DNA from: Bradymonadia bacterium | GTDB taxonomy: Bacteria; Myxococcota_A; Bradymonadia; UBA7976; UBA1532 | NCBI GenBank assembly: GCA_046290225.1 | Contig: JBKAGE010000034.1 | Coordinates: 256,001-320,000, forward strand | Direction: 5' to 3' | Length of the DNA stretch: 64,000 bases | In this document: one piece after another, positions 1 through 64,000 of the stretch | How positions within the stretch are numbered: the stretch's first letter is position 1 | Layout: each line of letters starts with the position of its first letter | Position numbers and translations under genes: made by a program | The notes under the pieces: model-generated | What the model was told of the DNA's origin: nothing | The model's database searches: none | Seen by the model: the letters and a program-made list of their open reading frames with translations, nothing else

Positions 1-818
1 GCGGCACGGGGAAGGAGCTCTTCGCCCGGGCCATCCACGAGCTTTCCCCGCGGGTCGATCAGCCCTTCGTCGCGGTGAACTGCGCTGCGCTGCCCGAGAC
101 CATCATCGAGGCTGAGCTGTTCGGCTCGGAGAAAGGCGCCTTCACGGGGGCCGTGCAGACCCGCGAGGGTCGCTTCACCCGGGCCGACGGGGGCACGCTG
201 TTCCTCGACGAGATCGGCGAGCTGTCGGCGTCGGTGCAGGTGAAGCTGTTGCGGTTCTTGCAGTCTGGCGAATTCGAACGCGTGGGCGGCACCCGGACCG
301 AGCATGTGGATTGTCGCATCATCGCCGCCACCAACCAGGATCTCGGCAAGCTCGTCAAAGAAGGCTCGTTTCGAGAAGACCTCTACTATCGCCTCAATGT
401 CATCGCCATCACCCTGCCGCCGCTGCGGGCCCGGCGAGAGGACATCCCCCTGCTCGCTGATCACTTTCTCCGGCTGTATGCCGAGAAGAACCGCAAGCCG
501 ATTGAAGGCCTCACCGAGGCGGCCATGGCCCGCCTGATGGACTACTCGTGGCCAGGCAACGTGCGGGAGATCGAGAACACCCTCGAGCGCGCCGTGGTCC
601 TCGCCCGGGGGGTGCACCTCGACGTAGACGATTTGCCGGAGAGCATCTCCGGCGCCGCGCCGAGCGCCGAGGGCCTGTTCATCTCCATGGGCACCCCCCT
701 CGAGGAGATCGAGCGCCGCGTGATCCGCGAGACCCTGCGCTACACCGACGGCGACAAGAAGCGCGCCGCACAGCTGCTCGGCACCTCGACCCGCACCATC
801 TACCGCAAGCTGGAGTGA
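1..818 (+). CDS. Sigma-54-dependent transcriptional activator (NtrC/Fis family bEBP), 5' end outside window
   Basis: Frame from nt 3 reads [12 protein letters not shown] (Walker A), [13 protein letters not shown] (GAFTGA loop), LFLDEIGE (Walker B), [16 protein letters not shown] and a C-terminal Fis-type HTH ([18 protein letters not shown]). Confidence 0.95.
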
Positions 819-872
819 CGTGCTCCAGCTGCTCTGAGAGGGCTCCGAGAGCGCCCCAGAGCATGCTCCAAA

Positions 873-940
873 AGACACGATGACAAAATGTCAGCGGGCC
901 AAAACCGACCCCCTGCCAATCTGACAAATTGACAAACTGA
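873..940. promoter_or_regulatory. Putative enhancer (bEBP-binding) sites
   Basis: Perfect palindrome TGACA-AAA-TGTCA at 881-893. An 8-bp-periodic array TGCCAATC/TGACAAAT/TGACAAAC runs at 914-937. Both lie ~75-130 bp upstream of the sigma-54-like promoter. Confidence 0.6.
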
Positions 941-1010
941 TCCAGATCAGGAATCCAGGCAGACCCCGGAAGATTGTAGGGGGTGGCCAACGGGCGTTGT
1001 ATCGCTCGGC

Positions 1011-1026
1011 TGGCGCGCTTCGTGCA
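1011..1026 (+). promoter_or_regulatory. Putative sigma-54 (-24/-12) promoter of the gsp operon
   Basis: TGGCGCG-CTTC-GTGCA has the exact GG-N10-GC spacing and resembles TGGCACG-N4-TTGCW. It lies 90 nt upstream of gspC. Confidence 0.7.
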
Positions 1027-1116
1027 TATGAAGGGCGGGGCAGACGCGGTCTGCTTCGCCTTGGGTCAATGCCGAGGTCACGACCGACGGCAAACTGAGA
1101 GGGTCACCGGAGCACG

Positions 1117-2130
1117 ATGGACAGTTTCATCAAACGCTACTTCTGGATCGTCAACGTGGCGGTCCTCGGGGTCATCGCCTATCTCGGCGCCCGGGTGGCC
1201 AACAATCTGATCGCCGGCGAGATCGTCGGGCTCGCAACGAGCCCTGCGGTGGAGGGCCCCGAAAAAGAGGGCAAGAACGCCAAGAGCAACAAGAAGTCCG
1301 AGCGCAGAGGCCTCGGCTGGGCCGAGCGCATCATGGGGCGCAACCTCTTCAACGCCAACCCGCCTGAAGATCCCGAAGACGGCCCCAAAGATCCCAACGA
1401 CAAGCCAGAAGAGGGCGACAAGCCCGTGGTGGCGAGCGGCGAGATGCCCACCAGCCTCGACGCCTGCGAGAAGAGCGAAGAGCGCATCGTGCTCCTGGCC
1501 ACCATGGTGGCCGAGCCCCAAGAGCTCTCCATGGCCGTCGTGCAGGACAACTCCAACGACCGAATCCTCAAGCCGGGCATGTCCGCCGGTGAAGACGCCG
1601 CGGTGAAGGTGGCCCGCATCAACCGGTCGTGGCTGGTGCTGCAGAACAGCAAGGGCACCTACGAGTGCGTCGCCGTGGGCGGCAAGAAGCAGGCGAAGAA
1701 GAAGAAGGGCCGCGGCGTCGACCGCACGAAGCCCAAGAAGGGCAACCGCGGGGGCAGCCTCACCAAGGCCGACCGCGACGCCATCAAGAACGGCGTGCAG
1801 AAGACAGGCAAGAACGAGTACCAGATCGACCGCGAGATGCTGAACGAGCAGCTCGCCGATCTGAACAAGCTCGCCCGCCAGGCCCGGGTCATCCCCCACT
1901 ACCGCGACGGTCAAGCCCAGGGCTACAAGCTCGTGGGCGTGCGCCCCGGCAGCCTCTACAGCCACCTGGGAGTGCGCAGCGGCGACATCCTCAAAGGCGT
2001 CAACGGCGAAGAGGTCAACAGCCCGAACAAGGCCCTCGAACTCTTCGAGAAGCTCAAGAGCAGCGACAACGTGAGCCTTGAGGTGGAGCGTCGCGGCAAG
2101 CCTGTGGCCCTGGAGTACAACATCAAATGA
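1117..2130 (+). CDS. gspC: Type II secretion protein GspC
   Basis: N-terminal TM helix, HR-like region (LLATMVAEPQELSMAVV) and C-terminal PDZ domain (GYKLVGVRPGSLYSHLGVRSGD...VNG). First gene of the gsp cluster. Confidence 0.9.
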   Translation: MDSFIKRYFWIVNVAVLGVIAYLGARVANNLIAGEIVGLATSPAVEGPEKEGKNAKSNKKSERRGLGWAERIMGRNLFNANPPEDPEDGPKDPNDKPEEGDKPVVASGEMPTSLDACEKSEERIVLLATMVAEPQELSMAVVQDNSNDRILKPGMSAGEDAAVKVARINRSWLVLQNSKGTYECVAVGGKKQAKKKKGRGVDRTKPKKGNRGGSLTKADRDAIKNGVQKTGKNEYQIDREMLNEQLADLNKLARQARVIPHYRDGQAQGYKLVGVRPGSLYSHLGVRSGDILKGVNGEEVNSPNKALELFEKLKSSDNVSLEVERRGKPVALEYNIK

Positions 2131-2879
2131 GACTCCACTGGCTATCATCCATGGCCATCGGCGTGGCCCTCCTGGCGCCCACCGCGGGTGCGGCGAAGTC
2201 GAGCCTTGCCGAGGATTTCATCCAGAAGTGCAAGGCGCTCCCTCCAAACGGCCAGGTCACCCTCGACATCGTCGACGAGCGCCTGCTCACGGTGGGCAAA
2301 GTCGTCGCATGCCTCACGGGCAAGACGGTGACCTTCGGCGACCCGCTCAAGAGCCTCAAGAAAGAGCGCCTGACCATGCTGGGCACAGCGCGATACACCG
2401 CGCCTGAGGTGCTCGAGGCCTTCGTCAACCTAGTCGAACTCAAAGGCTTCACTGTCAAACAACAAGGCAACTTCGTGCACATCGCTCGAGGGCCGCGGGG
2501 CGTACCCTGCGAAGCTCAGACCAAGATGCCCATCGAGCAGGGCGTGCGCGAGGTGGGCGCCAATCACTATCAGCTTGAGCGCAAGATGCTCGATGAGCAG
2601 TTCGCCGACCTGACTCAGCTCGCGCGTCAGGCACGGGTGATCCCCCACTACCGTGACGGCCGGCCTCAGGGCTACAAACTCATAGGCATACGGGCCAAGA
2701 GCCTCTACAGCCATATCGGCCTCCGCAGCGGGGATCTGATCAAGCGCATCAACGGCACTGCGATCAACTCTCCCAACGACGCCTTGTCGCTCTTCGAGAA
2801 GCTCAAGAGCAGCGACACGGTGAGCCTCGAGGTGGAGCGTGCGGGCCAGCCTGTGATGCTCGAGTACACCATCAAATGA
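1792..2879 (+). repeat. Diverged direct duplication of the gspC PDZ-coding segment (1792-2130 vs 2541-2879)
   Basis: Shared runs such as ctcttcgagaagctcaagagcagcgac, and near-identical 3' ends gagtaca(a/c)catcaaatga. Confidence 0.85.
2127..2879 (+). CDS. Secreted chimera: secretin N0-like domain plus GspC-type PDZ domain
   Basis: Signal peptide (…LLAPTAGA). The N-half aligns by eye with the N0 region of the adjacent GspD. The C-terminal 112 aa are 78/112 identical, without gaps, to the GspC C-terminus. ATGA overlap with gspC. Confidence 0.85.
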   Translation: MRLHWLSSMAIGVALLAPTAGAAKSSLAEDFIQKCKALPPNGQVTLDIVDERLLTVGKVVACLTGKTVTFGDPLKSLKKERLTMLGTARYTAPEVLEAFVNLVELKGFTVKQQGNFVHIARGPRGVPCEAQTKMPIEQGVREVGANHYQLERKMLDEQFADLTQLARQARVIPHYRDGRPQGYKLIGIRAKSLYSHIGLRSGDLIKRINGTAINSPNDALSLFEKLKSSDTVSLEVERAGQPVMLEYTIK

Positions 2880-2926
2880 TTTTCAGTATTTCACGACCCC
2901 GGATTTCCAGTCCCTTGTCCCCCAGG

Positions 2927-5800
2927 ATGACGATGACCACCTCGAGGACCACCCCCAGACTCATCGCGCTGCTCGGTTTGCTGATCGGGCTCTTGATCCC
3001 TGCCATGGCAGGGGCTCAGGACGAGCCGCCGAAGCTCAACACGCCTCGGATCCCCAAGCAGCTCGACGTGCCCCAGATCAACCCGGGCAAGCTCCCCACG
3101 GGGCGTGTCAATCCCAAGCTCAAGCGCAAGCTGGGCCGAGATGTGGTGGCCCAAAAGAAGGACGACGCTGCGGAGGCCAAGGCCAAGCCGCCCCCGCGGC
3201 GCCCGCGGCCCCGCACCCGGACGCCCCTGCCGCCCCGTGACACCGCGGGGAAGGCCGGCGCCAGGAGCCGTCGCGACACCAAGGACAAAGACGACGACAA
3301 GGGCGCCGACAAGGACGAGAAGTCCAGCGATCTGCCCAAGTGGCGTCAGCAGGAAGAGAACGAAGAGGACAAGCCCGAGGAGCCCTCCCTCGGCGCCGAC
3401 TTCGTCAAGGCCTGTGTGAAGCTGCCCCGGGGGGCCAAGGTCAGCCTCGACATCTACGAGGAAGAGCTCGAGGCGGTGGTGAAGATCATCGCCTGTATGA
3501 CCGGCAAGAACATCATCATGGCCAAGAGCCTCAAGGGGAAGAAGATCACCATCTACTCCCCCACCCTCGTCACCAGCGGTGAGGCCTACCGGGCCTTCCT
3601 CACCGCCCTCGAGGTGAACGGCTACACCATCTCCAAGCAGGGCAAGTTCCTGCGCATCATCGAGAGCAAGGACTACCTGAGCAGCTCCGATCCGATCCGC
3701 AAGGGCGGCCGGCCCCCGAACGAGGATCGCATGGTCACCCAGCTCGTGGCCCTGGAGCACGTGGACGCTCAGGAGGTCAGCCAGCTGCTGCAGCAGCTCG
3801 CCACCGGCAGCGCCAAGTTCATCGTGTACCAACCCACCAACACGCTCATCGTGAGCGAGGTGGCCAGCAACCTGCGCAAGCTCCTCAGCCTCGTGGACGA
3901 GATCGATGTGCCCAGCGGCTCCGAGCGGCTGTACGTCTATCAGATCGTCAATGCCGACGCTGAAGAGATCAAAAACAAGATCATGGAGATCTACGAGCAG
4001 GACGAAAAGAAGGCCAGCGGCGGTGGAACCACCACCAACAAGAACCGCCGCAAGCGCAAGCGGGGCAAGGACAAGACCCCCGCCAAGCCCACAGGCACCA
4101 GCGTCGGCGAGTCCGGCGCCGACGTGAACGTGAGCAAGATCGTCGCCGACGAGCGCACCAACCGCCTGTTCATCATCACCAACGAGAAGTCCTACCGAAA
4201 GGTCAAGGACCTCATCCGCCGGCTCGACGTGGCCATCCCCGGCGACGGGCAGATCCACATCTTGCAGCTCAAGCACGCCAAGGCCGAGGAGCTGAGCAGC
4301 GTGCTGAGCAACCTGAGCCAGAACGCCAACCGGAACTCCGGCGGCAACCGACGCTCTGGTCGGAACAACAACAGCGGCCGCAACAACCGCAGCGGCAACC
4401 GCAGCGGCAACCGCAACTCCGGTGGCGGTGGGGCTGGTGGCGCAGCCCTCTTCGAGGGCGAGGTGCAGGTCACCGCAGACGCCGACACCAACTCCCTGGT
4501 CATCACCGCCAGCCTGAAGGACTACCTGTCCATCAAGAGCGTGGTGGAGACCCTGGACAAGCCGCGCCGCCAGGTCTTCGTCGAGGCCGTGGTCATGGAG
4601 GTCAGCCTCGACAACGAGCGCCAGTTCGGCATGAGCTTCCACGCCCCCATCCCCGGCACCGAGGTGAGCGACGACAGCTCCCCGCTGCTGCTGGGCAGCT
4701 TCCCCAGCCAGGAGTTCAACTCGCTGTCCTTGAGCCCCAGCCTGCTCAGCGGCTTCGCCGCCACGGCCCTCGGGGAGAACATCGGCGGCAGCAGCGCCTT
4801 CGCCGAGCTGCCCAGCTTCGGTGTGGTGATGCGGGCCCTCGCCAGCAGCGGTGACGTGAACATCCTGTCGACGCCCCACATCTTGACCACCGACAACCAG
4901 GAAGCAGAGATCGTCGTCGGTCAGAACGTGCCCTTCACCACGGGCTTCGGCGGCGGCCTCGGCGCTCTCGGTGGCCTCGGCGGCCTCGGCGGCCAGAACG
5001 CAGCAGGCGGCCTCGGTGGCCTCGGCGGCTTCGGCGGCTTCGGGTTCCCGCAGATTCAGCGTCAGGACGTAGCCCTCACCCTGAAGATCACCCCCCGCAT
5101 CAACGCCGACAACTTCGTCACCATGGAGATCGACCAGGTCATCGAAGAGCTGGGCCCCGAGCCCACGCCGGGCCTCGGCCCCGCAACCACCAAGCGGAGC
5201 GTAAAGACCACCGCCGTGGTGAAGGACCAGCAGACCGTGGTCATCGGCGGTCTGCAGCGGACCACTCAGACCAACAGCGACAGCAAGGTGCCGTTGCTCG
5301 GTGAGATCCCTGTGCTGGGCATTCTGTTCCGCGACTCGGTGCGCCGCAGCCAGAAGCAGAACCTGCTGCTGCTGCTCACCCCCTACGTGGTGGAGAGCTC
5401 GGAAGACTTCAAGACGATCTTCAAGCGCAAGATGGAAGAGCACCAGGAGTTCGTGGCCCGGTTCCAGCAAGAGGGCGACGTGCTCGCCATCGGCGTGGAC
5501 TACCGCAAGAAGCACGGCGTGCTCGAGGCGGTGAACAAGTCCATCACCCTGGCCCGCGAAGAGGAGCGCCTGCTCGAAGACCTGCGCAAGCAGGACATCC
5601 CGCCGATCCTGCCCCAGGACGTGGACGGCATCGTGCTCGAGGCCGACGAGCAGCGCCTCAACCCCGACGTGAAGAAGCGCATGGAAGAGCTACTCAAGGC
5701 CCAGGAAGAGCGCCGCCGGGCCATCGAGCGGGGCATCGACGACACCACGCCTCCCCCCGAGGAGGATGTGGCGCCGCCCCCCATGGACACCACCCCCTGA
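2927..5800 (+). CDS. gspD: Type II secretion secretin GspD (start could be 2876, 2927 or 2933)
   Basis: Signal peptide (AMAGA-QD), N0 and N1-N3 repeats (LEHVDA, ADERTNRL, LKHAKAEEL, ADADTNSLVI), secretin core (RRQVFVEAVVMEV, NILSTPHILTTDNQEAEI, KVPLLGEIPVLGILFR, LLLLLTPYVV). Confidence 0.95.
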   Translation: MTMTTSRTTPRLIALLGLLIGLLIPAMAGAQDEPPKLNTPRIPKQLDVPQINPGKLPTGRVNPKLKRKLGRDVVAQKKDDAAEAKAKPPPRRPRPRTRTPLPPRDTAGKAGARSRRDTKDKDDDKGADKDEKSSDLPKWRQQEENEEDKPEEPSLGADFVKACVKLPRGAKVSLDIYEEELEAVVKIIACMTGKNIIMAKSLKGKKITIYSPTLVTSGEAYRAFLTALEVNGYTISKQGKFLRIIESKDYLSSSDPIRKGGRPPNEDRMVTQLVALEHVDAQEVSQLLQQLATGSAKFIVYQPTNTLIVSEVASNLRKLLSLVDEIDVPSGSERLYVYQIVNADAEEIKNKIMEIYEQDEKKASGGGTTTNKNRRKRKRGKDKTPAKPTGTSVGESGADVNVSKIVADERTNRLFIITNEKSYRKVKDLIRRLDVAIPGDGQIHILQLKHAKAEELSSVLSNLSQNANRNSGGNRRSGRNNNSGRNNRSGNRSGNRNSGGGGAGGAALFEGEVQVTADADTNSLVITASLKDYLSIKSVVETLDKPRRQVFVEAVVMEVSLDNERQFGMSFHAPIPGTEVSDDSSPLLLGSFPSQEFNSLSLSPSLLSGFAATALGENIGGSSAFAELPSFGVVMRALASSGDVNILSTPHILTTDNQEAEIVVGQNVPFTTGFGGGLGALGGLGGLGGQNAAGGLGGLGGFGGFGFPQIQRQDVALTLKITPRINADNFVTMEIDQVIEELGPEPTPGLGPATTKRSVKTTAVVKDQQTVVIGGLQRTTQTNSDSKVPLLGEIPVLGILFRDSVRRSQKQNLLLLLTPYVVESSEDFKTIFKRKMEEHQEFVARFQQEGDVLAIGVDYRKKHGVLEAVNKSITLAREEERLLEDLRKQDIPPILPQDVDGIVLEADEQRLNPDVKKRMEELLKAQEERRRAIERGIDDTTPPPEEDVAPPPMDTTP

Positions 5801-5848
5801 TCAGCGTTCGCGCTCACCCTGGTCCACCACCCCTGAGGAGGCAGTGAC

Positions 5849-7576
5849 ATGAACTACATCACCGAACTCGGTCGCGCCCTCGTCGATCAAGGCGACATCA
5901 GCCCTGATCAACTGCAGCAGGCCATGGTGGAAGCCCAGGAGCGGGGGGTGCAGCTCACCGAGGCCCTCTCCGATCTCAAGCTGGTCGATGGCGATGTGCT
6001 TGCTCGCCGTCAGGCAGAGCAGCTCGGGCTGCGCTACCTCGAGGAGATCAACGTCGATGATGTGTCGATGGAGTACATCGACGACATGTCGGCCACCTTC
6101 GCCAAGAGCAACCTCGTGCTGCCCCTGTGGAAGGCTCGGGGTCGCAAAGTCTACGTGGGCATTTCCGATCCCCTGAACATGGCCACCCTCGATGCTGTGC
6201 GGCTCATGCTCGATCGGCCGGTGATCCCCGTAGTGGTCTCCGAAGCTGTGCTCCTGGGCACCATCAACAAGGTGTACGACCGCAAGGCCGCTGCCCAAAA
6301 CGCCCTCGACCACATCGACGACGAAGAGATCGGCAACGATCAGCTCGACGAAATCGACAAGCTCGACATCATCGATGGCGACGACGAGGCGCCGATCATC
6401 CGCCTCGTGAACGCCATCCTCGGCCAGGCGGCCCGTGAGCGCGCCAGCGACATCCACATCGAGCCCTTCGAGCGGCACATCGCCGTGCGCTTCCGCGTCG
6501 ACGGTGTGCTGCACGAGGTCATGCAGCCCCCGAAGCGGCTCGCCAGCGCCATCACCGCCCGCATCAAGGTCATGGCCGATCTCGACATCGCCGAGCGGCG
6601 CATCCCTCAGGACGGCCGCATCAAGATCAAGGTGGCCGGCAAAGAGATCGACATCCGGCTCAGCACCTTGCCCACCAGCTGGGGCGAGCGGCTCGTCATG
6701 CGCCTGCTCGACAAGACCGCCGTGCTCAAGGATCTCGCCCACATCGGCATGGGCCCTCGACAGCTGGCCATCATCGAAGAGCAGCTCGTCAAGTCGTACG
6801 GCATCATCCTGGTCACCGGCCCTACGGGATCCGGCAAGACCACCTCGCTGTACGCCAGCCTCGCCAAAATCAACAGCCCCACGCGGAACATCATCACGGT
6901 GGAAGACCCCGTGGAGTATCAGCTCGGGGGCATCGGGCAGATTCAGGTGAACACCAAGGTGGGCCTCACCTTCGCCAGCGGGCTGCGGGCGATCCTGCGA
7001 CAGGACCCCGACGTCGTGATGATCGGTGAGATCCGCGACGGTGAGACCGCAGAGATCGCCGTGCAGGCGTCGCTCACCGGCCACCTCGTGTTCAGCACCC
7101 TGCACACCAACGACGCCGCCGGCGCCGTGACCCGCCTCGTCGACATGGGCGTCGAGCCGTTCCTCATCGCCTCTTCGGTGGTGTGCATGATGGCCCAGCG
7201 CCTCGTGCGTCGGCTGTGCCCCCACTGCAAGGCCCCCGTGGTGCCCTCCGAGACCGAGCTGCGTCAGCTCGGCTACGATCGCGAGCGCTTCATGGCAGAG
7301 ACCAGCGGCCACGTGTACCAGCCCGTGGGCTGCGACCAGTGCCTCGACTCGGGCTACCAGGGCCGGACCGGCATCTACGAGGTGTTGCCTGTAGACGACG
7401 ACATCCGCCCCCTGATCATGGACAACGTCGACTCGGGCACCATCAAGAAGGTGGCCATTCGCAAAGGCATGCTCACCCTGCGCGACGACGGCGCCCGGAA
7501 GGTGATGGACGGTGACACCTCCATCGCCGAGGTGCTCCGCGTCACCCAGGACGACATGCTCAACCTCGACGACTAG
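5849..7576 (+). CDS. gspE: Type II secretion ATPase GspE
   Basis: ASDIHIEP, ERRIPQDGR, Walker A GPTGSGKT, LRQDPDVVMIGEIRD, TGHLVFSTLHTN, Zn motif CPHC...CDQC, GYQGR. Confidence 0.96.
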   Translation: MNYITELGRALVDQGDISPDQLQQAMVEAQERGVQLTEALSDLKLVDGDVLARRQAEQLGLRYLEEINVDDVSMEYIDDMSATFAKSNLVLPLWKARGRKVYVGISDPLNMATLDAVRLMLDRPVIPVVVSEAVLLGTINKVYDRKAAAQNALDHIDDEEIGNDQLDEIDKLDIIDGDDEAPIIRLVNAILGQAARERASDIHIEPFERHIAVRFRVDGVLHEVMQPPKRLASAITARIKVMADLDIAERRIPQDGRIKIKVAGKEIDIRLSTLPTSWGERLVMRLLDKTAVLKDLAHIGMGPRQLAIIEEQLVKSYGIILVTGPTGSGKTTSLYASLAKINSPTRNIITVEDPVEYQLGGIGQIQVNTKVGLTFASGLRAILRQDPDVVMIGEIRDGETAEIAVQASLTGHLVFSTLHTNDAAGAVTRLVDMGVEPFLIASSVVCMMAQRLVRRLCPHCKAPVVPSETELRQLGYDRERFMAETSGHVYQPVGCDQCLDSGYQGRTGIYEVLPVDDDIRPLIMDNVDSGTIKKVAIRKGMLTLRDDGARKVMDGDTSIAEVLRVTQDDMLNLDD

Positions 7577-7587
7577 GCCCAGGGCGT

Positions 7588-8814
7588 ATGGCGACTTACG
7601 ATTTCAAAGGTCTCGACAAGCGAGGCAAAGAGGTCAGCGGGGTCCGCGAGGCCGAGAACGAGAAGGCCCTGCGGCAGCTGCTCAAGAAGGAAGGCATCTT
7701 CCTCACCAAGGTGGGCAAGGGCGGCAAGAAGGGCGGCAGCTTCCTCTCGGCGGAGGTCGACTTCGCCCAGATGTTCGAGAAGATCAACGGCCAGGACATC
7801 GCCATCCTGACCCGGCAGCTCGCCACCCTGCTCAAGGCCAGCATCCCCGTCGTCGACGCCCTCGGGGCCTGCGTCGAGCAGGTGGAGAAGCCCAAGCTGC
7901 GCAAGGTGGTCAGCCAGCTGCGCCAGGAGGTGAACGAAGGCACCAGCCTCGCCACCGCCCTCGAACAGCACCCCGACATCTTCAGCCCCATCTTCCCCAA
8001 CATGGTGAAGTCGGGCGAAGCCAGCGGCACCCTCGACGACGTGCTCATGCGCCTCGCGGAGTTCACCGAAGCCCAGGTGAAGCTCAACCAGAAGGTCAAG
8101 AGCGCGATGACCTATCCGGTCATCATGGTGGGCATCGGCGCGTTGATCCTCGCGGGTATGTTCGCCTACGTGATCCCGCAGATCACGCAGATCTTCGAAG
8201 ACACGGGGCAGGAGCTGCCCTGGATCACGAACGCCCTCATCAGCGTCAGCAACGGCTTCCGGTCATACTGGTGGGTGGGCCTGCTGATGGCCTTTGGCGG
8301 CATGACCATGTTCCGCCGCTGGAAGGCCACCAAGAACGGCGCCCTCAAATGGGACGAGATCAAGCTCAAGCTCCCAGTCTTCGGGCAGCTCACCTTGATG
8401 GTGGCCATCGGACGCTTCACCAAGACTCTGGGCACCCTGCTGCGCTCCGGCGTGCCATTGCTCACCGCCCTGGACATCACCAAGAACGTGCTGGGCAACC
8501 GGGTGCTCATCGAGATCATCAGCGACGCCCAGGTGGCCGTGAAAGAAGGCTCCAGCCTCTCGATCACGCTCAAAAAGAGCGGGCGCTTCCCGCCCATCGT
8601 CACCAACATGATCGCCATCGGTGAGCGCTCCGGCGCTCTGGAAGACATGCTCAACGTCGTGGCTGAAGCCTACGAGAGCCAGGTCGAGGGGCGCATCGCC
8701 GCCCTCACCAGCCTGCTCGAGCCGGTCATGATCGTGGGCATGGGCGTCACCATCGGCATCATCGTCTTTGCGGTGCTCATGCCGATCCTGCAGCTCAACG
8801 AGTTCGTCAGTTGA
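7588..8814 (+). CDS. gspF: Type II secretion inner-membrane platform protein GspF
   Basis: Two T2SSF repeats (TRQLATLLKAS, GEASGTLD, GERSGALEDML, LLEP) and 3 TM segments. Confidence 0.95.
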   Translation: MATYDFKGLDKRGKEVSGVREAENEKALRQLLKKEGIFLTKVGKGGKKGGSFLSAEVDFAQMFEKINGQDIAILTRQLATLLKASIPVVDALGACVEQVEKPKLRKVVSQLRQEVNEGTSLATALEQHPDIFSPIFPNMVKSGEASGTLDDVLMRLAEFTEAQVKLNQKVKSAMTYPVIMVGIGALILAGMFAYVIPQITQIFEDTGQELPWITNALISVSNGFRSYWWVGLLMAFGGMTMFRRWKATKNGALKWDEIKLKLPVFGQLTLMVAIGRFTKTLGTLLRSGVPLLTALDITKNVLGNRVLIEIISDAQVAVKEGSSLSITLKKSGRFPPIVTNMIAIGERSGALEDMLNVVAEAYESQVEGRIAALTSLLEPVMIVGMGVTIGIIVFAVLMPILQLNEFVS

Positions 8815-9929
8815 AGTGGCTCAACCTCCTCGTCGATCGGCGGGTGGCCCTCCTCGTGGGTGGGTCCGCTCTGCTGCTCGACTTGCTCTCCAAAGAGCTG
8901 GTGACCACCCTGCTGCCCGAGGGCAGCCAGGTCACCGCCGGGCCGCTGATGATTCAGCACGCCCGGAACCCGGGCGTGGCCCTGGGCACCTTTGGTGGGC
9001 TCTCCGAGGGGGTGCGCATGTCGCTCGTGGTGGTGGGCATGCTGGTGGCGCTCTTCGTGGCCCTGCCCTGGCTCGCCCGACGTCTGCGGGCGGGGGCGCT
9101 GAAGCAGACCGCCGTGGCCCTGGTGATCACCGGCGCCATCGGCAACTTCGCCGATCGGCTGCGCTACGGCTCAGTCATCGACTTCATCGGTCTCGATCCG
9201 GCGCTGGGTATCCCTTCTCCGGTGTTCAACCTCGCCGACGTAGCCATCGTCGTCGGCGCGGCGCTGTTGCTGTGGGGCCCCAAGCGCACGGGGCCTGGCC
9301 GCGGCCAGCCGCTGCCTCAGGATTCGTGGCCGGGCATTTCGGAGAGCAATCCCGGTACTCAAGACTCTTCCTGGACGATCATCGCCGTGCGCCGCGCCCC
9401 CACCAAAGAGGTGGTGGCCTCGTCGATCAAGCTGCTGGGCGTGCTGCTCGCGGTCAGCGTGGCCCTCGGCGCCCCCAAGGCTCAGGCGCAGGGCGACGCT
9501 CAGGCAGGCCAGGTGGCCTCGATGAACGCCCAGATGCGCATGATCCGGCAGGCCGTGCAGGCCTACCACCTGCAGCACAAGCGTCACCCCGAGCAGCTCG
9601 AGGCCCTCGCCTCGCCGCCGGAGGGTCAACCATTTCTGAAAGCCCAGCACCTGATCGACCCGTGGGGCATCCCCTACACGTACCAGGTCCGTGGCGAAGC
9701 CCTCGACATCATCAGCGCCGGACACGATGGCAAGCTCGGCTCCGACGACGACGTGATGCTCGTGGGCAACACCTTGAAGCACCAGGGCCCCATCGACTTC
9801 AGCCCGCGCCCCGCCCCCAAGAAGAGCAACACCCTGCCCCTGGCCCTCATCGGGGGCTTCACCGTGGTGTCTCTCGTGGCCTGGCGCATGCTGCTGGCGA
9901 AGAAAGCGAAGGCCGATGCCCTGGCTTGA
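8811..9929 (+). CDS. lspA: Lipoprotein signal peptidase II fused to a GspG-type pseudopilin head with a C-terminal TM anchor
   Basis: TTG start overlapping the gspF stop. LspA motifs DLLSK, NPGVALG, GAIGNFADR, GSVIDF, VFNLAD. Then a hydrophobic segment ending AQA-Q, a GspG head (IDPWGIPYTY…IISAGHDGKLGSDDD) and a TM helix with a basic tail. Confidence 0.85.
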   Translation: MKWLNLLVDRRVALLVGGSALLLDLLSKELVTTLLPEGSQVTAGPLMIQHARNPGVALGTFGGLSEGVRMSLVVVGMLVALFVALPWLARRLRAGALKQTAVALVITGAIGNFADRLRYGSVIDFIGLDPALGIPSPVFNLADVAIVVGAALLLWGPKRTGPGRGQPLPQDSWPGISESNPGTQDSSWTIIAVRRAPTKEVVASSIKLLGVLLAVSVALGAPKAQAQGDAQAGQVASMNAQMRMIRQAVQAYHLQHKRHPEQLEALASPPEGQPFLKAQHLIDPWGIPYTYQVRGEALDIISAGHDGKLGSDDDVMLVGNTLKHQGPIDFSPRPAPKKSNTLPLALIGGFTVVSLVAWRMLLAKKAKADALA

Positions 9930-9962
9930 TCATCTCTGCTCGGCGCGCCACCTCTCAGAGGC

Positions 9963-10026
9963 GGCGATTCTGGCAACTGAACCCCGCCAAACTGACACAT
10001 GCCCTCGCATTCACGTCAATTTGGCA
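9963..10026. promoter_or_regulatory. Putative regulator boxes upstream of gspG
   Basis: CGCCA-AAC-TGACA (9985-9997), CGTCA-ATT-TGGCA (10014-10026) and GGCGA-TTC-TGGCA (9963-9975) resemble the boxes at 881-937. They sit in an AT-richer 206-bp gap. Confidence 0.45.
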
Positions 10027-10135
10027 AAGCGAACCATCTGATATCAAAAGAGGAATCAACATCCTCTCCCAAGCGATTGAGTCCAGTGAGAACGGGGCGG
10101 AGCACCTCACATCACTGGGCCAGAAGGAGGTAACC

Positions 10136-10612
10136 ATGAACTTCAATCGGTCCCGTTGGGCACGTCTTCTCCCCCAGCGCACTGCTGCGCGTCTGCAGGC
10201 TCGTCAGGGCGAGGCCCCCATGGCCGCCCGTCGTCGCCAGAAGGGTATGACCCTCCTGGAGATCATGATCGTGATCACCCTCATCGGGGTGGTCATGGCG
10301 GTGGTGGTGACCAACGTCATCGGCGCCGGCGACAACGCCAAGATCTCCGCGGCGAAGACCAAGATGCAGAGCATCAAGCAGCAGGTGGACATGTACTACA
10401 CGATGTTCGACGAGTACCCGGACAACCTCCAGGCCCTCGTCAAGCCCCCCGCTGGTCGCAAGCCCCTCATGAACAAGAACGGGCTCAAGGACCCCTGGGG
10501 CAAGAAGTTCAACTACAGCAACCGCGATGGCGACATCCAGCTCAGCAGCTCGGGCCCCGACCGCAAGGAAGGCACCCAGGATGACATCAAGTTCGGCGGT
10601 GAGGAGCAATAA
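10136..10612 (+). CDS. gspG: Major pseudopilin GspG
   Basis: Strong RBS AAGGAGG before ATG 10136 (3' part of the 8768..10612 ORF). Prepilin site KG|MTLLE, KDPWGKKFNY and the C-terminal SSGPDRKEGTQDD loop. Confidence 0.9.
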   Translation: MNFNRSRWARLLPQRTAARLQARQGEAPMAARRRQKGMTLLEIMIVITLIGVVMAVVVTNVIGAGDNAKISAAKTKMQSIKQQVDMYYTMFDEYPDNLQALVKPPAGRKPLMNKNGLKDPWGKKFNYSNRDGDIQLSSSGPDRKEGTQDDIKFGGEEQ

Positions 10613-10703
10613 AGGCCTGAGATAGGCCCCTGGGGCCCTCTGCGTCGAACGCGCGCCATCGTTTCACACATCCGCAGTGTGCGGATAGAGGAGGAAGCAG
10701 GAG

Positions 10704-11123
10704 ATGGGCAGGTTCAACACGCAGAGGCGCCTCGACGCGAGGAAGCGGCATCCCAAGGGATACAGCTTGATCGAGATCCTGGTGGTCATCTCACTCATCG
10801 GTGTGGTGATGGCCATCACAGTGACCAACGTGATCTCGCTGATCGATGAGGCGAACATCAAGGCCACAAAGGTCAAAATCAAGCAGGTGGCTGACCAGGT
10901 GGTCCAACACCGGGTCATTCACGACGAGTACCCCGGGCGCCTGGAAGACAAGGTGCGCCGCCCGAACGGGCGATCCGGGCCGATGAAGGCCGACGCGCTC
11001 AAGGACGCCTGGAAAAACCCCTGGGCATACAAGAGCGGCGAGCGTGACTTTGATTTGAGCAGCGCCGGGGTCGATGAAGACCACGGTACTGAAGACGACA
11101 TTCACCACGACGAGGACACCTGA
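10704..11123 (+). CDS. gspG: Second GspG-like pseudopilin
   Basis: RBS AGGAG. KG|YSLIE prepilin site, an N-terminal helix similar to the preceding GspG, KDAWKNPWAY and SAGVDEDHGTEDD. Confidence 0.85.
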   Translation: MGRFNTQRRLDARKRHPKGYSLIEILVVISLIGVVMAITVTNVISLIDEANIKATKVKIKQVADQVVQHRVIHDEYPGRLEDKVRRPNGRSGPMKADALKDAWKNPWAYKSGERDFDLSSAGVDEDHGTEDDIHHDEDT

Positions 11124-11129
11124 ACGCTC

Positions 11130-11315
11130 ATGATCGCTCTTGGCTCCACGACAGCTCGACTTCAGCCTGCGGGGTTCGGATTCCTCGATCTGCTGGTCTG
11201 GCTGACGGTGCTGGTGATCATCGGCACCATCATCCTGTCGTTGACCACCGACGGCTCCAACACGTCCGAGGATCCGCGCCTCGACGCAACCACTCAAGGA
11301 GCCGCGGCTCAATGA
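11130..11315 (+). CDS. Small prepilin-like membrane protein with no globular head
   Basis: 61 aa, AG|FGFLDLLVWLTVLVIIGTIILSL. Starts 6 nt after the previous stop, and its stop overlaps the gspH ATG. Confidence 0.6.
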   Translation: MIALGSTTARLQPAGFGFLDLLVWLTVLVIIGTIILSLTTDGSNTSEDPRLDATTQGAAAQ

Positions 11316-11983
11316 CCCCCGCCCCCACCATACTTCGACGGCAGCCCCGTGGGCTGACCCTGCTCGAGGTGCTCATCGTGCTCTCGCTGATGGCTGTGGC
11401 CATCGGCATCGCCGTGGGCAATCTCAGCGGGGCCAGCAGCATGCGGCTGCGGACGGAGACCAACAAGGTGGCGGCGGCGGTGCGCTATGCCTACAACCGC
11501 TCTTCGGCGCTTGGCCTGTACATGCGCATGGTCATCGACATGGACGCCCACAGCTACTGGGTCGAGTCGTCTGATCAGCCCAACTTCCTCACGAAAGACA
11601 AGCGCCAGCAGGGCGACGATCCCGAGGCAGAGGAAGCAGAGAAGATCGCCGAAGAGCAAGAGGACGGGGTCTCTCAGAAGTACAAGACCCGGGCGCGGTT
11701 CAGCACCGACGAGGTGATCCCCAAGGTCACCTTCGAGAAGGGCATCAAGTTCGGCGGGGTGATGACCTCGAGCCAGGATGATGTCTTCGAGCAGGGCCGG
11801 GCCTACATCCACTTCTTCCCCAACGGGTTCGTGGAGCCCTCGATCATCTACACTGTCTACGAAGACGAGTACTACACGCTGCAGGTGAACCCGCTCACCG
11901 GGAAGGTGACCCGCAAGGCCGGGCGCATCGATCCCGACAGCAACTTCGGCGAGCCTGAGGACGTCGAGGAGGAGGGCCGATGA
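11312..11983 (+). CDS. gspH: Minor pseudopilin GspH
   Basis: RG|LTLLEVLIV prepilin site, IHFFPNG motif, position in operon. Confidence 0.85.
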   Translation: MTPAPTILRRQPRGLTLLEVLIVLSLMAVAIGIAVGNLSGASSMRLRTETNKVAAAVRYAYNRSSALGLYMRMVIDMDAHSYWVESSDQPNFLTKDKRQQGDDPEAEEAEKIAEEQEDGVSQKYKTRARFSTDEVIPKVTFEKGIKFGGVMTSSQDDVFEQGRAYIHFFPNGFVEPSIIYTVYEDEYYTLQVNPLTGKVTRKAGRIDPDSNFGEPEDVEEEGR

Positions 11984-12627
11984 TCGCGTCTTTCCGTCGT
12001 GCACGGCGGGCCCGAGGCTTCACCCTGCTCGAGGTCATGATGGCCATGGCCATCCTCGCGGTGTCGCTCTCCGCCCTGGTGGGGCACCAGTCCGTGGCGA
12101 TTCAGATGTCGGACTACAGCAACAAGGCCAGCCAGGCCACCTACCTCGCCGAGGGCAAGCTCCTCGACGTGGAAGACCAGATGTTGCGCGACTCCATGGA
12201 CGTGCTCGACAACTGCGATCAGGGGGACTTCCGCCGAGAGGGGCTCAAGCGCTTCAAGTGGAAGGCCTGCGGCTACAAGCTGGAGATCCAGGACGGCACC
12301 GCCGAAGCCCTCACCGAGAAGTTCATGGCTCTGCTCGGCGGCCTCGGTGGTGGTTTGCCCGGCGGCCTCGGCGACGCCGCAGGTGGCATCGCCGCCAACC
12401 CCAACGTACAAGGGCAGCTCGCCCTCGCCGTGGGCCTGTTGCCCACCATCATCGGCCAGCTCGAAGACAAGATTCGCAAGGTGCGCGTCGAGGTCAACTG
12501 GACCGATCAGACCGGCGATCACGTCATCACCCTCGAGCGCTTCGTCACCTCGCTGGGCATGCCCGCCTCGGGCACACCGCCGCCAGCAGATGGTGAGGTC
12601 GTCGCCCCCCTGGAGCAGCCCCAATGA
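11980..12627 (+). CDS. gspI: Minor pseudopilin GspI
   Basis: RG|FTLLEVMMAMAIL, ATYLAEGKL, IRKVRVEVNW. ATGA-coupled between gspH and gspJ. Confidence 0.85.
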   Translation: MIASFRRARRARGFTLLEVMMAMAILAVSLSALVGHQSVAIQMSDYSNKASQATYLAEGKLLDVEDQMLRDSMDVLDNCDQGDFRREGLKRFKWKACGYKLEIQDGTAEALTEKFMALLGGLGGGLPGGLGDAAGGIAANPNVQGQLALAVGLLPTIIGQLEDKIRKVRVEVNWTDQTGDHVITLERFVTSLGMPASGTPPPADGEVVAPLEQPQ

Positions 12628-13421
12628 CACGCTACGCTCACAGACGCGTGGCGCCCAAGGGGTTCACGCTGCTCGAGGCCCTCGTGGCCCTGGCCATCCT
12701 CGGATCCATCGGGGCGTTGCTCTATCGGAGCATGTCCACCTCGTTCCGGGCCAAGGCCTGGGTGAGCGAGGTGAACGATCGCTATCACGAGGGCCGGCAG
12801 GTGATGAACCGCATCACCTCCGAGCTGCGCATGGCCTTCCTGACCTTCGAGGTGCCAGAGCAGCTGCGGGAAGAAAACCCCGCGGTGCTCACCCGCTTCG
12901 AGGGCAGCGAAGATCAGATCCACTTCGCCTCGACCTCTCACCTGCGCCTCGTGGCCAACGCCCGCGAGTCGGATCAGGCTGAGATCGGCTACTTCCTGAA
13001 GAATAACAACCGCCGCGACTCCAAATATCGAGGCAAGACGCTGTTCCGCAGGGAGAGCAAGCGCCTCGACGACAAGTACGACAAGGGCGGCAGCATCTGG
13101 CCCGTGGTCGATGGTGTACGGGTGTTCAAGCTCGAGTACTGGGACGAGACAAAGGCCATCGGCGACGACGCCTGGCAAAGCGACTGGGACACCCAGAGCG
13201 ACGATCAAGATCTGCTGCCCTCGCGCATCCGCATCACCCTGGAGCTGGACTCCGGTGACGAGCGGCCGCCGATCCGCTTCGTGGCCCAAGCAGCGCCCCG
13301 GCTGCGGCGCCCCATCGCCGCCATCGACAGCTTCGTGCCTCAGCGGGCGATCCGAAATGCCGCTCAGGAGCAGCTCGACAACGCCGCTGATCCGGCCAAC
13401 CCCCCGAACCTGAGGCGATGA
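12624..13421 (+). CDS. gspJ: Minor pseudopilin GspJ
   Basis: KG|FTLLEALVALAIL, EIGYFL, LFRRE, WQSDWD, LPSRIRITL. Confidence 0.88.
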   Translation: MTRYAHRRVAPKGFTLLEALVALAILGSIGALLYRSMSTSFRAKAWVSEVNDRYHEGRQVMNRITSELRMAFLTFEVPEQLREENPAVLTRFEGSEDQIHFASTSHLRLVANARESDQAEIGYFLKNNNRRDSKYRGKTLFRRESKRLDDKYDKGGSIWPVVDGVRVFKLEYWDETKAIGDDAWQSDWDTQSDDQDLLPSRIRITLELDSGDERPPIRFVAQAAPRLRRPIAAIDSFVPQRAIRNAAQEQLDNAADPANPPNLRR

Positions 13422-14785
13422 TGATGCCCACGACCCATACCCGACCCCGGGGGCCCAGAGGTGTGGCCATGGTCATGGTGCTCGTCGCCGTGCTCATCCT
13501 CACGCTGGTGCTGCTCGAGTTCTCCAAGACCAGCCGCACCCACCTCAACCAGGGGGTAAACGTCCGCGACACCGTGCGGGCCAATGTCATCGCCGAGACC
13601 GGCATGGTGCTCACCCGAGCCTGCCTCGATCCGAGCATCTGGGGCCCCATGGCGGGCCAGATGGCCAAGATGGATATGCAGAAGGTCTGCAACCTGCTGC
13701 TCGGGGTGTTCCTCGCCGGCCGGGTCGATCTGCCCGTAGGCGGGCTCTCGGTCGAACTCGAAGGCATCGACAACCTCGGCATCGGCAAGGGCGGCCTCGA
13801 AGAGATGGAGCTGGTGCCCGAGGAGTCGTTCATCGGCCTCGCGGGCATGTACTGCCCCAACAACCAGCAGACCGGGGCCCCTGATCTCAACTGCACCTCG
13901 CGCATCCAGACTGCGGGCAAGCTCCGCAGCATCTTGTGCGACCCTGACATTGCTCACGTCTTCGAGAATGAGCAGGAAGACGGCAAGCGCTACACCCGGT
14001 GGGACATCATCACCAACATCGCCGACTGGATGGATCGCGACGACAACCGCATGCAGTTCGACCCGCTCACCGGGCAGTTCATCCAGGGCGCCGGTGAGGG
14101 CGAAGACTCGTATTACGGCGACTCGGACGACCGCTACCGGGCCAAGGACGCCCCCCTCGACAGCATCGAGGAGCTGCGGTTGATCCGGGGCATCAACGAT
14201 GATCTGTTCAACTTCTTGAAAGACCGGGTGAGCGTGCACGCCCGGGAGAAGGTGAACGTACAGACGGCGAGCCGTGACATCTTCGAAGCCCTGCTCCGGG
14301 CCAACGCCCCGGCTTTCCAGGTCATCGAGAACAACTCGTGCGGCGAAGAGACCAGCGGCACGCCCCAAGATCAGATGGATCAGGCCCTCACGATGTACGC
14401 AGATCTCATCGTGAAGGCCCGTGACGACTACGCGTTCCAACGGATGATGTCCGGGAACTTCTTCGGCAACACGTTCAGGAACAATCAGGACTTTCTGCGG
14501 ATCGCGCAAGATCCGCTGGCGAGCCTGATGAACGGGCAAATGGCCCAGTTCAACCCGGCCATGATGCAGCAGTACCTCGCCCTGTCACAGGATCCGACGT
14601 ACGCCATCTTGCGCGGACAGGTCATCAACTGGCAGCAGCTCGCTCAAGGCGTCACCGTTCGGGTGGCCGAGCGCATGTTCCGGTTGAACATCAAGGCCCG
14701 GGTGGGGAACATCTCGCGGCGCGTCATGGCGGTCTTGAAGCAAGACGGCCCCGTGGTGCGTACGCTTTATTATCGGGAGGACTAG
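13418..14785 (+). CDS. gspK: Minor pseudopilin GspK
   Basis: RG|VAMVMVL (no E5, typical of K), IADWMDRD, LDSIEELRLIRGI, KVNVQTA. Confidence 0.9.
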   Translation: MMMPTTHTRPRGPRGVAMVMVLVAVLILTLVLLEFSKTSRTHLNQGVNVRDTVRANVIAETGMVLTRACLDPSIWGPMAGQMAKMDMQKVCNLLLGVFLAGRVDLPVGGLSVELEGIDNLGIGKGGLEEMELVPEESFIGLAGMYCPNNQQTGAPDLNCTSRIQTAGKLRSILCDPDIAHVFENEQEDGKRYTRWDIITNIADWMDRDDNRMQFDPLTGQFIQGAGEGEDSYYGDSDDRYRAKDAPLDSIEELRLIRGINDDLFNFLKDRVSVHAREKVNVQTASRDIFEALLRANAPAFQVIENNSCGEETSGTPQDQMDQALTMYADLIVKARDDYAFQRMMSGNFFGNTFRNNQDFLRIAQDPLASLMNGQMAQFNPAMMQQYLALSQDPTYAILRGQVINWQQLAQGVTVRVAERMFRLNIKARVGNISRRVMAVLKQDGPVVRTLYYRED

Positions 14786-14789
14786 CGCG

Positions 14790-16397
14790 ATGGCCACCAA
14801 GGTGATCGGCCTCGACTTGGGCACTCACACCGTGAAGGTCGCCGAGCTCGTGACGGCGTTTCGCACCCAGGAGTGGGTGGGTTTCGGCACCGAGCCTGTA
14901 GAGACCGAGGGTGACGGCCCGCCCACCATGGAAGAGATCGTCATGGCCGCCCGGCGCCTCCTGGAGCGTCGGGGGCTGCTGGGCGAGACCATCATCACCT
15001 CCCTGCCCTCGGAGGCGGTGTCCACGGTGAGCCTGGACTTCCCCTTCGATCAGCCCAAGAAGATCGAGCAGGTGCTGCCGTTCCAGCTCGAAGAGGTGAT
15101 CCCCCTCGACATCGAAGATGTCGTCTGGGACTACCAGATCGTGAAGAAGACCGAGGAGGGGGCCGCTCGTGTGCTGGTGGCCTACGTCAAAGAGACCCTC
15201 TTCGCGCGGTTCCTCGAGACCATGCAGGCCGTGGATCTCGACCCCAAGGTGGTGGGGGTGGGTCCCCTCACCTTCTACAACCTGTACGACGCCCTGCTCG
15301 GCGAGCACGCCACGGCCCCCACGGCGATCCTCGACCTGGGCCACGCCCACTCCGAGCTGGTGATCTTCGATCAGGGCCAGCCCGTGGTGGTCCGCAGCCT
15401 CTCCGGCGGCGGCCTCGACATCACCGAGGGCCTCGCCGACGCCTTCAACGTCGACATGGTCCGGGCGGAGCAGGGCAAGCACGCCGAGGCCATGGTGGGC
15501 CCGCCGGGCCAGCAGACCGACGACGGCCTGAGCCTGGACAAGCCCAACCGGCAAGAGCTCATCGTCGAGGCCTGCCGCGAGGCCATCGACGACATTTTGC
15601 GCGAGGCCCGGCGCTCCCTGGCGGCCCACTTCGACGCCACGGGTCACCAGATCGGGCAGATCTACCTCACCGGCGGCACCAGCCAGATGCCTGGCCTGCG
15701 GACCTATATCGAGAGTCAGCTCGGGGTCAACGTCGGGGTGCTCAACCCCCTCACCCTGTCGGCGAAGAAGCTGCGGGAAGAGGGCAACCGCATCCAGCCC
15801 TATGTGTCCAAGGCCATCGGCTCCGCTCTGCGCGGCGTCAGCCGGGCCCATCAGAGCCAGATCAACCTGCGCAAGGGTGACTACAGCTACACCGGTGACT
15901 TCGGCTTCTTGCGGGGCCGCATCATCAGCGTGGGCGTCTCCGTGGCCGTCATCGTCATCCTCGCCGCCATGGTGGCGGTGACGAAGAAGCGGGTGCTCGA
16001 GGCGGAGACCCTGAGCCTGCAGGCCCAGGTCGAAGCCCTGAGCATGGAGATCATGGGCGAAGAGACCGACGATCCGGATGAAGTGCTCGAGGCCATGAAC
16101 AGCAAGGCCAACAACCCCGCGGCCCTCATCCCCCAAGAGGACGCCTTCTCAGTGTTGCACGACTTCTCGCGGTTCATCGACTACAAGACCACCATCGACG
16201 TCGATCGCATGAACATCGACATCAGCAACAACCGCATCGAGATCCGAGGGCGTACGCTCTCCGCCGACGACGTGGAGGCCATCGTGGAGTCGCTGCAGAA
16301 GCACGACTGCATCAGCAAGGTCAGCAAGGACCGCAACGAGCGAACCCTCGACAACAAGACCAAGTTCACGTTGTCGATGAACATGAACTGCATCTGA
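14790..16397 (+). CDS. gspL: GspL (PilM-like actin-fold cytoplasmic domain, TM, PilN-like periplasmic domain)
   Basis: IGLDLGTHTVK, ILDLGHAHS, GGLDIT, IYLTGGTS, INLRKG, then a TM helix and a periplasmic domain. Confidence 0.88.
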   Translation: MATKVIGLDLGTHTVKVAELVTAFRTQEWVGFGTEPVETEGDGPPTMEEIVMAARRLLERRGLLGETIITSLPSEAVSTVSLDFPFDQPKKIEQVLPFQLEEVIPLDIEDVVWDYQIVKKTEEGAARVLVAYVKETLFARFLETMQAVDLDPKVVGVGPLTFYNLYDALLGEHATAPTAILDLGHAHSELVIFDQGQPVVVRSLSGGGLDITEGLADAFNVDMVRAEQGKHAEAMVGPPGQQTDDGLSLDKPNRQELIVEACREAIDDILREARRSLAAHFDATGHQIGQIYLTGGTSQMPGLRTYIESQLGVNVGVLNPLTLSAKKLREEGNRIQPYVSKAIGSALRGVSRAHQSQINLRKGDYSYTGDFGFLRGRIISVGVSVAVIVILAAMVAVTKKRVLEAETLSLQAQVEALSMEIMGEETDDPDEVLEAMNSKANNPAALIPQEDAFSVLHDFSRFIDYKTTIDVDRMNIDISNNRIEIRGRTLSADDVEAIVESLQKHDCISKVSKDRNERTLDNKTKFTLSMNMNCI

Positions 16398-16410
16398 GGG
16401 AGAGATCGTC

Positions 16411-17028
16411 ATGGCAGCACAAGGGCGCATGGCCCGTATGTTCGAGGCCTTCGACCGACTCTCCACCCGAGAGAAGGTCCTGGTCTCTGGTCTGGTGGTG
16501 GGCCTGCTCGCCACCCTCATGGTGGTGGTCTGGATGGTGATCAACCGCCAGATCGAAGAGCTGGAGATCGCCAACGAGGCCACCCGGGAGAGCATCGAAG
16601 AGATCCAAATGGCCAAACAGTCGTTCATGGCCAGCAAGGCGGAGCTCGCCGAGTCTCAGGCCCAGCTCGAGAACAACACGATCAAGCTGGTCCGCGTGAT
16701 GGAGAAGGAGGCAAAGGCCCTCGACATCCGCATCCAGAACTTCAAGGAGAACCGCCGCCCGCTGACGGAGAACTACCGTCTGGCCAAGAAGAACAAAGAC
16801 GGCAAGAAGAGCAAGGGCGTGAAAGATCTCGTAGAGGAGAGCCAGACGGTGACTCTCAAGAAGATCAGCCTGGACCAGCTCTCGAAGTTCATGCGGGCTC
16901 TGGAGCAGCAAAAGGCCCCGGTGCGGGTGACTCAGCTGTCGGTGAACACCTCGCTGAGCAACCGCCAGGAGCTGCGCGAGGTGAAGCTCACCGTAGCGAC
17001 GTATCGCATGGAAGTGGTGGAGAACTGA
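16411..17028 (+). CDS. gspM: GspM
   Basis: LSTREKVL followed by a TM helix, coiled coil and C-terminal ferredoxin-like strands (VTLKKISLDQLSKFMRALE). Confidence 0.85.
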   Translation: MAAQGRMARMFEAFDRLSTREKVLVSGLVVGLLATLMVVVWMVINRQIEELEIANEATRESIEEIQMAKQSFMASKAELAESQAQLENNTIKLVRVMEKEAKALDIRIQNFKENRRPLTENYRLAKKNKDGKKSKGVKDLVEESQTVTLKKISLDQLSKFMRALEQQKAPVRVTQLSVNTSLSNRQELREVKLTVATYRMEVVEN

Positions 17029-17065
17029 TGTTGGCTCTCTACACCGATGGCAGCGAGGGGGCAGC

Positions 17066-18802
17066 ATGTCGAACCTGCTGAAAGCGTTCCTGAAGTACAC
17101 CGGCTACACGGTCTTCTTCCTGGCAGCCTTCGGGCTGTTCTTCTACCTGACCCTCCCCATGGACGAGGTGAAGTCGTACCTGGTACGCGCCGCCTCCGAC
17201 AATCTGAACCTCGAGCTGGAGATCGACGATCTACAGCTCGCGGGCATCTCCACGGTGAAGGCCTCGGGGGTGGTGCTCACCCCCCGCCCCACGCCGGAAG
17301 AGCTCGCGGAGATGGAAGCGGCCATCAAGGCCCGCAAGGAGGCCAAGGCCCGCATTAAGGCACAAGAAGAGGCCGGCGACGCACCGGAGCCTGCAGCGCC
17401 GGCCCCAGCGCCCGCTGTCCCCCCTGATCCGGCAGCCCTCGTTGACCCCGCCGTGCTTGCTGATCCAGCGGCGATGGCGGATCCGGCGGCACTGGCCGAT
17501 CCGGCGGCGCTGGCCGATCCGGCAGCCCTTGCAGATCCTGCAGCCCCGCCTCCCCCTGGCCCCACCCGGGCCCGGATGAAGAAGGGCAAAGCCGCTCGGG
17601 GCAAGAAGGCCAAGAAGGCCAAGAAGATCGAGCTGCCCCCTCTCCCAGCGGGCCCACAGCCCCTGGAGATCACCGAGCTCGAGGTGAACCTTGAGGCCAT
17701 GGCGGCCATCAAGGGAGAGTTTCGGGGCTCGCTGTCTTCAGAGCTGATGGACGGCACCCTGGCGGGCACCTTCGATCATGGCGCCGAAGCGCTGGTCGTA
17801 GATGTCGAAGCCGACAGCCTTGATCTCAGCCAGCTCACGTTTCTCAAGGGCATGCTGCCCATCCCTGTGAAGGGGGTGCTCAGCCTCACCGCCGAAGGTG
17901 ACGTGGCCCGGAACACGAAGGGTGCCTTCCGCCTCGCCACCATCAACGGCAACGCAGAGCTGGACGCGGTCCGCATCAGCGCGGGCCCGGGGATGATCCC
18001 CACGCAGAAGATGGGGAACGTCGAGATCCCCGTGGTGCGCATCGATCGCCTCGGGGGCACCATCGATTTCAGCCAGAAGAAGGCGACGTTCAAGAACGTG
18101 ACCTTCTCGGGCAAGGACATCGAAGGTGAGATCACCGGCTACATCACACTGCACGACAAGATGGAGCGATGGCGCCCGAACTTCCACGTCAGCTTCAAGT
18201 TCTCGAAGGAGTTCCTGGCGAACAACGCCGCGGTGAAGTTCATCATCGAGTCTCGCGACGTGAAGCGGGCGGTGAACACCGACGGCTTCGTGGGCTACAT
18301 GCTCCGTGGCGGCTGGTCGGCGAAGAACTTCCAGCCCCGCCGCGAGAGCCCCTTCAAGAAGAAGTCCCGAGCCAAGAAGCGCGGCGCCGACAAGAAGAAG
18401 AACAAGTCTGCCTCGAAGCGGAAGAACCGCCGCAACAGCAAGAAAGGCACGTCGCTCGCGAACAAAGACAAAGATGATCGCAAGCGCCGCAACCGCCGCC
18501 GCGTCTCTGCCCGCCCACCCAAGGATGACACGACGGCTTCTCGTCGCCCCAAGCCCCTCGGCCGCCCTCAACCTGCAGATCCTGATACTGAAGACGAGGA
18601 GGACGAGGAAGACGAAGAGGATGAAGAGGACGAAGAGGACGAGCCCGACGAGCCCGATACTGAAGAGCCCACCACTGACGAGCCCAACGGGGACGAGCCC
18701 ACTGAGGGCAGTCCGAACGACGATCTGCCTCAGGACGGCGCCGGTGGGGGTGGCCCTGATGACAACGGCGGCGGGCCGGGGCCCAACGACGACTTGCCTT
18801 GA
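17066..18802 (+). CDS. gspN: GspN-like protein with low-complexity insertions
   Basis: N-terminal TM (FGLFFYLTLP), beta-rich AsmA/GspN-like body, last gene of the cluster. Carries DPAALA repeats and basic and acidic tails. Confidence 0.75.
   Translation: MSNLLKAFLKYTGYTVFFLAAFGLFFYLTLPMDEVKSYLVRAASDNLNLELEIDDLQLAGISTVKASGVVLTPRPTPEELAEMEAAIKARKEAKARIKAQEEAGDAPEPAAPAPAPAVPPDPAALVDPAVLADPAAMADPAALADPAALADPAALADPAAPPPPGPTRARMKKGKAARGKKAKKAKKIELPPLPAGPQPLEITELEVNLEAMAAIKGEFRGSLSSELMDGTLAGTFDHGAEALVVDVEADSLDLSQLTFLKGMLPIPVKGVLSLTAEGDVARNTKGAFRLATINGNAELDAVRISAGPGMIPTQKMGNVEIPVVRIDRLGGTIDFSQKKATFKNVTFSGKDIEGEITGYITLHDKMERWRPNFHVSFKFSKEFLANNAAVKFIIESRDVKRAVNTDGFVGYMLRGGWSAKNFQPRRESPFKKKSRAKKRGADKKKNKSASKRKNRRNSKKGTSLANKDKDDRKRRNRRRVSARPPKDDTTASRRPKPLGRPQPADPDTEDEEDEEDEEDEEDEEDEPDEPDTEEPTTDEPNGDEPTEGSPNDDLPQDGAGGGGPDDNGGGPGPNDDLP
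17426..17545 (+). repeat. 18-bp tandem repeat encoding DPAALA-type units (6 full, 1 partial)
   Basis: DPAALV DPAVLA DPAAMA DPAALA DPAALA DPAALA DPAA within gspN. Confidence 0.9.
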
Positions 18803-18866
18803 GAGCGGACGGCGCGCTTTGGCACCGCGGAGCTACAGGCGGTGCCAAAGGCACGGCCGTCCGCTC
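18803..18866. terminator. Long inverted repeat between convergent gspN and slt
   Basis: GAGCGGACGGC/GCCGTCCGCTC (11 bp) encloses CTTTGGCACCGC/GCGGTGCCAAAG (12 bp). No U-tract. Confidence 0.55.
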
Positions 18867-21579
18867 AGAAGTTGATATTATCCCGAAAGTTCGGATCGAG
18901 CTGCTGGCCCACCTCGAACCTGATCTCCCGATCGTAAATCCGGCGGTACAACGCGAGGTACTGAAGCACTCGCTTGGTGTACCTGCGCGTCTCCGGATAC
19001 GGGATCTCTTCGACGAACTCGTCCATGTTGATGTGGCCCTTCGCCTTGAGCCACGCTGCCACCCGGTGGGGCCCGGCGTTGTAGCTGGCGATGGCCAGGG
19101 GCAGCTGCCCGTTGAACTTGGTGAGCAGCTGGTTGAAGTACCAGCCACCGAGCTCCAGGGCCACCTCGGGCTCGAGCAACATGGCCGGGCCGAAATTGCG
19201 CATGCCCATGCGATCCGCCACCAGACGCCCCGTGAAGGGCATCACCTGCATCAGGCCTCTGGCACCAGCGTGACTGATCGCCAGGGGGTTGTAGGCCGAC
19301 TCCACGGTCATCAGGGACCACAGGAAGTACGGATCGAGGCCGTAGCGGGCGGCGGTGTGCTCCACGATGGGGCGGAACGCCTGACGGAACATGTTGGCCC
19401 AGGCGGGGTTGTGCTCCTCTGACTCTGGAAGCCCCACCAGGGTGCCCTTCTTGTTGAAGTAGCGTCGGGCGTAGTAGGCGTCACCAATGCACTGGATATA
19501 GGCCGAGCGCATCATCCCGTAGATGGGGCTGCTCAGCAGCTTGGCGAGGGCCTGGCCCCTGCGGGCATCCGCAGCGGGTCGGGGTGTATCGCTGAGATCA
19601 CGACCCCACTCACCGAGGGTGACGTCCCGTCGGCGATCAGCATAGGGCTCTGGACGCCAGGCCCAGCGCTTGGCGCTGCGTCGCTTGCGGCGATACTTGC
19701 GAAAGTCTGCCAGCTCGTCGCTCACCCGGTGCAGCGCCCCTCTGGCGGCCCAGAGCTCCCCCGTGAGCACCAGCTGGTGGGCCCGTTGCAAGTCGGGCAA
19801 CACCCCCCCGTACCGACGAATCAGCCGCTCGAAGGCCGTGAGGCCCTCTTCCGTGGGCAGATGGGTCGAGCCTGGGGGCGGGGCCTCCACGAGCACAGGG
19901 GCGAGCAGCGGGCCATCGTCGATCTCGGGCTGTGAGGTTGCCCGTGCCTGAGCGAGGGTCTGTTGCTGGCAATCGTCGTCATCTTCGCGGCACGTGGGCG
20001 CTGCCGGGATGTCGTCACTCGTACCGCCGCCATCAGGATCGACGTCGCCTGTGGCAAGGGGGCCTTCTGCGGGGCTCATGCCCAGCTCGGCGAGGCGGGC
20101 CCGTGACTGATAGGCATAGTACGACACGGGGGTGGACGCGATGACCTCGCGGTAGGCCTCCGCCGCGGTGTCCACCTCACCGGCCTGGGCCATGGCCCGG
20201 CCATACCAGTAAGTGAACTTTTCCGGCCAGCGGGTGCCCGATCGCAGCTGCGCGAAGGTGTCGGCGGCTTCGAGATACTCACCGAGCTGGAAGCTGCTCC
20301 AGGCCCTGAGCCAGCGGGTCCCGCCGCTGAACTCTCCCCCTCGGCGGCTCAGCAAGGCGAAGTGCTCTCTGGCCTTCATGTACTCGGCCGCGTTGAAGTA
20401 GAGCCAGGCCACGTCTTCGAGCAGCTCGCTCGGCAGGCGCTCGGGGTTGCCCGCAGAGGCCTTGAGGGCAGCCACAGCCTCTTTGGTCTTGCCCATCTTC
20501 TCGAGCACATAGCTCTGCCAGCGCAGCGACTGTCGACGGTGACCCTCGATGGTGGCGCTCTGCCCCCAGGCCTTGAAGGCCGCCAGGGCGTCATCGTAGC
20601 GCTCCATCTGGTAGAGCGTTCGGGCCATCTGATAGCGGGCCTTGCGCTTAAGGGCGGACTTGGCCTTGGGGTGCTCAGCGACCTCGCCGAGCACCTTCAA
20701 GGCCCGCTCGAAGAACTTCTGGCGTCGAAGCTTGTAGCCCACCTCGTACAGCGTGTCTGGGCTCGCCGCGGGCACCGAGATGCCCTGGGCCTCGAGGGCC
20801 TCAAGCGATCGACGGGCCACGAGGGCCAGCGGATCGCCTGGGTGCTGACGCACGACCTGACTGAGCACTCCGGCCACCTTGCTCAGCCGACCGCGGGCGC
20901 GCTCTCCTTCGGCGATGGCCATGAGCGCAGCGGCCTGATGGGGGTACTCCGGGTAAGTGTCGAGCAGGCTTCGCAGCCGACGGATCCCTTCGCGGTGCTT
21001 CCCTTGGCCCAGCAGACAGTCAGCGACGCGAAAGCGCGCCCGGTGGGCCCACTGGGAGGCCGAGTTCACCTTGATCAGCTTCTCAAAGAGCTTCTCTGCG
21101 GCGCCATATCGCCCCTGGTGAAATGTGCTCTCGGCCTCGAAGAAGCGCAAGCGATCGGCAAAGGCGGGTTTGAGCGCAGCAGCCGCCTTGAGATCAGCCA
21201 CAGCGAGGGCATATCGCCCGAGGCGGTACCGCGCCATGCCCCGAACAGCCCTCAGCAACGCGTAGTCGGCGCTCCCCTTCTTCACCCCTGCCAGCGCCTG
21301 AGTGGCCTTCTGCTCTGCTGTCAGGGGCTCACCTGCGGAGCGACCCACCTCGGCCACCAGCGGGCTGAATTTGGGGTACTTCACCACCCCCGGCCACTGT
21401 GCGTCGGTGATCTGGCCTTCGAGCGCGGGCCGGGCAGACTGTCGTTGATTGGGCGCCTTGCGGGCAGGCGACGTAGAGTCTCCATCGGCATGAGCCGGTA
21501 CGGACTGGGTCGACCATGCCGTGATCACGAGGATCAGGGAGATGCTCAAACGGGCGAGATCGTGGGGTGTGCGGATCAC
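18865..21579 (-). CDS. slt: Soluble lytic transglycosylase (Slt family) with TPR repeats
   Basis: Signal peptide (AHA-D), TPR array, catalytic TVES, GLMQ, SYNAG, EEIPYPETRRY. RBS GAGGAG before GTG 21579. Confidence 0.9.
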   Translation of the reverse strand: MIRTPHDLARLSISLILVITAWSTQSVPAHADGDSTSPARKAPNQRQSARPALEGQITDAQWPGVVKYPKFSPLVAEVGRSAGEPLTAEQKATQALAGVKKGSADYALLRAVRGMARYRLGRYALAVADLKAAAALKPAFADRLRFFEAESTFHQGRYGAAEKLFEKLIKVNSASQWAHRARFRVADCLLGQGKHREGIRRLRSLLDTYPEYPHQAAALMAIAEGERARGRLSKVAGVLSQVVRQHPGDPLALVARRSLEALEAQGISVPAASPDTLYEVGYKLRRQKFFERALKVLGEVAEHPKAKSALKRKARYQMARTLYQMERYDDALAAFKAWGQSATIEGHRRQSLRWQSYVLEKMGKTKEAVAALKASAGNPERLPSELLEDVAWLYFNAAEYMKAREHFALLSRRGGEFSGGTRWLRAWSSFQLGEYLEAADTFAQLRSGTRWPEKFTYWYGRAMAQAGEVDTAAEAYREVIASTPVSYYAYQSRARLAELGMSPAEGPLATGDVDPDGGGTSDDIPAAPTCREDDDDCQQQTLAQARATSQPEIDDGPLLAPVLVEAPPPGSTHLPTEEGLTAFERLIRRYGGVLPDLQRAHQLVLTGELWAARGALHRVSDELADFRKYRRKRRSAKRWAWRPEPYADRRRDVTLGEWGRDLSDTPRPAADARRGQALAKLLSSPIYGMMRSAYIQCIGDAYYARRYFNKKGTLVGLPESEEHNPAWANMFRQAFRPIVEHTAARYGLDPYFLWSLMTVESAYNPLAISHAGARGLMQVMPFTGRLVADRMGMRNFGPAMLLEPEVALELGGWYFNQLLTKFNGQLPLAIASYNAGPHRVAAWLKAKGHINMDEFVEEIPYPETRRYTKRVLQYLALYRRIYDREIRFEVGQQLDPNFRDNINF

Positions 21580-21637
21580 CAAATCTCCTCAGAGTGTGCC
21601 GCTGGTCACAGGTAGAAAAGCGCGGCATCTCTCTGAA

Positions 21638-21814
21638 TCAGATCAGATCATCGCCCTCGTCGTCCAGTCCAGCGCCGATCAAGTCGCTCTGGCCGGCCTT
21701 GATGCCCGCCTTTCGGCCAAAGATGAAGCCGATGATGCCGCCCACGAGCAGGATGAACGGGATGTAGACAATGTGCGTCGGGGTCGGGGTACCAAAGAAC
21801 TCCACTTCACCCAT
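21638..21814 (-). CDS. Small membrane protein (58 aa) at the end of the ccm operon, absent from the ORF track
   Basis: My translation: MGEVEFFGTPTPTHIVYIPFILLVGGIIGFIFGRKAGIKAGQSDLIGAGLDDEGDDLI. TGATG overlap with the upstream gene, RBS GGAGG, typical GC3 codons. Confidence 0.75.
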   Translation of the reverse strand: MGEVEFFGTPTPTHIVYIPFILLVGGIIGFIFGRKAGIKAGQSDLIGAGLDDEGDDLI

Positions 21815-22203
21815 CACACACCTCCTTCATCGTCGAGCGCGTTGAGGCGCTTGCGCAAATCATTCAGCTCCTGGGCGGTGCTCTGCTGCTTGCTCCAGGT
21901 GCGCCAGATGAAGCCGAAGACCAGAATCCAGATGGCGGCGTAGGCGATCCAGAGGTTGCGGTACTTCATGTCTTCGTTCGAAGACGTGCCCTTGAAGCTC
22001 GCAGGCTTCGTGTAGCCATCGCCGGCGGCCTGCCCCGAGGCAGAACCCTCCGCAGAACCCTCTGACGTGGCTGCAGCAGCGGGCGTATCCTGGGCCCACG
22101 CCTGCCCCACGGGGGCCATCAGCCCCAGGGCCATGGTGAGGACGATGCCTCGGAGAGAGAGGCTCCACAGGTGGGAAGACTGTGCGCGACGCTTGATCAT
22201 CAA
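21814..22203 (-). CDS. ccmD: CcmD-family protein with N-terminal signal-peptide extension
   Basis: Follows ccmC. C-terminal LWIAYAAIWILVFGFIW TM plus a coiled-coil tail. N-terminal AWA-Q signal peptide. Confidence 0.7.
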   Translation of the reverse strand: MMIKRRAQSSHLWSLSLRGIVLTMALGLMAPVGQAWAQDTPAAAATSEGSAEGSASGQAAGDGYTKPASFKGTSSNEDMKYRNLWIAYAAIWILVFGFIWRTWSKQQSTAQELNDLRKRLNALDDEGGV

Positions 22204-22886
22204 AACACCCCAGCGCGGGCCAGACGGCGCCGCATGGCCTTTATCATGCGCTCATCGACGAGGGCCTTATACCTCAAGCGCAGCAGCAATCCGAACAAGA
22301 GCAACAGGGCCGGCAGCGCCACCCCGTAGAGGGTCATACGCATGTCGGGGCTGATGCCCCCGCCGCCGTTGATGTTGAGCACCTGGGGGTGGTTCCCCCG
22401 CCACATCTTCACCGCGAAGTGCACGAAGAAGATGTTCGGCGCCCCGAAGACCCCGAGCACGGAAGCGAAACGCCGCACGCCGTCACCGGAGCCGCCGAAG
22501 GTGCGGAGCATCCAGTAGGCGGCGAAGATGACCACCATGAGGGCCATGCTGGTGAGGCGGGGCTCCCACTTCCAGTACACCCCCCACACCGGGCGCGCCC
22601 AGAGTGGGCCCGTCACCAACACGATGAGGCCGAAGAGCAGGCCCACCTCTGCAGAGGCCAGAGCGAAGGCGTCGGCCCGGGTGCTGCGCTTCCACAGGTA
22701 GCCCAGGCTGCCTCCGGCGCACAGGATGAAGCCCAGGTAGCACAGCCACGCGCTGCTCACATGGAAGTAGAAGATCTTCTGAATCACCCCCATCGAAGTC
22801 TCCATGGGGGCGACGTTGAACACGAAGTACACCGCCGTGGCAACGGCCAGAGCGCACAGCGCCGTGAGGGCCGGGAATATCTTCAC
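22200..22886 (-). CDS. ccmC: Heme exporter CcmC
   Basis: IFYFHV, TGPLWARPVWGVYWKWEPRLT (WWD domain), second His in FFVHF. Confidence 0.93.
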   Translation of the reverse strand: MKIFPALTALCALAVATAVYFVFNVAPMETSMGVIQKIFYFHVSSAWLCYLGFILCAGGSLGYLWKRSTRADAFALASAEVGLLFGLIVLVTGPLWARPVWGVYWKWEPRLTSMALMVVIFAAYWMLRTFGGSGDGVRRFASVLGVFGAPNIFFVHFAVKMWRGNHPQVLNINGGGGISPDMRMTLYGVALPALLLLFGLLLRLRYKALVDERMIKAMRRRLARAGVF

Positions 22887-23566
22887 TCGATCACCATCCT
22901 CTCGAACAGATAGAGACCGCCGACACCATAGAGGGTGTCGAAGGCGAGGTTCAGCTTCAGCCAGGGGTACGGATCGCTCTCGATGGTGGTGCCCAGCAGG
23001 GCCCCAGTGCCGGCGACCCCCGCAATGAGAACCGGAGAAACCAGGGGGAACACCACCATGGGCAACAACACCTCGGCGAAGCGGGCATTGGTGGCCATCA
23101 CCGCCAGGGGCGTACCCACCACAGCGAAGCCCAGGGCGCCGAGGAGAATCTGTAGCGACAACAAGGCCGCGTGCTCAGTCAGATCGACCTGGAGCAGCAC
23201 CGCGAGCAGTGGGACCACGATGATCATGACGATGAGGATGATCACCAGATTGGTGAGCATCTTCGCCAACAAGATCGCCCCCCGCTCTGCGGGAGACAGG
23301 ATCAGCGCCGTGAAGGCGCCGTCGAGTTGCTCCCGGGCGAAGGTACGCCCCATACCCAGGGTGCCCACGAAGAGCACATTGGCCCAGAGCACACCGGGGA
23401 ACACCTTGGCGTTGGTCTGCGGATCAGACGCGAAGCCAAAGGCGAAGACCAAGGTCATGACGATGCTGAAGAGGAACATCATCGCCAGGGTCTGCTTCGA
23501 TCGCAGCTCGGTGCGCAGATCTTTGGCGAGCACCAGCAACACGGTGGCGGTATAGCCCACGTTCAC
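22883..23566 (-). CDS. ccmB: Heme exporter permease CcmB
   Basis: KDLRTELRSK, PGVLW, FAREQLDG, LLPMVVFPL, about 6 TM. Confidence 0.92.
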   Translation of the reverse strand: MNVGYTATVLLVLAKDLRTELRSKQTLAMMFLFSIVMTLVFAFGFASDPQTNAKVFPGVLWANVLFVGTLGMGRTFAREQLDGAFTALILSPAERGAILLAKMLTNLVIILIVMIIVVPLLAVLLQVDLTEHAALLSLQILLGALGFAVVGTPLAVMATNARFAEVLLPMVVFPLVSPVLIAGVAGTGALLGTTIESDPYPWLKLNLAFDTLYGVGGLYLFERMVIE

Positions 23567-23569
23567 CTC

Positions 23570-24352
23570 TCAGGCCTCCCCTGCAGCAGGCCGAAGGCGG
23601 CCTCTCTTGCGACGAGGCGGCGGGGTGTCGATGCAGCGATGGTAGAGCGCCGTGAGCCCTTCTTCGCCGATGGGGCCGTGATGGACCACGCGACCCTTCC
23701 GCAAGATCAGAGCCCGCGTTGCCAAGCTCTCCGTCGCCACCAGATCGTGACTGCACAGCGCGAGGATGGCCCCAGCCTCGGCTTCGCCCCTGAGCAGCTC
23801 GATGGCGGCCTTCACGCCGTCTCGATCGAGGCCGGTGAAGGGCTCGTCCAGCAGCAACAGGCGTGGGCGATGCATGAGGGCCCTGGCGATGGAGAGCCGC
23901 TGGGCCATGCCGCGACTGAACCCCGCCACTGGGCGATCCATGTCCAGGGCGAGGCCCACACGCTCCAGCCACTCGGGCACGGCCTTCTCGAGATCGGAGA
24001 CGCCACAGATTCGACCGAAGAACACCAGGTTCTCCCGGGCGGTGAGATCCCGATAGAGCATGGTCTGGTGACCCACGTACCCGATGGCCGCTCGAAGATG
24101 AGGCGGGGTGATGCCGGAGATGGCTTCGTCGCCAAAGACGATCTCGCCTTCAGAGGGCCGCGCTCGGGTGGACAGCAGGCTCATCAGGGTGGACTTCCCC
24201 GCGCCGTTGGGCCCCAGGAGCGCCGTGGTCACCCCAGCAGGCAGCTCCGCGGAGACATCGACGAGGGCATAGTGCTCGTCGAACGCCTTGCTCACCCTGG
24301 AGATCGCCACCTGTTCAAAGGCGCCGCTGCGCCCTGGCCTCTGTCCGCTCAC
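23570..24352 (-). CDS. ccmA: Heme ABC exporter ATPase CcmA
   Basis: GPNGAGKST, YVGHQTMLY, FSRGMAQRL, LLLDEPFTGLD. Adjacent to ccmB. Confidence 0.92.
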   Translation of the reverse strand: MSGQRPGRSGAFEQVAISRVSKAFDEHYALVDVSAELPAGVTTALLGPNGAGKSTLMSLLSTRARPSEGEIVFGDEAISGITPPHLRAAIGYVGHQTMLYRDLTARENLVFFGRICGVSDLEKAVPEWLERVGLALDMDRPVAGFSRGMAQRLSIARALMHRPRLLLLDEPFTGLDRDGVKAAIELLRGEAEAGAILALCSHDLVATESLATRALILRKGRVVHHGPIGEEGLTALYHRCIDTPPPRRKRGRLRPAAGEA

Positions 24353-25698
24353 CGGCCATCCAGGCGATCGAGGGCCTTGTAGAGCGACACGAGCCGGGCG
24401 GTGATGGCCTCCTGCTCACGCTCGAAGCGCGCCTGGGAGATGCGCCCCTTCTGCGCCGCCTTGCGCATGCGGGCCAGGGCCCGGAGCAGGCGATCGCGCT
24501 CAGTCTCCAGGTGGGCCCGGGACAGCCGCGTGGTGTCGCCGAGATCTTTGGGGCGCTGGAAGCCAAAGAGCACCAGCAAGGCCAGGCCCCCGATGCTGCT
24601 GAGCATGAGGGTGACGTTGAGGTAGTCCTTCGTGGGCACCCCGGTGATGGCGAACTGGAAGGGCTGATCCGCCTCGAGCATGGCCTCCTGGGCGGAGAGC
24701 TCCCAGAAGCGCTTGCCGCTGCCCATGGTCACGGGGTTGATGGCGCCGATGCCCCGCGTGTCGAGGCCCAGAGGCACGCTGGTCCGCTGACGGGCCTTCT
24801 TGCCCTCCCACTTGTCCCGCCACACGAGGGCGTAGCCGCCAACGGTGCGGATGGGGGCGGACATGGACCATTCGAAGGTGTCGGCCATGCCATAGGGCAC
24901 GGTGTAGTACATGACGAACTGAGCGGCGCCGTCTTCCCCGGGCATCACCGCCCCCTTGAACCAGATCGAGGTGCCCAGGGCTTCGATCATGCGGGCAGGA
25001 GGCTTGTTGCCGTCAGGTCCGTGGACCTCAGGGTGCTTGGCCCCCTCGGGCACCACCAGACGCAGGCCGCCGGCGGGCAGGTTGCCCAGGTTGACCACCT
25101 TGCGCCCACCGTTCATGAGGCTCACGCGGTGGGAGATGAGCAGAGCGTCTTCGAGAGGCTTCACCTCGACGAAGGCGTGCCGCAAGAACAGCTTGGAGGT
25201 GTCGTCGGTGACCTCGGTGAGGGTGACCTCGAGGGCGCCTCCCTCCCCCGCCTGAGGCAGGAGTTTGGTCATGAACGGGAACCGCACCCCGTTGTAGTCC
25301 ACCTGCACCTTGTAGCTGATGAACTGCTGCACCTTGGGGTTGGTGGGGATCCCCTGGAAGGTGACCTTCCCACCCTCTTTGGTGGTGTCGAAGTAGTCTT
25401 TGACCTTGCTGCCCTGGGCCAGAATGGTCACGGAGACCGGCAAGCCTGGGGGCGCCGGCACACGCTGCCCCTCCACATCGATGTAGGCCTCGACGGTGAG
25501 AGGCTGACGCTTCATGGCCCGCAAGAAAGGCGGCAGACCGCTGGCATCCGTCGCCACGTCTTCGATTTTGGGGGTGGGATACTGAGCCGCAGCGGTCCCC
25601 GCCAGCAATGCGCTGAAGCCGAGGGCTGCGACGCACACGCCCAGAGCGCTGCGCAGTCGAGGAGAGCTGAGCCTGGTCTGGAGGCTGAAGATGTTCAT
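24349..25698 (-). CDS. Periplasmic beta-rich protein with C-terminal TM and coiled coil (ccm-associated)
   Basis: Likely start ATG 25698 (RBS GGAGG, overlapping the upstream stop). Signal peptide ending AAA-Q, C-terminal TM, then ERDRLLRALARM helix. Confidence 0.75.
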   Translation of the reverse strand: MNIFSLQTRLSSPRLRSALGVCVAALGFSALLAGTAAAQYPTPKIEDVATDASGLPPFLRAMKRQPLTVEAYIDVEGQRVPAPPGLPVSVTILAQGSKVKDYFDTTKEGGKVTFQGIPTNPKVQQFISYKVQVDYNGVRFPFMTKLLPQAGEGGALEVTLTEVTDDTSKLFLRHAFVEVKPLEDALLISHRVSLMNGGRKVVNLGNLPAGGLRLVVPEGAKHPEVHGPDGNKPPARMIEALGTSIWFKGAVMPGEDGAAQFVMYYTVPYGMADTFEWSMSAPIRTVGGYALVWRDKWEGKKARQRTSVPLGLDTRGIGAINPVTMGSGKRFWELSAQEAMLEADQPFQFAITGVPTKDYLNVTLMLSSIGGLALLVLFGFQRPKDLGDTTRLSRAHLETERDRLLRALARMRKAAQKGRISQARFEREQEAITARLVSLYKALDRLDGR

Positions 25699-26363
25699 GC
25701 GTTGGCCTCCACGGACTGAAGATCGGTCCCACACCGCTTGCAGAACCGGGCACCGGGTCGATTCTCGGTGCCACAGGCTGCACACGAGATCACCTGAGGC
25801 GGCTCGCTCGGTGCACCACACAGATCACAGAACTCACCCTCGACATCTCGCTCACCCCCACACGACCAGCACGTCTTCGTCTGGGCTTGGGGCACGACGG
25901 GCTCTTCGGCCTGAGGCTCGGCCGCCGCCGTCTCAGGCTCAGGTGCCTTCTTCTCGAGTTTGACCTGCTCCGGGGCCGCCTCGGGCGCTTCTGCCTTCTG
26001 CTTCCCCTTGAGCCGGGTGTTCACGTCCGCGTCGATGCGATCCTGGTAGGCCTCACTGGCGGCGTCGATGCGCTCATAGACGGCCATCGCCTCCCGCTCG
26101 TATTTGGCCTTGAGCTGCTTGAGATCCCGGGCGCCGATCTTGTTGAGGGCCGCCTCGAACTCCAGCTCCTTGAGCTCGTCCACGAGGCGATCTCGCTGGG
26201 TGAGCAGCGCCATGGACTCGTCTTCCACCGCCTGCAGATCGTCGACGGTGACCCGCGTGGTGTCGAGGAGCGGCTTGATGGCCTGGTAGATCAGGTACAC
26301 CGTCACCAGCCCCGAGAGCAGGGCGAGCACCTGAAAGCTGAAGAGAGACTGCAGGATAGTCAA
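25695..26363 (-). CDS. Membrane protein with CcmI-like N-terminal helix and double zinc ribbon
   Basis: TM helix, ELKELEFE…KI…D…LKAKYEREA helix, four CxxC motifs (CWSC, CDLC, CAAC, CKRC). Confidence 0.8.
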   Translation of the reverse strand: MTILQSLFSFQVLALLSGLVTVYLIYQAIKPLLDTTRVTVDDLQAVEDESMALLTQRDRLVDELKELEFEAALNKIGARDLKQLKAKYEREAMAVYERIDAASEAYQDRIDADVNTRLKGKQKAEAPEAAPEQVKLEKKAPEPETAAAEPQAEEPVVPQAQTKTCWSCGGERDVEGEFCDLCGAPSEPPQVISCAACGTENRPGARFCKRCGTDLQSVEANA

Positions 26364-26447
26364 AGTCTGGTTCTCAAAGTCTGGTTTTGAGGGGTCGAAG
26401 CTCGAGGCGTGGTGCCCGAAGCGCTCAGAAGGCCCGTCGAGGGGCTG

Positions 26448-29246
26448 CTATGCACCACTTCCGCCACTCCGGGCAAGCCCTGGAGCCTGCTCGGCGGCAA
26501 CTTTCGCCTTCGCCTGGGCCTTTCGCTTGGCCGCGGCGAAGACCGGGTAGGCCTCGGGCTCGGGCCAGACGGCGAAGACCACCCCCACCAACAACATGGC
26601 CCCGCCGATCCACATCCAGAAGATCATGGGGTTGTAGTGGGCCATGACCTCGGCGGTCTGGAAGGCCGGCCGGTACGAGATCAGGGTCAGGTAGGTGTTG
26701 CCGGTGAGCTCGTGCAGCTCGTCTTTCTCGGTGGTGGTGCGGCCGTCGAAGCGCCGCTTCACGTCAGAGCCGTAGATGCGCTGGGCGGGCCGCAGCGTGC
26801 CGTCGCGGGCAGCCTTCAAGGCGGTGACCGCCGGGGCGTTGGCCACGATCCAATCAGGCTGGATACGAGACTTGCCCAGAGCCACCATCATGTCGACGCC
26901 GCCGAGGCCGAGTCGTGCCCACTGGGCAACGAAGTCGCGGTTGGCCTTCACCCAGGCGAGGTTGCCCTGGTGCACAGCGCCCACCGTGGGCTCGGGGCCA
27001 TCTTGCACCAGCCAGCCGTAGATCACCGCGCTGTTGGTCTCGAGCCACTCCAGGGAGACCTTGCCCGCGTACATCTCGTTGAGGGCCTTCTGGCCAGCGC
27101 CGTCCACCAGGGAGGCCGCCACGGTCCAGGCGTCGAGATCAGGCAGCTTGCTCATCATGTCGGTGAGCAGCTCGAGGCTGCCGCCGTCCTTCACCCACGA
27201 CTGGATCTTCTCCTCGTCGAAGACGTCGAAGATGGCGAAATACTCGTGATATTCCTTGTAGGTCTGATCGTCGATGCCCCGGAACAGCAGACGCTTGCCC
27301 TCGAGGGTCTGTGACTGGCCCACAGAGGCGAACGACAAATCCTGCTCGGTCTTGATGCCCGTGCCCACGAAGCCGGCAAAGACGAGGGCGAAGCCGATGT
27401 GGGTGACGTAGCCCCCATACCGACGACGCTGCTTGCCAGCGAGGCGCCCCATGCTGGTGAGGTAGCTCTCGCCCGTGCTCCGGGCCCGCACCCTCGCCCC
27501 ACGGATGAACTCCCAGCACATCGTGTAGGTGACGAAGAAGATGAAGAACATGCTCACGGTGGCGTAGATGCCCACGAGCTCGGCGTCGAGGAGCAGCCGG
27601 GGCAAGTTGAAGGTGCCCTCGGGGGTGAGATCGGTGTTCGCGAGGTGCTCCTGGATGCCATAGGCGTCGAAGCCCACGAAGGCACCCGTGGCGGCCACGC
27701 AAAGCAGCAGGGGCATCATGAAGTTGCGCCGGAAGTTCGACATGGTGGCCTTGCGCCAGGGGATCAGCGGCCCGATGGCCATGAGCACCAGCAGCGCGAT
27801 GCCCGCGGGCACCATCCAGGCGTTAAACCAGGGGGCGGAGTACTTGGTCTCCCGCCAGAAGTACTCGCTGATCTTCTCCCCCACGGTGCCGAAGAGCACG
27901 ATGACCACCATGGCCATGAGCACGAGGTTGTTGAGCAGGAACACCCCTTCCCGGCTGAGCAGGCTCTCGATGCGAGACTTCTCCCGAGCCTCTTTGTCGA
28001 TGATGAGTACCCGGGCGAGCCAGAAGCCCAGGGGGCTGACGAAGAGCAGCAGCGGGCAGATGACCCCGAGCTGACCACCGGTCTGACCGCCAACGTCGTA
28101 GGCGACGAAGAAGGCGGCGAGGACGGCGCCATGGAACAGCCAGAAGGCGCCCCACATGCCCTTGGTGGCGGGCTTGAGGGCCTCTTCGGTCTTCTTGCGG
28201 CTCTTCGACGTGGTGAGGGTGAGCAGGCTGCCGTCGATGATGCGCCAGTTCAGCATGCCCATGATGAAGGTGAACAACAGGATCAGTCCGAGGACGAAGT
28301 AATCACCGATGTCGCTCTGGGCGAAGGTGTGCACCGAGTCGATGAAGCCCGCCCGGGTGAGGGCGGTGCCGAAGACCGTGAGGGCATAGGTGAGCAACAC
28401 GAGGTACATGTTCCACACCTTCAGCATGCCCCGGCGCTCCTGAATCATCACCGAGTGCAGGAAGGCGGTGGCCGACAGCCATGGCATGAAGGCGGCGTTC
28501 TCCACCGGATCCCAGCCCCAGAAACCACCCCAGCCGAGCTCCTGGTAGGCCCACATGCCACCGAAGAGGTTGCCCATGGTGAGGAAGCCCCAGCTGATGA
28601 CCGCGTAGCGTCGGGTGGTCCTGATCCAGAGGTCGTCGAGCCGGCGATGCACCAGGGCGGCGATGGCGAAGGCGAAGGGGATCGTGAACCAGACATAGCC
28701 GCTGAGGATGCTCGGCGGGTGGAAGGTCATGGCAGGGTTCTGCAGCAGGGGCTCGAGGCCCTTGCCGTCGCTGGGGGGCGCCTCGATGCCGTACTGGGCG
28801 AAGGGGTTGGCCTCCCAAATCATCAGCGCCAGGAAGAACAACTGCACCACCATCAGCACGCTGATCACGGTGGGCATCACGTCGCGGTTCTTCTGGCGGT
28901 TCTGCCAGAGCGAGATGGCGGTGATGACCCCGAGGGTCACCGACCAGAACAGCAACGACCCTTGCTGGCCGCCCCAGAAGGAAGCGATCAGGTAGTACCA
29001 GGGCATGCTGTTGTCGCTGTAACTGGCGACGTACTTGTTCTGGTAGTCGTGGTTCAGGAACGCGTGGATGAGCAGGAACGACGCTGTGACCAGCAACCCT
29101 GTGACCACATACCCGGCGCGCTCCCCGGCGAGGAGCAGACGGCCGTCTTTGCGAGACTGGCCCATCAAGCTGGCGATGAGGGCAAAGGCGGCGACGACGA
29201 AGCTCGCATGGAGCAGCGCATCGCCGATGCTGTGGATGTTGAACAT
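26448..29246 (-). CDS. ccmF: Cytochrome c heme lyase CcmF (enlarged, 932 aa)
   Basis: WGGQQGSLLFW, LQNPAMTFHPP, WAYQELGWGGFWGWDPVENA, FLHS, SVHTFA, RYGGYVTHIG, NPMIFWMWIGG. Confidence 0.95.
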   Translation of the reverse strand: MFNIHSIGDALLHASFVVAAFALIASLMGQSRKDGRLLLAGERAGYVVTGLLVTASFLLIHAFLNHDYQNKYVASYSDNSMPWYYLIASFWGGQQGSLLFWSVTLGVITAISLWQNRQKNRDVMPTVISVLMVVQLFFLALMIWEANPFAQYGIEAPPSDGKGLEPLLQNPAMTFHPPSILSGYVWFTIPFAFAIAALVHRRLDDLWIRTTRRYAVISWGFLTMGNLFGGMWAYQELGWGGFWGWDPVENAAFMPWLSATAFLHSVMIQERRGMLKVWNMYLVLLTYALTVFGTALTRAGFIDSVHTFAQSDIGDYFVLGLILLFTFIMGMLNWRIIDGSLLTLTTSKSRKKTEEALKPATKGMWGAFWLFHGAVLAAFFVAYDVGGQTGGQLGVICPLLLFVSPLGFWLARVLIIDKEAREKSRIESLLSREGVFLLNNLVLMAMVVIVLFGTVGEKISEYFWRETKYSAPWFNAWMVPAGIALLVLMAIGPLIPWRKATMSNFRRNFMMPLLLCVAATGAFVGFDAYGIQEHLANTDLTPEGTFNLPRLLLDAELVGIYATVSMFFIFFVTYTMCWEFIRGARVRARSTGESYLTSMGRLAGKQRRRYGGYVTHIGFALVFAGFVGTGIKTEQDLSFASVGQSQTLEGKRLLFRGIDDQTYKEYHEYFAIFDVFDEEKIQSWVKDGGSLELLTDMMSKLPDLDAWTVAASLVDGAGQKALNEMYAGKVSLEWLETNSAVIYGWLVQDGPEPTVGAVHQGNLAWVKANRDFVAQWARLGLGGVDMMVALGKSRIQPDWIVANAPAVTALKAARDGTLRPAQRIYGSDVKRRFDGRTTTEKDELHELTGNTYLTLISYRPAFQTAEVMAHYNPMIFWMWIGGAMLLVGVVFAVWPEPEAYPVFAAAKRKAQAKAKVAAEQAPGLARSGGSGA

Positions 29247-29380
29247 TTCGCCTCTTCTTTAGAGGTTTGCCTCTGAGGGCCCGGCGTCGAGCGCCTGCCG
29301 GTCGAGGGTTGCGTGTTGTTCTGTACGGGGTTGAGCTGTGCGTGTCGAGGGCCGGGCCCTCGGCGGAGCCTTTGCGGGCC

Positions 29381-29842
29381 TCAGGAGCCCTGCGTCATGG
29401 CCTTCTTCATCTCTTCGGGCACATCGGACCCCTCGTACTTCGAGGGGCACTTGGCCACGACCTCGGTGGCCATGAGGGTGTTGCCGGCGAGGAACTTGCC
29501 CTCGGCGACGACCTCGCCCTCTTGCTCTGCGGCCATCTCAAAGGTGTCGGGCATGGGACCGGTGTACTTCACCTGCATCTGCTTGCCCTTCTCCTGGATC
29601 ATGAAGACGTGATCTTTGGTGCCGTCTTTGTGGCGCCAGGTCCCCTTCACGATCTTGCCTTTGATGCGCACGGGCTTGTCTACGAGGCTGTCGCTCTGAG
29701 CCACGGCCTCATCTACCGTGAGGAAGTAGGCGTTGCCGTCCCCGACCATGCTGCCCACCATCATGTAGAAGACGCCCACCAGCAGCAGCAGGCCGACCAC
29801 CATGCGGATGTTTCCGCCCTTGTTCGTGCTTTCCTCGGCCAT
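29381..29842 (-). CDS. ccmE: Heme chaperone CcmE, Cys variant (CxxxY)
   Basis: N-terminal TM, YFLTVDE, YTGPMPDTF, VVAEG, VAKCPSKY. Confidence 0.92.
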   Translation of the reverse strand: MAEESTNKGGNIRMVVGLLLLVGVFYMMVGSMVGDGNAYFLTVDEAVAQSDSLVDKPVRIKGKIVKGTWRHKDGTKDHVFMIQEKGKQMQVKYTGPMPDTFEMAAEQEGEVVAEGKFLAGNTLMATEVVAKCPSKYEGSDVPEEMKKAMTQGS

Positions 29843-29930
29843 CGTGACTCCTCGTCTCTCGTCTCTTTTAAGCCCAGGCTCAATGAGCGTGGGCGTTGTG
29901 GGCGTCAGCAGTGTGCCTCAGCTGGGCACC

Positions 29931-30974
29931 TCAGCCGCCGATTCCGGTCATGCCGCTCCGGGGAGCGGTCTGCAGATCCCGCATGCGGTGGGCCACTCTC
30001 TTCCCGGTGACCGCCGCCTGAATCGCCTCAATGATGACATCATCTGGGGCTCGATTGCGAAGCATATGCAAGAACGAGACCTCTGAATCATCTGCGAGGC
30101 ACGCACGCAGCCCGCCCCTTGCAGTGAGCCGCGCACGGTTGCATGCGGCACAGAATCCATCATCGCTCATGGGGCTGATGATCCCCACCTTGTGTCCACG
30201 ATAGGGGCCATCCGTCACCGCCCAATAGGCCGCAGGGCCGTTGGGCACCTGCCCCTGAGGGCGACCCACCGACGCCAGGCTCAGCTCGCTCTGAAGGCGC
30301 TGCACCATCTCATCTGTGGGCACCACCTGATCGGGGGTGTAGGTCTCGAGCACGCCGATGGGCATCAACTCGATGAAGCGCGGTACCCAGCCCGCATCCC
30401 AGGATCGCTTACAGAAATCGACCACCTCGTGATCGTTTACGCCTCTGATCACCACGGCGTTGAGCTTGATGCCCTCGAACCCCGCCTCGCCTGCGGCCTC
30501 GAGCCCCTTGACGACCGCCTCTAGATCACCCCCTCGGGTCATCTGGGCGAACCGTTCCGTGTCGAAGCTGTCGAGGCTCACGTTGAGCCCGCGAAGCCCG
30601 GCGTCGTAGAGCTGCTCGACATAGCGCGGGAGCAGATGGCCGTTGGTGGTCATGGCCAACTGGGCGATGCCCTCGAGCGCGGCAATGTGTCGCACGAGGT
30701 CAGGGACGCCACGGCGCAAGAGCGGCTCCCCACCAGTGAGACGCACCCGCTTCAGCCCCAGGCGCGCCATGATGCCCACGAACCGCTCGATCTCTTCGAT
30801 GGTGAGCAAGTGGTCACGGGGCACCTTGGGCCAGCCCATGAGGGGCATGCAGTACCCACACCGGTAGTTGCACCGATCGGTGAGCGACACTCTCAGGTAG
30901 CTGATGCGACGCTGCCAACGATCGGTGAGCACGCCGTCGGGATCCTGGTCGATGATCGGAAGGGCGTCACCCAA
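29931..30974 (-). CDS. moaA: GTP 3',8-cyclase MoaA (start uncertain, TTG 30974 has an AGGAG RBS)
   Basis: YLRVSLTDRCNYRCGYCMP, RLTGGEP, second cluster CAACNRARL…LRACL, C-terminal IGG. Confidence 0.95.
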   Translation of the reverse strand: MGDALPIIDQDPDGVLTDRWQRRISYLRVSLTDRCNYRCGYCMPLMGWPKVPRDHLLTIEEIERFVGIMARLGLKRVRLTGGEPLLRRGVPDLVRHIAALEGIAQLAMTTNGHLLPRYVEQLYDAGLRGLNVSLDSFDTERFAQMTRGGDLEAVVKGLEAAGEAGFEGIKLNAVVIRGVNDHEVVDFCKRSWDAGWVPRFIELMPIGVLETYTPDQVVPTDEMVQRLQSELSLASVGRPQGQVPNGPAAYWAVTDGPYRGHKVGIISPMSDDGFCAACNRARLTARGGLRACLADDSEVSFLHMLRNRAPDDVIIEAIQAAVTGKRVAHRMRDLQTAPRSGMTGIGG

Positions 30975-31143
30975 TTGAGGTGTGCTCCTGGCAAAAGGTC
31001 TGGGCGGTTCAGATGCCGCAAAGCGGCCTCTCGTTTCGAGAGAGAGCCCCTCCGTTGACAGTGGCTCACCGGTGTGGAACAAGCGGCCCCTCGAAGAAGC
31101 TTCAACTGAACCTTCGAAGAATCAGTCAATGCCAGGAGGAACT

Positions 31144-31464
31144 ATGGCGGTCAAGGACACCGTGATGGGCGGCATCGGTCGCATCATGCAGAGCGATCAG
31201 GCCATGAAGCTGATGCAGAACGAAGCCTTCATGAAGGCTCTGATGAAGGGCTTCACGGTCTCCGCCGAGGCGCGGACCTTCGTGCAGAGCCAGGTACACC
31301 AGGTGGTGCGCAGCCTGCGCCTCGTGACGGCGGACGAGCTCAAGGCGGTGAAGCGCCAGCTGGAGCGCGTCGAGCGGGAGCTCGCCGAGCTTCAGCGCCG
31401 GACTGAGGATGCGCTGGTGAAAGCGGAAGAGGCCCTGGAGGTCGCTGGGGAAGAGGGCAAGTAA
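31144..31464 (+). CDS. Small coiled-coil protein, possibly phasin/PHA-granule-like
   Basis: RBS AGGAGG, 106 aa, helical, with LRLVTADELKAVKRQLERVERELAEL. Confidence 0.7.
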   Translation: MAVKDTVMGGIGRIMQSDQAMKLMQNEAFMKALMKGFTVSAEARTFVQSQVHQVVRSLRLVTADELKAVKRQLERVERELAELQRRTEDALVKAEEALEVAGEEGK

Positions 31465-31510
31465 CGCCCTCTCGAACGCGCAGGGCGCTGGCGAGCGCCC
31501 CATGAGGGCG
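31465..31510. terminator. GC-rich stem-loop between convergent genes
   Basis: CGCCCTC…GAGGGCG encloses GGGCGCT-GGCG-AGCGCCC. No U-tract. Confidence 0.4.
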
Positions 31511-31530
31511 ACGACCCTGCTCGGCTGACC

Positions 31531-33150
31531 TTACTCGTCGTCTTCGTCGAAGGCCTCTTTGAAGTCGTCGTTCGACTTCATCAGCTCTTGAATGCTCTTG
31601 GGCTGCCCGCCCCCGGCCTCGTCATCCTCATCTTCGTCGTCCTCGTCTTCGTCGTCCTCATCGTCTTCGTCCATGGCGTCGTCGAAGGCGTTGTTGGACT
31701 TCATCAGATCCTGAATGCTCTGACCGCCGTTGGCGGGCTTGCCAGCCCCGTCATCGTCGTCGTCATCGAGATCGTCATCATCGTCGTCCTCGAGGGCGCC
31801 ATCGTCGTCCGACACCACCTTGACGTCCTGTGCATCTGGGAAGGCCACGAAGAACGATTCCCCATTCAGAGCGCGAACAGGCCCCAGAGAGATCGTGGGG
31901 ACGTAGGTGATGATCAGACACGCTGCGAGCAGCAGCCCGGTAAAGGGGATCACCGAACGCACCACTGATCCGATGGACTGTTGGAATATGCTCGAAGACA
32001 CGAACAAATTAAGTCCCATCGGGGGCGTCAGATAGCCCAGCTCCAGGTTCACGATGAAGACCACCCCGAGGTGGATCGGGTCGATGCCCATCTGAGCAGC
32101 CATAGGTACCAGCAACGGCACCAGGATCATGATGGCGCTCATGATGTCCATGAGGCAGCCCACGATGAGCAGCAGACCGTTCAGGATGAGGAAGAAGGTG
32201 AAGGGGGTCAGGTCGAGGCTGGCGAGCCACTTCGCCGCTTCCTGGGGGATCTCCAGATCGGCGAGCAACCCGTTGAGGCCCACGGCCATGGCGAAGATGA
32301 CCAGCAGCGAGCCCATGAGCACGCTGGCTTCACCGACGATGCCCGGCAGATCCTTGAGCTTCACCTCACGGTGAATGAACAGCTCCACCACGAGGCTGTA
32401 GACCACGCTGATGGCGGCGGCGTCGTTGGCGGTGAAGATGCCGGAGTAGATGCCCCCGAGGATGATGACCGGGAGCATGAGGGCCCAGAAGCCATCGGCG
32501 AAGGCGTGGCCGATCTCCCGGAAGTTGGGCGTTCCGAAGCGCTCGCCCTTCTTCAAGCCCACGATCATGCAGAAGCCGCTGAGCAGCAGGCCGATGATGA
32601 TGCCGGGGCCGAGGCCCGCGAGGAACAGGTCTTCGACCTTGATGTTCCCCCCGGCGAAGATCGCGTAGACGATCATCGGGATGCTCGGGGGGATCAAGAT
32701 GCCCAGGGTGCCGGCGCTGGTGACGAGGCCCGTGCTGAACCGCTTGCTGTACCCCGCCTCGATGAGGGCCGGGTACATGACGCCGCCGATGGTGATGACG
32801 GTGACGGGGCTCGAGCCGCTGATGGCGGCGAAGAACATGCACGCCACGACGGTGGCGATGCCGAGGCCACCCGGCAAACCGCTGAACGAAGCCCGCGCCA
32901 CCCCCACGAGTCTGCTGGCGATGGCGCCGTGACTCATGATGGTGCCGGACAACACGAAGAACGGCACAGCGAGCAGCGGCGGTTTACCCGTGAGCTCGCG
33001 CATGTACTCCACAAGCTCGACGTCCATCAAGCCGCTGGCGTGACCGGTGAGCACAAAGCCCAACACGGTGATCACGCCGATGATGACGAAGAGCGGCACC
33101 GAGACAAGAAGAAGCCCCACAAGGGCCAGGACGATGATCAGGGTGGTCAA
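31531..33150 (-). CDS. dctM: TRAP transporter large permease DctM with acidic C-terminal tail
   Basis: LLAVPFFVL, FAAISGSS, GTLGILIPPSIPMIVY, GIDPIHLG, GYLTPPMGLNLF. Confidence 0.93.
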   Translation of the reverse strand: MTTLIIVLALVGLLLVSVPLFVIIGVITVLGFVLTGHASGLMDVELVEYMRELTGKPPLLAVPFFVLSGTIMSHGAIASRLVGVARASFSGLPGGLGIATVVACMFFAAISGSSPVTVITIGGVMYPALIEAGYSKRFSTGLVTSAGTLGILIPPSIPMIVYAIFAGGNIKVEDLFLAGLGPGIIIGLLLSGFCMIVGLKKGERFGTPNFREIGHAFADGFWALMLPVIILGGIYSGIFTANDAAAISVVYSLVVELFIHREVKLKDLPGIVGEASVLMGSLLVIFAMAVGLNGLLADLEIPQEAAKWLASLDLTPFTFFLILNGLLLIVGCLMDIMSAIMILVPLLVPMAAQMGIDPIHLGVVFIVNLELGYLTPPMGLNLFVSSSIFQQSIGSVVRSVIPFTGLLLAACLIITYVPTISLGPVRALNGESFFVAFPDAQDVKVVSDDDGALEDDDDDDLDDDDDDGAGKPANGGQSIQDLMKSNNAFDDAMDEDDEDDEDEDDEDEDDEAGGGQPKSIQELMKSNDDFKEAFDEDDE

Positions 33151-34112
33151 TGGGTCACCTGTCGTTCGGGCAGAGTGGGGTTCATGAAGGCGTGGATGGC
33201 GTATGCGAGGAATCGCAGACCCATGAACGCGAAGGCGATGGTCACCGAGGCGGTGATGGTCCAGGCAGGCAGGCCCGTCGCAGGCCTCACCTCGCCGCTG
33301 GCGAGGTCACCGCGAGGGCCGAAGATGGCCTCGTAAGCCAGGATGGACACATAGAGGCAAATGAGGGCGGTCACCAGCAAGCCCAAGGCCCTGGCGTAGG
33401 CCCCCATCTTGGCCGGCATGACCCGGGACAGGGCGTCGACGACGATGTGACGCTGCACCCGGGTGGCCATGCTGGCGCCGAGGAAGGCCATCCAGGCCAG
33501 CAGAATCAGCGCCAGCTCCTCAGCCCAGGTGTACCCCTCGGGCAAGAGCATCGACGCCCAACCACCGAGGGCGCCGAAGATGACCGCCAGGGCGATGCCG
33601 GCGGTCTGCTTGGCTTTCACGCTGTAGGCTAGGTAGCCCAGCATGCCCACTTCGAGGACAGAGAAGGTCACCCACTTGCTGGGCACCTTCACCACGAACT
33701 GGATCATGCCGTAGGCCCCCACGAGAGCCAGCGCCCCCCAAATCGGCCCCCACAGCTTCGGGCCTGGCGTGGCCATCCTGCGCCGCCGGGCGCCGTACAC
33801 CCCCCACCCTGCGCCAAAGGCGGTGAGGGCGAGGATGATGGGCACCACGTTGGCGTTGAGGCTCGCCAGCAGCTCGGGATCCGGCGGGCCGTCCCCTTCT
33901 GTCATCACTCCGGCGATGATCTCGCCGAGGCGGCTGCGATCGGTGGCAAATGACCGATAGATGATGCCGAGGGTGACGGTGAAGGTCATGACCAGCCCGG
34001 CAACAGTGACAAATGCCTTTTCGAAGGCGAAGAGCGCGCCGTCGAGGGTGCCCATCAACCCCGGGAGGGGTGCGGCATCGCCCTGTTCAGCTTCAGGAGG
34101 GGTACTGGCCAT
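33147..34112 (-). CDS. dctQ: TRAP transporter small permease DctQ (extended, 321 aa)
   Basis: WAEELALILLAWMAFLGASMA…RHIVVD. Lies between dctP and dctM. Confidence 0.88.
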   Translation of the reverse strand: MASTPPEAEQGDAAPLPGLMGTLDGALFAFEKAFVTVAGLVMTFTVTLGIIYRSFATDRSRLGEIIAGVMTEGDGPPDPELLASLNANVVPIILALTAFGAGWGVYGARRRRMATPGPKLWGPIWGALALVGAYGMIQFVVKVPSKWVTFSVLEVGMLGYLAYSVKAKQTAGIALAVIFGALGGWASMLLPEGYTWAEELALILLAWMAFLGASMATRVQRHIVVDALSRVMPAKMGAYARALGLLVTALICLYVSILAYEAIFGPRGDLASGEVRPATGLPAWTITASVTIAFAFMGLRFLAYAIHAFMNPTLPERQVTH

Positions 34113-34200
34113 GATCGCTCACAGTGGAGAGGAGGCGTTGGCGGAGGTGTGGGCCGAGAATCGGGCGCAGGGGGTGTACCGTGTACCCGACTGCGACGTG

Positions 34201-35223
34201 TCAGCCGCCCTTGGCCTTGATGATGGTGTCGAGGAGCTTCTTGCCGAGCTCGGAGGCGGTGTTGCGGGCCTTGTCCCAGGTGGGACGGGTCAGCTTCTTG
34301 AAGGCACCACGCTCAGCCTCGGTGAGGGTGTAGGTCTTGATGCCCTGAGCTTCCATGTTCTTGAGCAGGGCGGGACCGAGGGCGCGGATGGCCTTCATGC
34401 TCTTCTTGCCCATCTTCATACCGGGGGCGAGGATCGCCTCCTGCACGTCAGCGGGCTGAGCCTCGAGCCACTCTTTGTTGATGGCCACGACGGCGGGCTG
34501 GTAGATGTGCCGGCTCTCGGTCCAGTGATCCACGGACTGCTGCCAGCCCACGGCCTGGGTGAAGAGCAGGGTGTTGTCGAAGCCGTCGACGACGCCGGTC
34601 TTGAGGGAGGACTGCACCTCGCTCACGGCGATGGCCACGGGGCTGGCCCCGAGGGCGCGGTACATGTTGAGGTGCACCGCCGACTCCTGGCTGCGCATCT
34701 TGCGGGCCTTGAGATCAGCGGGACTCTTGATGAAGGTGCCCTTGGCGCCCCAGCTGCGGAAGCCGTTCTCCGAAAGGATCAACAGCTTGAAGCCCTTGGC
34801 CTCGAGGATCTCCTGCACGATGGGCAGAGCGGGGCCGTGGAGGATGGAGTCCACCTCTTTGTTGTTCTCGAAGAGGAACGGCAGCTCGAGGAGCTCGAGC
34901 TCCTTGACGATGGTGGCCATGGCTCCGGTGGAGACCGCTGCCCCCTGGAGCTTCCCCTTGAAGGTCTGGCGCACGATGCTCTGCTCGTCGCCCTTCACGC
35001 CGCCGGCGTAGATCTTCACCTTCACCTTGCCGTTCGAAGCCTTCTTCACGGCTTTGCGGTAGCGCTTGAGCAGCTCGGTCCAGGGGGTCTGGTTGGGGGC
35101 CACCGTGGCGATCTTGAGGACGATCTTCTCGTCTTCGGCCTGAGCGTTGGCGGCGAACATGGCGGAGAGGCCCAGGGCCAGGGCACCTACAGTGAGGGCC
35201 TTCAGTGCAGTACGCTTGAACAT
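34201..35223 (-). CDS. dctP: TRAP substrate-binding protein DctP (TatP type)
   Basis: Signal peptide (AQA-E), LKIATVAPNQTPW, YAGGVKGDE, ELPFLF, ENGFR, LKTGVVDG. Confidence 0.92.
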   Translation of the reverse strand: MFKRTALKALTVGALALGLSAMFAANAQAEDEKIVLKIATVAPNQTPWTELLKRYRKAVKKASNGKVKVKIYAGGVKGDEQSIVRQTFKGKLQGAAVSTGAMATIVKELELLELPFLFENNKEVDSILHGPALPIVQEILEAKGFKLLILSENGFRSWGAKGTFIKSPADLKARKMRSQESAVHLNMYRALGASPVAIAVSEVQSSLKTGVVDGFDNTLLFTQAVGWQQSVDHWTESRHIYQPAVVAINKEWLEAQPADVQEAILAPGMKMGKKSMKAIRALGPALLKNMEAQGIKTYTLTEAERGAFKKLTRPTWDKARNTASELGKKLLDTIIKAKGG

Positions 35224-35322
35224 ACTGAGCTCCCTTCTTGAGGGGATGAAAGATTGTGCTAGGGACACATGCGGACGGGGGGGTGCTCGGCGGGATTCAT
35301 CTCACCCCCGAGCACATGCCAC

Positions 35323-36228
35323 TCAGAAGAAGTCTTCTGCGTCTTCGATCATGCCCTTGGCTTGCCGCTGGGCGTTCTGGTTCTCGGGGACGAGATCGGC
35401 GCTGAGCGCGTTGGCGTCGGCGTCGACCACCTCTTTGAGGAGCTTCTTGAAGACCTCGATGCCGCCGCCCTCGTCCTCGTCGACGCGGGTGGCCCACTCG
35501 CGGGCCATGTACACCTTGGTCTCGAGGTACTCGGGTGCGAGCTCGATGGACTTCTCGAAGTGCATCTTCGACTTGTTGAGATCACTCGAGAAAGGCACCT
35601 TGGCCCAGTAGGCACCGAAGTACCGGTGGGGGCCGCCGTAGAAGAACTTCTCGTCGAGCTTCTTGCAGTGGGTCATGAGAGCGCTGACGCGGTCCTTGTA
35701 CTTGAGGGCGGTGGCGATGCCCTCCATGACCATCCACTTGCCGAGGTTGCTGGAGTACCAGTACATCGCCTCGAGGCCCTTGGGCGACGTCACCGAGGGG
35801 ATGGCGTCGTTCCAGCTCTCGCCGGCCTTGATCTTGGCAGCGAACTCGGGGCTCGTGAGCTTGATGGCGGTCTCGGCGGCGATGACCCCCTTGTCGAAGG
35901 AAGCCTTCTGAGCATCCTTGCTGTCGTCTTCCCAGCGCAGGTGAAGGTTGGACATGCTGTAGTAGGCCCGGGCGAGCATGACCTGCACGTCGGCTCGGGT
36001 GGGATCCATGTCGGCGGCCTTCTTGAAGGCGTCGATGGACTTCTGGAGCTCAGCCTTGTCGCCGCGCTTTGCCCAGTGGCCCATGGCTTCGTCCACGAGG
36101 GGCTGGGCGTCGCCCTTCTTCACCGCGTTGATGTCCTGGGTGAGCAGTTCCTGACGGCCACCACAGCCGGTGAGGGTGGGCAGAGACAGGGCACCACACA
36201 ACAGGCCCAAACACAGTCGACGGATCAT
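35323..36228 (-). CDS. TPR-like lipoprotein, TatT component of a TPAT transporter
   Basis: RBS GGAGG before ATG 36228. Lipobox LTG-C, YWYSSNLGKW, FFYGGPHRYFG, HFEKSIELAPEYL, PEN. Directly upstream of dctP. Confidence 0.8.
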   Translation of the reverse strand: MIRRLCLGLLCGALSLPTLTGCGGRQELLTQDINAVKKGDAQPLVDEAMGHWAKRGDKAELQKSIDAFKKAADMDPTRADVQVMLARAYYSMSNLHLRWEDDSKDAQKASFDKGVIAAETAIKLTSPEFAAKIKAGESWNDAIPSVTSPKGLEAMYWYSSNLGKWMVMEGIATALKYKDRVSALMTHCKKLDEKFFYGGPHRYFGAYWAKVPFSSDLNKSKMHFEKSIELAPEYLETKVYMAREWATRVDEDEGGGIEVFKKLLKEVVDADANALSADLVPENQNAQRQAKGMIEDAEDFF

Positions 36229-36443
36229 CGGTCCTCCTTGATCATGCCTCGAGGGCACCACACGCCCCCCAAACGGAGAGTAGATGTGGTGAGTGCGATG
36301 TGCGTCGCGGGCACATCTCGTCACGGGCATATGTAAGTCACTGTTCCCCCTGGCGTATCACCGGGCTCATGCCCCGTCAACCGGGCCGTTCTCAAACCCT
36401 CTACACGCCGGGCTGCAGCACGGGGTGTGCTGCGACGCAACAA

Positions 36444-39400
36444 TCACTCTTCTTCGGCTTCCGCGTCGGACAGTTTGCCGTAGAGAGCTCTCACATCAGC
36501 AGGAACTTTGAGACCAGCGTCTACCCAACGCGTCATCAGCTGTGCGAGATGCTGCACAGCAACACCCCCCTGGCTCAAAACCCCCCCGAGCAGCTCGGCG
36601 CGCTCCATTTCGAGGGCAACAGTGGGCTCATCCAGGCCTTCCCCTCTGGCGGCGAGATCCACATCGAGGATGGTGGCGAGGGCTGGCCACGCTTCTGCCT
36701 GACGCGCCGCAACGCGTCGGGTGATCCGGGCGTGCTCGTCTGCCTCGTCGAGGGCCAGCCACTCCTCGGCAGCTGTCAGGGCCTCTTGGGGCTGCTCGAG
36801 TTCGTGCAAGTGCACGTGGGCCTTTCGAGCCCACAAGCTCGGCTCCTTCCGGGCTGTGGGGCTGCGGGAAAGTGCCTCGTCGAGCATCTCGATGAGACGG
36901 GTCCACTCACCTTGCGCCGAGTAGTGCAGGACCAGACGCCTCAAAGCAGGTCGGCAACCGGGATAAGCGGAGAGGGCTCGCTCTGCTTCAGTCACCACAC
37001 CTGCGCGGTCATCACGGGCCTCGAAGACCTTTTCGAGCAACGAGAAGGCCTCTTCGGACTCCACAGGGCTCAGGCCCGTACCGGCGATGTCAGGGGCCTC
37101 CAGAGCTCGACGTGCGTGGGCGGCAGCCCCAGCGGGATCACCTCGCTCGTCGGCGAGCACGCTCAGCCCCAGCTCGGCGAGGGGGAAACGACCATACCCT
37201 GCTGCAGTGGTGAGATCGGCGATGACGCGCTCGTCCATGGCCAGGTATCTGCGACGAATGCCACCGCGGAGCGCCCGCCAGGTGGCTGCGCGAGTGGGAC
37301 CCGCGCGCTCGATGATGAGATCGAGGCGATTGATCAACGCTTCGAGGTTGGCCTCGCCACCCTGTTGAGCCAGGGCCCGGGCAGCCTCTGCTCGAGCCTC
37401 GAAGGGCAGCCCCTCATCTTCGAGGATCTGCACCCAGGTGTTCTGGGACGCCTCTGGCACTGGGGGTGCCCCTGCATCGGGGTGCTCTAAATCGATCGTG
37501 GGGCGCTGCACCACAGGGGGCGCCTCGGCGAGCTCTGGAAGCGCCGATTCCACCAACGGTGCCTCATCGTCAGGCTCGGCCCCAATCCCCCCGGGCTCAA
37601 CGGCGCCAGGCCTCGCCAGCGGAGGCGGCGTCCCTCGCTTGGGTCGCTGCACCCAGACGCCTGAGATCCGCTCCGTGGGCACAGCAGGACTGGCACCCGG
37701 TGTCTCCAGCTCGTCAGCGAGCTCTGCGAACATGTCTTCCAGCCCGCTGTCCCCTTGTGCGGTGGCCGATTCGGCCTCCTCGATGGCCGGCGGTGTGAGC
37801 GGCAGCTCACCGGCGAGGCTCCGGGGATCGAGGGCTGTATCTTCGCCTTCGAGGGCCTCTTCGATGTCGTCGAGCAAGCCAGCGAAGTCCATCTCGTCGG
37901 CGAAGGCATCTCCAGCCTCAGGCACTTCAGCAGGCTCGGGCGCATCCCCCAAGCGCTCCACCAAAGCCTTCATGGCCTCGGCGTCGTCGGTGCCGTCCAG
38001 ATCTTCGATGGCCGTCAGCGCCCACTGCCTCGCCTGCTCAGGCCAGCTGAGGGGGCCGTCGAAGAGCTCGGCCAATCGGGCAGCAGTGGTACCGCGCATC
38101 GGACCCGGCAGGCTCATGGCATGCTCGCGACGCAGCACGTCGGCGAGGGCGTGGGGATCATCGATGCGCTCGAGCAGGCCCCCGAGGGCCTCAAGAGACT
38201 CCACGTTCTCCGCCCAGGCATCGAGGCTGGCCTCGTAGAGGCGCCGGGCATCTTCGAGGGCCTCTTCAGCGAGGGCGAGATCTGCCGCCTCCTTGAAGAG
38301 GTTCGATCGGGCGATGCCCTCTGCCCCTTGAGTGCCATGGCTCCGCGCTCGGGCCTCGAGAGCAGGTTTCAGCGCGAGAGGATCGCTCAACGTACGGGCG
38401 AGTTCCACCCAGGCCGCCATGAGCGCGGGCTCCGGAGCAAGATCGGCAGCCTGAGCGAAATGTGCCAGAGCCCCACGGGCATCAGTGGGCTGCTTCAACT
38501 CTGCCAGCTGCCAGTGTCGTCGCCCTCTCTCCACAGCAGGTTGCCCCGGAAGGCTGATCTCGAGCCGGTCGATGGCCTCTGTCGTGCGACCCTGGGCCAG
38601 CAGCAACTCCACATGCAGCGTGAGCGGCCGAGCGGCGCCGCGATCTTCGATGGCCTCCAAAGCCGTCAGCGCAGCCTGAGTCTCACCGGCAGATCTCAAG
38701 GCCGAGGCCTGATGCACCCTCAAGTCGTCTGCCTGACCCAGACCCTGAGCAATGGCCTGGTCGTACAGCGCGCTGAGGGCTCTCCAGTCGCCCCGGATGC
38801 TGTGCAGCTCCTCAGATGCCTCGAAGGCCTCCTGCCAGACAGCGCCACCTTCTCCGAGCTCAAGCACCTTGCCGAAGGCCTGCAGCGCCCCATCGATGTC
38901 ATTGAGGCCGTCGCGGCGGAAATCCGCCAGGGCCAGCCAGCAGCTCGACGCGTCTTCGGTGCCTGCGGCTTGCTCTGCAGCGAGCAAGAGCGCCCCCGCT
39001 TCCTCGGCGAAGGCCGCCTCCTGCTCAGGATCGACCTCCATCTCGCCGGCGAGCAATCGATCGAGCACCGCCAGCTCATCGTCCACCTCAGCGGGCTCGG
39101 CCTCCTCCGCGCTCAAGGTGCCCTGCTCGAGGTCTTCGAGCAGGCCTGCCACGTCTTCGCGATCTGGATCGAACTCGAGGGCCGCCTTGAGGCTGGCCTC
39201 GGCCACAGCTTTGTGGGCGGGATCGAGGGCCAGAGCCTGCCCCGCTGAGATCAGCACCTCCAGATGGCGCTCCACAGGTGGGAAGCCCTGCTTGAGCCAG
39301 TCGAACGTGGCCCCTGCGAGGGTGTTGGTCTCACCCACGGCCACCGCCGAGGCAACGAGGTGCACCACCACGTCAGGGGGGCCGTCGCCAGCGTGATGCA

Positions 39401-42400
39401 GTGACGCCAGCCGCGCCCGCGCCCGCTCCGGCGCCCCGGTGTGCATCTCGGCCACTGCGAGCCTGAACGCATCCTCAGGACGAATCTCGTCATCTTCGAT
39501 CTGAGCCAGCAAAGTCAGGCGCTTGCGCACCTCGGGCCAGTCCTCTGCCCGGTAGGCGTGCTCGCCCAGGGCGGCGAGGGCAGGCACGTGACGGCGATCG
39601 ATCTCCAGGGCCTTGAGGGCGAACCTGCGGCCTTCCTCTGGGCGCTTGAGCGCCCCGAAGGCCAGCCGGGCGAGCTGCATCAACACCCCAGGGCGCTCTC
39701 GGGCCTCCGCCCGGGCGAGCTCGGCGCGGAGCAGCGTGTCCACTGTGGCGTAGTCGTCGAGGGCTGTGGCCACCTCCAGGCGCAGTCGATGGGCCTCGAG
39801 ATCGTTGGGATCGATGTCGAGCACCTCGTCGAGCAGCGGCGCGGCCTCTTCGGGGCGCCGCATCTGTCGCCACAGCAACCTCGCGGAGCGGCTCGCGAGG
39901 AACCCTCTGATCTCATCTCGACGGGCACGCTTGAGCCCGGCGTTGAAGAAGCCCACCACCCCCTCGAGATCGCCGAGCATGAGGAACAGATCGAGGGCCC
40001 GCTCGTAGATCGCCATCAAATCGGGATCGTGTCGAGCCGCCTCCGTGAGCATCTCGAGGGCCTCTGGGGCCCGGTTGAGCGCAGCGAAGACCTCGGAGAG
40101 CCGCACCTTGAAGGGCCCCGCGGGCTCGTCATAGCCCTGCTCCTCGTACAGCTCGTAGAGCCGCAGATACTTCTCCAGGGCCACATCTTCCCGACCAGAC
40201 TCGAAGGCCAGATCGGCCACGCCTCTGAGGGCCTCGGGCTCGTCGCCCTGAACCGCCAGTACACCTTCATATGCGCGGAACGCCTCGTTGGGGCGCATGA
40301 GAGGGCCGGCGAGCAGCCGCGCGTGGGCCAGCCGATGGCGGACCGCCTGCTCGGTGGAGGGCGCAGCATCCCCGAGCCGCTCAAGCAAAGGCGCCAGCTC
40401 TGCGAAACGCTCACGCTCGGTGTAGATGTCCACCAGCCCTTCCAGAGCCAGAAGAGATCCCTCGTCACAGCCCAGGGCCAGAGAGAAGGCCTCAGCGGCC
40501 TCGTCGACCTGGTTGAGGTGATCTTTCAGCAGCGCCCCACGCTCCCCGTACAGCTCAGCGAGCTTCTCGGGTGCAGTCACCAGCTCGGTGAGACGTCTGA
40601 GGACCTCGGCGAGGGGGCCGTACTCGGCCCGCACCCGGTAGAGCTTCGCCAGGGCCCAGAGCGCATCGGGCAGCTCTGGAGAGAGCGCATCGGCCTTTTC
40701 GAGCAGGCGCCGCGCCCGACCCATGTCACCCATTCGGCCGCCGATGATGTCGGCGAGCTCGATGAGCGTCCGCGCCTGGTCCTCTGGCTCAGGGCGCTTC
40801 TCCGCCGCCACCTCGAGCAGCCGGGCCAGATCTCCCCATCGCTCCGCCTCGGTGTAGATGTCCTTGAGTGCCAGCACTGCGGCCCAGGCAATGCCAGAGG
40901 GGCCATCGAGAGCCTTCTGCAGGTGTGGGATGGCGGCCTGGACAGCGCCGAGGGGCCCGGCGAGCAGACGACCGAGAGCCAGGTGAGCCTGTGGGCGATC
41001 GAGTGCGCTGTCATTGGCCCCTCTCAGGGCCTGCTCGTAGTGGCGCCGGGCCTGCTGAGGCTCACCGGCGATCTCGCAGATGCGGGCGAGGCCCACCAGC
41101 GCACCAGCATGGCCCGGTGAGAGCATGAGGGCCTGGCGATAGCGCAGCTTTGCCGTCGCCCCTTCGTCTCCGTCCACCTCGCTCCAGAGACGACCCAGCT
41201 CCACCAGCAGCGCAGCAGCGGCCTCCACCTCTCCCGCCTGCTGTCGGATCTGTGCTGCCCGATCGAGGGCCTGAGCGGCAGCGAGCACCCGGCCGCCGCG
41301 CTCGTGGGCGCGGGCGAGGCCCACGAGGGCATCGAGATCTTCAGGGGCATCGTCGAGTACCCTGCTGAAGTAGACCGCCGCCGACTCCGTGTCTCCAGCC
41401 CCTTCGAGAGCAAGGCGGCCCAGATCTCGGAGCAGGCCACGACGTCTGTCGGGGTCAGTCTCCACGGCGAGCAGCTGCTCTCGGGTCTCAAGGGCCGAGG
41501 TCCAGTCCCCCACCCGCTGCTGAAGCTCTGCCAGCACCCTCAGCGCACCGGGCAGACGACGTCGCAGCTCGAGGGCCTGCTTGAGCGCCCGGATGGCCCC
41601 TTGTGGATCTGCCTGTTGGAGCAGACACCCTGCGCCCCAGAGGGCTTGAGCGGCTTCGATGACGTCCCCCCGCTCACGGGCTACGGCAGCGAGGCGCTTG
41701 AGAGACTCGGCGGCCTCCTCCACCTCACCTCGGGCGCCGAGGGTGCCTGCGAGGGCTGCCAGCGCATCGAGATCGTCAGCGTATCGGCTCAGATGACCAC
41801 GGACGAGGCGCTGAGCGCGGTGGTGACTCTCTGCCCGTCCGGTGGTGAGCTGCATGAGGCGGCGCACCAGAAACGGGTGCTCGGGGTGGATCTCCAGCTG
41901 ACGCTCATAGGCCTCGATGGCAGCCTCGGTGGCGCCGCTGCCCGCGAGCTGCTCGACCGATGCGTAGAGCGTCTTCGCCTCGTAGTCCGCCATGAAGCGT
42001 CGGTATCGTACGGCGGAGGCGTGGGCCGTAGCATCTACCGCTCGGGCGCCCTTGATGCGGCCCTCGGGACGCCCGGCGGCGAGCCTCAGACGACCACCAG
42101 AGGCGTCGACACTGGTGAGGCGCACCGCACGACGCTCTGGCACCTTCCAGCCCAGCTGAGCGCAGATCTCGATGAGCAGCACGTCGAGGGGATCGATGAC
42201 GGCACAGGTAGGCCCGGAGAGTCGTTCACTCAGGCCCCCGGCGCCGAGCAGCGCCGCTCCGAGAGAGAGCGGATTCAGACTCGCCGGCCCGAAGATTCGG
42301 CACTCATAGACGCTGACGACGAGGCTGCGTTCACCAGAGAGATACACAGGCTCGAGATGAAGCCGGGCGAGGAACGGCACTGTAGGTGGACCCGTAAGGG

Positions 42401-42728
42401 CCCCAGCCACGACGAGATCCCCTTCATGGGCTCGCGCCTCGACATCCTCGAAGACCCGGCCGTCGAGTTGTTGGCTCACCCACGCGCTCAGGGCCCCTTC
42501 ATGGGCATAGACAGCCACTTGCTCTAGACGGGTGCGGTGGTGACGGAACCGCTCCACCCCGGACGACATGTCGAGACGCGCCGGGAGAGCCTGGAGTGCC
42601 AGCTCCAGCTGCTCCACCACCAGCAGCTCACCCACTGGACGCTCGGAGAGCACAAGGCGGCCGAGACCCTGCTCGAGCTTCAGGGCGAAGCCCGAGCGTC
42701 TGGGCAGATGCGCCACACTCATGGCCAC
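36444..42728 (-). CDS. Giant TPR-repeat protein (2094 aa)
   Basis: Many TPR-like units (e.g. YFSRVLDDAPEDLDALVGLA, YRQALMLSPGHAGALVGLA), a non-TPR N-terminal ~220 aa and an acidic/Pro-rich linker. No signal peptide. Confidence 0.85.
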   Translation of the reverse strand: MAMSVAHLPRRSGFALKLEQGLGRLVLSERPVGELLVVEQLELALQALPARLDMSSGVERFRHHRTRLEQVAVYAHEGALSAWVSQQLDGRVFEDVEARAHEGDLVVAGALTGPPTVPFLARLHLEPVYLSGERSLVVSVYECRIFGPASLNPLSLGAALLGAGGLSERLSGPTCAVIDPLDVLLIEICAQLGWKVPERRAVRLTSVDASGGRLRLAAGRPEGRIKGARAVDATAHASAVRYRRFMADYEAKTLYASVEQLAGSGATEAAIEAYERQLEIHPEHPFLVRRLMQLTTGRAESHHRAQRLVRGHLSRYADDLDALAALAGTLGARGEVEEAAESLKRLAAVARERGDVIEAAQALWGAGCLLQQADPQGAIRALKQALELRRRLPGALRVLAELQQRVGDWTSALETREQLLAVETDPDRRRGLLRDLGRLALEGAGDTESAAVYFSRVLDDAPEDLDALVGLARAHERGGRVLAAAQALDRAAQIRQQAGEVEAAAALLVELGRLWSEVDGDEGATAKLRYRQALMLSPGHAGALVGLARICEIAGEPQQARRHYEQALRGANDSALDRPQAHLALGRLLAGPLGAVQAAIPHLQKALDGPSGIAWAAVLALKDIYTEAERWGDLARLLEVAAEKRPEPEDQARTLIELADIIGGRMGDMGRARRLLEKADALSPELPDALWALAKLYRVRAEYGPLAEVLRRLTELVTAPEKLAELYGERGALLKDHLNQVDEAAEAFSLALGCDEGSLLALEGLVDIYTERERFAELAPLLERLGDAAPSTEQAVRHRLAHARLLAGPLMRPNEAFRAYEGVLAVQGDEPEALRGVADLAFESGREDVALEKYLRLYELYEEQGYDEPAGPFKVRLSEVFAALNRAPEALEMLTEAARHDPDLMAIYERALDLFLMLGDLEGVVGFFNAGLKRARRDEIRGFLASRSARLLWRQMRRPEEAAPLLDEVLDIDPNDLEAHRLRLEVATALDDYATVDTLLRAELARAEARERPGVLMQLARLAFGALKRPEEGRRFALKALEIDRRHVPALAALGEHAYRAEDWPEVRKRLTLLAQIEDDEIRPEDAFRLAVAEMHTGAPERARARLASLHHAGDGPPDVVVHLVASAVAVGETNTLAGATFDWLKQGFPPVERHLEVLISAGQALALDPAHKAVAEASLKAALEFDPDREDVAGLLEDLEQGTLSAEEAEPAEVDDELAVLDRLLAGEMEVDPEQEAAFAEEAGALLLAAEQAAGTEDASSCWLALADFRRDGLNDIDGALQAFGKVLELGEGGAVWQEAFEASEELHSIRGDWRALSALYDQAIAQGLGQADDLRVHQASALRSAGETQAALTALEAIEDRGAARPLTLHVELLLAQGRTTEAIDRLEISLPGQPAVERGRRHWQLAELKQPTDARGALAHFAQAADLAPEPALMAAWVELARTLSDPLALKPALEARARSHGTQGAEGIARSNLFKEAADLALAEEALEDARRLYEASLDAWAENVESLEALGGLLERIDDPHALADVLRREHAMSLPGPMRGTTAARLAELFDGPLSWPEQARQWALTAIEDLDGTDDAEAMKALVERLGDAPEPAEVPEAGDAFADEMDFAGLLDDIEEALEGEDTALDPRSLAGELPLTPPAIEEAESATAQGDSGLEDMFAELADELETPGASPAVPTERISGVWVQRPKRGTPPPLARPGAVEPGGIGAEPDDEAPLVESALPELAEAPPVVQRPTIDLEHPDAGAPPVPEASQNTWVQILEDEGLPFEARAEAARALAQQGGEANLEALINRLDLIIERAGPTRAATWRALRGGIRRRYLAMDERVIADLTTAAGYGRFPLAELGLSVLADERGDPAGAAAHARRALEAPDIAGTGLSPVESEEAFSLLEKVFEARDDRAGVVTEAERALSAYPGCRPALRRLVLHYSAQGEWTRLIEMLDEALSRSPTARKEPSLWARKAHVHLHELEQPQEALTAAEEWLALDEADEHARITRRVAARQAEAWPALATILDVDLAARGEGLDEPTVALEMERAELLGGVLSQGGVAVQHLAQLMTRWVDAGLKVPADVRALYGKLSDAEAEEE

Positions 42729-42785
42729 CTGCCCATCCCCGCCAGCGGCGGGATCGTCATCTCTCGGGCTCGAGCCCGCCGGGGA

Positions 42786-43007
42786 TCAGCCCCCAGCGCA
42801 GGGGTTCGGGGCATCCTCGTCCGCCGGTGGTGCGTCTTCATCGGCGCCGGGCGCCGCAGCACAAGGGTTCGGGGCGTCTTCGTCGGCAGGCTGAGAGGCC
42901 GGAGCCTCGCCCTTGCCCGCAGTGGCCTCACCAGTGCCGGCCTTCTGGCCTCCACCACAGCCGAGGGGCAGCCAGAGCGAACAGGCGATGATCAAGACGA
43001 TGCGCAT
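42786..43007 (-). CDS. Small lipoprotein with ADEDAP(NPCA) repeats
   Basis: Hydrophobic leader ending PLG-C, RBS GGAG, and three internal repeats. Confidence 0.7.
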   Translation of the reverse strand: MRIVLIIACSLWLPLGCGGGQKAGTGEATAGKGEAPASQPADEDAPNPCAAAPGADEDAPPADEDAPNPCAGG

Positions 43008-43076
43008 GCAGTCTCCCAGACAGGATTACAGTCAGGATGGTTCAGGGACGCAGCCCTTGCGGAGCCGAATGTAGTC

Positions 43077-43787
43077 TCACTTGATCTCCACCTCAAGGGC
43101 GGTGGTCCGCCCAGGCTCGACCTGGACCGAGTATTCCCCCACAGCACCCCCTTCGAGGGCCTCAAGTCTCAGGTTGTGCGTGCCCACGGGCACCCTGATC
43201 GGATCGAGGGGCGTGGTCCCCAAAACCGCGTGGTCGTCGATGATGACCTTTGCCGGAGGGATCGACTTGATCCGCAGCCGACCTGACTCTCGGGGCAAGA
43301 TCAGCTCGTCGCGATATGCGAGGGTGCCCGCTCGAGACTCCACCATGTCGCGGATGAGCATGATGAGTCGACGGGGGCCAGGGTGAGGGCTGCTCAAAGG
43401 ATCCGAGAACTGAAGGGTGACAGTCTCGCCATCATGTTGCCCTTCGATGCGGTAGGTCACTGCAGGTGTGGCAGCCCCTGTGGAGGCTTTCACCGTGACC
43501 GCGAGACGCATGATCTCGCCGAGGGCTTGCTGAAAATCATCTTCGGCGAGCAGCGCCAGCCCCTGTTGCTGGCCAAAAGGCTCGGGGAACGCCTTGCGGA
43601 CCACCGCCATCCGCGTGCCATGTCGGCTCACCACCTCGTAGGTCACCGAAGAGTAGGGCACCGCAGGGCCAGTGATGGTCATCCGCACCCCATCCGCCGG
43701 TGGGCGACTCGCTGCGACACGGGGTGCGATCATCCCCAGGGCGAGTGCTGCGGCGACGGCTAAATGTACCCCGACGGGGTGGCCCAT
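43077..43787 (-). CDS. Secreted PEGA-domain protein
   Basis: Signal peptide, C-terminal GRLRIKSIPPAKVIIDD…GTTPL…VGTHNL. RBS AGGAGG. Confidence 0.8.
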   Translation of the reverse strand: MGHPVGVHLAVAAALALGMIAPRVAASRPPADGVRMTITGPAVPYSSVTYEVVSRHGTRMAVVRKAFPEPFGQQQGLALLAEDDFQQALGEIMRLAVTVKASTGAATPAVTYRIEGQHDGETVTLQFSDPLSSPHPGPRRLIMLIRDMVESRAGTLAYRDELILPRESGRLRIKSIPPAKVIIDDHAVLGTTPLDPIRVPVGTHNLRLEALEGGAVGEYSVQVEPGRTTALEVEIK

Positions 43788-43847
43788 GATTGCCTCCTGG
43801 AGCAGTGGATGTTTTCACGATGCCGCGCCTCTGGCTACATTGAGACC

Positions 43848-44456
43848 ATGAAACCGAGCCATCTGTTCTTCACCTGCGCAATTTCCCTGATCTCGACGGC
43901 TGCCCCTTCAGAGGCTCAGCCACCTGTCCTCACCGAGAGCACGGGACCCCAGCTGAGCCGCGCCCATACGGTGCTCAAGTCGGCCTTGAGCACGCTGGAC
44001 CGTACGCCTGGGCACCGCAAGGCGTTGTCGTCAGCAGTGAAGGCCATCGCGCAGCTTCAAGAGGGCCTCGACGCGTACTTTCACGATCCCGAGTTGACCA
44101 CGGCGGCTCGACGACCCCCCGCGCTGAAAGCCCGTGGAGCAGTTCTGGCGCTCCTCTCACCCCAAGGGGGGCTCTTCACGGTCCAGCTCGATCAAGTCAC
44201 CTTGCAGTCTGCCCCCCTCGACACTTTGCTGAGAGGGGCCCTGCGCCAGAAACGTTCCAAACTTGCCGCGAGGTTCCTGGAGCAGAAGCTCGTCGTAGAC
44301 GGCCCTTCGGAGGACACCCTCACCCAGCTCGCAGGCCTCTATCGCACGCTCGGCCAGCGTCGCTCTGCAGAGGCCGCTCGCCTGGCCCTCGCTGATTTGA
44401 GATCACAGCTCGAGGATGGACAGCCGGCGGTGGACGATCCGAAACCGACGCCCTGA
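43848..44456 (+). CDS. Hypothetical secreted helical protein
   Basis: MKPSHLFFTCAISLISTAAPSEA-Q signal-like leader and a TPR-like C-terminus. Fills the gap between genes and overlaps the convergent gene by 54 nt. Confidence 0.6.
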   Translation: MKPSHLFFTCAISLISTAAPSEAQPPVLTESTGPQLSRAHTVLKSALSTLDRTPGHRKALSSAVKAIAQLQEGLDAYFHDPELTTAARRPPALKARGAVLALLSPQGGLFTVQLDQVTLQSAPLDTLLRGALRQKRSKLAARFLEQKLVVDGPSEDTLTQLAGLYRTLGQRRSAEAARLALADLRSQLEDGQPAVDDPKPTP

Positions 44457-46163
44457 AGCCTCCTGCCACGCCGAGGTGAAGGCCGCCTGTCGGCCAGGAT
44501 CAGGATCATCGCGTCGCTTCGAAAAGAAGCGCCCATAAAACCAGTCGGGGAAGAACCACAGCTCCGCTTCGAGTGTGACGGCGCCCTCACCGAGGGCCTG
44601 ATGGTATCGCCACTGCCGACGCTCTCCGGGCGGAATGCGGGTGTCGGCGACGGTGCGCCATTGCCCCTTCGAGAAGCGCATCGTGCGTCCCACCGCCCAG
44701 GTCTTCTCGGTGCCCTCGACGATCTCTCCGCCTGCAGTGAGCAACCTCACCCGCAGCACACCTCTGGGCGTCGCCGTCGTCGGCCACCAGTGCCCTGCCC
44801 CCACATTGCTCACGTCGATCGTGGCATTGATGGCTCCGCCCACCTGAGATGTCGAGATCTCCACTTCTACCGATTGCGCCACCGTGGCGGGATCGTGGGC
44901 GCCGAGCCAGCGATGGTCCCCTTGAGGCATGTGACAGTGCTGGCACTGCACGCCGGCGGCCATATAGGGGCTCGCGGCCCATTCTCGCCATGTGTCCAGG
45001 AGGGGTCGTCCCTCTACGGCCACTGAGAGCGGCAGGTTGTGGCAGGGCATGCACATCTCGCTGCGGCCCATGGCGGGCACCTCACGTGGCTGCATGACGT
45101 GGGATGCCTTCCCTTCTGATGCGTTCGCGGCGATCTTGCCATCTGGGCGTAGATGGCACGCAGCGCACGTGACCCCTTCAGCCCTGAAGGCCGCCGCCCC
45201 TCCACGTCGCTCTGAAGGATCAATGGAGGACACAGGCTGTGTGGGTTGCTGATCTGCGAGCGGGCTGTGGCATCGGGTGCATTGACCGATCCAGGCCAGC
45301 GACTCGCCGATGTACTGGCCCTCCACCCCTACCCCGCCAGCAAGCCCATGTCGGCTCTGGGTCCATTGCTCATGTTGCTTGGGATGGCACCTTCCACATC
45401 GCGCCGCCAACGGTCTACGCAGGACCGGCAGATCACCGGGGCTCTCAGTGACGATGGGCGTCTTTGGCCAGAGGAAGGTCCGATGGCGGGTGGGTGTGTA
45501 CCCTTGTGGGGGCACACGCGGTGCCGTCGTGATGTGTCGTCGGTTGTGGAGAATCCATGCCGCAAGCCCCCTCCGCGTCTCCATGCTGAGGTGAGCGTAC
45601 GTCCCCATCGGACTCCCTGGGCGCCCTTCGGATATGGCCCGCACGATGGATTGGAGATCGTCACCCTTTTTCAGAGGTTGTTCAAAGAGACTGTAGAGAT
45701 CCGCCGGTGTTCCATCATCATTTTTCAAGTTTTGCTTCATCTCGTTGCCGCCTGCGTGGCACCCAACGCATCCCTGTGTCAGCCAAGCCTCCTTCCCCAG
45801 CTCCACGGCACGGCCTCTGGCGGCCTCTGAGTCGAATGGCTCTACGATGACCTCAGGGTGGGTGGCAGGCGACATCGTGGATCGACGTTGATTGATCCAC
45901 GTCACCAGTTGCTCGATCGTCTCGTCGTCGAGGTGAGCGCCAAAGGCGGGCATGCCCGTACCCGGGATCCCCCGACGAATGATGTCCGCCATCTCCCCGG
46001 TGTCTCTGGACAGCTTCAATGGTGCATCAATGAGGTTGGCCGGCTGTGGCCAGTAGAGATGCGCGGCCACCCCATCGCCTCGGCCCTCCGAGCCGTGACA
46101 TGGCGCACAACGCGTGGCCCAGGGGCTCGGCGCCGCAAGGCCGAGCACGAGCAAGAAGATCAC
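44403..46163 (-). CDS. Multiheme cytochrome c (7 CXXCH)
   Basis: CAPCH, CVGCH, CGRCH, CTRCH, CAACH, CMPCH, CQHCH. GIPGTGMP and GRPGSPMG are class I-type Met ligand motifs. Short hydrophobic leader. Confidence 0.88.
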   Translation of the reverse strand: MIFLLVLGLAAPSPWATRCAPCHGSEGRGDGVAAHLYWPQPANLIDAPLKLSRDTGEMADIIRRGIPGTGMPAFGAHLDDETIEQLVTWINQRRSTMSPATHPEVIVEPFDSEAARGRAVELGKEAWLTQGCVGCHAGGNEMKQNLKNDDGTPADLYSLFEQPLKKGDDLQSIVRAISEGRPGSPMGTYAHLSMETRRGLAAWILHNRRHITTAPRVPPQGYTPTRHRTFLWPKTPIVTESPGDLPVLRRPLAARCGRCHPKQHEQWTQSRHGLAGGVGVEGQYIGESLAWIGQCTRCHSPLADQQPTQPVSSIDPSERRGGAAAFRAEGVTCAACHLRPDGKIAANASEGKASHVMQPREVPAMGRSEMCMPCHNLPLSVAVEGRPLLDTWREWAASPYMAAGVQCQHCHMPQGDHRWLGAHDPATVAQSVEVEISTSQVGGAINATIDVSNVGAGHWWPTTATPRGVLRVRLLTAGGEIVEGTEKTWAVGRTMRFSKGQWRTVADTRIPPGERRQWRYHQALGEGAVTLEAELWFFPDWFYGRFFSKRRDDPDPGRQAAFTSAWQEASGRRFRIVHRRLSILEL

Positions 46164-47140
46164 GTCGATTCGAGCAGAGCGTCGAGTTCAGGTCGGTACA
46201 CAGTCACTCGGTCTCGTCCGCCGGCTTTGGACGCATACAGGGCGAGATCTGCGCGCTTGAGGATGGTCTCCAGATCGCGACAGGCACCCTTGGCACCGCC
46301 AGCCACCCCCATACTCAAGGTGATGTAGACCTCATTCTGGCCCATCCGGAAGGCGGTCATGGCCACCAGCCCGCGCAAGCGCTCGGCCACCTCTGCGGCC
46401 TCCGACTCTGTGGAGCCGGGCAATGCGATGACGAACTCGTCACCACCGTACCGACACAGAATGTCGATCTCCCTGAGGTTGGCGACGAGGATGCGGGCCA
46501 CCTCTTTGATGACGTAGCTGCCCATGGCGTGGCCACAGGAGTCGTTCACCTTTTTGAAGTGATCGCAGTCGAAGAAGATGACCGAGACAGGGATGTCGAA
46601 CCGCTCGATGCGCTCAAGCTCGACAGAGAGCCGACGCTTGAATTCCCGCTGGTTGCACAGCCCGGTGAGATCATCACTCACCGAGAGGGCGTGCAGGCGG
46701 CGATTGGCAGCGAGGACTTCGTCCTGAAGCCTCTTCATACGCCACATGACCTCGAGGCGGAGCGCCAGCTCGAACAGCTCGAACGGACGAATCAGGAAGT
46801 CGTCGGCCCCCTGCTGAAATGCCTTGATGATGTGGCCGGCGATCTTCTCCGGGAACAGAGCCACCACGGGCACGAACCGATCCTCGGGGATCATCTGCTT
46901 GATGCGGGTGAGATCGTCGAGGGGATCCACCATGTCTTCGGAGGCGACATCGATGGCCACCAGCTGAGGCTCGCTGCGGGTGATGGCCCGCCAGAGTGAC
47001 GGGCCAGGGGTGGCGGTGGCCACACTGTAGTTACGGGCACCGAGGGCGGCGCTCAGATGGCCGAGGACTTCGAGATCACGCCCGACGAGCAAGAGCCGAC
47101 GTTGAGGCAGACCCTGGTCATCACCTGAGGGGGCGCTCAC
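46160..47140 (-). CDS. Diguanylate cyclase with degenerate receiver domain
   Basis: DDLTGL, DCDHFKKVNDSCGH, REID I-site, RYGGDEF, ADLALYASK. The N-terminal part is REC-like (GADDFLIRPF). Confidence 0.92.
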   Translation of the reverse strand: MSAPSGDDQGLPQRRLLLVGRDLEVLGHLSAALGARNYSVATATPGPSLWRAITRSEPQLVAIDVASEDMVDPLDDLTRIKQMIPEDRFVPVVALFPEKIAGHIIKAFQQGADDFLIRPFELFELALRLEVMWRMKRLQDEVLAANRRLHALSVSDDLTGLCNQREFKRRLSVELERIERFDIPVSVIFFDCDHFKKVNDSCGHAMGSYVIKEVARILVANLREIDILCRYGGDEFVIALPGSTESEAAEVAERLRGLVAMTAFRMGQNEVYITLSMGVAGGAKGACRDLETILKRADLALYASKAGGRDRVTVYRPELDALLEST

Positions 47141-47147
47141 CGCCCCC

Positions 47148-49829
47148 TCACTCGAAGCTCTTGCAGCAACGGAAGCCCACAGTGCTCGAGCTGCTGCCCC
47201 CGCCGCGGCGCTCGCTCCCGTTGCAGGAGACGTCCTCGTCCGCGTCGGCGGAGGTGCCCCCTCGGACGCGCTGATCGCTGGTCCACTCGGCGACGTTGCC
47301 GCTCATGTCATATACCCCGAAGCCGCTCCGACACTTCTTGAAGCGCCCACTGCTCGTCACCGAGCGCTCTTCTTCATCGTCATCTTCGGTGTTGCAGCGG
47401 TTGGGGTTGAAGCTTCCGCCGTAAGGGTAGGCTCGCCCGGCGCCACAGGCCCGCTTCCACTCGGAGCCAGAGCACAGACGCTTGCCCTTGGAGGCGCACA
47501 TGCCCTTCGCCGCCGCAAAGGTGACGCGGGTCTTGGGGCGACCGCTGCCGGGATACTCATAGGTGTCTACGCAGAACGCCTTGCCGGACTTCGCCGCCGA
47601 CACGGCTTCGGTGCCCTTGATGACCCCGCGCTTCAGGGCCTTCTTCGGGAATCCGCCGAGGGTGACCACCTTCATCTCGCTCGGGCACTGCAGGGTGTCG
47701 TCGGTGTTCGCCGGAGCGGGCTTGTCCTCTTCTGCGGGGCTGGGCTTCTCCTCAGCCACAGCACGCCTGGCAGGTGCAGGCTCTTCCTTCGGCGCAGGCT
47801 TTTCCACCACGGGGGCCTTCGCCACGGGCGCCTTGGCAACAGGCTCCTCTTTCGGTGCCGGCTTCGGCGTCTCCACCGGATCCTGCTTGGGGGGCTCCTC
47901 TTTCACCGTGGAAGGCTTCGGCGCACGCCGTGTGGGGCTCGCCGGTCGCACGGTGGCAGCCACAGCATCCGGGGCTTCTTTCGAAGGTGCTACTTGAGGG
48001 GCTGCGGCGATCGGCTCGGGCTTTGCGGGCTCAGGTACGGCAACCGGCTCCGGCGCGACGGGCTCGGGCTTGACGGGCTCGGGCTGGGGAGGCTCCACAG
48101 CGACCACCGTCGGTGCAGCATCTGGGGTGTTCTCCGCCACCGTGGCGGCATCAGGGGTGGCGACCGCGACAGTGCCAGCATCGGCCACCACTGCGGGTTG
48201 AGGCACCACGGTCGGCGCCTCAGGCGTCGCCTTGCTCGGAGGATCAGTCAGCGTCTTTCGCACGACTGTGTCAGGATCATCGCCGATGGTCACCACCTGA
48301 GCGGCAGGGGCATCTGTAGAGGTGAGGCTGCGGATCAACCACCAGGCACCACCACCGACAACACCGACGACCATGAGCACGATGAGGCTGAAGCCCACGG
48401 TGGATTCGAGCAACCACGGCAAGGGGCGCTCCACCCCCCGAGCTGGTGTCACCTCAGTGGACGCGCTCCGACCTGTGGCTGCCCCCTCTGCAGGCACCAC
48501 CGCAGCAGGCTCGAGATCGAGCTCTGGAGGCGGGGCAAGATCGACATTGGCCATCATCGGGCCTGCGGCGGGCGCGTCGACCATGGGTGTACCCATGGAC
48601 GCGTCAGAACTTTCGATGAGGGCGTCGAGCTCCTCGCCGCCGAGCTCTTCGATGAAGGACTCTTCCGCCTCGGCCATGGGCGCCGGGCTGCCCGCTCGAG
48701 CAGCACTCGCCGCCACGAGGCCTGCCGCCTGCGCCATGCCCAGATGCGTGCTCTTGATGTCTGCAGGCTCGTCCACGACGTCGTGGCGCATGCGCACCTT
48801 GCGGGTCACCTCTTCAGGGAGCAGCTCTTCCACCGCCTCGATGTCCACGGAGCTGAGCTCCACGGCATCGACAAGCGTACCCAGAGACTCCGCGAAGGCC
48901 TCGACATCACCGAAGCGCTTCGTCGGATCAGGGTCACACGCCTGCTTGATGAGGGCCTCGAGGGCGTCGACGTCGCCTTCGATCTCGTCGGCGAAGTCGG
49001 TCATGGGTGGCGCATCAGGTGCGTATACCTGACCCGTGAGCAGCTCATAGAGCAGCGCGCCGAGGCTGAAGATGTCCGCCCGGGTATCTACAGAGCGGCC
49101 CTCCAAAATCTCCGGCGCGAGGTAGGCGTCCACCTTGGCTTCGCGCTGCGCCTGGGCAAAGACAGCGCGGGGCAACGCCTCGTACATGGCGAAGTCGGTG
49201 AGCTTGAGCACGTCGGGCAGGATCAGCACATTCTCAGGCTTGAGATCGCCGTGGGCGGTATGGCGATGGGCATGACCGAGGGCGAGGCAAATCTGGCCGA
49301 GGATGGGCTCCGCCTCGAACAGCCGGAACCGCTGCCCCTTCTCTCGCCTCAGCCCCATGACCTTGCGCAGCGTGAGGCCTTCGAGCAGCTGCATGGTGAA
49401 CATATGCTGCCCATCGACGATGAGCTCATCGTACAGCCGCACGATGTTCTGTTGAGACAGCTTGCGCGCCTTGCGCACCGCACGGCAGAGCTCTTCCACC
49501 TCGGCAGCCTCGAGGTCTTCCACCAGGCTGCGGTGGATCACCTTGAGGGCGACGTCTTCTTCGATCTCCTGATCATGGACGCGATACACCACCCCCAGGG
49601 GGCCGGTGCCCACCAGATCTTTGATCTCGTAGCGCGCGTTGATGACCTCGCCGATGGGAAACTGAAGGGATTCAGCCGCCTGGCGGGCACGAAGCTTACG
49701 CTTCTCCAACGCCTTGAACGAGGTGGTGGTGGCGGTGAAGGTCTTTCGACCGCCCATGAAACGCTGGCCGCAGTTGGGGCACTCAGGGGTGCCATCTGCG
49801 ACGTCGGTGCCGCACCGGAAACAAATCAC
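47148..49829 (-). CDS. Membrane Ser/Thr kinase-like protein: zinc ribbon, kinase domain, TM, FGE-sulfatase (SUMF1-like) domain
   Basis: CFRC/CPNC, GTGPLG, VALK, HGDLKPEN, DFA, YLAPE, ADIFSLG. A TM helix, a Pro/Ala linker, then YDMSGNVAEW…RGG…GFRCC. Confidence 0.88.
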   Translation of the reverse strand: MICFRCGTDVADGTPECPNCGQRFMGGRKTFTATTTSFKALEKRKLRARQAAESLQFPIGEVINARYEIKDLVGTGPLGVVYRVHDQEIEEDVALKVIHRSLVEDLEAAEVEELCRAVRKARKLSQQNIVRLYDELIVDGQHMFTMQLLEGLTLRKVMGLRREKGQRFRLFEAEPILGQICLALGHAHRHTAHGDLKPENVLILPDVLKLTDFAMYEALPRAVFAQAQREAKVDAYLAPEILEGRSVDTRADIFSLGALLYELLTGQVYAPDAPPMTDFADEIEGDVDALEALIKQACDPDPTKRFGDVEAFAESLGTLVDAVELSSVDIEAVEELLPEEVTRKVRMRHDVVDEPADIKSTHLGMAQAAGLVAASAARAGSPAPMAEAEESFIEELGGEELDALIESSDASMGTPMVDAPAAGPMMANVDLAPPPELDLEPAAVVPAEGAATGRSASTEVTPARGVERPLPWLLESTVGFSLIVLMVVGVVGGGAWWLIRSLTSTDAPAAQVVTIGDDPDTVVRKTLTDPPSKATPEAPTVVPQPAVVADAGTVAVATPDAATVAENTPDAAPTVVAVEPPQPEPVKPEPVAPEPVAVPEPAKPEPIAAAPQVAPSKEAPDAVAATVRPASPTRRAPKPSTVKEEPPKQDPVETPKPAPKEEPVAKAPVAKAPVVEKPAPKEEPAPARRAVAEEKPSPAEEDKPAPANTDDTLQCPSEMKVVTLGGFPKKALKRGVIKGTEAVSAAKSGKAFCVDTYEYPGSGRPKTRVTFAAAKGMCASKGKRLCSGSEWKRACGAGRAYPYGGSFNPNRCNTEDDDEEERSVTSSGRFKKCRSGFGVYDMSGNVAEWTSDQRVRGGTSADADEDVSCNGSERRGGGSSSSTVGFRCCKSFE

Positions 49830-49919
49830 CGACCATGCCTCCGAGATTCGGGAGAATTCGTGGCTTATTAGCAGAGTAGAGCGTCGACCATCAAGGGCGA
49901 CCCATTGCCCATACTACGG

Positions 49920-50384
49920 TCACTGGCGGCCAGTGTGTCCGAAACCCCCTGCCCCTCTGTCGGTGGCGTCGAGGGTCTCCACGGCCACTGAGGTCACCGC
50001 GCCGACGGCGGTGACCACGAGCTGGGCGATTCGATCGCCGCGGACGAGGGTGATCGGCGCATCCCCGTGGTTCACGAGGAGCACCTCCACAGGGCCGCGA
50101 TAGTCGGCATCCAGGGTGCCCGGTGAGTTGAGGCACGTGAGCCCCATACGCCAGGCATTGCCCGAGCGCGGCCGGATCTGCCCCTCGGTGCCTTGGGGCA
50201 AGGCCATGGCCCAGCCCGTAGGCACGCGAACACGCTCGCCGGGCCCCAGAGTCAGGGGCGCCCGCAGGGCAGCACGTAGATCGATGCCCGCGGCACCAGC
50301 GCTCTGGGCAGAAGGCAACGGAATGGGGTGGGGATCAGCGCCGGCGGGCAATCGCCGGCACTGGAGGGTGAGGGTGTCGCTCAA
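49920..50384 (-). CDS. dut: dUTP diphosphatase
   Basis: [42 protein letters not shown]. Confidence 0.96.
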
Positions 50385-50390
50385 GGCAGA

Positions 50391-52502
<2,112 letters not shown>

Positions 52503-52897
52503 GCGTTCGCTCCTCAATGTGCCTCGGACTTCAGTGAAACGATCCGAGACGAGTGGGTGGGTACACAGAGGTGCCACCTGCGTGAGGGCGATCTCGCGGC
52601 GGGACAAGACCAGACGAGTGCGACAGCCTGGTCCCTGATCCCACAGGCCCGCGCTCAACTGCGCGGGCCGGTCGGATCAAGGGCAAAGTCGGCCGCCTTC
52701 GCCGCGTGCTCTCGTTCCGCTGTCGATCACGACAACGACTTCAGGTGGGCCCCCTTGGGCCCCATTTTCATCATGCGCCCCCGTGGGCGCACAGCTGACA
52801 GTCACAGGTCTTCGCCGGCCCGAGGGAATGCTCCAGGAAAGCGACGCTGGGCAACATCTCGAACAGGCGATGACTTCGCCCTCTCTGGGGCGAGAAT

Positions 52898-52922
52898 AAA
52901 AAAAGGAGCCCGGAGGCTCCTT
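52898..52922 (-). terminator. Rho-independent terminator after rpsO
   Basis: Minus strand AAGGAGCC-TCCG-GGCTCCTT followed by a T-tract. Confidence 0.85.
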
Positions 52923-52933
52923 GTACGCTGACC

Positions 52934-53203
52934 TTACTTACGCAGGCCGAGCTCTTTGATCAGCACGCGGTAGCGCTCGACGTCCTTACCCTTGAGGTAG
53001 TCGAGCATACGGCGACGCTGGCCCACGAGCTTGAGCAGACCCCGGCGGGAGTGATGGTCGTGCTTGTGGGACTTGAAGTGCGCGGTGAGATCGTTGATGC
53101 GCTGGGTCATGAGCGCCACCTGCACCTCGGGGGAGCCGGTGTCGTTCTCGTCCCGCTTGAAGCGGCTGATGATCTCGGCCTTCATATCGCGATCGAGCGG
53201 CAT
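52934..53203 (-). CDS. rpsO: 30S ribosomal protein S15
   Basis: [37 protein letters not shown]. Confidence 0.98.
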
Positions 53204-53290
53204 AATTTACTCCGTTTCATCTGATGTCACCTTCTCGAGGTGACGGGTTGATGGACCGGGCCGTCGTCCAGTCCATCATGTGTTTGCGGG
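53204..53290 (-). promoter_or_regulatory. Structured rpsO 5' leader (candidate S15 autoregulatory element)
   Basis: Two adjacent hairpins just upstream of the RBS: 53249-53278 (TGATGGACTGG/CCGGTCCATCA) and 53226-53244 (GTCACCT/AGGTGAC). Confidence 0.5.
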
Positions 53291-53320
53291 CCGGTTGGTA
53301 ATCCAATCGACCCCCTGATG

Positions 53321-54271
53321 TCAAGGTTCCCGTGGAGTTTCGGCGACGGTCGCCGGCGCGACCACAGGCAGAGTGAAGCCTCGAACCACCTTCGCGCGGC
53401 CGCTGGCCTCCACGTCGAGCAGCGCTCTGAGACGCCCATCGCCATCGAGCCCTCTGGCCCGGCCTTCGGCGACGCCGCTGACCTGAGTGGGGCGGCCATG
53501 GGCGACGTCATCGAGGGCGCGCCCCTGCAGCTGAACAGTGGGCAGCTCCACAGTGGCGTCGGTGAGGGAGAGCATCTTCACCCCTTCGAGGCCGACCTCC
53601 TGGAGTGTTTCGAGGGGCATGGCATCTACCACAGACCACGGCCCCACGAGGGTGCGCCGCAGGGCGGTCAGATGCGCACCGACGCCCAATGCCTGCCCCA
53701 CGTCGTGGGCGATGCTGCGGATGTAGGTGCCCTTGCTGCACTCGATGAACAGATTGAAGCTGTCGCCCGTGTGACCCCGCATCTCCAGGGTGTGCACGGT
53801 GACCGTCCGCACTGGCGCCTCCACGGCCTCACCCGCTCGGGCCAGCGCGTGCAGACGCTGGCCGTCGACTTTGATGGCCGAGAACGCTGGCGGACGCTGG
53901 TCGATGGTGCCTCGAAAAGCCTTGAGAGCCTCTTCGATGTCCGTGGTGGAGATGGCTTCCACCTGAGCATCCTCAGCTCGGGCGGTGATTTCACCTTCAG
54001 CGTCGTAGGTGTTGGTCTGCTCACCGAGTTTTACTGTGGCCTCATAGGCCTTGCTCTGCCCAGTGAGCATCTGCACCAGCTTGGTCCCCTGCCCCAAACA
54101 CACCACCATCAAACCGGTGGCCATGGGATCGAGGGTACCAGTGTGGCCTGCCTTGTTGGCGTTGAGGGCACGACGCACACGCTCGGTGAGAGAGAAGCTG
54201 GTGAGGCCCTTGGGCTTGTCCACCAGCAACACCCCGTCGATGTCGAGGCCCTTCTTCCTACGACGACCCAC
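53321..54271 (-). CDS. truB: tRNA pseudouridine(55) synthase
   Basis: DKPKGLTS, GHTGTLDPMATG, PPAFSAIKVDG, CSKGTYIRS. Confidence 0.97.
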   Translation of the reverse strand: MGRRRKKGLDIDGVLLVDKPKGLTSFSLTERVRRALNANKAGHTGTLDPMATGLMVVCLGQGTKLVQMLTGQSKAYEATVKLGEQTNTYDAEGEITARAEDAQVEAISTTDIEEALKAFRGTIDQRPPAFSAIKVDGQRLHALARAGEAVEAPVRTVTVHTLEMRGHTGDSFNLFIECSKGTYIRSIAHDVGQALGVGAHLTALRRTLVGPWSVVDAMPLETLQEVGLEGVKMLSLTDATVELPTVQLQGRALDDVAHGRPTQVSGVAEGRARGLDGDGRLRALLDVEASGRAKVVRGFTLPVVAPATVAETPREP

Positions 54272-54274
54272 CGA

Positions 54275-54724
54275 TCAGGACTCGCTGTCGTCTGGGATGT
54301 CGGTTACAGCGCCTTCGGACTCGGCAGAGGACTGTGCCTCAGAGATCTTTGACTCTGAGGCCACCTCGGCGTCGTGCTGTTTGATCTCGGCAAGCGCCCG
54401 ATCAATACGGGCGCCATAGTCGAGGGAGGGGTCGTATTTGAAGATCAAGGTGGGGGTGGTGCGCATCTGCACCCGCTGACCGAGCAGCCGGCGCAGATAA
54501 CCACTGGCACGCTCCAGGCCTCTCCTGGCCCGAGCCACGCGGGCCTCGTCTCCTTCAGTGACGAAGAAGACTTTGGCCTCACGCAGATCGCCGGTGATCT
54601 CCACATCGGTGATGGTGACACCCTTCACCGCGGGATCTTTGATCTCCAGGGTGACCGCCGTGGCGATGACCTCTCGAAGGAGAGAGGCCACCCGGCTGGT
54701 GCGATCGAACTGACGACGACTCAT
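54275..54724 (-). CDS. rbfA: Ribosome-binding factor A
   Basis: EIKDP, TITDVEITGDLREAKVF, TPTLIFKYD. Directly follows infB. Confidence 0.95.
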   Translation of the reverse strand: MSRRQFDRTSRVASLLREVIATAVTLEIKDPAVKGVTITDVEITGDLREAKVFFVTEGDEARVARARRGLERASGYLRRLLGQRVQMRTTPTLIFKYDPSLDYGARIDRALAEIKQHDAEVASESKISEAQSSAESEGAVTDIPDDSES

Positions 54725-57700
54725 CAGTCGAGCTCGCGGCGGACTTCCTTGACCTCGTAGACGTCGAGGATGTCACCCTCTTGAACGTCGTTGAAGTCTT
54801 CGAGATCGATACCACACTCGTAGCCGGTGCCTACCTCGCGGACGTCGTTCTTAAAGCGCTTGAGACCCGAGATGCGGCCCTGGTGGACCTGCTCGCCCTC
54901 GCGCATGACCCGACAGAAGGCGTTGCGGAGCACCTTGCCGTCGGTGATGAAGCAACCGGCGATGGCGCCCACCTTGGGGATCCGGAAGACGGCGCGCACC
55001 TCGGCGGTGCCCAGCGCGCTCTCCACGAGATCCGGCGTGAGCATGCCGCTCATCATCTCCTTCACCGCATCGGTGAGGTCGTAGATGACCTGGTAGGTGG
55101 AGATGCGCACCTCCGCCTGGTCAGCCTGACGCTGCGCCTTGGTGTCGGCGCCGATGTTGAAGCCCACGATGACGGCCTGAGAGGCCCCGGCGAGGGTGAC
55201 GTCGGACTCACTCACCACACCGACGGCGTGGTGGATGACCTTGACCTCGACCTCGTCGTTGCTCATCTGCTCGACAGCCTGACGCACGGCCTCGAGGGAG
55301 CCCTGCACGTCGGCCTTGATGATGAGGTTGAGGCTCTCCTTCTTCTCCTCCTCTGCCTTCGCAGCGAAGAGATCGAGGGGGTTCGGCGCCGCAGCCTTGC
55401 GGGCCGCCTCACGGGCCTTGACGGTCCGGGTCTCGACGACCTTCTTGGCGTCACGCTCGTTCTTGGCGAGGCCAAAGGCTTCACCGGCAGGCGGCACACC
55501 GTTCAGGCCGAGGACCTCCACCGGAGTGGAAGGGCCAGCCTCTTTGATGCGCTGCCCGTGATCGTCGAGCATGGCACGTACGCGGCCGTAGAAAGAGCCA
55601 GCGACGAGGTAGTCACCCTGCTTGAGGGTACCCTCTTCGACGAGCACGGTGGCCACAGGACCACGACCCTTGTCGAGGCGGCCTTCGATGACGTGACCGA
55701 AGGCAGGCTTCTTGGGGTTGGCCTTGAGCTCGAGCACCTCGGACTGCAGCGCCAGGCTCTCGAGGAGCTCGTCGACGCCGTTGCCGTTGAGGGCGCTCAC
55801 GGGGGCGAACATGACGTCACCACCCCACTCTTCGGGCACCAGCTCGTACTTGGTCAGCTCTTGCTTGATCCGCTCGGGATCAGCGCCGGGCTTGTCCATC
55901 TTGTTCACGGCCACCACGATGGGCACCTCTGCGGCGCGGGCGTGGTTGATGGCCTCGACGGTCTGGGGCATGACCCCGTCGTCGGCGGCCACCACGAGGA
56001 CCACGATGTCGGTGACCTGAGCACCGCGAGCACGCATGGCGGTAAAGGCGGCGTGGCCAGGGGTGTCCAGGAAGACGACGTTGCCCTGGCTCACGGGCAC
56101 CTTGTAGGCGCCGATGTGCTGGGTGATGCCACCGGCCTCGCCCACCGCTACGCTCGCGGAGCGAATGCGGTCGAGCAAGGTGGTCTTGCCGTGGTCGACG
56201 TGGCCCATGATGGTGACCACGGGGGCACGAAGTTCGGCATCCGGATCTTCCTCGAGCACGGCAGCGTCAGTGGCCACAGAGAGGACGTTGTCCTCCTGGA
56301 AGGCCACGTTGGCGACGGTGTAGTTGTACTCGGTGGCCAGCAACTCAGCGGTCTCGATGTCGATCTGCTGGTTGATGGTGACCATCATGCCCATGCCGAT
56401 GAGCTTCTTCAGGAGCTCGTTGGCCTTGACCCCCATCTCCTTGCCGAGCTCACCGACGCTGATGGTCTCGTCGATGCGTACGATACGCTTGTGCTCGGCG
56501 GGCGTGGTGAGGATGGTCTTGGCGCCCTTGGACCGCGAGGTCCTGCGCTTGCCACCCATCCGGCCCATACGACCACGGCCGTTGCCGTAGAGATCGTCGC
56601 GGGTCAGCTGCCGCTTGCGGCCCTGGTTCCGGTTCCGCGGACCACCGCGATCGTCACGATCGGTGGTGTGACCACCAGGCCGACGACGACGATCGTCCTT
56701 GCCCGACGCCCCGGGAGGCGGCGGCGGCATGTTGGTGGGGTTGAACGGACGCGCGGGACCGCCACCACCAGGGCGACCGGTGCCGGGGCGGCCGGTGCCG
56801 GGGCGGCCGGTGCCGGGGCGACCGGTGCCTGGACGGCCCGTGCCAGGACGACCACCAGGACGACCCGTGCTGCGCTGGGGACGCTGGGTCCGGCGCTTGA
56901 GGGTGTCGAGATCGATGGTACCGAGCACGCGAGCGCCACCAGCAGATCCCGTGGGGCGGTTGGCCTGCCCGGGACGCACAGTGGGACCCTGGCCAGCAGG
57001 CCGCCGACGCTCCGGCTCGCCCTGACGGGCAGGCCGACGCTCGGGACCGCTGCGCTCACCAGATTCAGGCTTGGCAGGGGCGTTGCCCTCAGCCTGCGCT
57101 GCGGGCTTCGCCTCAGCTGGAGCAGCTTCGGCCTTGGCCTCACTCTGCGCAGCGATCGCCTGCTCCGAAGCAGCCTTGGCCGGCGCCTGCTCGGCAGGTG
57201 CAGCCTCAGGTGCCTTCGGCGCAGCAGCCTCGGGGGCCTTTGGCGTCGCCTCGACGGCGGGCGCCACTGGCGCCTGAGCCGTAGCGGTCACCTCAGCTGC
57301 AGCAGCTTGAGGCGCCTCGGCGGCCTTTGGCTCAGCCTTGACTGGCTGCGGCTCGGGGCGTGCGGACGCACCAGGGCGCGCCTCTGCCTCGGTCCGACGA
57401 CCAGGCCGGCTGGCCACGGAGGGGCGCTCCGGACGGCGAGGCACCGCCGGCCGCTCTGGCCGGATGGGCCGCGCGGGGGCCACAGGGGAGCGGCTGGATC
57501 CACCGCTGTCGGCTGGGGCCTTCTTGCGTCGACGACGCACGACACCCGCACCAGTCCCCTCGAGCTGCTCCTCTTTACGAGGGGACCGCTCTGATTCAAT
57601 GGCCTTGCGCAGCCGAGATTCGTTCTCGGAGCTGAGGACCGACATGTAGTTCTTCACGTCGATCTTGAGCTGGTCGCACCGCTTGAGCAGATCGCGGTGG

Positions 57701-57744
57701 TCCATACCGAGCTCTTTGGCGACTTGGAAGACTCTCTTGCCCAT
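54724..57744 (-). CDS. infB: Translation initiation factor IF-2
   Basis: [11 protein letters not shown]-terminus, [49 protein letters not shown]. Confidence 0.98.
56768..56869 (-). repeat. 15-bp tandem repeat encoding (RPGTG)5 in the IF-2 N-terminal linker
   Basis: RPGG RPGTG x5 RPGGGG. Confidence 0.85.
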
Positions 57745-57806
57745 GCGTTCTCCCGCCGACAGCACATTGAGGCCGTCAAGGGTCGTACCTAGTAAAGGTT
57801 TCGGGG

Positions 57807-58439
57807 TCAGCCCGCAACCAAAACCCGGCGCCGGCGTTCCAGTTCAATTTTGACTCTGCTGGCGAACGCGTCGTCCAGCAGCGCGAGGGCGGCGACGGGC
57901 GCCCCCCCCTGAGTCTCTCCGAGCCAGGCGCGATCTCCGAAGACGATCGCCTCTGCCTCCACCGCCCGTGCGGTTCGTAAGATCCGCTCGGAGGTGCCCT
58001 CGGCGGCGTTCTCGGCCACGAGGGTCAGATTCAATTTACCCCCCTTGAGCCCCGAGAGAATCCGCTCGGTGCCCACGAGGGCTTTTCGGGCCCTGCGGGC
58101 GAGCCGCAGGGTGTCGTCGAGGCGACCATCGATGGCCTCGACGAGCATGGCGGTGAGGGCCTCTTCATCGGGTAGCTCGGTGGCTTCCCCTTTGAAGGCC
58201 CGGGCCAGAGCCCTGCGTTTCACCGCCGCCCGGATGGCCTGAGCGTCGTAGCTCAGGTGGGCACCCCGCCCTGGGGCCTTGAGGTGCCGGTCGATCCGAA
58301 TGATGCCGTCTGGGCCACAGACCAGACGGGCCATGTCTCCTCGAGGATACTGCTCACGGGTCCCGATGCAGGTCCGTGTGGGTCCCTCAGGACGCGGCCG
58401 GGCCACTCGAGGGCCCTTCCGGCGTCCGCCGCGAGACAC
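57807..58439 (-). CDS. YlxR/DUF448 domain fused to an L7Ae/YlxQ-like domain
   Basis: PTRTCIGTR…GRGAHL…RAFK followed by LARRARKALVG…LVAENAAE. Located between nusA and infB. Confidence 0.85.
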   Translation of the reverse strand: MSRGGRRKGPRVARPRPEGPTRTCIGTREQYPRGDMARLVCGPDGIIRIDRHLKAPGRGAHLSYDAQAIRAAVKRRALARAFKGEATELPDEEALTAMLVEAIDGRLDDTLRLARRARKALVGTERILSGLKGGKLNLTLVAENAAEGTSERILRTARAVEAEAIVFGDRAWLGETQGGAPVAALALLDDAFASRVKIELERRRRVLVAG

Positions 58440-58442
58440 GGC

Positions 58443-60161
<1,719 letters not shown>

Positions 60162-60378
60162 GTACGTCGCCCTGTCCAGGTGCCGCCCTCTCTCGGGTCG
60201 GCGCTTACTCGCTGCATCAGCGGCCCCTGACCTCACCTGAGGCCCGGGGGCGTGCTCTCCTCTCCGGCACCTGTGCCGGAGATGGACGGATATGGACCAC
60301 CGCAGACCTCGCGTCAAGGTCTACGCTGGAGATGGGATACACGATGCCCGGCGGGGCCCCGTGCACCGCCTGCGTGCT

Positions 60379-61011
60379 CTACTTCTTCCGGCCCTTGGTG
60401 GAAGGTGCGTCGAAGGCATACTTCAGACGGGCCTTCTGAATGTCGGCGATGGCGAGGGTGAAGATCTCGCCGTCGACCCGAATGTCGAGGGTGCTGCCCA
60501 CGAGCTCGACGTGGGCGCTGTCAGCATCGCCCCGGGCGGCCCCGGGGTGCACGGCGATGATCTCGCCGGAGAATCGTTTACGGCCGTCGAGGGGCTCGCT
60601 CAAGGTCACCGCGGCACTCTCCCCCACCTGGGCGGCGAACTGCGCCGCAGACATCAGGGGGCGGTCGAGGCCCGGGGAAGACACCCGCAACTCGTAAGCC
60701 TGAGGGATCGGATCTTCCACGTCGAGGGCCGCAGAGGCCTCCCGGCTGACCTTGGCGCAGTCGTCGATGCCCACGCCGTTCTCACCGTCGATGTAGAGCC
60801 AGAGCACGAGCCGGTGGCCCTCACGGGCCAGCTCGATGCCCACCAGCACATAACCCAACCCCTCGGCGAGGGGGCCGACGATCTCGCGTACGGCCATAGG
60901 CACTGGGCGTGCTGCCGAACCAATGAGCTCGTCACCCTCGAAGGACACCTTCGAGGTCGCGACGATTTTGGCGTCGGCGTTATGGGGGGCAGTGTGTTCC
61001 AAATTCTCCAT
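60379..61011 (-). CDS. rimP: Ribosome maturation factor RimP
   Basis: GIDDCAKVSR, LDVEDPI, YELRVSSPGLDRPL, ARL. Start uncertain. Confidence 0.95.
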   Translation of the reverse strand: MENLEHTAPHNADAKIVATSKVSFEGDELIGSAARPVPMAVREIVGPLAEGLGYVLVGIELAREGHRLVLWLYIDGENGVGIDDCAKVSREASAALDVEDPIPQAYELRVSSPGLDRPLMSAAQFAAQVGESAAVTLSEPLDGRKRFSGEIIAVHPGAARGDADSAHVELVGSTLDIRVDGEIFTLAIADIQKARLKYAFDAPSTKGRKK

Positions 61012-61080
61012 CAACTTGTGAAGGTGATTGGGTGTCGATGCGGAATGACTTGGCCAGACCTGATGGGTGTGCAGGCTGAC

Positions 61081-61110
61081 AAATTAAAAGGGAGGGTTTG
61101 GGCCCTCCCT
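61081..61110 (-). terminator. Terminator/attenuator-like hairpin in the rimP leader
   Basis: Minus strand AGGGAGGG-CCCAAA-CCCTCCCT followed by TTTAATTT. Confidence 0.7.
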
Positions 61111-61199
61111 GTCATCCCCGAAACGGCCGGATGAGTACCACGCCCTCGGCGGAGGGCGCAAGTCTTTTGCTTCTGAGGCCTCGAGAGACCGTCAGTTCT

Positions 61200-62087
<888 letters not shown>

Positions 62088-62114
62088 GTTAACTCTCCTT
62101 TAAGATCTCTGTGC

Positions 62115-63284
62115 TCAGGCGCTCTGGTTCAGGGCTTCGATGATCAGCTTGGCGCCGGTGGCCATGTCGTCGGCGGGCAGCAGGTTCAGGCCGCTCTCGG
62201 CGAGAATCTTCTTGCCCAGCTCCACGTTGGTGCCGGCGAGGCGGACGGCGACGGGCACGGTGAGGCCCAGATCCTTGGCGGCGGCGACGACACCGTTGGC
62301 GATGACGTCGCACTTCATGATGCCGCCGAAGATGTTCACGAAGACACCCTTCACGTTCTCGTCGCTCAGGATGATCTTGAAGGCCTGGGTCACCTTCTCG
62401 GTGGTGGCGCCGCCACCCACGTCGAGGAAGTTCGCCGGCTCGCCACCGAACTGCTTGATGATGTCCATGGTGGCCATGGCGAGGCCGGCGCCGTTCACCA
62501 TGCAGCCGATGTTGCCATCGAGGCTGATGTAGTTGAGGTCGTACTTGCTGGCCTCGACCTCTTTGGGATCCTCTTCGTCGAGATCTCGCAGCTCCACGAT
62601 GTCGGGGTGCCGGTAGAGGGCGTTGCTGTCGAAGTTGATCTTGGCGTCGAGGGCGATGATGTCGCCGCTGCCCGTGACCACCAGGGGGTTGATCTCAAGC
62701 AGAGAGCAATCCGTCTCGGTGAAGGCCTTGTAGAGGGCCTTCATGAAGGCGCCGGCCTTGCGCACGGTCTTGCCCTCGAGGCCGAGGCCGTAGGCGAGGT
62801 TCCGCGTCTGGTAATCGGAGAGACCCACGGTGGGATCGATCCACTCTTTGAGGATCTTCTCGGGGGTGTGGGCAGCGACCTCTTCGATCTCGGTGCCACC
62901 CTCGGTGCTGGCCATGAAGCACAGCTGGCTGGTCTCGCGGTCGAGGACCACGCCGAGGTAGAGCTCCCGAGCGATGTCGGCGCCTTCCTCGATGTAGATG
63001 CGCTTGACCTCTTTGCCCTCGGGGCCCGTCTGGTGGGTCACCAGGGTCATGCCGAGGATCTCCTCGGAGAGCGTGCGGACTTCTTCAATGGAGCGAGCGA
63101 GCTTCACCCCGCCGCCCTTGCCACGCCCACCGGCGTGGATCTGCGCCTTGACCACCCAGACGGGCCCGCCCAGCTCTTCAGCGGCGGCGACAGCCTCGTC
63201 CACGGTGAAAGCGGCCTTTCCCCGGGGTACAGTGACCCCGTAGGCCTTGATGACTTCCTTGGCCTGGTACTCGTGAATGTTCAT
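62115..63284 (-). CDS. sucC: Succinyl-CoA synthetase beta subunit
   Basis: [54 protein letters not shown]. Confidence 0.98.
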
Positions 63285-63519
63285 CCGTACTCGCTCTCCG
63301 GCGATGAATGCCTTTGGTTGTGGTGCCCATCATGGACAGGTCACCTCGCTCGCCGGTTTCTCTACCCCGTTTGGCCGCCGTTGGCCAGCGGAACGCCATC
63401 TCTCGCGGAGAACGGTGCTTCAAAACGGCGCAAGGAGTTGCGCCCTTCGCTGAAGGGGTCCACGATTCGGCTTCAGCGATCCCGGCGGTGTCTGGGACGA
63501 TGTCCGACTTCGAGGCGTA

Positions 63520-64000
63520 ATGACGTCGCTCTTGTCCCGCAGGTTTCCCCTGCGGACGAAGGTCACATTGTTGTTGCTGGCTCTGAGCCTCGCGCCCCTC
63601 GTGCTGAACGGCGTGATCAACGAGAGCCAGGCGGTGGAGCACGGCCGCGAGCAGGCCCGTCACCAAGTAGACCAGGCGGCGAAGGTCACTGCTCGGGCTC
63701 TGGGCCTGCGCCTCAACCAGGTCATGGACGAGCTCCGCGGCCTCGCCCGACACATCCCCGTAGATCCTGCGATGTTCGATCAGCGCCGCCGCGAGGGCGA
63801 CGGCGCCCCCCACCCTGCGCCGCACATCCGCGGCTGGCAGCTGGTCCACGCCTTCGTCGGGCTGGAACCTCTCTACATGCGCGCCTTCGTGGCCCAGCGA
63901 GACGGTCACGTGCTCTTCACGACGCCGTTTCTCTCGTTGAAGGGCCCCGTCTCTCTCGCCGAGGCGCCCTGGTTCTCGGGCATGGCCGCCGAAGGTGGCG
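63520..64000 (+). CDS. Membrane sensor with Cache-like periplasmic domain, 3' end outside window
   Basis: My translation: MTSLLSRRFPLRTKVTLLLLALSLAPLVLNG…RAFVAQRDGHVLF…SLAEAPWF. The TM, long helix and 'DG..L…PWF' pattern fit a dCache domain. The frame is open to the window end. Confidence 0.7.
   Translation, partial: MTSLLSRRFPLRTKVTLLLLALSLAPLVLNGVINESQAVEHGREQARHQVDQAAKVTARALGLRLNQVMDELRGLARHIPVDPAMFDQRRREGDGAPHPAPHIRGWQLVHAFVGLEPLYMRAFVAQRDGHVLFTTPFLSLKGPVSLAEAPWFSGMAAEGG

Follow-up and report, generated by a model that had tools for sequence, protein, structure and literature searches.

A fusion of a secretin N0 domain with a GspC-type PDZ domain, encoded between gspC and gspD of a Bradymonadia bacterium and recurring in related genomes

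A small gene located between gspC and gspD in the operon for a type II secretion system (T2SS) of a Bradymonadia bacterium encodes a predicted exported protein in which the N0 domain of a secretin is joined to the PDZ domain of GspC, and the same architecture was found again in 53 of the best 150 representatives of a profile search. We call this gene X (2127–2879, + strand) in the following. The operon is complete within the 64-kb window, which is the whole stretch of DNA analyzed (64,000 nucleotides), and runs gspC, X, gspD, gspE, gspF and onward; gspF is followed by a fusion of lspA with a pseudopilin, two gspG-like genes and then H, I, J, K and L, and by sequence reading a sigma-54-type activator is also encoded at this site. 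The product of gspC (1117–2130, +) is a TM-HR-PDZ protein of 337 aa, which reaches 276.7 bits with the NCBIfam model GspC_delta (cut-off 150) and whose close matches carry Myxococcales or Bradymonadia bacteria as source names; its lineage is the putative donor of the PDZ half of X. The putative donor lineage of the other half is that of the secretin gene gspD (2876–5800, +), with 514 bits for TIGR02517, Pfam matches to N0, Secretin_N and Secretin and its N0 domain at about 3386–3658. X overlaps with both neighbours by an ATGA, namely with the stop codon of gspC and with the first in-frame ATG of gspD, for which an ATG at 2927 or 2933 may be the true start.

The operon contains a second fusion gene (8811–9929, +), coding for a signal peptidase II (PF01252, aa 20–155) and a pseudopilin G domain with the globular part PF08334 (aa 230–318) and a hydrophobic C-terminal tail. 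A strong match to its lspA part is present on a contig with T2SS genes in five of 27 genomes of the family, and the unbroken lspA-pseudopilin fusion in none of them. The tandem gspG-like pseudopilin genes (10070–11123, +) show 45% identity over 122 aa.

The reading frame of X is intact with 250 open codons. It starts with a predicted Sec signal peptide (about aa 1–24; 2127–2198, +), read by eye from a basic start, a hydrophobic core and an A-G-A type site. The following secretin N0 domain (aa 26–119; 2202–2483, +) is identical to GspD residues 171–261 at 36 of 94 positions (E 3e-19) and keeps both cysteines of the GspD family, C35 and C62; the alignment score is 183, compared to a maximum of 52 among 1000 shuffles. 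An HMM built from true GspD N0 domains only detects X with an E value of 1e-17, and the Pfam N0 model PF21305 matches X alone weakly (E 0.094). A linker (aa 120–138; 2484–2540, +) leads to the GspC-type PDZ domain (aa 139–250; 2541–2876, +), and these last 112 residues share 78 identical positions (70%) with the adjacent GspC. The linker carries a third cysteine, C128. Of 52 chimeras, 38 have a cysteine there; for X and the chimera of genome G008 the aligned GspC linker is without it. The AlphaFold model of X, calculated from a 5-row alignment (mean pLDDT 76, pTM 0.49), consists of two domains with both folds present, in which N0 is modelled as well folded and the signal peptide and the linker are disordered and of low confidence; the low pTM together with the disordered linker suggests two loosely joined domains. 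Using this model as Foldseek query the PDZ domains of EpsC (2i4s, the best match) and PulC came top, followed by the N0 domain of XcpQ (4ec5, rmsd 1.8 over 76 columns). Thus alignments, the GspD-only HMM and the predicted fold confirm the N0/GspC-PDZ chimera proposed in the preliminary description, including the two cysteines and the count of 78 identical residues, and support a fusion derived from gspC and gspD.

X therefore resembles the GspC proteins, among which we count EpsC, OutC and PulC, in its C-terminal PDZ domain, and it differs from them in having no HR domain (GspC residues 1–200 gave no match to X) and probably no uncleaved inner-membrane anchor, in place of which a predicted cleavable signal peptide and N0 are found. 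With the GspD secretins (TIGR02517) it has N0, both family cysteines and a predicted signal peptide in common; in contrast to them it is unable to form a pore, as no Secretin_N or Secretin match was obtained, N1–N3 and the secretin barrel are absent and all 250 residues are accounted for. The model GspC_delta (NF041515), describing the GspC of Myxococcota and relatives, scores X with 159 bits over aa 129–250 only, and since the PDZ alone passes the cut-off, automatic annotation would likely label X as GspC.

X had been regarded as a one-off, a view that did not survive a profile search with five N0–PDZ proteins against 1.84 billion representatives at 50% identity. Among the best 150 representatives examined, the 53 N0–PDZ proteins, four of them being query rows, were assigned by independent GspD-only and GspC-only HMMs, and PF21305 matched 31 of 47 aligned members unaided. 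The N0 domain is full length and recognisable in all 53 proteins, which come from clusters of less than 50% identity; 49 begin with a hydrophobic stretch, and a simple pattern search picks out something like a lipobox in seven. The few existing names are hypothetical protein, RseP or secretin. The search for orthologues, proposed along with the original claim, thereby returned N0–PDZ relatives, and it did so only with profiles: a single-protein word search with X gave X and GspC proteins only (six matches), scanning metagenomes with X as query gave no relative, the ESM Atlas returned PDZ look-alikes only, and none of the PDB chains listed matched both halves of X.

At the genome level the N0 profile identified short frames in two of 28 family genomes, the genome of X (G000) and G008, the latter carrying a second signal–N0–PDZ gene away from its T2SS operon. 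From 401 genomes of the phylum, 42 others with at least two N0 matches were re-searched and 18 regions were read, which added the N0–PDZ genes of G148 and G262. N0–PDZ genes occur in at least four of the 401 phylum genomes (E 1e-58; six candidates scored per genome), all four belonging to the query alignment, and in at least five of 61 genomes of the family f43, among the matches listed, below which stood 87 weaker ones. X is located inside the operon, and the genes of G008, G148, G262, G415, G452, G453 and G454 are placed outside of it next to unrelated genes; orthologue pairs in sister species retain their neighbouring genes. Four lipoprotein-like genes of f43 matched the chimera profile over the full length but were not counted as N0–PDZ, as their N-terminal half gave no match with the GspD-only HMM.

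Other arrangements of these modules were also observed. At L078, L080 and L085 (G423, G430 and G436) the gene between gspC and gspD encodes a lipoprotein that combines an N2-like secretin domain with a PDZ; these are three of three genomes searched of this f43 genus, the N2 assignment having an hhalign probability of 85.7 and an E value of 5e-6. In another case from one f43 genus, four lipoprotein-like PDZ genes with a very diverged N0-like half (L100–L103) have PilZ or carboxypeptidase-regulatory-domain genes as neighbours. The genome of X contains an orphan gene on contig C27 (L026:3488–4120, −) for a predicted signal peptide, a short Cys-bearing segment and a PDZ with 35% identity to the GspC type, as well as two weaker PDZ matches on C75 and C40. 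Two small genes, one for a lipoprotein-like N0–N0 and the other for a signal–N0 protein, lie between gspC and gspD in G282 (L028:4376–5576, −, contig C251). Stand-alone signal–N0 proteins and pore-less secretin fragments starting with N0–N1 (L029–L034, L036–L038, L043; L027, L040, L042) are found in several Myxococcota families, most of them in one clade of the N0 tree (support 99/93). Longer combinations are P0074 (PDZ–PDZ followed by four N0, 877 aa), P0156 (N0–PDZ–PDZ and, by eye, ankyrin-like repeats, 738 aa) and P0154, in which N0 is accompanied by a long extra segment.

Trees of both domains point to three or four separate births of N0–PDZ from resident gspC/gspD lineages. The PDZ tree rejects placing five chimeras in a single clade (p-AU 0.001), and the chimera label changes four times on the N0 tree and nine times on a larger PDZ tree, in which seven other PDZ fusions were included. 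Larger quick trees show chimera clades of 17 (SH-aLRT 99), 27 (97) and 6 members (96), the latter two on the f43 side, and others inside the f1/f2 clade; as these trees comprise 110 columns with long branches, the number of origins is safely put at three or four. In the AU-tested PDZ and N0 trees the G008 chimera paired with the genes of its own genome, yet a joint clade with X is compatible with the data (p-AU 0.20 for PDZ and 0.25 for N0), and both join weakly as long branches in the larger N0 tree. The chimera clades elsewhere appear to be old, with some copies persisting.

X itself was likely born by a duplication of the gspC–gspD junction plus a deletion. A self-comparison of the DNA reveals the PDZ-coding repeat, with the 3' end of gspC (1781–2130, +) as copy 1 and 2530–2879 (+) as copy 2 (74% identity over 350 bp), but not the N0 half, for which blastn gave no extended match. 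The order PDZ then N0 is present in 63 of 71 gspC/gspD loci, two others having no PDZ and five having different extra genes, and the order PDZ, N0, PDZ, N0 is found only here. The ATGA at both ends of X is as predicted by a junction duplication, and in seven of 15 relatives listed the ATGA pattern likewise closes gspC, with an open frame behind it. Exactly one duplication, as originally claimed, is nevertheless too simple: a clean single event would add 1172 bp, whereas the real insert is 749 bp, so that about 145 codons (about 435 bp) of the low-complexity N-terminal extension of GspD must have been lost too. The signal peptide had been considered as a duplicated part of GspD as well, and here the likeness is no better than chance (equalled by 326 of 2000 shuffles). 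In two PDZ trees the row nearest to the PDZ of X is its own GspC, without a supported sister group, and its N0 forms a long branch inside the family and order clade (support 97), for which pairing with its own GspD is compatible (p-AU 0.32). Gene conversion with gspC may also have taken place after the birth of X.

Codon analysis supports purifying selection on the PDZ of X, whereas its N0 appears relaxed and is compatible with neutrality; the earlier claim that X is selected thus stands for one half of the protein. Using a codon model in which the X branch has its own GC target, omega is 0.18 for the PDZ (background 0.15), clearly below 1 (2dL 16.9), and 0.56 for N0 (background 0.11), where omega = 1 is not rejected (2dL 2.0) and 0.1 gives a 2dL of 5.5. 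The G008 chimera has an omega of 0.43 for each half, and its tests are borderline (2dL 3.4 and 4.0). A model with fixed F61 frequencies was discarded, since its dS of 25–31 on the X branch is an artefact of the shift in codon use; GC3 is 0.81–0.83 in X and thereby below that of the parents (0.89–0.96). The Nei–Gojobori omega for N0 of 0.81 (CI 0.49–1.35) comes out too high at such a GC3; for true orthologue pairs this count gives 0.06–0.56. Changes in X avoid conserved columns in both domains (PDZ 6 of 37 versus 28 of 75, N0 20 of 41 versus 39 of 54; p 0.03 each), and this avoidance was not significant in two other chimeras tested. In two orthologue pairs the identity of N0 and PDZ is 0.82 versus 0.75 and 0.70 versus 0.54, respectively. 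An unselected X frame remained free of stop codons in about 6% of simulations (0.3 changes per site, indels left out).

Short contigs of depth below 5 from two public runs, in which errors are possible and the relatedness of the strains rests on pieces of 135–261 bases, contain five listed differences in the PDZ of X, all of them synonymous (p about 0.004 counting transitions only). A contig of 151 bases from run X3 covers gspC 1996–2130 with one difference and continues with 15 bases resembling the sequence behind the X stop codon (2880–2894, +), to which 11 of 15 bases match in register, compared to 2 of 15 for the bases following gspC here; a match of 11/15 is reached by just two of 128,000 window positions. 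This one short contig with its 15-base overhang suggests that a close strain lacks X and has an empty site instead, and the gene is likely dispensable. Another contig from an RNA run (X4, 174 bases with the last 59 bases of X and the start of gspD) was rejected as evidence for expression, because contigs cannot show transcription and because it could also be the end of a gspC hybrid.

What X does can be proposed from what has been described for its two domains, and we tentatively favour an exported T2SS accessory whose N0 would dock on the GspC HR domain and thereby add a second cargo-binding PDZ. X would be translated in coupling with gspC through the ATGA overlap and exported by Sec into the periplasm, its N0 would bind HR by β-strand addition as in GspC–GspD from ETEC, and the second PDZ at the entrance of the T2SS would alter the export of a subset of substrates. 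The gspC–gspD order makes the secretin 5' end plus the GspC PDZ the easy fusion, and this would account for the repeated births; some copies were retained, were relocated off the operon or carry lipoprotein-like signals. According to the respective papers, GspC-HR is bound through strand addition by β1 and α1 of N0, an interface that secretion requires (PMC3169554), the GspC PDZ is required for a subset of substrates and able to capture one of them (PMC12369372), and fifteen N0 domains are occupied by seven HR domains, with gaps in between, in a recent structure (bioRxiv 10.64898/2026.05.07.723501). Secretin N domains also bind substrates, maybe at a site distinct from that for GspC (PMC5646246). 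The β1–α1 segment of X is identical to its own GspD at 11 of 22 positions, compared to 16 of 52 in the rest, a nominal excess. In 52 chimeras both values are 0.43, compared to 0.30 and 0.46 in GspD pairs of like distance, with the comparison resting on 22 columns, best-match GspD rows and chimeras that are related to each other. This retention, together with the known biology of N0 and PDZ, is why we place docking on HR before the other readings. Against it stands the fast evolution of the N0 of X, with its omega of 0.56 and 20 of 41 conserved positions altered, and as the HR site is also that of the secretin, docking may compete rather than help. The changing N-terminal partners of the PDZ, the rarity of N0–PDZ (4/401 phylum and 2/28 family genomes) and its seeming absence from the close strain also count against this reading.

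A rather unlikely, though serious, alternative is that X works as a free exported GspC-type PDZ, which would hold or chaperone cargo, or bind further partners in the periplasm, with no docking on GspC involved; the 5' end of the secretin gene would have given only a signal peptide and a stable spacer, N0 being a passenger. The constrained PDZ next to the relaxed N0 in X agrees with this, as do the unrelated genes adjoining the other genome-placed N0–PDZ genes and the same PDZ behind other N-terminal parts, such as the N2-like domain in the one f43 genus and the orphan on C27. The variable partner, N2-like, extended in P0154 and unrelated in the C27 orphan, suggests that the PDZ is the retained part. 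But a passenger would hardly be expected to remain full length and recognisable in 53 such diverged proteins, to be better conserved than the PDZ in both orthologue pairs compared, and to be predicted as well folded in X. Considerably less probable is a decoy that damps secretion, with N0 keeping GspC-HR off the secretin and the PDZ retaining cargo. Such a protein would have the HR-binding domain without a pore, and a periplasmic nanobody blocking the XcpP–XcpQ contact is dominant negative (PMC5646246) and disruption of the HR–N0 interface halts secretion (PMC3169554). However, X is apparently translationally coupled to gspC, so that its synthesis would always accompany that of the machine and it would make a poor brake, and a search of 800–3200 gave no sigma-70-like promoter of its own, a weak test for this bacterial group. 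We give still less credit to X being a by-product that is tolerated at a junction prone to duplication, without a role and on its way to being lost, which the patchy distribution, the long branches, the lowered GC3, the near-neutral N0 value of the simple count and the possible empty site would fit. Rejection of omega = 1 for the PDZ, the exclusively synonymous strain differences listed, the low frequency of open frames in unselected simulations and the old chimera clades elsewhere argue against it.

Extending the HR-docking adaptor to the whole group is doubtful: Myxococcota would then have repeatedly built a soluble T2SS plug-in from the two modules with which the machine itself contacts cargo, secretin N0 and GspC PDZ, clipping on GspC-HR in order to swap or add a substrate-selecting PDZ.

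Related solutions are known from other systems. Like GspB/OutB of the Dickeya T2SS, X would be an optional part reusing one side of the HR–N0 contact; GspB/OutB, however, is a membrane protein whose HR binds N0 (PMC9239104), whereas X represents the N0 side, is predicted to be soluble and carries a PDZ. The GspDN1–3 proteins of the mitochondrial T2SS are likewise secretin N domains present as separate small proteins, but there they stand in for the N domains that a split secretin lacks (PMC10128026), while gspD is whole next to X and N0 is fused to a PDZ. In the titles and abstract openings covered, a scope outside of which most subscription papers and supplements fall, no N0–PDZ fusion is described, and a supplementary table may yet contain such proteins, labelled as GspC. 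Thus the parts are known, and the N0–PDZ architecture and its repeated birth appear to be undescribed.

How the T2SS selects folded substrates is an open question with the GspC PDZ and the secretin N domains as main suspects, and dozens of natural proteins join exactly these two modules, from several births that are likely independent and each with its parent pair. They are soluble proteins ready for use in probing cargo recognition and the HR–N0 contact, and they show that a gene junction can yield the same new gene again and again. Should they turn out to be inert, they remain of importance because they give rise to false GspC annotations. If the adaptor model is true, the range of secretion would be widened without altering the core machine, by a class of T2SS adaptors that has been overlooked because its members are annotated as GspC or hypothetical.

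Follow-up and report, generated by a model that had tools for sequence, protein, structure and literature searches.

A second lspA inside a type II secretion operon, read in one genome into an anchored GspG head

Results and discussion

This bacterium's T2SS (type II secretion system) operon holds a second lspA gene, here called lspA2, which in this genome runs in one frame into a degenerate GspG module. The feature is real in the assembly. Labels of related proteins suggest that the host probably belongs to Myxococcota. The LspA2-GspG module with a C-terminal anchor is a singleton architecture, whereas the conserved feature is lspA2 within the T2SS operon; a more general pattern lies behind the singleton, and it hints at an undescribed link of two machines. 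The frame and its nearest neighbours in the window (the whole stretch of 64,000 nucleotides that was analysed) are the following:

7588..8814, + strand: gspF (Pfam), with translational coupling to lspA2 in this genome and five relatives
8811..9929, + strand: 372-residue frame of LspA2, linker and degenerate GspG module (ORF scan, Pfam)
10136..10612, + strand: gspG1, canonical prepilin (Pfam, class III motif)
10704..11123, + strand: gspG2, second canonical prepilin (Pfam, class III motif, tree)

The frame begins with a TTG that overlaps the gspF stop and is open throughout from 8811 to 9929, which bears out the coupling to gspF proposed in a sequence-only reading of this DNA. The operon is complete: two gspC-like genes, gspD, gspE, gspF, the 372-residue frame, gspG1, gspG2, gspH, gspI, gspJ, gspK, gspL, gspM and a gspN-like gene, where the labels gspC, gspH, gspI and gspN are presumed from position and recall. 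Both gspG1 and gspG2 are sisters in the GspG tree (98/99). Most family genomes have a single copy, against the two canonical copies at 10136-11123.

The gspC-like PDZ genes are arranged in tandem at 1117-2879 (n = 2), and the second of them shows a signal-peptide-like beginning and a faint GspD N0-like match (E 0.09). A gene for a sigma-54-type activator, named by eye, is located at 3-818. Directly after the operon, on the minus strand (18865-26363), lie lytic transglycosylase-like and cytochrome c maturation-like genes, also named by eye. The sigma-70 scan gave 0 promoter-like sites, and a sigma-54 reading of an intergenic motif was dropped since inspection showed its spacing to be too long by one base.

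The earlier reading had pointed out that no gspO lies in the cluster. Indeed no A24 prepilin peptidase is found there, but this is no argument, as two A24 peptidases are encoded on other contigs of the genome. None of the 15 operon genes was found to encode a lipobox protein, so there is no evident LspA2 substrate within the operon.

The LspA2 domain

By every sequence and fold test the N-terminal half is a member of the LspA family, and its enzymatic activity is predicted.

8811..9284, + strand: LspA2 domain, residues 1-158, four-helix signal peptidase II (SPase II; PF01252; aligns to 6ryo, 9emz and 5dir)
9180-9182, + strand: catalytic D124 (LspA alignment)
9237-9239, + strand: catalytic D143 (LspA alignment)

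Pfam Peptidase_A8 (PF01252) matches residues 20-155 with 97.5 bits (cut-off 25), and TIGR00077 stays marginally under its threshold (73.7 bits against 73.95). All 14 conserved LspA residues, as listed in an excerpt of PMC6952399, are present (D24, K28, N53, G55, G108, N112, D115, R116, V122, D124, F139, N140, A142 and D143) and invariant across the LspA2 alignments, including the Asp dyad D124/D143. The LspA motifs with both catalytic Asp were thus read correctly from the sequence. The alignment-based model reaches a pLDDT of about 80-93 over most of residues 1-158; with Foldseek the LspA2 model matches 6ryo (E 2e-7) and 5dir (E 3e-7), and the four-helix fold with its beta-cradle is seen.

What the earlier reading overlooked is a second lspA in the genome beside lgt (lgt named by eye). 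As the housekeeping lspA adjoins lgt, the operon copy is an accessory paralog. Both copies are 37% identical, and the LspA2 clade is separate from the lgt-linked lspA (support 100/99 in one tree and 87/97 in another). Purifying selection acts on lspA2, with dN/dS values of 0.08-0.30 for three pairs from one genus, against 0.02-0.15 for gspF. At the position of Trp57 in S. aureus the aromatic loop residue is replaced by Leu or Met in 13 of 17 LspA2 sequences (here L58, 8982-8984). A role of LspA2 as GspO substitute was ruled out, given a periplasmic active site (excerpt of PMC6952399) and the A24 peptidases elsewhere in the genome.

The GspG module

The remainder of the frame consists of a linker, a signal-peptide-like segment, a globular head and a C-terminal helix.

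9285..9386, + strand: cytoplasmic linker, residues 159-192, predicted to be disordered (pLDDT, GC3, frame shared with the tails of P0003 and P0004)
9387..9488, + strand: signal-peptide-like segment, residues 193-226, with GTG 9387 as a possible internal start (profile alignment, SD duplex)
9498..9764, + strand: GspG globular head, residues 230-318 (PF08334; fold matches)
9840..9929, + strand: C-terminal membrane helix (residues 344-362), basic tail and stop (hydropathy; contigs from two other studies span the stop)

The head is confirmed by a T2SSG match (PF08334) at residues 230-318 with 52.2 bits (cut-off 21), and a model with pLDDT near 95 whose fold matches 3g20, 3gn9 and 5o2y. Likewise, the C-terminal membrane helix with basic tail that had been read from the letters coincides with a hydropathy peak at 344-362, followed by basic residues. 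Despite its GspG-type head, however, the C-terminal half fails GspG membership on its sequence, as it lacks the class III site and has the extra anchor. According to an excerpt of PMC3244431, the class III motif is [GAS]x4[DE]; in GspG it stands directly before the hydrophobic helix, and in residues 151-235 its sole match is at 224, past the helix. The N_methyl Pfam model has no match in the 372-residue frame, against one each in gspG1 and gspG2; TIGR01710 reaches 42.5 bits against a cut-off of 88.85, and the single N-terminal membrane segment that is a GspG trait is here accompanied by helix 344-362.

The sequence-only reading had considered the class III prepilin helix absent. This holds for the processing site, but the second half of the pilin helix still aligns: residues 206-218 correspond to positions 23-35 of a profile from 23 family GspGs, and a 6-residue insertion carrying A-x-A comes directly afterwards. 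Judged from this alignment, residues 193-226 are a relic of the pilin N-terminal helix that has turned signal-peptide-like and lost the G|FxxxE processing site. Hydropathy peaks at 201-219 and the model shows a helix break at 219-222; the n-, h- and c-regions and the A-x-A pattern are seen by inspection only. Together they mark a candidate SPase I cut between residues 226 and 227.

Ahead of this segment the alignment-based model falls below a pLDDT of 50 (residues 166-198). GC3 amounts to 0.76 in the linker against 0.87-0.94 in the other segments, and is 0.94 after V193. The SD duplex before GTG 9387 has a moderate energy of -7.4 kcal/mol, where the operon genes span -1.5 to -13.1. Because of this SD and the rise in GC3 at the same place, the GspG module could also be translated alone.

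Both LspA termini are cytoplasmic according to an excerpt of PMC8689077. As the next helix (201-219) would run outward from there, the head is predicted to be periplasmic, with helix 344-362 leading back inward. The topology and possible SPase I cut proposed earlier are therefore reasonable. The whole-protein model (pTM 0.51) gives LspA and head no fixed mutual arrangement, and a single-sequence model was too poor to use (pLDDT 45). The anchor differs from a MYXO-CTERM tag, described in an excerpt of PMC11980579 as an invariant Cys motif before a C-terminal helix, in that the protein has no Cys; also, no NCBIfam sorting tag matches the 372-residue protein at E 0.1.

In the GspG tree the module sits unplaced on a long branch (support 36/0), and no close relative of the C-terminal half was found among proteins of 98-314 residues. 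Heads of GspG type with no prepilin site are frequent within the family (L061, L063) and turn up in unrelated proteins as well. L061, L063 and L065 are GspG paralogs in genomes G041, G024 and G023 with a degenerate or missing prepilin motif; the one in G023 sits inside the T2SS operon of that genome.

Distribution in the family

The junction between gspF and gspG is visible in 23 of the 27 other family genomes, and four are not scorable. A stand-alone lspA2 of 175-180 residues lies between gspF and gspG in five of these 23 genomes and is missing in the other 18. The anchored GspG-head module is found in 0 of 23. The genes are kept separate in P0005/P0006 as well. LspA2 was not found outside the host family among 400 phylum genomes, and scans of metagenome and genome contigs returned generic lspA loci only (gspE, gspF, gspG or gspH as a neighbour in 0 of 95).

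A search for the same architecture in relatives, as suggested by the sequence-only reading, thus ends with a single genome. The roles that it proposed for the head (tether, cap or decoy) find no support here: they rest on one genome, as the anchored-head module is missing from the two nearest relatives and from the 23 scorable family genomes. From its distribution the anchored head seems dispensable.

The closest LspA relatives, P0003 and P0004 (81% identical over the LspA domain), allow a more detailed comparison of the region behind LspA2.

9370..9416, + strand: imperfect 47-nucleotide direct repeat, left copy, at the module edge (weak; sequence comparison)
9920..9966, + strand: imperfect 47-nucleotide repeat, right copy, over the stop codon (sequence comparison)
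9956..10072, + strand: non-coding DNA upstream of gspG1, counterpart of the P0003 and P0004 read-through tails

In both proteins the linker is shared up to about residue 197; no GspG head follows, and they end at 217 and 256 residues after reading, each in a different frame, into the non-coding DNA upstream of gspG1. The linker counts 30, 33 and 36 codons between W155 and the DS.W motif in the three close sequences, with the frame kept in all. The back-translated tail of P0004 has its best match at 9956-10072 out of 640 bins. For P0003 the last seven residues have their single best site in the window at 10009-10029, while the whole tail falls outside the top eight bins. On the basis of these tail matches P0003 and P0004 pass from the linker nearly straight into the DNA before gspG1, with the module of 540 bases missing. 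The non-coding motif at 9956-10072 is kept in both loci and is possibly an internal promoter or binding site.

The 47-nucleotide repeat scores as high in 17 of 3000 GC-matched random windows, yet it is unremarkable in a window-wide scan (222 of 2320). A gain of the module in this genome is more parsimonious. The alternative, loss of an older fusion, fits the kept linker frame and the differing junctions of P0003 and P0004.

Independent LspA-prepilin fusions

A protein search over 1.84 billion representatives (150 proteins listed, Pfam run on 15) yielded P0007, in which LspA2 is joined to a complete GspG. Using P0007 as the query, eight of 11 matches have both domains (323-329 residues, 54-74% identical, 16 member sequences from three sources), and a ninth fusion sequence leaves the frame inside the head; as this search excluded proteins shorter than 178 residues, unfused members could not appear. 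P0007 and P0169-P0175 form eight fusion clusters in a sister lineage and a separate LspA2 branch in the tree. The fusion of LspA with GspG, which the sequence-only reading regarded as undescribed, is therefore a recurrent type, but the recurrent members have a normal prepilin and a Cys-containing head and are devoid of the C-terminal anchor. Neither 113 class genomes nor 400 phylum genomes yielded a fusion of this type.

In all nine sequences the class III site is followed by 23-24 uncharged residues. The linker is variable, yet a Met comes shortly after Gly in nine of nine (Gly-Gly in eight), which is the apparent imprint of an internal ribosome site. The family of P0007, P0169-P0175 and P0011 has Thr at +1 and offers a better experimental target than the gene in the window.

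A third combination is P0114, a single Myxococcota record of 452 residues in which an LspA from outside the LspA2 clade is fused to a prepilin (GspI-like by eye). Other joins at LspA include P0008, a tandem double LspA (358 residues, 2 members), and P0141, an LspA-methyltransferase fusion (340 residues). These two show that the LspA C-terminus accepts joins.

Origin of the fusion

We consider it probable that the free C-terminus of lspA2 repeatedly reads into the next pseudopilin gene, that cleavage or an internal start separates the products again, and that the join is tolerated rather than required. A second and putatively catalytically intact lspA would have come to lie between gspF and gspG of the T2SS operon in one family branch, where it most likely adds SPase II capacity for lipoprotein cargo, co-expressed with the T2SS. 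Its stop would be easily lost since the C-terminus is cytoplasmic, is free of constraint and lies right against the beginning of the following gene. In the present genome lspA2 would have read into a degenerate GspG paralog, whose pilin helix may now act like a signal peptide. The product would be a two-protein precursor, resolved by an SPase I cut after A226 or by separate initiation at GTG 9387. The outcome would be a normal LspA2 and a periplasmic GspG head that is held by its C-terminal helix and excluded from the pseudopilus. Such a join may cost little, because two proteins are restored by the class III site in the sister lineage and by an SPase I-type signal or internal start here.

In favour of this read-through are the five stand-alone lspA2 genes against 0 modules in 23 genomes, together with the P0003 and P0004 tails in non-coding DNA, purifying selection on lspA2 and its separate clade, the class III site and the Met behind Gly in the nine sister sequences, the GC3 rise at V193, the cytoplasmic termini of LspA and the other GspG heads that lack a prepilin site. 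Against it, the linker stays in frame in three close sequences despite differences in length, as would suit an older, selected fusion later deleted in P0003 and P0004; across 54-74% identity the sister fusion has remained open, which neutrality explains poorly, although that search covered only proteins of 178 residues or more; the SD at 9387 is only moderate; and LspA2 has no evident substrate in the operon.

Selection for the link between LspA2 and a pseudopilin is a possible though unlikely alternative. Co-synthesis and co-insertion in a 1:1 ratio might be the benefit, or an uncleaved head might park the peptidase at the T2SS. Such selection agrees with the two independent fusions inside a single LspA2 clade and with P0114 as a third, and the sister fusion remains open in eight clusters (16 member sequences) with in-frame linker indels. 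Indeed, a fusion that arose independently two or three times and was long retained in one lineage is more than a one-off accident. Furthermore, the module has a coding-type GC3 (0.87-0.94) with its GspG motifs kept, and T2SSs carry lipid-anchored proteins to the surface (excerpt of PMC11980579). On the other hand, the genes are separate in five family genomes and in P0005/P0006, and P0003 and P0004 have no module. Both fusion types also place a cleavage signal exactly at the join, and the modelled linker is disordered, leaving the domains without a fixed arrangement.

A related proposal, which we hold only tentatively and think unlikely, regards LspA2 as a T2SS-dedicated SPase II that has been made at least twice as one polyprotein with a pseudopilin. 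A membrane protease would then serve as the 'leader peptide' of a prepilin and be freed by the prepilin peptidase in the P0007 lineage, whereas in this genome LspA2 would precede an anchored GspG head with SPase I as the cutter. A complex prediction for LspA2 with gspG1 scored 0.00 (mark 0.32), which says nothing either way.

It is rather improbable that the module is a decaying extra gspG copy without a role and the fusion a transient accident. The cluster of one, the unmatched C-terminal half and the long unplaced branch would agree with decay, as would the module differences in other strains, both of which change a residue compared to one of ten in gspF, albeit in very small numbers. However, 180 codons are open with high GC3 and the head folds confidently; a coherent layout of signal, head and anchor is unlikely to result from decay alone, and two other studies have near-identical strains that contain the 3' end of the module.

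An assembly error that removed a stop or frameshift between two genes is very improbable: the protein is known from one record only and 9285-9410, with the LspA-head junction, is bridged by no contig of the four public runs, but P0003 and P0004 continue stop-free in the same frame through the linker, an identical 372-residue protein is present in NCBI and Logan (a cluster of one, possibly from the same reads), and the remaining operon genes are intact. The four public sequencing runs that were checked contain no more than 12% of the sampled words. The module stop and the DNA behind it are spanned, at 98-99% identity, by two contigs from different studies. Contigs from an RNA run touch gspF and gspG1 only and have no bearing on the expression of the 372-residue frame.

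Comparison with known systems

In the open-access literature searched, we found neither an LspA-GspG fusion nor an lspA within a T2SS operon described. This suggests that both an intact lspA paralog in a T2SS operon and a family joining lspA2 to a cleavable prepilin are apparently undescribed. The exact architecture in this genome teaches little by itself because both domains are well known and the architecture is a singleton. If the link is functional, it would directly connect the maturation of lipoproteins with type II export, either physically or stoichiometrically, and it would mean that a prepilin peptidase can accept a four-helix protease as leader.

Compared to characterised LspA structures (5dir, 6ryo, 9emz), LspA2 has the common fold, the four helices, the 14 conserved residues and the Asp dyad. 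It differs from a typical LspA as an accessory paralog in a T2SS operon, with a C-terminal extension of 214 residues in this genome. In S. aureus, Trp57 clamps globomycin and myxovirescin, whereas the equivalent position is altered in LspA2. With this altered residue and a predicted activity, LspA2 could offer a simple way to study how sensitivity to these antibiotics varies in nature.

Multiple lspA genes are also seen in Myxococcus xanthus, where an excerpt of PMC8689077 places lspA3 and lspA4 in the myxovirescin cluster and lspA1 and lspA2 with lgt. In both organisms lspA is present more than once: one copy adjoins lgt, and another belongs to a specialised cluster. Here, however, that cluster is a T2SS operon rather than one for an antibiotic, and the lspA in it is part of a fusion.

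With GspG, PulG and EpsG the module shares a head with the DPWG and SAG.DG motifs and the second half of the N-terminal helix. It differs by the missing class III site, the 6-residue A-x-A insertion and the added C-terminal helix. The P0007-type fusions resemble the present one in their common LspA2 clade, the in-frame join to GspG and a cleavage signal at the join, but they have a normal prepilin motif and a Cys-containing head without anchor, and form eight clusters on a separate branch.

Similar in layout is the FbcH cytochrome b-c1 precursor of Bradyrhizobium japonicum, a polytopic protein with an internal signal sequence and a C-terminally anchored periplasmic domain, which is cleaved apart. 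The proteins are unrelated, and the two halves of FbcH are subunits of one complex.
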